Part shown: positions 1 to 46,001 of the stretch, piece by piece
How positions within the stretch are numbered: the stretch's first letter is position 1
Layout: every line of letters starts with the position of its first letter
Source: Reclinomonas americana ATCC 50394
Lineage: Eukaryota
DNA length: 46,001 bases
Assembly: GCA_048213135.1 (NCBI GenBank)
Contig: PS015220.1
Location: 1,837-47,837 of the forward strand
Direction of reading: 5' to 3'
Position numbers and translations under genes: made by a program
The notes under the pieces: model-generated
Database searches by the model: none
What the model was told of the DNA's origin: nothing
The model's input: the letters and a program-made list of their open reading frames with translations, nothing else

Positions 1-2090
1 TTTCTCTCACGCGTGAGGCGTCGCCGAGGAGGGCAATCGGTGTTTTCTTTCAGCGCGCAACACGAAACCTGCAGTGCAATGGCATTGATGCGACTGGCCA
101 AGGTCAGCAGCCGACAGCAATTGTCGGGGTCGACCAGCGTCTGCAGAAAGTCGGCGCACTGACTCTTCAGCGACTCAATGTCAAAGTGTTCCGCCAGAAT
201 CAGCAGCTCCAACACGGTGTCCTGGTCGACGCGCAATTCTCTCGTGTACAGGTAGCTGCGTCACCGAGGGCGACAGTGAGTCGGCTGGTGTGGACCAAGC
301 GCACAACATCGACCTCTGTACACACCGGACAAACACCTCCAGCACCGCCTGCGAGTAGCCCGACAGTCGGACTTCTCCCGTGGCACTCTCCTCCATTCCC
401 GAGCGGAACAGGGCTACATCCAACACATCAGTCATCGCAGCAACAACAAGAATGAAAGCATAGGATGGCGTCTATTACCATCAAACACAGGGCTCACTGC
501 GCACAGCAAGAGGTGTGGAACGCGAACCCGACAGTCTTCGTCACTCAGCAGCGTAATGTCAGCCATGCCCGGCACATTGTCCACGTCCAGGAAGCGATTC
601 TGTACGAGCCAGCAGTCTCAGCTTGCTGGCGACAACAGGTCTCAGCGCAAGGAACAAACCAACAGCCAGGCGACCCGATTCTCCACATCCACCACACACG
701 GCACCTCCAGGCTTTGTAGCAGACGAAGGACGGGCGAATCCGTGCCTTTGCGCGAAAAAAACAAATGTTTAAAGGAAGTAAGCACACGCACATACACACA
801 AAATATGATATCGGAAGTGCACCTCGATCGAGTGTAGCGTGCCCAGCATACATGGCGGCCAGTGCACCCTCCACAACGGCGTCTTCTGCGGGCGTGCTGA
901 TGGTAATCTCCTGCGATTCGCGTGAGAAGCACGGAAGCTACATAGAGAGGGAGAGAAAACGCGTAACCGACCTCCACTGCGTGCTCCCGAGTGAACTGCG
1001 GTCGGAGAGCTGTGCAGTACGCGTACACGACCACAGCATGTGCCTCGAAACGCGACGCACTCCTGCAACAACAGAGATTGGTGATTCAGTCCCGCGTGTC
1101 AAGCAGAGAGTGCGACGATACAGAAGCGTACCCCGCGACCCGCAAAATGACGTCGGCGCGATCGCGATGACGTGCGCGATAACTTGCCTCCAGGCTGACC
1201 AAGGCCGGCGGCGGCGATACTTCAATGCCGCGCGCTCGGCCACGCAACTCAGCCTCCGGCGAGGAGTAGAGGAAGGTGGAGGCGGTGTGGAGAACCTTGA
1301 TGTTGCGCACCTGGATGGCGCGATTCCACGTCGAGATGCCAATGACCTGCAGTGTGACACGGGGAAAAAACACACACGAGGCACTGAGTTGGCGTGATCA
1401 TTGCGATGAGCGGCGAAAGACGGCACGACCCACCCGCACAGTGCCAATCATATCCGGGTCCTCGGCCACCAGCGTAATGTTGGCCAACCGCACATCGCCC
1501 TTACCGCAAAACACAAACGACCGCCACACACCAAACCAGTGCGTCTCAAAGTCCCCACCCATCACGGCACTGGGGCACTGCGCGTGCGTCTTGGAGACCA
1601 GCGGCTTGCCACGACGTCGAATTGTGCTCTTCTTGTTGTCGAAGCCTCCAATGTTGAACTCGTACGGCGCCGCCGTGCCCTCCCACCGCGTGTCGCCAAA
1701 CTGCGATCGCCGAGCCCCGACATCGTCAAAGCACACGTGCAAATCGTTGCTACCGCGCGCCTCCAGCATCACGACTCCATCACCCGCCGACGGTAACCTC
1801 AGATCGTCGTCCTCCAGGAACACGTAGCGTGCTTTGCGAGGCCCAAAGTTCAACACGACCGCGTTTCGCGGCACATGCTGCACGCGCATTCCGCCGACCA
1901 GTGCACTGGTGCTACTGCTGCTGCTGCTGCTGCCAATAGAAGAGCCACGATCTGTTGGCTGCTGTTGTGGTGGTGGTGGTGGTGGTGGTGGTGCTGGCGG
2001 AGACACCACTGTGATGAGACGCTGGTGGCCGCCGCTGTCACTGTGCTGCGCATCGAGCATAGGCGGCGATGCGTCATCGCCCGAGATCAT
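1..2090 (-). CDS. BTB/POZ-BACK protein with N-terminal farnesoic-acid-O-methyltransferase-like domain (multi-exon, runs off the window start)
   Basis: N-terminal 'LEARGSNDLHVCF...YEFNIGGFDNKKSTIRR...FETHWFGV' matches the Methyltransf_FA-like pattern. Spliced 'VPHLLLCAVSPVFD|ALFRSGMEESATGEVRL' and 'LLILAEHFDIESLKSQCADFLQTLVDPDNCCRLL' are BTB and BACK-start motifs. Start Met uncertain. Confidence 0.75.
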
Positions 2091-2443
2091 TCCACGCACC
2101 AGCGACTGCTCTCTGTGCACCAAACATACGCACACGCACTCGGTGAGGTGAAGTGCGCAAGGAGATGTGGATGTGCGGCATGAGAGAATCAGCGACACCG
2201 AATGAATGCCACTCTCGCACATGATTGAGCATTTGCGCAATGTGTGCGCGTGAGTGTGTGTGTGTGAAGACAAGAGTGGGAGTGGGAGGTGTGGTCTCAT
2301 CCATCACACTAACCGCTGTTGCCGTGTTTCGCCCGCTGCTGCTTTCTTTTTCTTCTTCTTTGTCGACGGAGGATCGTTGTCGAATATTGGCGCGCGGGAC
2401 ACACAATCAATCAATCACCCGCAGAGACGACGACGAGCTTCAC

Positions 2444-4388
2444 TTAAATAATGTTGAGCCGGGCGTAAATGGTGTCCACTCGCTGCGTCAAAAAGTACAC
2501 CTTCTCCTGCGCATGCATCAGCTCGGTCACCGAGTCGGCCAGTTCCTGCAGGCCTCCGGAAATGAGCGACAACTGTATTCGGAAAGCAAAGTCAAACAAC
2601 AACAAACCTGCTGTACACGCAGCCGCACGGCATTGCTGGCATCCAGTTCCTTGTCGCGATCCGACAGCTTCCTTCGCATCTCTTCGACTGTGGTCTTGGA
2701 CTCCTGCGCGTTAACAAATCAGTGCGCTGGCCACACCACCACCAAAGGATGGAAAAATGTGACGAACCGCCTCCGATGACACCAGTCGCACGTTGGACTG
2801 CTGAGCAGCGGTGAGCTGCTTGGCCAGTGTCTCGTGCCGCTCTTCCCAGCTGTGGAGCTGCACGTTGAGTCGGTCCAGTTGCTCCTGCAGGTGCTCCCGC
2901 AGGCTGTTTTGTGCGGCCAGCTCACGGCGCAGCAAGTCGGCGTCCCGACGCAGCTGCTCCGACTCCTTCAGTGCTCCAATCAGCTTGTGCTGCAGATATG
3001 TGTTGCGTCCGTCCACCAGGTGCGCACGATCCTTGATGGAGTCGAGGCCTCGGACGGACTCGTCGAGTGCCGAAAACTTGTTGCCAAGCTCGACGATTTC
3101 GCCCTCGAGTTTCTTGCACTGCGCCTGCCACTTGGACACGGTGTCTTCCAGGGCATCGTTCTCGGCACGCAGCCTCGATGTCTCCAGCAGGAACGCATTG
3201 TTGCGGCTGTGGCTGGTCTCCAGGTCGTGCTGAGCCACACACGCATCAGTGAGGAAAGAAGTGTGCGGTACCATCGGCTGGTGAACACAGACAAACCGAC
3301 AGCACGGCCACTGCATCGAGGAGACGGACGCGCTCATCCTCCTCGCCCATCATGGTGCGCTCGTAGATGAGGCGCCAGTACTCGGCCGCCCGCGCTGCCG
3401 CCGCTAATCGCTCCTCCGATTGCACCTTGTCGCGTGTCAATTGCGCTCTACAATCGACATGAGCATGAGTTAGTCACCTACCGCGGCAGAACGCCGTTGC
3501 GGCACCGACAAACAACGCAACAGTGAGCGCGCCAGATCATTCATCCGCTTCGTCTGCTCGGGACTCTTGACCTCGCCCGCATCAGCGGCAGCCGCTTGCT
3601 GTTGCTGCTGCTGTTGCTGCTGTTGCTGTTGTTGACCGCGTTCCACAGCCGACATGCCGCGTCGCCGCGGACTAGTCGGACTCGCATGCTTCTCCTTCTC
3701 TGCCAAGGCTGCTGCCGTCGCCTGCTGCTTGGTGCGCAGACTGGCCAGCCGTGACACCAACTGCGCCACCTCCTCCGCAAGCCGCGAGTTGTCGGCCGAC
3801 ACCGCCTGCGTGTGCCCCTCCATCAAGTGCCGCTGCTGCGCCCACTCCTGCCGATCCAACTCCGCCTGCTGCCGCACCTCATCCAACTCTCGCCGCAACG
3901 CATTGATGCGCAGCGCCTGCTCTTGTCGCTCACCGACCTGTATAGTCGTGAGTTGCACACGACGGAACTCCCAACAGAGAGGAAGACACACACACCTCGC
4001 GCTTCCGCACGATCGCCACGTCGTTCTCCAGTCGCTGCTTGGCCTCACGCAGCTCCGACAGCGCCTTGACATCGTCATCTGCTCGCACACGCAGGGCCTC
4101 ATTCTCTGCACTCAGGGCCCGCGCCTGCATCACACACACACACGCATCAGCACACCGCATCACACCACTGTCTCTCCTCCTTCTGCTCCTCCCTCTCACC
4201 GTCTCCTGCAACTGCTGAATGCGCTCCAGTGCCACGGCCAGCTCGCTCTTTGGTTTTCCACTCTGTGGAGGCGATGATGCAGCCGGAGAAGAAGACGACT
4301 GTGCTGGCGGTGTTGGTGGCGGTGGACGTGGAGGCGGTGAGGAAGCCACCGAAGCCACCGAAGCCGCAATCGCCTGCTCGTCGCTCAT
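2444..4388 (-). CDS. Long coiled-coil protein of unknown function (multi-exon)
   Basis: ATG at 4388 (MSDEQAIAAS...). Heptad-rich exons (ELAVALERIQQLQE; LRAENDALEDTVSKWQAQCKKLEGEIVEL) and a polyQ tract. Last exon ends ...IYARLNII-TAA at 2444. Confidence 0.7.
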
Positions 4389-4466
4389 GAAGACGACACA
4401 GACACACGAGCGGCTCTCAGTCGCCTGCAGGACATTGTTTTTCGACCCCTCTACTCGTTGTTGGCG

Positions 4467-6015
4467 ATGGTGAAGCAGATTGTGTTGGAGGAGGTGTTTG
4501 CGGGTCCTGTGGAGGCTGTGTGGGCATGCACGTTTGGCGATCCGCGATTTAATCAGCGGTACCACGATGCGCGTGGCGATCGAGGTATCTTCTTCCTCTC
4601 TCTCTCTCTGCCCCTTTGTGCGATTCTCTCATGTGGGTGGTGATAGATCTGGTGGTCAGCGAGTGGGCACCGGTGACTGGAGAGGCGGGAGTGGAGGCAC
4701 GACGAACGGTGTCGTTCACGGCGGATCTGAAGGTTCCGCGACTGATTGAGGGCTTCATTGGTTGCGTTGGCCTCCTCCGGTGCTGTGTGTCTACCGTGCT
4801 CGCCCGCTCATGGTGACTCCACACGCACAGGCGCCAAGTGCGTAATGGCGAGAATTGTCGAGACGCGGAGAAGCGCAGTGCCCGGATCTGAGTTGCGTTT
4901 CGGTCTCGCTTTCATGCCCGTCGTTGAACTTTTTCTGTGCGAGAGAGTGCTCACTGCGTGGGGCAATCCAGTGCGTACGTGGTGTTCAACGAGAGTCACC
5001 TGAGCGGATTCCCGATGGCCAGTCAATTCCGAAGCACGCAGCTGTATCGTCTGTCGGCGACCGGCGGCGATCGCACTCGCATCCTGGCCGAGGGCAATGT
5101 CGAGTTTACTGGAGGGATGTGGCCTGTGCGCGGCAAGGTGGAGTCCGACATGGAGGAGAAGGTGCGCGCCGGACTGGAGCTGTGGATGCGTATCGCCCAC
5201 GAGTCGCTGCGTGAGTTCCTCGAGCGGGCGGCAAGAGAACGCGAGGCCGCTGCAGCGGCTGCTGTTGCTGGAGCTCAGTCACCCGCCATGGTCGTGGATG
5301 AGCCGAGTGCCGCACCACTCTCGCGAGCCCCACCACCACCGCGCCAGCTGCGACCACCATCGACTGGCGGAGAGGTCACGCGGCAGACCCCCAGTGTGTT
5401 GGAACTCGACGAGGATGTGTTTTTCGACACGCGAGAGGCGTCGACACCAAACGAGATCTCGGCCATTAGCGCCGCCGAGAGCGTCGACTATGACGACGAT
5501 CACGACGTGGACGAGGACGATGATGACGACGATCGGCTGAGTGGTTCCGCCTCGTCGTTCGCTCCGATTCGGCCGGCCATGTCCGCCGCTGCGCCATTAG
5601 CACAACGCAGTGGGGTGAGCACATTTTTTCCGGCTGCACTGTGTGACGATGCATGCATGGCTGATCGTGCGTCACGCAGAGTGTGTCATCGGTGGTGGGC
5701 ACCGACACGGTCAACACACTGGTGCGTGCCATCAACCGGTTATCGGATCGCGTCGAGGTGCTGGAGCGCTTGGTGAATCCGGCCAGTCGCGCCAGTGCCG
5801 CCGCCACCGCCGCCGCCGCCGCCGCCACTCCACAGCAGCCAACGCCCATATCCACCACTGTGTCACCACTGTCGTCGGCACAATCAAGTCCGGTGGTGGG
5901 GCGCGCACAGTCGCATGCGTGGTCCTTGTCGTGGAAATCGTCGTTCGTGGTCGGTGTGTGCACGGTTATCGTGGGCGTAGGTGCCGGACTCTTTTGGTGG
6001 CGACGACGCAAGTAA
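4467..6015 (+). CDS. VASt (StART-like) lipid-transfer domain protein with C-terminal transmembrane anchor
   Basis: 'LEEVFAGPVEAVWACTFGDPRFNQRYHDARGDR|DLVVSEW...RRTVSF', 'SGFPMASQFRSTQLYRL...VEFTGGMWPVRGKVES' fit the VASt pattern. An acidic linker follows, then the hydrophobic tail FVVGVCTVIVGVGAGLFWWRRRK*. Confidence 0.7.
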
Positions 6016-6095
6016 ATAGACGATAATGGCATTACAATGTTGTTTTTTGTGCTGTCGACAGCAACCGCCACGTGCTGCTGCGGAGCTCTCCCTCA

Positions 6096-7943
6096 TCAGT
6101 GACCAAACACCAGGCGCTCCAGCATTTTCTTGATCGTGACTGTGGGAAGGCAGGTGAGCACAGACAGCAGCAAACGGCAGGGCGATTGCGAGGGAAAGAC
6201 GTACCCATCTGTGGGCCCACGTTGCTGGCGTACTCGGGACCCGTGAAGCCCCACCAGTCGAAGCATCCATTCTGTTGGGGAGCGAGTTCAGACAGTGTGG
6301 CATATGGAGGGCTGCTGTGTGGCAACACTCACCGGGTTGAGGGCATTGGTGCGTGCCTGAGGCCACAGCACAATAATGTTGTTGGTCTCGGCCCATCGGT
6401 GCAAGCCAGAGTGGTTGAGGAAGGTGGTGCCGATCTTGTCGGGGTACATGAGGCATCCGTGCAGCATGACAAACAGCTTGCACAAGGCTGCGCATGCATG
6501 CGTGGTCAACATGAAGATGCCAGCACGAGAAACAGTTATTAAGGGAAGCATACCTTGCTGCTGGCACGCAGTTGGTACGTAGACGTAGCCAATGTCGTGC
6601 AGTGAAATGGTCTCCGAGGTCCACAGACCCGGGAAGAACTCCAGCTGGTTGAACGAGAGCAACTGCATTGTGCTGTGTGTGAGGCACGGGAGAGAGAGAG
6701 GAGGAGGGCACGAAGAGTTCCGTCTCCACACGCAACATTCTCCGGCAGACCGCCGTACGGGACCGTGGGAGCCGACAGCGTGTTGTTGTACAGATGCTGC
6801 AGCATCGCACCTGCCATGTCGTAGTGGCAGTTGCTAATGTACGGGTCTCCGAGCACGCTGCCTGTGTGTGCGTGTGACGAGCACGAGGTGAGAAACAAGC
6901 AGGTGCACAACGGTGGCGAGTCATGTATCACAAGCAACACAACAATCGTTGCCGAAAAAGTCGGTGATCCACGCATGCTCCGACGGGATCTCGTAGTCGG
7001 TCAGCAGGCTGCCACCTGCGGTACACTGCATGAGCGCGACGCAGCACCAGCATAGAAACCCGAGTCACACAAACCAGTGCGAGACAGGAAATGCTCGTAG
7101 TACTCCTCCAGCTTCTTCACCACTCCCGGGTGCACAACCGTGTCCTTGGTGCCACTGCACGCGAGTCAGCGGATCACCAGCATGAGCGTGTGGTCTTTCT
7201 CTCACGCACCTGTACAGGTACACTCGGGCGTCGGCCAAGTTGCTCGTGTCATCAATGAAGCCCGACAGCGCAGTCGACTCAGTGATGCCTACAATGTGCA
7301 CGCACAGTGAGCGAGAAGAAAAGGAGGAGCGCGAGAAGATGCGATTGCGCGCACCAATGAGCTCCTTGACAGAGATCAGAGACGGGTACTTCATGCACGA
7401 GGAGAGCGCAATGGAGGCTTGTGCCTGGGCACCTGTGAACGTGCGCGCGTGTGTGTATGTGCAGGGGGAGAGAGGGAGAGAGGGAGAGAGCAGCACAATG
7501 GACGTACACCAGAAGGGACCACCGGCTGAGATGCCAGCTCCAGAGAACATGTTGGAGTAGGCCACATGCAATTGCACCGCCTGCCAGTGTGCGTGTCAGA
7601 GGCAGACATGGGGAGAGAGAGACAGAGACAGAGAGACACACCATGTAGGCACCGGATGAAATGCCACCAACAGTGATAGAATGTGGATCCACACGGTAGC
7701 TCTCTGAAAGAGAGAGACAGAACATTGGTGAGTGACGCATGAGAGGGGAGCGAGAGAGCTTGTGAGAACGCGCGCGCAACGGAGAGCGGCGCCAACGTGG
7801 TTGCTCTCATCGCTCTCGCTGTCGGCCATGCCGCGCAGCAGCACAGACGCGCGCGCGACTGCAGTCATCGCGAGCAGCAGCAGCAGGAGTAGTGTAAGCG
7901 CCACAGTCGTCACTGACATGACTCGTGGTGGTGTGAGCGCCAT
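6096..7943 (-). CDS. Secreted poly(3-hydroxybutyrate) depolymerase-like serine esterase (fungal PhaZ type)
   Basis: Signal peptide; 'ITVGGISSGAYM|AVQLHVAYS...GAGISAGGPFWC', 'VYLYSGTKDTVVHP', 'GYVYVPTAC', 'LHGCLM...RWAETNNIIVLWPQA', 'NGCFDWWG'. Ends ...LERLVFGH-TGA. Confidence 0.85.
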
Positions 7944-8069
7944 GATGACTGATTGCTAGACGTGGAGGACCGACGCGCGACGTCCGTCTTTCTCTCGACT
8001 CGCTACTGGCAGTCGCGTAACACAAGAGGCCGTTGTTCTTTCTCACTCGTTTCGTTCACTATATGATCA

Positions 8070-8826
8070 CTACTTGCTCGTCGGCTTTTGCGGCTGTTGT
8101 CCGCCGGGAGGAGGAGGCAAGAAGGCAGGCGGCTGCTGCAACTGCTGGTACTGCTGCTGTTGCTGTTGCTGTTGCTGCTGCTGAGGAGTCATGTACGGCG
8201 AGGGGTTCATGGGCGGCTGCGGTCGCATACCAGCCGGAGCAGGCATGCCAGGTGCTGGAGGCATTCCCGGCTGCGGTGGCTGCTGTTGCTGCTGCTGCTG
8301 CTGTTGATAGCCATACGGAACCGCAGAGGCGCCTGGAGGCATCTGGTACTGCGCGTAGGCGACGTACTGTGGCTGCGGAGGCGGGGCTACGAGCAGCGGC
8401 GATCGCGAGGATTGGCTGGGGGCGCCGTAGAGGAGGCGCATGCGGCGGCGACGCCACACGATAAAGGCAATGGCGCTGATGATGGTGAGTACCACGACAG
8501 AGACGATGACGCCGACGGCCCACTTGGGGAGGCCACCGCAGATGCACTGTGTGCGCGGACGACGGAGAATCGTCAGTGATCGAACACGCCCACGTGGACG
8601 CACACACACTCTCCTCTCTCCTCCACACACAGACACGCACCGACGTGCTGGTGCCAATGGAGATCCAGGTGTAGGAAAAGTAGGAGGAGCAGCAGTAGCT
8701 GCAGGCGAACTCGCTGTAGGCGTTGCTGCAGTCGGCCAGCGCAGGCTCACTCACGGCCACCACCATCATCACCACAGCTGCGGCCAGCAAGATAACAGGC
8801 GACATTGATGTAGTCCGACGACGCAT
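8070..8826 (-). CDS. Single-pass membrane protein: signal peptide, small Cys-rich ectodomain, TM helix, Pro/Gln/Tyr-rich tail (Shisa/WBP1-like architecture)
   Basis: MSPVILLAAAVVMMVVAVSEPALA, then DCSNAYSEFACSYCCSSY...|CICGGLPKWAVGVIVSVVVLTIISAIAFIVWRRRR, then a PQY-rich tail. One intron. Confidence 0.7.
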
Positions 8827-8884
8827 TCCTGTCGCGAAACAGAGAGGAACGAAACGAGAGGAAGTGGCAGGACGACTGTTCACT

Positions 8885-10520
8885 TCATGACTCGCGGTCT
8901 CGACCAGAGTACGCTGCAAGGACCCAGGCGTAGGCCTCGCGGGAGGCCACCACCGCGTCGGGCGGTACAGAATCGGCGCGATGAAACTCGGCGGCCAGTG
9001 CCTCTGCTTGCTCGGCAATCGATTGTCGGAAGCGCAGCATGGTTGCGGCGCACGTGTCGGCCGCCTCGCCTTCCGGCACCGCCTTGGAGACGGCAAAGCC
9101 ACGGCACTGCAGTGGGTGGTGGTCGGTATAACGCAGCAGGAGAGGGAAGAAGCGACATGCATGCTGTACAACACCTTGTACCGCAGAGTGTCGACGGCCA
9201 CTCGCACGGCCTCATTGTCGTGCTGCGACGGTCCTACGTGCCGCACAAGCACCTGCAGTGTCAGCAGCCAGCAACTGGCGTGTCTCGGCAACAACGTGAA
9301 GCACGCATGCAGCGCCTGCAGCGCCTCATCGACTCGCCGGCACGCCAGCATCTCGCGAGCCCGTCGCAACTGTGCCGCCGGTCGCAGATGCGGAGCCGGC
9401 GCTGCCTCCTCGCCCTCATCGCCACCATCGCTCTCCTCGTGGGCACGGGCCAGACGCAGGCGGCAGCGGGCAACAACGTCGCNNNNNNNNNNNNNNNNNN
9501 NNNNNNNNNNNNNNNNNNNNNNNNNNNNNNNNNNNNNNNNNNNNNNNNNNNNNNNNNNNNNNNNNNNNNNNNNNNNNNNNNNNNNNNNNNNNNNNNNNNN
9601 NNNNNNNNNNNNNNNNNNNNNNNNNNNNNNNNNNNNNNNNNNNNNNNNNNNNNNNNNNNNNNNNNNNNNNNNNNNNNNNNNNNNNNNNNNNNNNNNNNNN
9701 NNNNNNNNNNNNNNNNNNNNNNNNNNNNNNNNNNNNNNNNNNNNNNNNNNNNNNNNNNNNNNNNNNNNNNNNNNNNNNNNNNNNNNNNNNNNNNNNNNNN
9801 NNNNNNNNNNNNNNNNNNNNNNNNNNNNNNNNNNNNNNNNNNNNNNNNNNNNNNNNNNNNNNNNNNNNNNNNNNNNNNNNNNNNNNNNNNNNNNNNNNNN
9901 NNNNNNNNNNNNNNNNNNNNNNNNNNNNNNNNNNNNNNNNNNNNNNNNNNNNNNNNNNNNNNNNNNNNNNNNNNNNNNNNNNNNNNNNNNNNNNNNNNNN
10001 NNNNNNNNNNNNNNNNNNNNNNNNNNNNNNNNNNNNNNNGCAACCAGCGCTCATCGACTCCTGCCGGACTGCCGCTCTCGTCGTCATCATCATCCTCCCG
10101 CGCCTCGCCTTCCTCAACACCGTCGGCTTGCAGGAGCTGCCGCAGTGCACTCTTGGCTGCGCGCAGGCACTCATCGAAGCGACCACGTCGGTACAGCAGA
10201 TCGAGACGCGGACGCAGTGCCAGTGGATCGTCAGCATCGGCCGTCACAAACCACTGTGTTGTGGAGAGTGAGGAGGGTGCACACACACACACACAAACAC
10301 ACACTATGTACGGGCGAACCTCGGGCGCCACCGTCACCGCTGTGTAGGGAGCTGCAGGGGGCACTGGCAGTTCGCCGCTGCATGCAGTCGCGTGTGAGTC
10401 TCATTGTCTCTCCCCCTCCGCCGTTTCTCGACGCAACCGAGGACGCTGTGTGCTACCGCTGCTACCACCACCAAAGAGGTCGTCATCAAACGCAAAACCC
10501 TCGTCGCTCTCCCCGAGCAT
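8885..10520 (-). CDS. C8orf76-like (TPR-like helical) protein, spanning an N-gap
   Basis: Spliced 'GFAFDDDLF...APYTAVTVAPE|WFVT...DLLYRRGRFDECL...ERWL|RDVVARCRLRL' resembles the C8orf76 pattern (F-D-xx-F, Y-x-A, P-x-WF, DLxYRR, RDV...ARC). The gap flanks join in frame. Confidence 0.55.
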
Positions 10521-10664
10521 GCAAACACAAACGAATGACAACTTGCTTCCGTCCCGACGTTCATTGCGTTCACACTCTCCCGTCTCTCTTCGCCAACAAC
10601 AACAACGATAACAGCATCACGACAGCAGATCCCCTTCCCCATTCTCTCTCTCACTCTCTCTCCC

Positions 10665-11918
10665 TCACAAGTCCATCGGTGCTGGACCATCCTCTACTTC
10701 CAGCGCCATGCCAGCAGGGATGGGCGGCCGCACCGACTCCGTCCTCTTTGTCAACACTGGCGTCGCACCGCGCGGGTACACGTAGTTGCCAATGCGTGGC
10801 ACGTGCACCTGATCGCCGTTCGGCTTGTCGTACCCACGCAGGTACTTGACGTCGCCCTGCATCGCACATTGTGAGTGAGCACTCTGTCGAGAGTGGCCTC
10901 CCGTGCGCGCAACACCGACCTTGGTGATGACGCAGACGTCGACATTGGAGCCGGAGCCAAGATCGTTGAAGATGCCGGAGCTAATGGCCTGGTGCACCAA
11001 GTCAATCGCCTCCTGCTCCGCCATATCCATCCTGTAGCCGGCCTCGAAGACCGCCATGGCCGCCAACGAGCCCGAGCCCATGGTCACGTACGGCAACGCA
11101 TCCACCGAGCCGTGCGGGTGGATCGAGTACAAGTGCGGTCCCTTGACATCGACACCGCCGAGCACCAGCGCCGCACTGACGTGCCCCTGGTAGTTGAACA
11201 GCATGCGCTTGAGCAGCGTGCAGGCCGTGGACACGCGTGACTCCTTGTTGGTGGTCAGTCGGTGCAACGTCAGCTGCGACGAGATCAAGTCGGTGGTGTT
11301 CTCCGTGTCGGCGGCCGTGCCGGCGCCGCAGCAGTAGATGTTGGGCGCCAAATAGTGGATCTTCTTGCAGTTCTTGTCGGCCACAATCGGGCCCTCCGTG
11401 GCACGCGTGTCGGCTCCAAGCACGACGCCATCCTGTGCGTGAGTGAGTAACAGAGTGGGTGAGCAAGAGAGCATGTGAAAGACACAAATGATCAAATTCA
11501 CACACAGGAGACAACTTTTGTGTGTTGCCATGCACACGCACACGCAAGGCGACATGAGCAAGTCGTGCGAGTGCACTGAGACAACAAGTGCGTGCGTGCG
11601 TGTTCATGCAAGTGGCGGTGTTGTCTCTCTCTGTGCGTGTAAACCCAATTTGCGCGCCATCTCACACACACACGCGCGCGCGCCCTTTCCCTCTTCTGCC
11701 TCCCTGCTTCCCTCCTCTTCTCCTCTGTGCCTCGCTGCTGCTGCTGTGTTCACCTTGTAGATGACACCGACAATGGTGGTGCCGGTCTTGCGCATGACAG
11801 GGCCAGTGGCACTGCCGCTGCCACTGCCAGCGCCCACGACAATGCCGCGTGAGGCCAACAGCGCATTGCGCTTGCAGTTCTCAAAGGAGAAGCCCAGAGG
11901 CTTTGGCTCGTCAAACAT
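10665..11918 (-). CDS. PSMB7: 20S proteasome subunit beta-2 (PSMB7/PUP1)
   Basis: Propeptide [13 protein letters not shown], cleavage site [59 protein letters not shown]. Confidence 0.96.
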
Positions 11919-12166
11919 GATGCTGATTGTGAGTGCAGGACATTGAAGAAACGTCGCGCAATCTTCTCCGTCGCTAGAAAAGAGTGGAGGTAAACGGCGG
12001 GGAGGGTGTTGTAATAACAGCGGCACAGGCACATATGCAATACACAGAGCGCACACAAAAACGCCGAGTGGAAGGGAGGTATGGAGAAGGGGAACGAAAA
12101 AAAACACACGCATTGCAGGCACACCAGCCACATTGACACACACACACAGGAGCGTGCGTGCGGTCT

Positions 12167-13378
12167 TCAAGGACGAGATCCTGAGCCGCTGGCGCCACCG
12201 CGGCCGCTGACGCTCTTGGCCACACGAATTTGGTTCTCGATGAACTCCGACTGTGCGAGAGGAGAATCAGCACTCCACACTTCTCGGGAAACACAAAGAA
12301 CAACAGCAACGTACCCAGCGTTTGAGCGAGGCGGAATCAGTGGCGCGGAACGACACGCTGCGCGGGCCGTCCCTCACCTCGAACTCGACGCTCTCGGGGC
12401 GAATCGAGCCCATCTCCGACGTGCGCAGATCGACGACATCCTCGCTCTCGTTCTCGTCGAAATTCTTGAAGACGACCAGGTGGAAAAACGTGACCACCAC
12501 GTCCTTCTCGACGTACGTGGTCAAGTCAGAGCCCGCCGCCGATCCCGACGCACCACCCGCAGGTGCCGCAGTGCCCGCCGTGCCCTTGACATAGAGCAGG
12601 CCCTCCAGCACCTCGTGACGCTTGTCGAGGTAGTCGGGCACCTGGCCGTGCCATGGCTCGTTGCGCTCCACCGCCTCCATGGCCGCCACAGCCCACGCCT
12701 GTCGCGCCTCCTCCGACCTCGCCAGCAGGCGGAAGCGGCGGTGCGGTCCCACAATCTAGTGAGAATGTGAGATGCTGAGTAGTCAATCAGGTCACAAAGG
12801 AAAACGAGGAAAGCACACCTCAAAGTACGAGTTGTTGAGTGCGCCCTGCACCGAGGTGTAGGCCATTTCAGCCGCCACTGGGTGGCCGAGCCAGATGCTC
12901 GCATCCTGCAGCGAGATCACACCCTTTTGGAGAAAAAGAGAGATTTTTTGTGAGGAAAAATTTGCGAAACGCTTCTCACACACACATGCGCATGCAATCA
13001 ATCACACATGCACACACATGACACACACCTGCGCGCCAAACCGCGTGCCATCGGCCGCCTGCCCGCTCTTCACCTTCTCATCAAACGCGCGTCCCTTCTG
13101 TGCTCACACGAGAGAAAAAAGTGTGCGTGAGTATGAGAGAGAGCAAGTGTGTGTGTGTGCAAAGAAAAACACAACTCCCTCGCCCGTAAAGTACGCAATC
13201 TGCTCCGGCGCCAACACAAAGTACCGCTTCTTCCAGTTCTTGCGCTGTGTGTGTGTGTGTGTGCGCGCGCGAGTGCGCAAGTGAGTGTGTGTGTGTATGT
13301 CGCGGAAAAGTGAGAGGTGCGGTCAAACGCAACAATGGCACCCTGCTTGTGCATCCACGGGTTCAGCTCAGCCGACAT
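12167..13378 (-). CDS. Tandem PH-domain protein
   Basis: 'WMHKQGAIV|RKNWKKRYFVL...KGVISLQDASI...FE|IVGPHRRFRLLARSEEARQAW' is a canonical PH domain. A second PH-like unit runs 'LEGLLYVKG...VVDLRTS...SFRATDSASLKRW'. Confidence 0.8.
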
Positions 13379-13542
13379 GATTGCAAAACGTTAAAGAGAG
13401 AGAGAGAAACGAAGCGTGTGTGTGTGCGCGCGTGCAACAAAGTGCAAAAATTGATAGTGCGTCACAGGACCTCCGCCTTTCTCCCATCCACCTTTTTTCT
13501 TCTCGTTTACTCGTCTACGATTAGTCAGCACAAAAAAAGTAG

Positions 13543-13895
13543 CTATTGCTGTGGCGGCAAGTTCATGAATTGCTCGTGGAAGGCACGATGCAAGTCGAGA
13601 ACGGCAAGTCGTGCGCGGTTCGTCTCCACGTGTGTGGGATCGGAGGCGGCTGGGTCGGCGTCGGTGTTGACGGGGCGGGCGGGGCGAACGCGGAGCGCGC
13701 TGGGGCGGTATCCCGATAGAACGGTGCGCACTAGTACGGCGGCGGTCGAGAAGGAGAAGCGCACGCGCCACTCCTTGATGGCCAGCTCCGGCTCCTTCTC
13801 GCCGTCCGGCGCGCTCTCGTCGCGCGGTACTTGCTTGATGCGGCGGTACGGGTTGGTGTGTGGTCCGAGGCCCAGTTGCGCATTCACGCGCTCGT
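13543..13895 (-). CDS. C-terminal part of TrmO/TsaA (continuation of the 14516-15491 ORF once that contig is re-oriented)
   Basis: ERVNAQLGLGPHTNPYRRIK...LAIKEWRVRF...VLSGYRP...LHRAF. Joins 15491 in frame with no missing bases (EQL-H-ERVN). Confidence 0.75.
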
Positions 13896-13915
13896 NNNNN
13901 NNNNNNNNNNNNNNN

Positions 13916-14282
13916 GCTGTCCATCTGTGTGTGAGTGTGCACCCGAGTTCAAAAGTCAGTGTGAGAGAGTGTGAGAGGGAGAGGAGTCGGAACAAAAACA
14001 TCAAGCAACGACAACTGATGCACAACATCAAGATTGAGCGTGCGCGCCCACGCTCGCACAGGGTCCAGTGTGAGCACCTGATAGGGGTCCTTGCGAGGCG
14101 CGTGGTTGGGCCCGCGAGTGATCAGCGAGTCAAGTGCCACGAGAACACCCTGTGTGCGAGACAGAGAATGAGAGGAAAGTGAGAGGAGTGTGTGCAACCC
14201 AACGCACTTGATAGTCTCGCGGCCCCGAGTAGAGGGCGGGCTGAAGGGTGGCAGTGGTGGTGGACATGAGACGCCGAAACAT
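13916..14282 (-). CDS. FPGS: N-terminal exons of folylpolyglutamate synthase (on the inverted contig)
   Basis: MFRRLMSTTTATLQPALYSGPRDYQ|GVLVALDSLITR...RTLNLD|MDS joins 15615 in frame to give [18 protein letters not shown]. The 'Y...LDSLI' helix is typical of eukaryotic FPGS N-termini. Confidence 0.75.
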
Positions 14283-14515
14283 GCGTGTGACTCGGTGTGC
14301 GCGCGACTTGGTCGACGACGACGATTGACGAAACCCGGCAATCCTGTCGCGAACGTCGACTGCCCGAGCCACTCCATGACTGAAAGCAGCTCAGCTTCAG
14401 AGGCATAGCAGAAAGAAGGGCGAGCTGGCAATCACCAAAGGCATCAACAAAGAGTGGCGCGAGACGTCGACGGCGAGGCAGGACCGATTTCTTTCTCCTC
14501 CCTTACCTCAATCAC

Positions 14516-15491
14516 ATGCGCATTCAAGTGCACTACGCAGGCGACTCGTCGCGCGACGGCTCGCTGGACGAGGTCGACACCGGCTCGTGCACACTGGACG
14601 CGCTGATCGACTGGGTGCACGAGGAGAGCAGTGGTGCGCCACGGCCGCACCTCGTGCAACTCGTGGATGCATCCTCGCCGGCGTCGTCCATTGTGCGTGC
14701 ACAGTGGCGACCAGCGCGAGTCGGTCACCTCACACTGGCCGATCTGGGTTTGGACGACAGCGGCGAGGGTGCGACGGCGCATTTGCGATTTGTGTGCAGT
14801 GATGAGGCATCATCATCGTCGACCACGACAACGACTACTGCAGCTGCTCCGGCTCCCACAGCTGAAGCTGCTGGATCGTCGTCCACGAACCCCACACTGA
14901 CACTGACGCCGATCGGGTACGCGCACACGCCGTACGTTCAGCGCGCCGATGCGCCACGTCAGCCGGCGGCAGCCGAGGGCGTTCGTGGCACGATCGAGTT
15001 GCTGCCTGGCCACAACTACCATCACGCGCTGTGCGACTTGGACGGCTGGCAGTACATCTGGGTGCTCTTCTGGTTCCACCTGAACCAGGGCTGGAGGCCG
15101 AAAGTGTTGCCGCCGCGCACGGGCGAGTGGCACGTGCGACGCGGCGTCTTCTCCACCCGCTCACCGTACCGGCCCAACCCGCTTGGGCTGAGCGTGGTGC
15201 GACTGGAGCGCGTCGAGGGCCTCACGCTGCACGTGATCAACGTGGATCTGCTGGACGGCACGCCCATTCTCGACATCAAGCCGTACGTGCCGTACACGGA
15301 TGCGATTGTGGTGGAGCAGGCGGCGTCGTGGCTGGAGGCCGGAGCCGGTGATCTGGAGCGCGCGGTGCCGCGCGATCCACGCCCCGCCTACCACGTCGAG
15401 TGGAGCGAGGAGGCACTGGAGCGGCTGGAGTGGCTGCGTGCGCACTCGGAGCTGGTGTCGATCAGCAAGACCATCACCGCCGAGCAGCTGC
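14516..15491 (+). CDS. trmO: tRNA m6t6A37 methyltransferase TrmO/TsaA (5' portion, intronless) with N-terminal ubiquitin/UBX-like extension
   Basis: PIGYAHTPY...APRQP, LDGWQYIWVLFWFHLN, GVFSTRSPYRPNPLGLSVVRL, VDLLDGTPILDIKPYVP are TsaA/TrmO family motifs. Confidence 0.92.
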
Positions 15492-15614
15492 NNNNNNNNN
15501 NNNNNNNNNNNNNNNNNNNNNNNNNNNNNNNNNNNNNNNNNNNNNNNNNNNNNNNNNNNNNNNNNNNNNNNNNNNNNNNNNNNNNNNNNNNNNNNNNNNN
15601 NNNNNNNNNNNNNN

Positions 15615-17954
15615 TTGCGAGCAGTGCATGTGGCAGGCACCAAGGGCAAGGGCTCGACGTGTGCCTTCACCGAGTCGATTCTCCGCAGCTGCGGCTTGAA
15701 GACCGGTGAGTGTGTCTTTGCGCTCTTGTGCCTCACCTCTCCTCCCCCCCTCTCTCTCTCCCTGTCTCACTGTGAAGCCAGGCATGTTCACCTCGCCGCA
15801 CTTGGTGTCGCCGCGCGAAAGAANNNNNNNNNNNNNNNNNNNNNNNNNNNNNNNNNNNNNNNNNNNNNNNNNNNNNNNNNNNNNNNNNNNNNNNNNNNNN
15901 NNNNNNNNNNNNNNNNNNNNNNNNNNNNNNNNNNNNNNNNNNNNNNNNNNNNNNNNNNNNNNNNNNNNNNNNNNNNNNNNNNNNNNNNNNNNNNNNNNNN
16001 NNNNNNNNNNNNNNNNNNNNNNNNNNNNNNNNNNNNNNNNNNNNNNNNNNNNNNNNNNNNNNNNNNNNNNNNNNNNNNNNNNNNNNNNNNNNNNNNNNNN
16101 NNNNNNNNNNNNNNNNNNNNNNNNNNNNNNNNNNNNNNNNNNNNNNNNNNNNNNNNNNNNNNNNNNNNNNNNNNNNNNNNNNNNNNNNNNNNNNNNNNNN
16201 TCTGCATCAATGGCGAGCCCGTCTCGCAAGAGCTCTTCACGAACCATTTCTGGCGCGTGTGGGACACCCTGGCCGGCAGTCGAGTGCGTGCTGTGCTCGT
16301 TTGTGTATGATTGTTTGCTTGCAGTCTCTGACAGACAGCCGCAGTCGGAGGAGCAGCCGGAAATGCCGACGTACTTTCGCTTCTTGACGCTGTTGTCGTT
16401 TCACATATTCTTGGAGGAGCGGGTCGATGTGTCGGTGATTGAGGTGGGCATTGGCGGCCTCTTTGATGCCACCAACATCATACCGCACCCCACTGTCTGC
16501 GGTTGCGTGCCGACTGCTGTTGTGCGCGTTGTCGGGCGTGCCACACTCTAACATTATCATCATTGCTGCTGTGCAGCCTGTGCTTCGTTGGGCATGGATC
16601 ACATGGAGATTCTCGGCAACTCGCTGGCAGAGATTGCCGCCGCCAAAGCCGGTATCTTCAAGGTGCGGACTTGTGTGTGTGTCTGTGTGTGTGTGTGCAG
16701 AGAGAGCGAGGTGGTTGTGAATTCATTGAGGTTTGCATATTTTTCCGATGCGTGTGATTCTTGTCTGCGTAGTCTGGTGTGCCGGCCATTACGGTTCCGC
16801 AAAAGCCCGAAGCCATGGAGGTGCTGACCACGGTTGCCGCGTCGGTCGGAGCCCCGCTCTTCCTTGCTCCGCCACTCGAAGAGTTTGAGCTGGCCACTGG
16901 CGGCGGACCGCTCACTCTCGGCATTGCCGGCGCCCACCAGCGCTACAATGCATCTTTGGCTCTCTCGCTGGCGGCGACGTGGTTGCGCGCACACGACAAG
17001 GCGCACCTGCTGTTGCCGGATCGCTTCATTGCACTGAGCGACGAGGCGGCCTCGGCCAGTGCCGCCGGCGTTCCGACCGCCTTCCGCGCCTTCCCCATCA
17101 CCGAGAAAGTGCGCAAGGCACTGGCGTCGCGCAGCTGGGCCGGCCGCTCGCACCGCCTGCCGTTCGTCGGACACGAGAATGTGGTGTTTTACTTGGACGG
17201 CGCGCACACAGAGGAGTCCATGGAGGTGTGCCACACGTGGTTCACGCAGGAAATTGCGCGATCCGGCGATCAGTGCGTATGCATGTACATGTTCATGCGT
17301 GTGGTGGGGGCGGCGCACGCTTTGCTCATCTCGAACGCGCGCAGCAATCTGACCGTGCTGGTCTTCAACTGCCAGAATACGCGCGATCCCACCGTTCTGC
17401 TGCGCCAACTGTGGTCCGTGGCCCGCCCGCTGTTCGACGTGGTCATCTTCTGCGCGCCCGACTCGACCAAGGCACATCTGCGACCACTGGTCCCCCCAGT
17501 GGCCACGGTGGAGAATGGTGACGCGGGCAGTGGCGGTGGGAGTGGGAGCAGTGGTGCCGCGACGGGCCAGCAAGATGGCGAGGCGTACACGCGTGATCTA
17601 CTGAAGCCGCCGGCGGCGTCGCAGTTGGTGGAGCAGTGTGCGTGGCAGCTAGAACAAATGCGCGCATGGTTGCGTCTGGCCGCCAACTACACCGAGTCGC
17701 AGCTGGAGGACACCGAGGCGCTGGCGAACACGGCGGTGCACAGCTGGGAGCGCCTCATTGGCGGTGTGCGCGCGGCCGAGGGTCCGCCAGTGGAGCCACT
17801 GGTGACGGTGGCACCGTCGGTGGCCGCCGTGCTCGAGTGGCTGTCCGTCGCCGACCAGCGACCGCCACAGTTGCACATTGATGTGCTGGTGACGGGCTCG
17901 TTGTATTTGGTGGGCGACGTGCTGGCTCACTTCTCGCCGCCGACGGCACAGTAG
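15615..17954 (+). CDS. FPGS: Folylpolyglutamate synthase, main body
   Basis: [17 protein letters not shown]...[30 protein letters not shown]...[29 protein letters not shown]. Confidence 0.95.
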
Positions 17955-18548
17955 TAGTAGAACGGAAGGATGAAAAATGGGATGTAAAAAGATGTGTACA
18001 TGATTGCAGCAACACGAGTGGGGAAAGCGGAGCCGGTCCCTGCATTTCCTTTTCACGGTCGATATTGACAGTTTCGACTAGCTTGGAAAGGAAAATCTCG
18101 TGAAATGTCGTGATACCGGCCAGCCAATCTCTCCCTCCACTCCCTGCAACAAGCCACGCCATGCAGCCACCCCCACCAGCTCAACCTAACCGAATCTGAC
18201 TTTGACCGCCACCAGCTCCTTTGGCGCCTCTCAAATTTGAGGCGTTCGTTGTCCATGGACAGTTCGAAGCGCAGCTCTCTCGCGAGCAGTTTCGCGCCCA
18301 AAACATTTACTTGCCTTTCGCGAGAGCACCTTGTTGCCTGTGTGTTTGTGTGTGTGTGTGCACCGCATCTCCTTCCACACTCGCTCTCCCCCTCTCGCAC
18401 CCCCCCACCCTCTCGCTCTCTCTCGTCTTTACACACGCAGCAGAGAGAGTGTCTGTTACTTCTTCGTCTTGCTCTGTTTTGCAAGTTCTTCCGCGTGTCG
18501 CGTCTCGTCTCGTCTCGACTTTAGTGTGCGAAAACCCCCCAACGAAAG

Positions 18549-21500
18549 ATGGCCGACGTGGCAATTGCCTACGATGCCCCTGATCGCCCACGGTGAGAAC
18601 GAATACAACAAACATGTGATATTCGTGTGTGTGTGTGTGNNNNNNNNNNNNNNNNNNNNNNNNNNNNNNNNNNNNNNNNNNNNNNNNNNNNNNNNNNNNN
18701 NNNNNNNNNNNNNNNNNNNNNNNNNNNNNNNNNNNNNNNNNNNNNNNNNNNNNNNNNNNNNNNNNNNNNNNNNNNNNNNNNNNNNNNNNNNNNNNNNNNN
18801 NNNNNNNNNNNNNNNNNNNNNNNNNNNNNNNNNNNNNNNNNNNNNNNNNNNNNNNNNNNNNNNNNNNNNNNNNNNNNNNNNNNNNNNNNNNNNNNNNNNN
18901 NNNNNNNNNNNNNNNNNNNNNNNNNNNNNNNNNNNNNNNNNNNNNNNNNNNNNNNNNNNNNNNNNNNNNNNNNNNNNNNNNNNNNNNNNNNNNNNNNNNN
19001 NNNNNNNNNNNNNNNNNNNNNNNNNNNNNNNNNNNNNNNNNNNNNNNNNNNNNNNNNNNNNNNNNNNNNNNNNNNNNNNNNNNNNNNNNNNNNNNNNNNN
19101 NNNNNNNNNNNNNNNNNNNNNNNNNNNNNNNNNNNNNNNNNNNNNNNNNNNNNNNNNNNNNNNNNNNNNNNNNNNNNNNNNNNNNNNNNNNNNNNNNNNN
19201 NNNNNNNNNNNNNNNNNNNNNNNNNNNNNNNNNNNNNNNNNNNNNNNNNNNNNNNNNNNNNNNNNGCGGGCTCTCGCTCTGGAAAGCCCAGCGCACCGGC
19301 GGCATCGGGTAGCGGGGCGATGCGGTCTTCTGTTGTGAGCCCTCACTGACAGACGTGGGCTCCAGGTACGACAAAACGTTGCAGTGTGCCTTCGGCCAGA
19401 TGACACGCTCAAGAGTGGACGAGCGACCGAAACCAACGGGGGCGCCCATGCGACGGACGGCCGGCGACACAGAGCGTCCACCCTGCGGTGACATGTGACG
19501 CCGTACTGGCGACACTGCAGCGGCGGAGGCGCGCGGGCGGAGCGGCGACACGGTCGGTCGATCGCGCTTCGGCGACTGCTCAGTTGCAGCGGCCTGCGGC
19601 ACTGCAGGCTTGCGCATTGGGCTGGTGGCGGCGACGTGTCTCCGCACCGGCGACGCCGCCGGCGGCATGCGACGCGCTGGTGATGGCGGTGACACCACAG
19701 TCGACGACTGGGCAACTGGGCGCTGTCGCGCCACAGGGGAGCGATCGGCACGCAGCGACGCCGCGGCTTGTTGCAGCTTGGCTGCACGAGACTGCACGTG
19801 ATCCGAGTTGTTAGTGACTTGCGCGCGCGCGAAACCCAGCAAGAGAAAAAAAAAGCAGCGCAAACCATTGGTACCGCTTCCACCGAGCCAGGCTTGACAT
19901 TGTTGGTGGGGCTAGGCTCCTCAGCTGCGCGCAGCTCGCTCTCATACCGATCCATCTGCGTCTTGGCATGGCTCGACGGTGGGCGAGTGGACGGACGCGA
20001 GGAGTCGGGAGTCCAAACAATCTGGGACGACATGAGTGGGCTGTCGACGGACGACGACACGTCGGAGGCCGAAATGTCGGTGACAGAGCCATTGAGTTGG
20101 GCTGGTGATTGCTGCAGCGACACATCCGAATGCCGCTTCGAGGCCAGACGGCGACGCACGCCGGCACTCATACCACCCGACTCAGGAGCACGGGCCGCAG
20201 CTCGCGCAGACGATGGCGTACCCGCAGCGGCATCGGCGGCCGGTGCCGACGAGAACGACGGCTGTGTGGCATGCAGACCGGGGAGCGCCGGTCGTGCTGA
20301 CGATGAAGGCGACGACTCTGCGACTGTGCCACGCGGGGCCGACGCCGACCGCTGGTGCGTGGGAGCGCTGCCGGCACTGGAGGAGGAGGGGCGGCTGCCC
20401 AAAGGCGTGCGTGACCGCTTTTGTGATGCCTGGGCGGGTACAGCAGCCGACTGCAAAATCACACGAGGAATACGAAGTGCAAATTGAGCACGGACTTGAG
20501 CCCTCCACCATCACCTCTCGATCCGGCGACTACACCTCAACTCCCCTCCCTCTCTCTCTCTCACATACACTGTCTCTCACACTTATAGAAACCACAAAAC
20601 GCAAACGCAACTGGTGAAGGTGATGCAGATGGCAAGTCGAGACGAAGTGCACCTCGATTCACGGCCGTCCAGTTTGTGACTCTGCATGATATCCACACAG
20701 TGAGTAATTGAGAAGGCGACAAAGAGTTGTGTGTGCGTGTGGGTGGGTGGGGGCAAGGAGAGAGTGAAAAGTGGTGCTTGTGCGCGCGTGATGCCCAGGA
20801 CATTTTGCACGAGACACCAAAGTGTGTGCACCAGTCACGAAACGCATAAGAAAGGATACCAGCACATGACACTCCAGCAGGCACACACGCGCGCAAAAGA
20901 GTATCTCAACACACACGCACAAGCAAGAGATGCGATGCGATTGAAAAAAAAAGACACTCACACAGCGACTCTCAGANNNNNNNNNNNNNNNNNNNNNNNN
21001 NNNNNNNNNNNNNNNNNNNNNNNNNNNNNNNNNNNNNNNNNNNNNNNNNNNNNNNNNNNNNNNNNNNNNNNNNNNNNNNNNNNNNNNNNNNNNNNNNNNN
21101 NNNNNNNNNNNNNNNNNNNNNNNNNNNNNNNNNNNNNNNNNNNNNNNNNNNNNNNNNNNNNNNNNNNNNNNNNNNNNNNNNNNNNNNNNNNNNNNNNNNN
21201 NNNNNNNNNNNNNNNNNNNNNNNNNNNNNNNNNNNNNNNNNNNNNNNNNNNNNNNNNNNNNNNNNNNNNNNNNNNNNNNNNNNNNNNNNNNNNNNNNNNN
21301 NNNNNNNNNNNNNNNNNNNNNNNNNNNNNNNNNNNNNNNNNNNNNNNNNNNNNNNNNNNNNNNNNNNNNNNNNNNNNNNNNNNNNNNNNNNNNNNNNNNN
21401 NNNNNNNNNNNNNNNNNNNNNNNNNNNNNNNNNNNNNNNNNNNNNNNNNNNNNNNNNNNNNNNNNNNNNNNNNNNNNNNNNNNNNNNNNNNNNNNNNNNN

Positions 21501-23352
21501 NNNNNNNNNNNNNNNNNNNNNNNNNNNNNNNNNNNNNNNNNNNNNNNNNNNNNNNNNNNNNNNNNNNNNNNNNNNNNNNNNNNNNNNNNNNNNNNNNNNN
21601 NNNNNNNNNNNNNNNNNNNNNNNNNNNNNNNNNNNNNNNNNNNNNNNNNNNNNNNNNNNNNNNNNNNNNNNNNNNNNNNNNNNNNNNNNNNNNNNNNNNN
21701 NNNNNNNNNNNNNNNNNNNNNNNNNNNNNNNNNNNNNNNNNNNNNNNNNNNNNNNNNNNNNNNNNNNNNNNNNNNNNNNNNNNNNNNNNNNNNNNNNNNN
21801 NNNNNNNNNNNNNNNNNNNNNNNNNNNNNNNNNNNNNNNNNNNNNNNNNNNNNNNNNNNNNNNNNNNNNNNNNNNNNNNNNNNNNNNNNNNNNNNNNNNN
21901 NNNNNGCTCCTGACTTCCGGTCGTTGCAGCGACTCGGACTCGCCCCACGCCGTGGTGGCGCGGGAGAACGTCGGCGCAGAAGTCTCCTGATCGCGGCCAT
22001 TCAACGCCAGGTAAGTGTGCGTCACAGTGTTGCTCTTGACTTCCGGTCGTTGCAGGGACTCAGACTCGCCCCATGCCGTGGTGGCACGGGAGAACGTCGG
22101 CGCAGAAGTCTCCTGATCGCGGCCGTTGAGCGCCAGGTACGTGTGCGTCACCGTGTTGCTCTTGACCTCAGGGCGTTGCAGCGACTCAGACTCGCCCCAT
22201 GCCGTGGTGGCGCGGGAGAACGTCGGCGCAGAAGTCTCCTGATCGCGGCCATTCAACGCCAGGTACGTGTGCGTCACAGTGTTGCTCTTGACCTCAGGGC
22301 GTTGCAGCGACTCAGACTCGCCCCACGCCGAGGTGGCGCGAGAGAACGTCGGCGCAGAAGTTTCCTGATCGCGGCCATTGAGCGCCAGGTAAGTGTGCGT
22401 CACAGTGTTGCTCTTGACCTCCGGTCGCTGCAGGGACTCGGACTCGCCCCACGCCGAGGTGGCGCGAGAGAACGTCGGCGCAGAAGTCTCCTGATCGCGG
22501 CCATTCAACGCCAGGTACGTGTGCGTCACAGTGTTGCTCTTGACCTCAGGGCGTTGCAGCGACTCAGACTCGCCCCACGCCGAAGCGCTGTGCGAGAACG
22601 TAGGCGCAGAAGTCTCCTGATCGCGGCCATTGAGCGCCAAGTACGTGTGCGTCACCGTGTTGCTCTTGACCTCCGGTCGTTGCAGTGACTCAGACTCGCC
22701 CCACGCCGATGTGGCGCGAGAGAACGTCGGCGCAGCAGTCTCCTGATCGCGGCCATTGAGNNNNNNNNNNNNNNNNNNNNNNNNNNNNNNNNNNNNNNNN
22801 NNNNNNNNNNNNNAACACTGTGACGCACACGTACCTGGCGTTGAATGGCCGCGATCAGGAGACTTCTGCGCCGACATTCTCCCGCGCCACCACGGCATGG
22901 GGCGAGTCGGAGTCGCTGCAACGACCGGAGGTCAAGAGCAACACGGTGACGCACACGTACTTGGCGCTCAACGACCGCGACCAGGATTCTTCGGTGTGTG
23001 GACCTTCTGCCTCGCTCTTCCTATCACTGCGATTCTCGATTTCTCACTGCTTTCTCCCCCGCAGGTTGCTCCACCGTCCAAGTTTTACAAGTATCCGTTC
23101 AACGAGACCGCCCCGCAGCGTCCACCTGCTCGGCGGCCGTACTATGGAGATGCGCTCGGATACATTGATCCGATGCGCGAGCGCGACGTCCAGACAACGA
23201 CGAAGCCAGATTGCGGCGTGGCACTGTCAAAGCCGTTCCACTGGGAGCAGCATTTCCGCAATCGTGGAATCTACGTCCCGGTGTACTACGCGGAGGAGGA
23301 GAATGTTGACGCGCAAGCACATAAGAAGCTTTCGCGTCCGCTTCCGCAGTAG
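18549..23352 (+). CDS. Ser/Pro/Arg-rich protein with about 8 copies of a 42-aa repeat; two internal contigs (19266-20976, 21906-22760) are assembled inverted
   Basis: Exon 1 MADVAIAYDAPDRP is on +. The Ser/Pro-rich exons and repeats read on - within gap-bounded contigs. Repeats resume on + at 22814 with an exact in-frame join (EVRS|NTVTHTY). Last exon ends ...RPLPQ-TAG. Confidence 0.65.
21906..22986. repeat. 126-nt coding tandem repeat (LALNGRDQETSAPTFSRATTAWGESESLQRPEVKSNTVTHTY), about 6.8 copies plus 1.4 copies after the gap
   Basis: 126-nt period directly visible; most differences between copies are synonymous in this frame. Confidence 0.95.
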
Positions 23353-23478
23353 TGGAGGTTGGGTTACTATCATTATCAGCAAGTAAGAAAGAGGTGTTTG
23401 CTGTGTGCAGAAATGTGAGGAAAAGAAACGAATCGTTAATGAATTGAAAGAGTTAATTTGCTAGCCGATATATACTTG

Positions 23479-26400
23479 TCATTCGTTGGCCCAACACATC
23501 AGCCTTCCGTCGACACTGCAGGTGACCAACTGCGGAAACAGCGGATTGAAGTCTACGTCGGTGACGGCCTCGGTGTGTCCCTGATACTTGTGNNNNNNNN
23601 NNNNNNNNNNNNNNNNNNNNNNNNNNNNNNNNNNNNNNNNNNNNNNNNNNNNNNNNNNNNNNNNNNNNNNNNNNNNNNNNNNNNNNNNNNNNNNNNNNNN
23701 NNNNNNNNNNNNNNNNNNNNNNNNNNNNNNNNNNNNNNNNNNNNNNNNNNNNNNNNNNNNNNNNNNNNNNNNNNNNNNNNNNNNNNNNNNNNNNNNNNNN
23801 NNNNNNNNNNNNNNNNNNNNNNNNNNNNNNNNNNNNNNNNNNNNNNNNNNNNNNNNNNNNNNNNNNNNNNNNNNNNNNNNNNNNNNNNNNNNNNNNNNNN
23901 NNNNNNNNNNNNNNNNNNNNNNNNNNNNNNNNNNNNNNNNNNNNNNNNNNNNNNNNNNNNNNNNTACCACCGACGCCGAGCTCAGGTCGTACAAGTAGGC
24001 ACACTTGTTCTCCGAACCGCACGCAATGTAGCGCTGGCACGGCGAGAATCGCGCCCCGATAGACAATGCGCGATGCACATGCGAGGTGTACCGGCAGACG
24101 GAGCGCTCTGCTCGCAAGTCCCACAGCTTGATGGTGCCGTCGGGAGCCGTCGAAAGGAACAGATTCATCGCGGAGTCGTCGCTGACGGCCGCAAAACGAG
24201 AGCCCTCATTCAAGCGCAAGCACGATGCAGGCTTGCCGTGAGTCGCATCAATGCACCTACATCACGCCTGATGAGTACACACAGAAGCGCCGGCGCCAGC
24301 AACAATTCACACTCACCGCGAGTACGCTGCGGTGGCCACGTCGTACACATAAATTTTCTTGTCTGAGCCAGCCACGAACCACAAATCTGGTAACAACGGT
24401 GTTGTCAGAGTGTGCAACGGAGAGACGGTGCGAGGGACTGCGTGTCGGCGAAACTGGAGAGGAGTGCATTGGCGCACGCAAAGGCTGCGACATTCTGACA
24501 CGGCAACACCAGCTCGTGTGCCAACTTGCACTTGTTATTCAAGAGCCTGTGAGGTGGTGGTGATTCAGTCAAAAGTACAGCAACTCGACCACAGCAGCAG
24601 CAACAATCTGCACCTCTTGGCGTCGTCCTGCGGTGTTGACTCGATGGCATACTTGTACAACAACACACTGGGACCCGCGGCCAGCACTACAAACTTGTCG
24701 CGGTAGTAGAATGCAGCGTCCCGCACTTCGTGTCGAAACTCTTCGTTCCACAGAGTGGGCTGTCGGCAGTGAAAGCGTGAGCACGCAATTCATAGCCCTC
24801 TCCGTGTAACACCACCACCGTACCTTGGACTGTGAGGGCACATTGCCGCCCACTGTATCGATGCAAAGCATCGGATCGCTTCGGCGAGACAAGTCCCAAA
24901 TGCGCGCCGACTTGTCCATGCTGCTGGTGACCACGTACGTGCGGTCGTGACTGAAGCCCGCATTCGTGACCGGGCTGTTGTGGCCTGAGAAAAGATAGTG
25001 AGCAGAACACCTCGAAACGAGCACGCCTGTCCACACACCTGCGCACGAAGCCCCTTCGCCGCGGTACCTGGAGAGCGGCATCTTGAGCAATCGCGCCGTC
25101 CCATCACTCGACGCAGTCACCAATCTTGAACCATCATCTGCCACAACCCAGAGGAGACGTCGGTCACGCGAAATGCACTCGCAAATCCAACGTCAACGCA
25201 ACTGGAAAAGTTGACCCGACAAATGGCGCCGTTATGCGGTAGTTCGTCATCAGCGAGATCACTCTCCTCTTGCAACATGGTGGGTGGCAGCGATTGCATC
25301 GGATACTGACGAAGTGTGCTGTAGCATTATCACAAGTTTGACAAGGGTGAGTCGCCTTGCAAAGCAACAAACACGCACGAGAAACGTGCATACCGCGGAG
25401 GCAGCTCGCCGGCAGAAGTCGCAGCCGCCGATTTCCTCGCCGCTGCGCGCGCCTTTTTCGCACTGCTCAACCACTTGGCGGCTTCTGGCGCGGAGCCATA
25501 TCCTGAGCTTTTCACCTTGCTATGGAACATGACCGGCATGTCCTTGACTACGGTGTTCTTCTTGCCGCTGCTGGCGGCCGCGCTGCCCTTGATGCTGCCA
25601 CGCCGACTGGCACCCGAGCGAGTCGACGAGGGGCGTGAACTGGACGCCGACGATGCAACAGACGAAGCCGTTGGCGGAGGCACTCGCGGCACAAGGTCTC
25701 GCTGCAACGATTCCGGCAGCGGAGCAGTGGCGAGCAGCGACAAGTGCGCATACTGCGCATCCTCGCCAGCAGACGACACGGCCGAGCGCCCACTTGCCTG
25801 GCGCACTGAGGGCGATGTCGAGCGTGACCGTCGGCCGCTGGCTCCCGACGACGACCCGCCATCCTCACCACCTCTAGCTTCTGAATACACGCTCTGCAGC
25901 ATAATACACGTGCACGTCATGTCAGTGAGCTTTCAACAGGCAGTCGTCGGTATGGTTTTCTCACTGGTACTGACCATCTGAATGCGCTTCACGTACACGG
26001 CCGACTTGGGGCGATGAGATCGCGGTGGTCTGCCTGCGCCGTGCGGACGCTTCTCGCCTGCAGGACCAGCTTCGGTCACAGCACGTGCCTCTTGTGCCCT
26101 CCGACCCGCGTCATCGTCGCTGTCTTCGTCATCTTCGTACTCGTCATCGTCGTCCCCGTCCTCGCCGTATCCCTCCCGATAACCATCTCCATCCTCAGCA
26201 TCGTCGTAGTCGCTACCGTCGTCCTGCTCAGCTCGCTCGGCATCACCACCGCCGTCGTCGTCGTAATCAACATGCGTTGCAGCAGTGACAGCTGTTACTG
26301 GCGCAGGAGCAGGGAGTAGTGGTTCGCGCCGAATCGGCGGCCAGAGGGGCACAGTCGAGACTGCCAGCAGCGGGTGGAAGGCAGAACATGTTGCCACGGT

Positions 26401-28095
26401 CATGCGATTCTGCTCAAACGATGCACACACGCACTGCGTTGGTCGAAGGCTCCCCCTCTCTCTCACGGTCGAGCACTCACAACAACGCAACAGTGGCCGG
26501 ATCGAAGGCCAGAGCAGCTGAAGAAATGTGGTCCAACTCCTCGATCTCCGACGTCGACTGCGGGGTGGTTGGTTCGCCACCTGCACGTGACACACGCAGT
26601 AACGTACCCATATACAGCCGCCAGTGACAAGCGTACCCAGTGAAGCGCAACTGGCAGTGTAGTACACGGCATTCTCCACCATCTCAATCTCGTAGCTTCG
26701 GGTGTTGATCACCAAGACGCTTTGCGGGCACACAGCAACGAGCTTCGAAGCCGATCGACTGTGTTGAACAATTCAGTGCGCGACTTCGACGACGGGAAGA
26801 GCAAGCGATTCGCGCACGCACCGACCGCCGGGTATGAGATGCTCATCGATGCGGTGGGCATACTGCAACGACAAGATGGGAAACGAGAAGTCGGCCAGAC
26901 GGACACCGACCACGGGGTCCCCTGCACGCGCACAATCGAACAACCTCAGTCCGCAAGAAAGCGCAGCGCCACAGAATGACAAGTAAGACGCCCACCAATG
27001 TTGTGAATATTTGACGTGGACCCAGTGCCGCTGCCATTGCCACCACCACCACCACCACCACCACCGTCGGTGCGACGATCGGCTGACGCCTGTTGCTTCC
27101 AAGCCGGAGTACTGGATACCACCACATACTCACCTGCAACAATACAGGTTGAGTGCGTGCTTGGTGCACGTGTGCGTGTGACTGGCTCAACTTTCGCGCG
27201 CCGCAGCAGCTCGTTTCGCAGCATCGCGCTTATCTCGCCGACTGAATTCATACGCTGTCTCCAACGCGTACAGCTCCACGCTGCCACCCGGCACCATTTC
27301 GTAGAATCGGATCTTGCCGTCCTCCGCACCAACCGCGAAACGAGCGAGATCAGGCGCCGCAGCAATCGAAATCAGTGGCGATGCTGCCGCGCTCGCTGTT
27401 AGGCTCCACGCCAAGCACAGGAAAGGAGGGAGCTGGCACAAGAGACGCAACACGACAGGATGCCAGACTGGTACAGCAGCACGCGGGAGCTCCAGTCAAA
27501 CACCTAGCACGGCGTGAGCACGCACGGACTGCAAGAAAATAGCAACAGTCGAGCTCCACACACCTTGAACGTGCGATCTTCCGACACCGTGACAATATGG
27601 TACGCATCGCCTACGGTGCACACGCACGCTGCGTTGACCCGCCCCGAGTGACCCTCGAGTTGTCCAACCGCTTCCCGCCGCTGCGAACATCGACCATCGG
27701 TGAGCCCCCCNNNNNNNNNNNNNNNNNNNNNNNNNNNNNNNNNNNNNNNNNNNNNNNNNNNNNNNNNNNNNNNNNNNNNNNNNNNNNNNNNNNNNNNNNN
27801 CGTTTGTGTGTGTGTTTGTGTGTGCGCGTCTGGTGTTGTGTTGCACTGGCCACGGCGGAGGTGTAGAGAAGCGCAGAGTTGCGTGCCGTCCATGCCCACG
27901 ACTTATGTTTCTTGTCGTTGGGCGGTCGGCATGCCTCTGCGGCCTCGCAGCCGCCAGTGCACACCACCATGACCATCACACCACTACCACTACTTGTACG
28001 CCGCCGGCTTTCGCCTGACTGAGGGGGATCACGGACTTGCACCCGCAGTGCAGGTGGTCAGCGCCCTGCTGTGCCACTCTGACAGTCTCGATCAT
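23479..28095 (-). CDS. WDR27: WD repeat-containing protein 27
   Basis: 'DMPVMFHSKVKSSGYGSAP', 'VRDAAFYYRDKFVVLAAG', 'NLFLSTAPDGTIKLWDLR...FSPCQRYIACGSEN', 'GHTEAVTDVDFNPLFPQLVTCSVDG', and N-terminal 'LEGHSGRV...VTVSEDRTFK'. Start codon uncertain. Confidence 0.85.
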
Positions 28096-28262
28096 ATCAA
28101 GTACACGATACAGAAAGTAAAAAAACACAAAGTGGAAAGAAACCAAGACCTTCCATCTCTTTGCAGAAAGGTGCAGTTGTCTTCTAGATGAAGGGCAACG
28201 AACAACGTCGTCGTGTCCTTTTCACCGACCTGTCCCCCATTCACGATCCCATTCACGACGAA

Positions 28263-28671
28263 ATGGCCACTGCTGCCAGCGACACCACACCGCCGGAGGA
28301 GGCGCGTGACACTCCGCTGACGGCCGAGATGCGCCCAGAGCCACGATCACGTCTCGATTCACTGCCGTGTGAGCGTGCATCCGCGTGGTCGGCCGGCATC
28401 TGGGCAGTGGGCGGCAGTCTCCTCGGCCTCACGGTGGCCACGGCACGATACGGTGTGTGTGTGTGTGTGTGTGCTTATGTGTCACAGCGTACGAGCTCAT
28501 CTGCTCATCTCTCTCACAGGTGATCGGTGGACTGGTCGGCGAGTCCGCGTGCATGCACTGGTCGGAGCGGTGCTGGGCGGAGCTGCAGGCTACCTCAGAG
28601 TGCAGCTGTTTGAGCCCGTGTGTTCGCGGGAGAACCGCGAGCGTCTAGAGGGCAAGGAGTACAGCAGATGA
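28263..28671 (+). CDS. Small two-TM protein, possibly COX20-like
   Basis: Two exons: LDSLPCERAS, TM, TM, then EPVCSRENRERL. The 'PCxRxS' motif before TM1 and the Cys/basic stretch after TM2 recall COX20. Confidence 0.4.
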
Positions 28672-28694
28672 CATTGTAGCACTCTTTCTTTTTT

Positions 28695-31096
28695 TTATGC
28701 GTCAACAGAGATGTCGTCTGGCAAGCCCATGCGCACCGACTGGCCCTTCACGTTGGTGAACTTGGCGCCGTAGGACATGCCAATGACGGTCTTGAAGCGC
28801 AGCAGCTGCGCCTGCGTGAGGTAGCGTGCGTTGAGATCTTGCAGACCGCCAGTGAGCGCCAGCATTGTCGTCATCTTGGCGTCCCAGGTGACCAGCGGGC
28901 ACACCACTTGCGGCGCAGTGAGCCGCACCGACTCGGCCGAGCCGTACTTGGTCTGCGTCTGCGGGTGGCTCTGCAGGGTGGCCAGGTGCCACGCCAGACC
29001 CGTGGCCTCGTCCGCGAGAATGGTGGGGAAGGTGGCGTACTGCGAGCACGAGTTTTGGATGAGAGGGGAGACAAGAGACGCTCGTTGTCGACAAGCGCAA
29101 CTGGAGTGACAATCACTTCGGAGGTGCACGACTCAAAGGCGAGGGGCGCCACACCGGAGTCACTGGCGTAGTACATGTTGGGATCGGCGCCCACGTTGAC
29201 CGAGGCATGCATGCCCGGCGTCTTGTTCATCACCGAATTCCACGTGCGCGCCTTTTCCGCGTTGGTGAAAACATCGCGCACCAGCTGGATCGACATGTAC
29301 GGCAACTCCATCAACTTCCACTGCTCGTGGCTGTGGTATCGCGGTGAGATGGGAAGGAGAGGGGGGAGGAGGAGGCAGGGGGTGAGTCGATTGATGTGAT
29401 ACCTGGAGAACCACCAGCCACGGGGCAGGGAGACAACGCCGGCTGGCGTCGTAAAGTCCACTTGCTGCAACTTGTACAGCTTGGTGGACCACAGCAGACT
29501 GCGGTCGGTCTCGTTGAAGTCGCCAAAGAGATCGAGGAACACCGTGTACAAGTCGCCTGCGAGAGAGAGAAGAGAGACAGAAGTGAGGGGAAAACGCCAT
29601 GCACTATTCTCCTCTCTCTCCCATCACGCCACACTCACTGATGGGAACAGCGCTGCAGGCATCATAGACAGCGAGTACGAGTGTGTGCAAGGAGGGAAAT
29701 CTACTCTCACTCTCCTCAAGCAATCATGTCCTCCTCCTCCCAAGAAAATTTTGCTGACTGTGAGAGTGCTTCACGCACCATGGGCGGGAATACATGTATG
29801 TACAAGAGAGAAAGAAGCGAAGCACCGCACAGAAAAACTGAAACACTGACGGTAATCCACTCTTACTCCCCCCTCTTTCAACTTCCTCCTTCTCCCCCAC
29901 GCCGGTTTCGCTGACTGAGAGGGCGCTTCACGCATCCAGAAAACGAGATACGAGGAAACGGAGCACAGTGTGCAGGCAAATCTCACTCTTCCCCAACAAT
30001 CCCCCCCAATCCTCCTCAGCCCATCCTTCCCCCATATCCACGCACCCTCGTAGAAATCATCCAACCACGAGCCCGGTGACTCAGCGTAATAGTTGGCGGC
30101 CGTCGGCTGCGCCTTCATGTCGCGAATCTTGGTGACGGTGCGCACATTGCCGTTGCCCTCGTAGAAAATGGGACGGGCGTTGCGGATGAGCTGCTGGAAC
30201 TTGGCCTCGTAGCGTGCGGCCAGCGCATGCTGTCGCAAGTCCCCCAGCACATTGTAGGCGGCGAAAATGGCCCACAGCCACTCGCCATTGTCCAGCGCCG
30301 GCACACGGTTCTCCCACCCGTCTTGCGGAAGCACCTGTCCATTCACCGACTTGTACCACGGCAGGTAGCCACCGTAGCCCGGCAACGAGGTGTCAAACTG
30401 CTCGTACGAGTCCATCTTGTGCGAGAGAATGTTGAGCGCCAGCTCCGTCACGTTGCACTGGTGACCGCACGAGCTGGAGAGCAGCAGCTGCGCACGCGCA
30501 TTGCCCGACAATGACAGCGCCAACAGGCCCACATGCACCGTCTCCTTGGACGCGGCGCTCCAGTTGTGCGGACCGCCCACCAGTTCCCTGCGCATCGGAG
30601 ACAAAAAACCACATGAGTGTCGTGGGCAGTCGTGAGAAGGACCGATCACGCATGTACCCGGTGTTCAACTGCGAGCACAGCAAGTGAGCGAGCGACACTT
30701 GACAAGACGGACCGCAAGCAGCACGCAACATCAACTTCGTGCCCGTCGTACGACAAGTACGTCTGCGCATCAAAGGCGACCCCCGCCTGCAAGAAGCGGC
30801 CCTCCCACTCCAGCACACACGCAATGTACCGGTCGCGTGCGCCATTGGTGTTGCTGGCCACGTCACTCGTCTTGAAGTTGCCGGCAAAGTCGTAGGTCGG
30901 GCAGTCCACGCCTATTGCGCGTGATGAGACAGTGATACACACATGCAAGAGAGAGAGAAAGGGAGAGGGAAAGCGTACCCAGGAAATCCAGTGACAGCGC
31001 GTCTTCCGTGATCTGACCGCGCAGCTGATGCGCACTGGTGAGTGAGGCACACAGTGCGAGGAGCAGCAGCAGTGCAGTCACAGCGGGATGTCGCAT
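28695..31096 (-). CDS. Secreted endo-beta-1,2-glucanase, GH162 family (TfSGL-like)
   Basis: Signal peptide; WEGRFLQAGV, SYDG, HNWSAASKE, PGYGGYLPW, RVPALDNGEWLWA, LDDFYEG, GWWFS|SHEQWK, YGSAES, TWDAKMTT. Confidence 0.85.
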
Positions 31097-31402
31097 GATT
31101 GAATTCCACCCACTCACATGAGTGGACGGAATCGGAGTATTTCCAGCTCGTTGTGTTGTTTGGTGAGCACGTGTTGGGTCGATTGTCGAGTGAGAAGAGG
31201 GGAGTGGGGAGAAGAGTGAGCGGGGAGTTGATGCACTTGCTCCTCCTCCTGATCGACTTGTCTGCAATCGCGTCTTTGCGCTTTCTCTCTGTTTCTCTGT
31301 GTGTTGCACATGGCCATGGCGGCTCTCTGTGAGCTCCGAGAACTGACCTGATGCTGCTGCTCTGTGCAGTTATCCCTCATCATCATCATCCTCACGGAAT
31401 CC

Positions 31403-32967
31403 ATGGCCTCATCGTCGTCCTCCAGCAACAAGCTCACCGTGATCGGTGAGTGCGTCTCTGTGTCGTTCGCGGACATGTGATCACGACGATCACACGCACG
31501 CAACACCCTTCACTTACTCTGCTGCATCTCTTGTCTGGCTGCACGCGAGAGCATCACTCTCGTCTCTCTTTCACATGCACTGCACCTTCTCCTCCTTGTC
31601 CTCGTCGGTTGAGAACTCAATCCGGCATGCATGCATGCATACACAGGCATCGGTCGTATCGGTTTGTGCTTCTCCCTGTCGTGCGAGCGTGCCGGCTACG
31701 ATGTGCTCGGTGTCGACCTGTCGCCCGTGTACTGCGAGGCACTGAACAACCGCACGTATGTGTCGGACGAGCCGGGCGTCACCGAGTTGCTGCAGTCGTG
31801 CACCAATTTCCGCGCCACCACATCGCTTGCCGAGGTGTGTTCTTGTCGACTCCTGCGAGGATTGGAGTGCAGAACAACTGACTTCTTCATGCTATCTTGT
31901 GATTGGCAGGGACTGGAGTTCGCCGACACGGTGTTTGTGCTGGTGGACACGCCAACGGCTGGTGGCGAGCGTCAGTACGATCACTCGAAGGTGTCGCGTG
32001 TGCTGAGCCAGGTCAATCGTCGCAAGCCCGCCGACAAGCACATTGTGATCTCGTGCACGGTGATGCCGGGCTACATTCGCAACGTGGCGCGCTTCTTGCT
32101 GCGCGACTGCCCCAACGTCACAGTCAACTACAACCCGGCGTTCGTCGCACAGGGCGACATTCTGAAGGGCTACCAAACCGGCGGCTACTTTTCCATGGTG
32201 CTCGTGGGTGCCGACAACGACGCCAGCGCTGCACGGCTAACAGAGATCTACACGGCGCTGGCGCGTGGCTCGACCTCACCGCCCGCCATTTGCCGCATGA
32301 CGCCGGAATCGGCCGAGATCACCAAGCTGGCCTCCAACTGCTTCCGCACCATCAAGATCTCATTTGCGTTGCGTCTCGTCACTTGCATTTTCTGGCTGCC
32401 TCTCTCTCTCTCTCCTTCATGCTTACGTGCGCCGTTGCGTCGACAGAAACATGATTGGCGACATTGCCGATCGGACTCCTGGCGCCGACAAGGACGAAAT
32501 CTCACGTGCTCTCGGCTGCGACGACTCGATCGGACCCAAGTGCATCCGACCCGGCTACGCGTACGGTGGACCGTGCTACCCACGAGACAATGTGGCGCTG
32601 GGTGTGTATGCATCGTCGATTGGTGTGAAGCCGCTGCTGCCGGAGGCCTCGGATCAGTACAATGACTTCCACTCGGATCTCATGTTCCACGACTTGCTGG
32701 CGGAGGATCGCGAGGAAGTTGCGCGCTGCGGTTTATGGTGGTGGTGTTGCCGGTCACTCACCGTACTTGTGCGCGCAGTACCGATTCGAGGACGTGACAT
32801 ACAAGCCGAACTGTGCCGTGCCGATGATTGACAACTCGCCCAAGCTGCGCATTGCCAAGAAGCTGGCCAAGGCTGGCAAGAGGGTGGTGGTGTGCGACCA
32901 TGCAGCGGTGCTCGATGCCGTCATGCAAGAGTTTGGAGACATGTTTGTTTACGAGGAGCGCAAGTAG
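31403..32967 (+). CDS. UDP-glucose/GDP-mannose dehydrogenase family protein
   Basis: LTVIG|IGRIGL Rossmann motif, EPGV, VDTP, SCTVMPG, NPAF, SAEITKL..N, PGYAYGGPCYPRD, YKP...NSP. Confidence 0.88.
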
Positions 32968-33076
32968 GCTTGTGGGAGAGTTGTTTTGTTGAGTGTGTGT
33001 GTGGCTGTTTGTTAGTTTAGATGATGGGTGGTCGTGGTGGTGGATATTCTGCGTTTTAAACGATGATGATGATGGG

Positions 33077-33964
33077 CTACAACACGTACACTGTGATCTC
33101 CACGTCCGTGTCGCCAAACACCTCGTTCAGCATCTCCTCCACGCGACCCCACTCGAGGCGATCCAGACCACTGCCGAGAAGGTCGCACGGATGAGTGCAA
33201 AGCGAGCGAGAGACGGAGGGAGAGGGGAGAGGAGAGTACCAGCCGATGCGCGGCATGGAGATGCGTTTCACGGCCAGCGTCGTGCACAGCCGTCGCATGC
33301 CCTCCAGTGCCTGGCGCAGCGTGGCGTACGTTGGCTTGTGGAAGTACTGTGCGTGCAGGAGCGCGTCAATCGGACTGCCAACGCGGACGCCAACCGGGAA
33401 CACATGCCTTATCCTTGGTCACGAGGTAGAAGATGGCTCGATTCTCTTCCTCGCGATCCAGAAACACCACCGAGCCGATCGCTGAATGTAGTGCAGGAGA
33501 GTGAGAGAGGCGACCGCAACAAGAGAGATAGAGAGAGGGGTTGACGCACAGGGGTCTTGCGCCTTGAGCTCATCGACGCCGCCAAAGCGTCGCTTGAACT
33601 CGGTCGCAATGCCCTTGCCCATATGCATGTCAACAGAGACGCAGTGTGCGAGCGAGTCCTTGGAGGTGAACAAGTCACCTGACGATGTGCATTGATGTCA
33701 GCATCGGAGGATGCAGCACTGCACGTGTGTGTGCGGATGCTCCTCACCATGCACTTCCCTGACGACTTGTCGACGCGAGGGTGCGGCAGCTGATCTGCAT
33801 TTGTGGAGTGAGCGATGCGCAACGGGAGTGCATGTGGGAGAGAGAGAGAGAGGCAACGTAACGACACGGGTGTGGTGGACGAAGAAGCCGCTGTGGTGGT
33901 AGAGGGCGATGAGTGCACATGTGATTGATGCTGTGTGTGTGTGGTGACGCGCGTCACCTGACAT
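33077..33964 (-). CDS. OARD1: Macrodomain ADP-ribose glycohydrolase OARD1/TARG1
   Basis: [66 protein letters not shown]. Confidence 0.9.
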
Positions 33965-34139
33965 GTTGTTATGTGAAGAGGGAAGAGAATGGGACTCGAG
34001 TTGTCCGCTCAATTTTCCGACCCAACGCCTTCATGCTCGCTGCATTACGTGTTCAAGTGTTCACTGTAGCATTCTAAATGTCTGTCGGTGGTTGTGTATG
34101 CAAAATCCAAGCCGCCGGTCCTTCCGGCTCTGGGCGTGT

Positions 34140-36847
34140 TCACAACTCGTGGAATTTCTCTTCGTGGCAGCCGGGCGCATCCTGTTGTTGGGCGAAGCAC
34201 CAGTGCGGTCAGCCTCGCATGTAGACAGAGAGCGCAGGTACTGTCTATGCAGTACTCACCTCGCCCCACTTTCCGCAGCACTCCCACTGTACCGAAAAGG
34301 ATCAGAATGGAAATCGACGACAACTCATATGCCACACTGCACACGTACCTCCTGCCATCCACATGCGACACGAGATGGTAAAGGAACGACATGGTGAGAT
34401 GCAGAACAGTGTTAGTCGGAGCATAACACAGGAAGCAGTCGGTATTGTTCGATATCGATATCGATAACTCACCCCCTAACATCCGTGAAGCAAAGGAGCG
34501 ACGGCAGAACGCAGAAGTACACACGATAATGTCAGATGTCATCAAACATATGCAACAGACGAGGTGGACTGCAGTGGACTCAACTCGCTGCAGAGAGAGA
34601 GACAAGTCAACAGTCAGTGCCGAAATTCACAATCGTGAGTTTTGTGTGGCACACGTACCGACTGCCAGGCGAAGGAAGAGGGTCCCAGCAAGAGACAGCA
34701 GGCAGTGAGGCATGCATGCTTTCAGCAGCTAAAGCAGAGTGGAGAAGCACGCACATACTGCACATACAAACAACAGCATGCATGCGCAGTGAGTGCCTTA
34801 TATAATGACAGTTTTTTCTTCGACACGCACGCAACAGTGTGTCCGAACGGCAGAGCGGATGGCTTGGTGCGGTATGTCCCTGGATGGTACACTACATCAC
34901 ACAGTGACACCAGCGGCAGTGAGTGGAGCTCTGCAGAAAAGGACGACTGCAGGCAGGCGAGAAATCCGACAAACCACACGGAATCTCCGCCTCCTGCTCG
35001 CTCTCCACCAACGCATGGCAGCGCAGGCATCGCTGCACATCACACAGATTCCCTGTCAACAGCAACCTCCAGGTCTCACCTCAGCACGTTCGCAAACCTT
35101 GTGGCCGTGATGGTGACTCGAGTGCGAAAACTGCCCGTTTCAAACCAATCAGCACACAACTCACAGTGTCAAAAAAACGTTGTTTCTCACAGGCAGCGCA
35201 CCAGCGACGAGTGCGACGACATGCTGGACGACGAGCGTGCACTCAGAGGCGCCACCTACGCGACTCCACCGCCAGCAACCCTCTTCAGTGAGTTGTTCCG
35301 ATGCACACAACGAGGAGGGATGTTCATTGCGCATGACACTTTACCGTACTCGCCGCACTGGCTGGTCGCGCGCTCGGCGACGACGATGCGGCGCCAGCGG
35401 CACTCTGTGACGAGAAGCACACGTTGTTAGTCACCAAACCGTGATGCAATCGGCACAAGGCAACTGACCATGCTGATACTGTGGCCGTGTGCAGGTGCGT
35501 GCGAGTGCGGTAGCTCTTGCACCGATTGTGAAACCGATGTCGCGTATCGCGGCGTCGACGCATGCGACGGTGGCGACTGCGCAAGAGCACTAAAGTGAGC
35601 TTTTCTCCATTTATCTCTCTTGCGTGCACGACGCATGAGCACCCGAGATCGCACGCGGAGTGACTTGCGCAGGCGGACCACTTCGCGTTCCAGTTCATGC
35701 ACTCGCATCCGCATCTCTCGGTTTCTTGTCTCCAGCTTGGCCTGAGCGCGCGTGCACATAAGTGGGCAGGCACGGGAGAGAGTGCGAGGAGATAGATGAC
35801 GCACCACCATTCCCGGATCCTCGACAGGATGTCCATGTGCATGAGAATGATGAGGCGTGGGACTGACACTCAGCTCGCGGATCGTCGCCAGCAGCTGATC
35901 GCGTTCCTCAGCAAGGTGCTTGTTCTCGTCTTGCAGGGTGGTGATCTGCACGTTGCACGTTTGAATAAGCTCTGCCTATCACGGCTGTCAGCAGCTGCCA
36001 GCATCCACGACGCAACGCGACGCTTGACGGGCTCGCCAGCCGAGGCAAATGCACACTGGTGCTCGTGGGCGTCGAGATCGGCGACCACGCCGACCCACGC
36101 ACAGCCAATCGACGCAGCGTGGCAGTGTGCTGCCCGCTGGTTGCAAGCGTGCTCTGCATGAAGGAAGATCGACTGAGTGGGTGGAGGATACACAGTCGCC
36201 ACCGATTTGCTCACGCGCACCTCGATGCTCACGCATGTGGCACCGCGGCACCGGTTCGCGACACTGCGAGCACTGGATCTCACACACATGCTCGTGCGTG
36301 TGCACGTAGTCACCGAGTGTTCCCTTCCACGCACACTGTGCGTTCGGGCAGTGCGCCACCTGTGACGATCCGGATCCGCCGATTGAGAGAGACAACTTGG
36401 CAAGATCCACCACCAACACACAGGAACGAACCTGCAATCCCTCAAACGCCGCCGTCACCTCGTCCGACGGCGACACACACGAGTCGAGCGATGTGTCGCA
36501 GCACGGACACAGATGCCGCTCGGCGCGCGTCAGATGCTGCACGAATGACGATTGGTGAGAAAAAGATTCGCATCTGGACACACACCGCGTCACTCACCGC
36601 ACGACAAAGCGGATGCTGCGCCTCCGTGCACAGCACCATCGGCGGCTCACACAACTCCAGACACGCACTGGAGCACGCGCGTCGGAAGATTCTCTCCACC
36701 ACACACGCACTCAAAAAAAACACCGACAAGAAAACGCAACGCGCACTCGGCAATCTCATGCGCCTTTGCCTGCGACTCCGTCGTCAAGTCGATCAGACGC
36801 AGCGGGTGGCGATGAAACGTGGATGCGGCACACTGTGTCTCTGTCAT
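34140..36847 (-). CDS. RING + TRAF-type Zn-finger + coiled-coil protein with C-terminal Btk-like Zn motif; includes single-codon microexons
   Basis: RING: ECA|ACLELC...QHPLC...CPCC. TRAF-Zn: CPNAQCAWKG..H..C, CHAASIGCAWVG..H..C. C-terminus RCLRC...PC|VYHPG...|WECCGKWGE|DAPGCHEEKFHEL-TGA assembled with AG/GT boundaries. Confidence 0.8.
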
Positions 36848-36924
36848 TTCTCTCACAATCCGATAATTGAGAAACTTGTACGGATCAGACAGACAGATCG
36901 TGAATACCGTAGTTTGTTGTTTCG

Positions 36925-38275
36925 ATGCGCGGGCCAAAGCACGAGTGTTTCTGGGAGCCCGTCACTGGGTACATTGGTGAGCACCACTTGCACGCAAGAA
37001 GAAACGCTCGTCAAGTCATCTCTCTCTCATACTTATGTGCCAGACTGGTGCGAGGCCAACTGCGTGCACTCTCCGTACATTGCCGAGACGTGGAATACGC
37101 TCTCGAATGCATTCATCTGGGTGCCGGCCATCATTGGCCTGTTGAACTGTGCGCGCATTCGTGCAGAGTGGCGCTTCTGGGGACTGTATGCGTCGCTTGT
37201 GTGTGTGGTGAGCGCCTCTTTTTCTTTCACACACTCTCTTTCTCTTTCTCTCTTTGCATGTTTTGACGTGCGCGTCTCTCTCTTTCTCTCTTTAGGGACT
37301 GGGATCGACTGCATTCCACGCCACTCTCTCGCGTCTTGGTCAGGTTCTCGATGAATTTCCGATGCTCATCGGTGGATCGTTCTTTGTCTATGCTGCCATT
37401 GTTGCGTTCGACTGTTGCTGCTGCTGCTGCGTTGCTGCTCACGGGCGCGCATGCAGAACATGCGAGGCAAGGCGCCGAAGACGATTATTCCCATGCTCGT
37501 GGTGTACACGATCTGCGGCACGTTGTGTTTGCTGCTTTTCCCCGACCAGCCGTTCTGGTTCCAGGTGCGCGCTGTTGCTCTTTGTCCCCCTCGTTTCCTT
37601 GCTGGATGCATGCTCATGGGGAGGTGAGTGACAGGCAAGCTACATCCTGGGCGTCATTGCGACCACAGTGCAGTCGGGGTACATTGCGTGGCACCATCCG
37701 AAGAAGGTGAGTGTGTAGGAGGAGTCTCGCTCTCTCTTCCTGCTTCGTGTTCATGTCGATGACGACGACGACGCTGCAGAACGTGCGCGAGATGTACGAC
37801 TTGGCGATGTGGACGTACTTTATGGGCGCCGTGTTGTGGGTACGTGCACAGCCCTTCTCCAGCTGCTGAGTCTTTTAGGTTTACTTTGAATGGATGCAGT
37901 TGTTCGACTATCACCTGTGCTCTCGGCTGGAGATGATGGTTCCGCGCGTCCTCTTCCAGCTGCACTCGTGGTGGTGCGCGCAGTCACTCTCTTTCTTTCA
38001 CTCTCACCCTCTCGCTGCTGCTCACCGTCCATGTTGTACAGGCACGTGGGCACTGGTCTCGGCTCGTACTTTGCGTGCACCTTCTTGATGGTGCGTTGTG
38101 CGTGTGCCACACAGCTCGTTTGTTGTGTGCACGCGAGGCTGACCACTTGTGCCCACAGTACGTGCGAGAGGAGACGCTGAATCATGCGCCGCGATGGGGC
38201 AAGAAGCGCTGGCAGACCCTGTTCCTGCCGACCGTGGAGACAACAACGGTGGTGACCAGCAACAAGATCGAGTAG
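36925..38275 (+). CDS. ACER3: Alkaline ceramidase (ACER3/YPC1, CREST family)
   Basis: FWEPVTGYI|DWCEAN...YIAETWNTLSN, GSTAFHATL...LDEFPM, LHSWW|HVGTGLGSY; multiple TM segments. Confidence 0.92.
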
Positions 38276-38441
38276 AAACCCAATAGAGTGGTGGTAGTGG
38301 CGCTGACAGACCCCCACATTCACCTCCTCCTTTCCCTCAAGTGAAATCATGGAAGAATAATATCACTGAAAAAAGAACGTGTCTCGTTGTGCACTATCTC
38401 TCTTCGTAAAAAGAAAACTAAATCGGCCTGACGGCGACTCC

Positions 38442-41400
38442 TCAGCCGCCGGTGTAGATGAGCGGGTGCGCCTCATGGATCTGTTTCCTCACCTCCTCGC
38501 TAATGTTGTTGCCTGTGTTGCACAGCAGAAAACGTGAGATCATCCACCCACTCAACGCACATGCACGCATGCAGTGATGAGGCTACGCAACGGATCAAGT
38601 TGAGCGTCAGCTTGCGCAGCTTGGCATCGGGCGCCACCTCGCGGTCGGCCAGGGCCCACGCACCCGTGTCTTGAATGCTGTTCTCTGCCAGGTCCAGCGT
38701 CATGCCGTACGGCTGCGCCGAGCCCAGCACGTCGGCAATCTCCTTTGCGCCGTCGTCGGTGAGGCCGGTGCCGCGCAGCGTCAGGTGCACAAAGAACGGC
38801 AGACGAGTGGCCTGCTTGATCACATGCAGCGCTGCGTTGTCGCCAATCAGGTTGCCTGTGCGATCGCCTGAAAGTCAGAAGAAAAGCGACAAGAGCAACG
38901 GATTCACGATGAGAGCGGCACGCAACGAGACAGGTCCAGTGCGCCGAGCGACGGGATCGTGTGCAAGTAGTCGCCGATGATGCGAGCACTCTTGCGGGAC
39001 ATGTAGCAGTCTGTGTGGCACACGCGCACATCCGTCAGCACACTTCCTCCCCCAACATCCCCTTGCATGGATTCGCAACTATTCAAAATCAGCTCCTTCA
39101 GCGCGTGGCAGTGGTGCAAGTGCTTCATGAACATCTTCAGGCCATCCTCCGTGTACTCCTTGTTCTCTGCGCGTCACGTAATCAGATAAGCGGCGCCTCC
39201 CTCGTGGTCACACAGTGTGCGCACTCACCACCGAGATCGAGGCGAATGAGCTTCGGCAACGAAGACAGCTTGTTGGCCAGGTTGAGCAACGTGTCGTCGC
39301 CAATCTGCGTGTTGGACAAGGAGAGAGACTCCAAACTTGCCGGCAGCTTTTTGATGATGCCCTGCATGCCGCGGTCGCCAATCGGGTTGCCTGGTGATGC
39401 ACGTGAGTGAAACTGAAGTCATCTTTCTTCTCGCGGCAGCTGGTACGCAACTGCGCAGATCCAGGACCTTCAGCTTGCTCCAGCCGCCCACGAGGTCCGC
39501 CAAGCCCAGAATGCCGTCGTCGGTAAGCTTGTTGGTGCCGGCGGAGAACCACTCAATGTTTGGTGCACCCTGCAGGTACTGCAGCAGGCGCGAGCCCTTC
39601 AGCTTGTCGTCGTCGAGCATCCAGCCTGGTCCAGTCGTCAGGAATACGGAGCAGGGAGTGACATGCACAGAGGCTGTACGCAAGCAAACCTCCAATGTCA
39701 ATCTTGGTGAAGCGAGGACCAAAGGCCTTGACCTGGGCGTTGATGATCTCCAAGTTGGTGTCGGTCTTCAGCGGATTTCCTGCGAATCGTCCAAGTGAGA
39801 GGGTGGTCGCTGTAAAGGGTCCACCAGGAGAAAACTCTGCACTCACCCTCGAACCACACACGGCGGAGCTTGGGCGGCGAGCGGCGGTTGATAATGCCGG
39901 CGAGTTGCTTGCCCTGCTCCTCCTCAAATGAGTTGGCTGTGCGGAAAAATTCAGTGAGATCGCCAAACTGCAGCAGCACCGCGTCTCTCTCGCTCACGCA
40001 CCGCCAATGTACAGCTCCTCCAGGTTCACCATGCTCGGCAGCACCTCGTCGAGAATGCCAAGGCCGTAGGCGTCGGGCTTGGTGTCTGCACGAGGACGCA
40101 GGTGAGTGGCGATAATATTTAACCTTGCTCGATGACAGGGCGCAACTCGAAAGGTCGAGAATGCGGAGCGACTTGATCTTGGCGACGGACTTGAGCACCT
40201 GTCCAGTGCCCTGGCCGTAGATCGGGAAGTCTGTCGCACGACCCAGAACCCAGGTCAGCTTTCAGAAATTTCTCTCCCACGCTCGACAGGGTACGCACAG
40301 AATCCATCTCCGCTAAAGGCCAGCTCCTCGAGCTTCGGCAACTTGCTCAGGTGCTTGCCAACCTCGACGGCGCCCTCCACGCCAAACTTGTGCGCTGCAC
40401 ATGCGTGATTGATTATTGAGTGAGAATGATTCACAACTCACCGACAGCGGGGCAAGAGACGCAACTGCCCAGCCGCAAGATGCGCAGCTCCGGAATGTGC
40501 TTGAGTGCCTGCGCAAACGGCTCGGCAAGCTTCTCGCGCATCGAGTTCTCTGTCGACAGCGGAAAGCGTGAGCTGAAGGCAGCAGCACGAAACAACGCAG
40601 CCCGGAGAGACGCAACTCGACAGATTCAACACCTCCAGCTTCGGCAGGTGCTTCAGGTTCTCCACCAGCGTCAGCATGCCATCAGTCTCGATCTCGCAGT
40701 CGTACACGTTGATCTCGCGCAGATTCGGCACGTGCGACAGGTGCGAGAAGATGGCCTTGAAGCCCTTGTCCTTGGCGTTCTTGTTCTCTGCCAAATCCAG
40801 CACCTCGAGGTTGGGTACGTTCTTGAGCAGTGGGCCCAACGCCTTCGCGGCCGGGAACGTCATGTCGGTCTCTGCGGCGCGACAGTCAGCCCGGTGCGTG
40901 AATGTGCAGTGTGTGGACGACGACGACGATGAGACGCAACTGGGAATGTGCAGCTCGCGCAGGTTGGGCACGCTCTCCAGGTTGGCAAAAATGTTCTGGA
41001 GACCCACCGTCTTCAGTGGTTGCTCTGCGGCGATTAAGGTGGAGAACAGTGAGACCACACTCTGTGGGAGAGCGTCCCGGTCAATTACGCAACTCTCCAG
41101 GTCGAGCACCTCCAGCTTCGGCATGTTCTTCAGTCGCTCGCCAATCACACGGCCAGCGTCCTGATCCAGCTTGATGTCCCACCCGCCCTTGCAGGCAAAG
41201 GAGCGCAGCTCGGGTGCATCGCCCACCTTGTCGAGCAGCCACCGCAGTCCGTCGTTGCTGATAAAGTTGTCTGCAGGCACGACGATGTCAAATGTCAGTG
41301 GCTGCGGCAGTGATGACGGACTCGTCGTCGTGCGGACACGCAACAGCCAATGTTGAGTTTCTCGAGCTTGGGGATGAACTGCAACACGTAGCCCAGGTCC

Positions 41401-42050
41401 TTGGCGGCACCGTCGGTGAGCCAGTTGTCTGTTGTTCGCGGGTGAGAAAGAGTGAGCAGCGCGATTCACTCACGGCAACTTTTTGTCGCCACTCACCTGA
41501 AATGTCGAGCTCGCGCAGCTCCGGTGCCTTCTGGATGTGGTCCAGCAGCTTGCGGAAGGTGGCCGTCGTCAAGCGAGACGCTGCGTGAGCAAGGGGAGTA
41601 AAGGGATCAGCGCTTTTGGTTGATCATTGTCGGGAGAAACGTATGACAACTCACAAGCCATCTTCAGCGAGCGCAGCTTGGGCGACAAGGCCGCCGCCAC
41701 CAGCTCCATGCTGGCCTCGCCGACCGGAATGCCTGCGTGACACGCCACATCAGACCAGCGGATGAGTGGACAACGGGAGGCGCACTGACATACCGGCCAG
41801 ATTGATGGTCACCTCGTCCGACACGTCGAGAGCATCCTGTACCTCGCGGGTGGCTGCAGAACAAAAAAGAGTCAGTGAATGGCGTGGATGCGATCCAAGG
41901 AGACGCGTACGCACAAGTGGAGACAACGAGCGTGTCGCTGTCGCCAACTGGCGCATTGGCCTTGACCGAGGGCGCGCCACAGGCTGCACCCGCCAACAGC
42001 ACCGACAGCAGGGCGAGCAGCGCCACCACTGTCCACGCGTTCGACGACAC
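38442..42050 (-). CDS. Ribonuclease-inhibitor-type LRR protein (roughly 20 or more repeats) with N-terminal hydrophobic segment
   Basis: Repeated 'xxPxLExLxLxxN/Cx' units (LKNVPNLEVLDLAEN, LSHVPNLREINVYDC, LKHLPKLEVLNLS); hydrophobic VVALLALLSVLLAGAACG near the 5' end. True start lies upstream and is unresolved. Ends ...PLIYTGG-TGA. Confidence 0.85.
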
Positions 42051-42419
42051 TCTGCGCGGATCGTCAGAAAAGCGGAAGAGAGGAAGAGGAAGAGGAAGGC
42101 CATGGCACGATCACACGCATGCGCGACTCTCTCGCTCTCACTTTCTGATTTCGTCAGCAACTCCAACTGCAGGTTCTCTTGATGGGCATTCTTTCTCTTC
42201 TTTTCACTCTCACGCAGCGGAGCGCACGACGAAACGTGTCCGCGTGCATCAGCCAAACAGGAGTGATGACGCACGCGTCTTTTGCGGAGGTGTTTGCGTT
42301 CACTTCTCTGCTCCCTCTCTCGCCTGCTCATCGTCTGGTCGTCTCTCGTTCTATGTGCATCCACTGTGCCTCCTTCCCCTCTTGACCGACGGAAGATGTT
42401 ACGTACCGCATGATCTTCT

Positions 42420-43280
42420 CTCCTGCTGAAAAAGCTGATGCCACGTGTCGCGCCGCGATTGTCCTGGCGCATGAAGAAGGACGAGGTCGACGACACAGGC
42501 GTCATTGGCATAACCCCCGCGCGGGTAGCAGTGAGCGATGCATCCACCGGCAAGGCGGGTAGCCGAAAAAGCTGCAAGTCGATTTTGTCGAACTTCGACG
42601 TCTCAATCGGTGGCCAGCCCACCGCGATGATCGTCTGCGGCACACTCAGCGATCTGCAGCAGCCGGTGAATTCATAAACCAAAAAACAATGCATCTGGCG
42701 CTTTAATATCACGAACCACGTCGCACAGCTCGACAGGCAGCTCGTGGCCTTCATGAACAAACAGAGTGAGCAGACTGCTGAGTCCTACGGGGGGCAGACG
42801 CAGACATGGACGCAACAGGCCGCGCACAGAGTCTCGCTATGCACCACCCGCTGCATGCGCATCTCCAGCGACGGCAACAACACGTGCAAGCAGTACGCCT
42901 TGGCCGCGTTGTCGCTGTCGATCGCACTGTCAGTCACCGGGAAAAAACAACCACTCCCGAAACACTCGCACCACGTAAGATCAAAAGCCGCCTGCTCGGC
43001 GTGCTGCAACAGCGCCTCGGCCACATCCAGTGGCATGATCTGCGACATGGGCACTTTCTGCTCCAAGCACGTGCTGTGCAGTCGCCTGAGCACTGCCATG
43101 AGTCGCGCCGGTGAGTCCTTGTGGTCGCTGCCGAGGAAGAACAACAGCACGTGAGCGCAATGATCAGCAGGTTGAGAGGGACGTCGCAGTCAGACTGAGC
43201 AGCATCGACCACCAAGCGTGCTCGTTCTTTCAGCTGTTTACTCGAAGCGAAGAAAGAAGCATAGACAAGAAAATGCCCAG
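42420..43280 (-). pseudogene. Intronless, apparently frameshifted coding remnant of unknown family
   Basis: Protein-like segments in successive different frames (VLLFFLGSDHKDSPARL...; LSSLLTLFVHEGHELPVELCDVV...; VYEFTG...IIAVGWPP...) with no intron-like CA/GA tracts between them. Confidence 0.35.
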
Positions 43281-43286
43281 CAGGCC

Positions 43287-43710
43287 CACGACACCAACAG
43301 TCACGAACAATGCACTGAGATGTTGATATCAACCAAGCACTACAGGCACGAAATGGACCATCAACTACACACGACACCAACGACACAGTGCCGAGAGGAC
43401 AGATGTTGATGTCAACAACAAAGCACGGCCATGAAATGATCCAACAGCGACCGCCACAACTCTTTGTGCTCTCGACTTGAAGAGAAGCTATCGATGCCGA
43501 GAATGAAAATCAGGCAAAGCGACCACCAAGAGTCTTCCCGTGTTCCCCTCTCATCTCAAAGTGAAGAATGAAAACACAAAGAAAAGCCCTTCAGTTCCAC
43601 GACAACAACGACACAGTGTGCTGAGAGGACAGATGTTGATGCCGACAACAAAGCACTGTCATCGATCCATATGCATGACAACGACCGCCGAAACTCTCTT
43701 GAGCTCTTCT
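43287..43710. repeat. Degenerate direct repeat, three copies (about 43287, 43370, 43598)
   Basis: Shared CACGACA(C/A)CAAC...AGATGTTGAT...AAGCAC. Copies 2 and 3 also share GACACAGTG..GAGAGGACAGATGTTGATG and CGACCGCC..AACTCT. Confidence 0.75.
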
Positions 43711-43960
43711 TCCACCTCGAACCGAAAAAGAGAGAATACGAAAAGATGAGACCAAGCCCGTGCACTTCTATCGAGACAACAAGCTAGAAAGCAATCAAGT
43801 CAAGAATCATCACTCAAAGCATCACAACTCCTATGTCTCCTGTGCTGAACGGTGTCGAATGCAAAAACAACTCTCTCGAAAGTCCCTGAAAACCCCCCAT
43901 CAACGCATGCCAATCTCCTGCCTTCCCCTTTTCTCCCCCCCTTTCTCGCCCTCCCTCTCC

Positions 43961-45199
43961 TCACCGCAATTTCAACCACATGGCCGACCCCTCCACCGCC
44001 GGCTGCACCACCCAGTGCGTCAGCAGCGCCGACACTGCCAGTCCCATATCCCACACCCGTCGAAGGTCGGGCGCTGCCCCGACCCGCGCCGTCACCTGTG
44101 CATCACACATCACCAGCAGCTCCACCGTCCACACCAGCTGTACGTGCGCCTCGCCCTCGCCGCCGCCGCCATCGTCGTCGACGCACATCTCCAGCACGCT
44201 CTCACCGCGCTTGCCTCTGCTGTGTGCCTGCGCTCCATGTCGCAACAGCAGCTGCACGAGCGGCAGTCGCAATCGGTGCGCCTGCTCACACGCCATGAAG
44301 AGTGGCGGGTGCTGTTGCCGATTGACTGCATGCACATCTGCACCGCTCTCCAACAGCAACCGACACACGCCGAGTCGGCCGGTCCGACACGCCATATGCA
44401 GCGGCGTGTTGCCGCTGCGATCGACTGCCGACACATCGTGACTGGCGCGCACCACCGCCGCCACCACCGCCGTCGACAAGCACGACGACTCGCAGGCCAC
44501 GTGCAGTGCCGTGCGCTGCAGGGCATCGCGCGCCGCCACCAGCTCGCCAGGTGCACGATGCAGCGCCAGCAGACGCGTGACCGTCGCCAGCGGAAAGTTG
44601 CACGCGCACGCCACATGCAGCGCGCAAGTTGCCTCCAGCACCGACGCCACCTGCTCCGCCGGCAGCGCCTCCATCACCGCCATCACCGCCACCACTGTCT
44701 CATTGTGCGCCGACGCAAGCGCCGCCCGCATCACCTCCTTCACACTCTGTTCGCTCTCCGCCCGCATAATCACCAGCGGCACCAGCGACGCCGCCGTTCC
44801 ACTTTGCACAATGAGCGGCAAGCACGTACGCACGCTGTCCACCGACACCAACCCCGCACGCAGCAGCAGTCGCGTAATCACCACACGCTCATCCTCCAAC
44901 GCGCTTTCCCTTCGCGACGACGACGACGATGCAGACGATGCCGGCGAAGACGACCACGCTGCACGAATGCATTTGTCGCCCACACGCATCGCCGCCGCCG
45001 CCGCCGTCACCCGTTCCAACACCGCCTCGACGACGTCCACTCGCCGCGCCACATACGCCGTCTCCAGCACCGCGCGCGCCAGTGCACCACTTTGTGACGG
45101 ATCATCGCGCCACTGTCGCAGCTGCTTGTCCAGCTGTGCACGCAGCAGCAACTCGCGATCGTCGTCGCCGTCGACGTCAGTGGCAGGTTTTCGGTGCAT
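43961..45199 (-). CDS. Ankyrin-repeat protein (intronless)
   Basis: ALHVAC, QRTALHVACE, DRSGNTPLHMACRTGRLGVCRLLLESGADV, HPPLFMACE...LLLRHGA in one continuous ORF. Confidence 0.88.
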   Translation of the reverse strand: MHRKPATDVDGDDDRELLLRAQLDKQLRQWRDDPSQSGALARAVLETAYVARRVDVVEAVLERVTAAAAAMRVGDKCIRAAWSSSPASSASSSSSRRESALEDERVVITRLLLRAGLVSVDSVRTCLPLIVQSGTAASLVPLVIMRAESEQSVKEVMRAALASAHNETVVAVMAVMEALPAEQVASVLEATCALHVACACNFPLATVTRLLALHRAPGELVAARDALQRTALHVACESSCLSTAVVAAVVRASHDVSAVDRSGNTPLHMACRTGRLGVCRLLLESGADVHAVNRQQHPPLFMACEQAHRLRLPLVQLLLRHGAQAHSRGKRGESVLEMCVDDDGGGGEGEAHVQLVWTVELLVMCDAQVTARVGAAPDLRRVWDMGLAVSALLTHWVVQPAVEGSAMWLKLR

Positions 45200-45382
45200 C
45201 TGTCTCTGACAATGAAGGGTGCATGCAGGCAGGTGCACCACAGGCTACAGTCTGGCGTGGACGGGGAAACGGGACAGATTCGTTCCGACGCTCTCAAAAT
45301 TTCACCAACTTTTTTCTTCACCATTGTCGAGAGAATGCAAGAAACGTTTTACGCTTGCCAACATCCACACATACCACACGCC

Positions 45383-46001
45383 ATGAGTACAATACAACAA
45401 ACAGAGCCGTCTGCGGCGGCGGGGGCGGGGTCGGACGAGTCAATGTCGTCTGTTGCGTTGTCGATCGTCATGTCGTGTCCACGCGTCCAGTTGCTTTCTG
45501 ACACATGTCCACATGCGTGCAGAGTGCAAACAACTACGAGTGCATGCACAAGCTGGGCGAGGGCTCGTTCTCGCACGTGTTTCTGGGCAAGAACTGCGGT
45601 GCAGAGGCGGCGCCGTCGCAAGTGGCATTGAAGGTTTGTGTGGTCATCGGTGAAGTGATTGTTACGAGTCATGTCATGACTGACGATTCGCCCCCGTGCA
45701 GTACGTGTCGCTGCAGCATGCGCCACTGGTGGAGCAGGAGCTGGCGGTGTATGGACGGTTGTCAGAGGTGAGAGAGAGCGAGGGGAGTTGGCGTGTTGTC
45801 GTGTCGTAGATATTTTGGGCTTGTTGTTGTTCTGCACCCCGTCGATGTCGACCTGCATCACCCATTATTTTTTGGTTTGATGACAGTCGCCACCGGCGTT
45901 GCGAAAACACACGCTGCAACTGTGGGACTCGTACATTAGCGGCTACGATGCCGTCATGGTGTTGGATTACATGGAGCACGGATCGCTGGATGCGCTGCGG
46001 G
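45383..46001 (+). CDS. Ser/Thr protein kinase, 5' part (runs off the window end)
   Basis: LGEGSFSHVFLG Gly-loop, VALK, subdomain III 'EQELAVY', hinge 'MVLDYMEHGSLD', separated by GT-AG introns. Confidence 0.85.

Follow-up and report, generated by a model that had tools for sequence, protein, structure and literature searches.

A predicted TRAF-like RING/zinc-finger gene, densely split and lying on the minus strand of a 46-kb window of Reclinomonas americana DNA (the whole stretch analysed here, 46,001 nt), probably carries a run of exons only one codon long, because its candidate splice sites recur at intron-sized intervals that are too regular for chance. Between the exon ending ...VYHPG...FGHT (E13; 34930-34836) and the WECCGKWGE exon (34286-34260) lies a minus-strand gap of 549 nt, which five YAG-NNN-GT sites split into pieces of 78, 93, 71, 109, 121 and 62 nt. 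The gap sits on the coding strand, precisely between two exons of one Cys/His module, and the flanking exons are predicted to be real, with good splice sites. We think it most likely that this arrangement reflects a genuine series of one-codon exons, at least three or four in number, a view that we hold with moderate confidence.

The first piece (78 nt; 34758-34835) runs from GTTGCG to GTGCAG, carries CTCAC 36 nt before its 3′ end and has an acceptor ranked 3 of 17; it is stop-free in frame, so its retention would also leave the frame open. It is followed by TAT (Tyr; 34755-34757; cag/TAT/gtgcgt, donor rank 8 of 48), a second piece (93 nt; 34662-34754; GTGCGT to GGCAG, acceptor rank 6 of 17) and TCG (Ser; 34659-34661; cag/TCG/gtacgt, donor rank 3 of 48). 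The third piece (71 nt; 34588-34658; GTACGT to CTGCAG), in which CTGAC stands 30 nt before the 3′ end and the acceptor ranks 2 of 17, leads to CGA (Arg; 34585-34587; cag/CGA/gttgag), the least certain of the five triplets, whose donor GTTGAG ranks 36 of 48; the alternative here is a 27-nt exon (34587-34561) with the donor GTCTGT, ranked 7 of 48. The fourth piece, of 109 nt (34476-34584) or of 85 nt with the 27-nt exon, ends in GTTAG, a weak acceptor (rank 14 of 17), ahead of GGG (Gly; 34473-34475; tag/GGG/gtgagt), which has the top-ranked donor of the 48. The fifth piece (121 nt; 34352-34472; GTGAGT to GGCAG) has CTAAC 64 nt and CTCAC 47 nt before its 3′ end and precedes GAG (Glu; 34349-34351; cag/GAG/gtacgt, donor rank 2 of 48); the sixth (62 nt; 34287-34348; GTACGT to GTACAG) closes with the top-ranked of 17 acceptors.

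A preliminary description of this DNA had listed the five triplet sites, and each was found at its minus-strand coordinates exactly as described. The claimed intron lengths equal the measured ones, the claimed phase 0 agrees with a frame that every triplet keeps and in which no triplet is a stop codon, and the branch-like motifs reported there recur as CTNAY in all six pieces, 19-64 nt from the 3′ end. The downstream parts then follow: cag/TGGGAG...GAG/gtgagt (34286-34260), then a 78-nt intron, then the last exon with TGA (34181-34140). Donors of the form GTRNGT stand at four of the five triplets, and triplets 2 and 5 have TGGCAG-NNN-GTACGTGTGC in common, with 17 of 19 bases identical. The pieces are intron-like in GC (0.49 versus 0.63 for exons), and their lengths of 62-121 nt fall within the size range of the host gene's other introns (44-126 nt); in three of them CTNAY is set back 47-64 nt from the 3′ end, versus 20-37 nt in the other introns.

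The cluster of triplet sites is far beyond chance. Across the whole window, YAG-NNN-GTRNGT occurs six times on the minus strand and three times on the plus strand, and four of the six lie between 34354 and 34760 (about 410 nt); the number of four-site clusters this tight expected for the window is roughly 1.1e-5. At the other spacings between YAG and the donor (k = 0-15), each strand has 0-8 sites, with no cluster in the gap; only k = 3, a frame-keeping spacing, is enriched. When the 549-nt gap was shuffled 20,000 times with its dinucleotides preserved, four or more YAG-NNN-GTRNGT sites never arose (maximum 2) and at least five YAG-NNN-GT sites arose 18 times; the gap itself has nine YAG in total, and five of the eight internal ones precede NNN-GT. 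When five points were placed at random, all six pieces reached at least 62 nt in 555 of 200,000 trials (p ~0.003 for even spacing alone), and such regularity fits expectation if each piece must attain a minimum intron length. The YAG-NNN-GTRNGT sites of the window outside the gap (27531 and 26436 on the minus strand; 4969, 6569 and 29376 on the plus strand) were inspected in context, and none is demonstrable as a microexon.

Upstream of the gap, the host gene was modelled manually with GT-AG borders as E3 (36536-36432), E4 (36359-36221), E5 (36153-36022), E6 (35971-35868), E7 (35741-35655), E8 (35576-35469), E9 (35404-35345), E10 (35255-35202), E11 (35130-35098) and E12 (35032-34975), all on the minus strand. 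Together these exons (34975-36536) would supply the RING-like, TRAF-type zinc-finger, coiled-coil and Ser/His-rich parts of the protein; three introns, those following E3, E6 and E7, are less certain because they are 3n in length and stop-free. Read from E3 through the triplets to the stop, the model has an uninterrupted frame of 1,059 nt. Pfam matches in the upstream pieces all fall under the cut-off (TRAF2_zf, E=1.6e-4, 21.7 bits against a cut-off of 27; TRAF6_Z2, E=0.013; Sina_ZnF, E=0.021), and the TRAF2 chain 3knv gives a match (E=0.011) in which a C-P-x3-C-x-W-K-G-T-L motif is aligned.

E13 (34836-34930) ends in ...LCDVVYHPGTYRTKPSALPFGHT at the donor act/GTTGCG, which resembles the frame-required donor GTCGCG after E5, and it holds the only [YFH]HPG in the six frames of the window; it also contains the stretch ...GTGTACCATCCAGGG.... 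The WECCGKWGE exon (27 nt; 34260-34286) shares its genomic frame with E13 and with the last exon, and a direct join from E13 would run into its TGGGAGTGC. The last intron (78 nt; 34182-34259; GTGAGT to AACAG, CTGAC 31 nt before the 3′ end) contains in-frame stops and leads into the last exon (34140-34181), which consists of DAPGCHEEKFHEL and the TGA stop. In a six-frame scan of the window, the only YHPG, one of seven W.CC and one of three [AS]PGC stand in order, in one frame and within 750 nt.

The ranks given above come from a splice-site PWM trained on only 11 introns and easily overfitted, and PWM and path enumeration together single out no one path through the gap. Very short exons are typically flanked by strong splice sites, and the four strong triplet donors take PWM ranks 1, 2, 3 and 8 among the 48 GTs of the gap; GTRNGT is fitted by only two of the 11 training donors. 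The exact five-triplet chain has three weak sites: the GGG acceptor and the donors of E13 (38 of 48) and of CGA. There are 100,393 frame-consistent, stop-free splice paths, among which the exact chain ranks 327th and its variant with the 27-nt exon 37th when introns carry no penalty; at a penalty of 12 bits per intron, a single long intron ranks 187th and the exact chain 14,529th. Triplet use in the 100 best no-penalty paths is uneven (TAT 89, GAG 70, GGG 69, TCG 28, CGA 2).

Such unevenness favours a mixed chain, which we consider possible if rather doubtful, in which TAT, GGG and GAG would be real 3-nt exons and the middle of the gap would hold ordinary small exons, either the 27-nt exon (34587-34561) or exons of 7-63 nt with donors at 34654, 34630 or 34524. 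In that case E13 may extend a further 5 nt to a stronger donor, GTGCGT (34830), and the reading frame would be recovered further downstream. The best PWM paths of this type, such as donor 34830, TAT, a 7- or 31-nt exon, a 63- or 27-nt exon, GGG and GAG, speak for it, as does the advantage of GTCTGT at 34560 over GTTGAG at 34584. However, it leaves the strong cag/TCG/gtacgt pair as a coincidence (at least one YAG-NNN-GTRNGT site arises in 784 of the 20,000 shuffles) and requires either a 43-nt intron or a 7-nt exon picked solely for frame repair, and its support comes from the overfit-prone PWM.

The gap may instead be a single 549-nt intron, or two or three larger ones, with internal site pairs that are unused today, being relics, splicing-modulating decoys or an improbable accident, and with no extra residues in the loop; this we judge unlikely. 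A homology-backed intron of 321 nt is removed in a proteasome gene of the same window, a direct join of E13 to the WECC exon is in frame, and the extra loop residues are not needed by the Cys/His module. In PWM score, the single intron also overtakes the chain once a realistic prior charges each intron 10-12 bits, and the prior for the chain is low because no run of five 3-nt exons was found in the literature searched. However, an intron of 549 nt would exceed every other of the 15 modelled here and would have a weak donor, and this reading leaves unexplained why each of the gap's three best donors stands exactly 3 nt past a YAG, at regular, intron-sized spacing; unused splice sites should, moreover, decay. 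An earlier gene end, in which E13 reads through into ...GHTVACVSKKK... and terminates near 34722, leaving the WECC and APGC exons outside the gene, has in its favour a frame that stays open for 37 codons beyond the E13 donor, but it is very improbable, given that the read-through is A/T-rich and intron-like (GC 0.45) and has no Pfam match, and that it sets aside the ordered YHPG, W.CC and APGC motifs, the CC-x9-C formed once they are spliced, and good splice sites and a stop.

Two further origins of the pattern were rejected. For tandem duplication or introner-like repeats, the only tandem repeat is (TCGATA)3, the pieces are no more alike than shuffled controls and recur nowhere else in the window, and alignment of the five sites recovers the splice consensus only, apart from the likeness of triplets 2 and 5. 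For coding in another frame or on the opposite strand, the ORFs at 34048-34626 (minus), 34639-35427 (plus) and 33948-34394 (plus) give a best Pfam match of E=0.078.

Searches of protein, PDB and metagenome data found no ortholog or related locus of the host gene. Protein homologue searches returned none for the E3-E4 read-through and none at E<=10 for the 68-aa E13 read-through; HMMER with E13 against 1.84 billion representatives gave one match, to a repeat protein without an aligned stretch, which was judged spurious. E13 had no PDB match at E<=10 and no usable match in a protein atlas search, and the protein searches yielded no transcript-derived protein containing it. In metagenome contigs, none of 435 pattern matches from an E3-E4 protein scan was confirmed, and a degenerate DNA pattern modelled on the WECC exon had no matches. 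The best relative of the proteasome exon is 82% identical, with no self-match, so the lineage is absent from the data searched. Rfam gave no match in the window, and a PDB search with the ORF at 16773-17954 (plus), perhaps a folylpolyglutamate synthase, gave nothing at 1e-10.

The arrangement of the sites, its statistics and the open frame are observed, and from them we infer use of the triplets in vivo, their inclusion in mRNA and the order of splicing. The 549-nt gap would be not one intron but six short introns of 62-121 nt, each with its own 5′ splice site, branch-like CTNAY and 3′ splice site, and most of the five junctions would retain just one codon as an exon (TAT, TCG, CGA or the 27-nt exon, GGG, GAG). 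The introns would be recognised singly by intron definition, probably 5′ to 3′ during RNA synthesis. At each step the growing 5′ exon would be joined to the triplet abutting the next 5′ splice site, so that the end of the 5′ exon is re-created, in a process resembling a recursive-splicing ratchet that leaves three bases per step. Up to five residues (Tyr, Ser, Arg, Gly and Glu) would thus be added to the loop between the His of HPG and CC, and because all triplets are in phase 0, skipping any of them would merely shorten the loop.

The preliminary description had taken the chain to imply strict intron definition, which is not required: removal of the 321-nt proteasome intron in the same window means that long introns need not be subdivided. 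In its fullest form, to which we commit only tentatively, the proposal is of a loop built codon by codon by a ratchet over six introns with five consecutive 3-nt exons, in which combinatorial skipping could give up to 32 variants with 0-5 extra residues beside the putative zinc ligands of a CHORD/Btk-like module. Such a chain may stem from new acceptor-NNN-donor sites that subdivided a long intron at a point where the protein can accommodate inserted residues.

Should transcripts bear the chain out, the gene would hold, to our knowledge, the first known run of consecutive single-codon exons. It would mean that the spliceosome can define an exon without internal sequence repeatedly in series, and that a long intron can be subdivided at the cost of one residue per step; it would also offer a natural model for ordered, ratchet-like intron removal with 3-nt exons, the shortest that still carry a full codon. 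Chains of this kind are invisible to ORF finders, most gene predictors and short-read aligners, so similar cases may be systematically missed in the intron-dense genes of protists.

The protein region concerned is a putative two-zinc Cys/His module at the C terminus, with the pattern C-x2-C-x13-C-x10-C-x4-H-x18(+5)-CC-x9-C-x5-H, for which zinc binding is suggested by the arrangement of residues. The zinc ligands of the Btk motif, in the part of the source available, are H-x10-CC-x9-C, with C154, C155 and C165 (PMC3836457). CHORD domains read C-x4-C-x13-C-x2-H-x14-CC-x15-C-x4-H with two zinc sites, the ligands of CHORD-II being C159, C164, C178 and H218 in one and H181, C196, C197 and C213 in the other (PMC2935968). 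A Btk-type motif had been proposed for this gene, and its CC-x9-C does match the C155/C165 spacing; the interval from His to CC does not, at x18 without triplets and x23 with all five against x10 in the portion of the Btk account available and x14 in CHORD. This loop is longer than in Btk or CHORD even without the triplets, which therefore meet no evident structural need. On the same partial Btk account, both known motifs resemble the module in that a His (in HPG) is followed by CC and, further on, by a GC cysteine. CHORD further shares the order and number of ligands, the C-x13-C of the N-terminal pair and third cysteine and the closing His, but differs in most spacings, including a first pair of C-x4-C rather than C-x2-C. 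A Pfam scan of E13, the read-through and the last exon, taken separately and unspliced, gave no match, BTK and CHORD included, and no PH domain was matched in the six gene pieces scanned with Pfam.

The literature searched yielded 3-nt exons solely as isolated cases, plus one pair of neighbouring microexons of 5 and 12 nt, with no run of single-codon exons. Recursive splicing removes a long intron stepwise through internal abutting acceptor-donor sites and regenerates the end of the 5′ exon each time. The process proposed here would share both features, but ratchet points juxtapose AG and GT and leave zero bases, whereas three bases stand between them at all five sites here; zero-spaced YAG/GTRNGT occurs six times on the minus strand of the window and not in the gap. 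Schistosoma micro-exon genes build coding sequence from tandem symmetric microexons, and in rice two adjoining microexons of 5 and 12 nt have been validated (PMC8831610). Both resemble the present case in having neighbouring microexons but, as far as the rice report is available, differ in exons of at least 5 nt and in showing no single-codon run. The isolated 3-nt exons are those of RPS24, Drosophila homothorax (hth; micro-Ex8) and cytohesin-1 (GGG). As the accessible parts of these reports describe them, they too are frame-keeping codons between AG and GT that change one residue, some of them alternatively spliced; they are, however, lone exons between long introns in animals, whereas here up to five stand in series among introns of 62-121 nt. 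Plant RAR1 is a CHORD-domain protein whose gene has a 3-bp exon 2 conserved between Arabidopsis and peanut: in the portion of the source available (PMC8430224), it combines, as here, a 3-bp exon with a gene for a Cys/His-rich two-zinc module, but as one such exon rather than a chain.

The 549 nt that separate E13, the last of a series of hand-modelled exons (34930-34836, minus strand, ending ...VYHPGTYRTKPSALPFGHT at the donor GTTGCG), from the next undoubted exon, WECCGKWGE (34286-34260, minus; the WECC exon), carry five sites at which a candidate one-codon exon stands between acceptor and donor motifs: cag-TAT-gtgcgt, cag-TCG-gtacgt, cag-CGA-gttgag, tag-GGG-gtgagt and cag-GAG-gtacgt. Beyond the WECC exon follow a 78-nt minus-strand intron with in-frame stops and the last exon (34181-34140, minus), DAPGCHEEKFHEL plus stop. 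All sites, coordinates and flanking exons listed in the preliminary description were recovered from the sequence. The five sites divide the 549 nt into pieces of 78, 93, 71, 109, 121 and 62 nt. In every piece a CTNAY motif lies 19-64 nt upstream of the 3′ end, and the G+C of these pieces is 0.49, compared with 0.63 for exons and 0.55 for other introns. In the six frames of the window, [YFH]HPG occurs once, W.CC seven times and [AS]PGC three times; because the single YHPG and one match to each of the other two motifs succeed one another, in the order just given, in a single genomic frame and within 750 nt, the two ends of the gap belong together, and an earlier end of the gene is very improbable.

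The host gene, minus strand from ~36,750 to 34,140, is split into many short exons. E3–E13 and the exons of the preliminary description were modelled by hand from GT–AG borders, frame continuity and zinc-finger motifs; the model starts at E3, leaving a RING-like stretch near 36,700 on the gene's 5′ side outside the modelled exons. E3–E13 measure 105, 139, 132, 104, 87, 108, 60, 54, 33, 58 and 95 nt, followed by the five triplets and exons of 27 and 42 nt, and E3 through the last exon, joined by coordinates with a script, form an open 1059-nt frame (352 codons plus stop). Introns of the gene outside the gap are 44-126 nt. Of the 14 introns modelled outside the chain in the window, 6 have lengths divisible by three. 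Three modelled minus-strand introns (35742-35867, 126 nt; 35577-35654, 78 nt; 36360-36431, 72 nt) are both divisible by three and stop-free, as is the first gap piece (34758-34835, minus, 78 nt). Retention of introns of this kind (126, 78, 72 and 78 nt here, 63 nt in a proteasome gene) would leave the frame open, so the three host introns are less certain; they were omitted from the final splice-site matrix. By sequence, the N-terminal half of the protein looks TRAF/SIAH-like (Pfam TRAF2_zf, E=1.6e-4, TRAF6_Z2 and Sina_ZnF, every one below cut-off; TRAF2 chain 3knv matches the gene at E=0.011), and is followed C-terminally by a coiled-coil and then a Ser/His-rich stretch.

The cluster of triplet sites is beyond chance. 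YAG-NNN-GTRNGT occurs six times on the minus and three times on the plus strand of the 46 kb, with four of the minus-strand sites falling in 34354-34760; for the whole window, the background rate predicts ~1.1e-5 clusters in which four sites share 410 nt. When the spacing from YAG to GTRNGT was varied from 0 to 15 nt, each strand held 0-8 sites, with clustering in the gap at a spacing of three only. When the gap sequence was shuffled 20,000 times with its dinucleotide composition kept, 18 shuffles held at least five YAG-NNN-GT and none at least four YAG-NNN-GTRNGT (maximum two, reached 25 times). The gap contains nine YAGs, eight of them internal, and NNN-GT comes directly after five of these eight. 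Five random cuts left all six pieces at 62 nt or more in 555 of 200,000 trials, and the even spacing of the sites is the pattern that a minimum intron length would impose.

Splice-site scores were taken from a matrix of 11 introns required by frame, stop codons or homology, too small a set to decide the path. Among 48 GTs in the gap, the donors of GGG, GAG, TCG and TAT rank 1, 2, 3 and 8, which shows that the best donors are those three bases behind an acceptor; among 17 acceptors, those of triplets 1-5 rank 3, 6, 2, 14 and 7 and that of the WECC exon 1. Including all five triplets entails three weak sites: the E13 donor GTTGCG (rank 38), which resembles GTCGCG, the frame-required donor after E5, the CGA donor GTTGAG (36) and the GGG acceptor (14). 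Enumeration of the paths that keep the frame and contain no stop yielded 100,393. If introns carry no penalty, the exact five-triplet chain ranks 327th and a single E13–WECC intron 86,242nd; at 12 bits per intron they rank 14,529th and 187th. The likeliest reading, to which we give about an even chance, is that short introns are removed serially, leaving single codons behind, and that no fewer than three or four of the five triplets are genuine. At the third triplet, the 27-nt exon (34587-34561) proposed earlier as an alternative looks better (donor GTCTGT, rank 7, versus 36), and its path ranks 37th unpenalised. A chain mixing triplets with some larger exons is unlikely. Top paths often use a donor at 34830, 5 nt further on, and then 7-63-nt exons that mend the frame, keeping several triplets. 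Among the best 100 unpenalised paths, TAT is used in 89, GAG in 70, GGG in 69, TCG in 28 and CGA in 2. One long intron with its internal sites unused, which outranks the exact chain under the penalty but does not account for the clustering of those sites, is likewise unlikely.

Other origins of the pattern were rejected. Local alignment scores between pieces are near those of shuffled controls, (TCGATA)3 is the sole tandem repeat found, and no further copies of the pieces occur elsewhere in the window. Aligned, the five sites share the splice consensus and nothing more; triplets 2 and 5 have TGGCAG-NNN-GTACGTGTGC in common (17/19 bases), a likeness that may point to an ancient duplication or to preference for an extended site. 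Pfam matches to ORFs of other frames or the opposite strand reached E=0.078 at best, and classical recursive sites (AG-GT, zero spacing) are absent from the gap. A 193-codon open frame (34048-34626, minus, different frame) spans the last three pieces and both terminal exons; without a Pfam match (best E=0.13), it has probably arisen by chance, as G+C-rich DNA allows.

The window is eukaryotic (G+C ~58%, nine N runs), with unequal intron density among its genes. A minus-strand proteasome beta-2/beta-7 gene (10700-12000; best solved match chain 7qve_p, E=8.8e-87) has homology-backed introns of 321 nt (11753-11433, minus) and 63 nt (10919-10857, minus; in frame, stop-free), and the former, lying nearby, weakens the earlier proposal that strict intron definition is a requirement of the organism. 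A TrmO/TsaA-like tRNA methyltransferase ORF (14384-15490, plus; 7btu, E=7.6e-35) is intron-free over the 175 residues aligned to its solved homolog, whereas ~17 introns are modelled in ~2.4 kb of the TRAF-like gene. Another plus-strand ORF (31613-32665) is weakly similar to UDP-glucose/GDP-mannose dehydrogenases (top match 3vtf, E=8.8e-11). A tandem array (21906-22760, reaching ~22930 past an N run; 126-nt unit, 6.8 copies, 91% matches) reads on the minus strand as 42-residue repeats and on the plus strand carries CAG-GTACGTGTGC in every unit, with the 10-mer that also forms the triplet 2 and triplet 5 donors. A further site of the triplet type, cag-TCC-gtgcgt (within 27400-27540, minus), a possible microexon, lies just after a WD40-like exon ending ...SEDRTFK, preceded by a 35-nt GT...AG stretch. 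The highly conserved proteasome exon has a top database relative of just 82% identity, and the database lacks the protein of the window itself; the lineage is thus poorly represented. Searches with the TRAF exons and E13 found no relatives in protein collections, the PDB, a protein atlas or metagenome contigs.

The modelled C-terminus reads C-x2-C-x13-C-x10-C-x4-H(PG)-x18(+5)-CC-x9-C-x5-H. Btk holds its zinc with H143, C154, C155 and C165, or H-x10-CC-x9-C (PMC3836457), and Rar1 CHORD-II binds one zinc through H181, C196, C197 and C213 and a second through C159, C164, C178 and H218, with an invariant exposed His at the loop tip between H181 and C196 (PMC2935968). On these spacings, the Btk-type motif proposed earlier holds for CC-x9-C; its His-to-CC loop is longer, and Pfam scans of the separate exons found neither Btk nor CHORD. 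Its ligands come in the same order as in CHORD, with the x13 spacing and a final His in common, though most spacings differ. Given this partial likeness and the Pfam result, we describe it as CHORD/Btk-like and do not assign it to either family. As its His-to-CC loop exceeds those of both families even with the triplets left out, the triplets sit in the loop corresponding to the exposed one of CHORD, where they would probably be tolerated, not needed.

We know of no run of consecutive 3-nt exons; a keyword search of the literature, which cannot prove absence, found none. Isolated 3-nt exons are established for RPS24, homothorax and cytohesin-1. Adjacent microexons of 5 and 12 nt have been validated in rice (PMC8831610), and a conserved exon of 3 bp is present in plant RAR1, which encodes a CHORD protein (PMC8430224).
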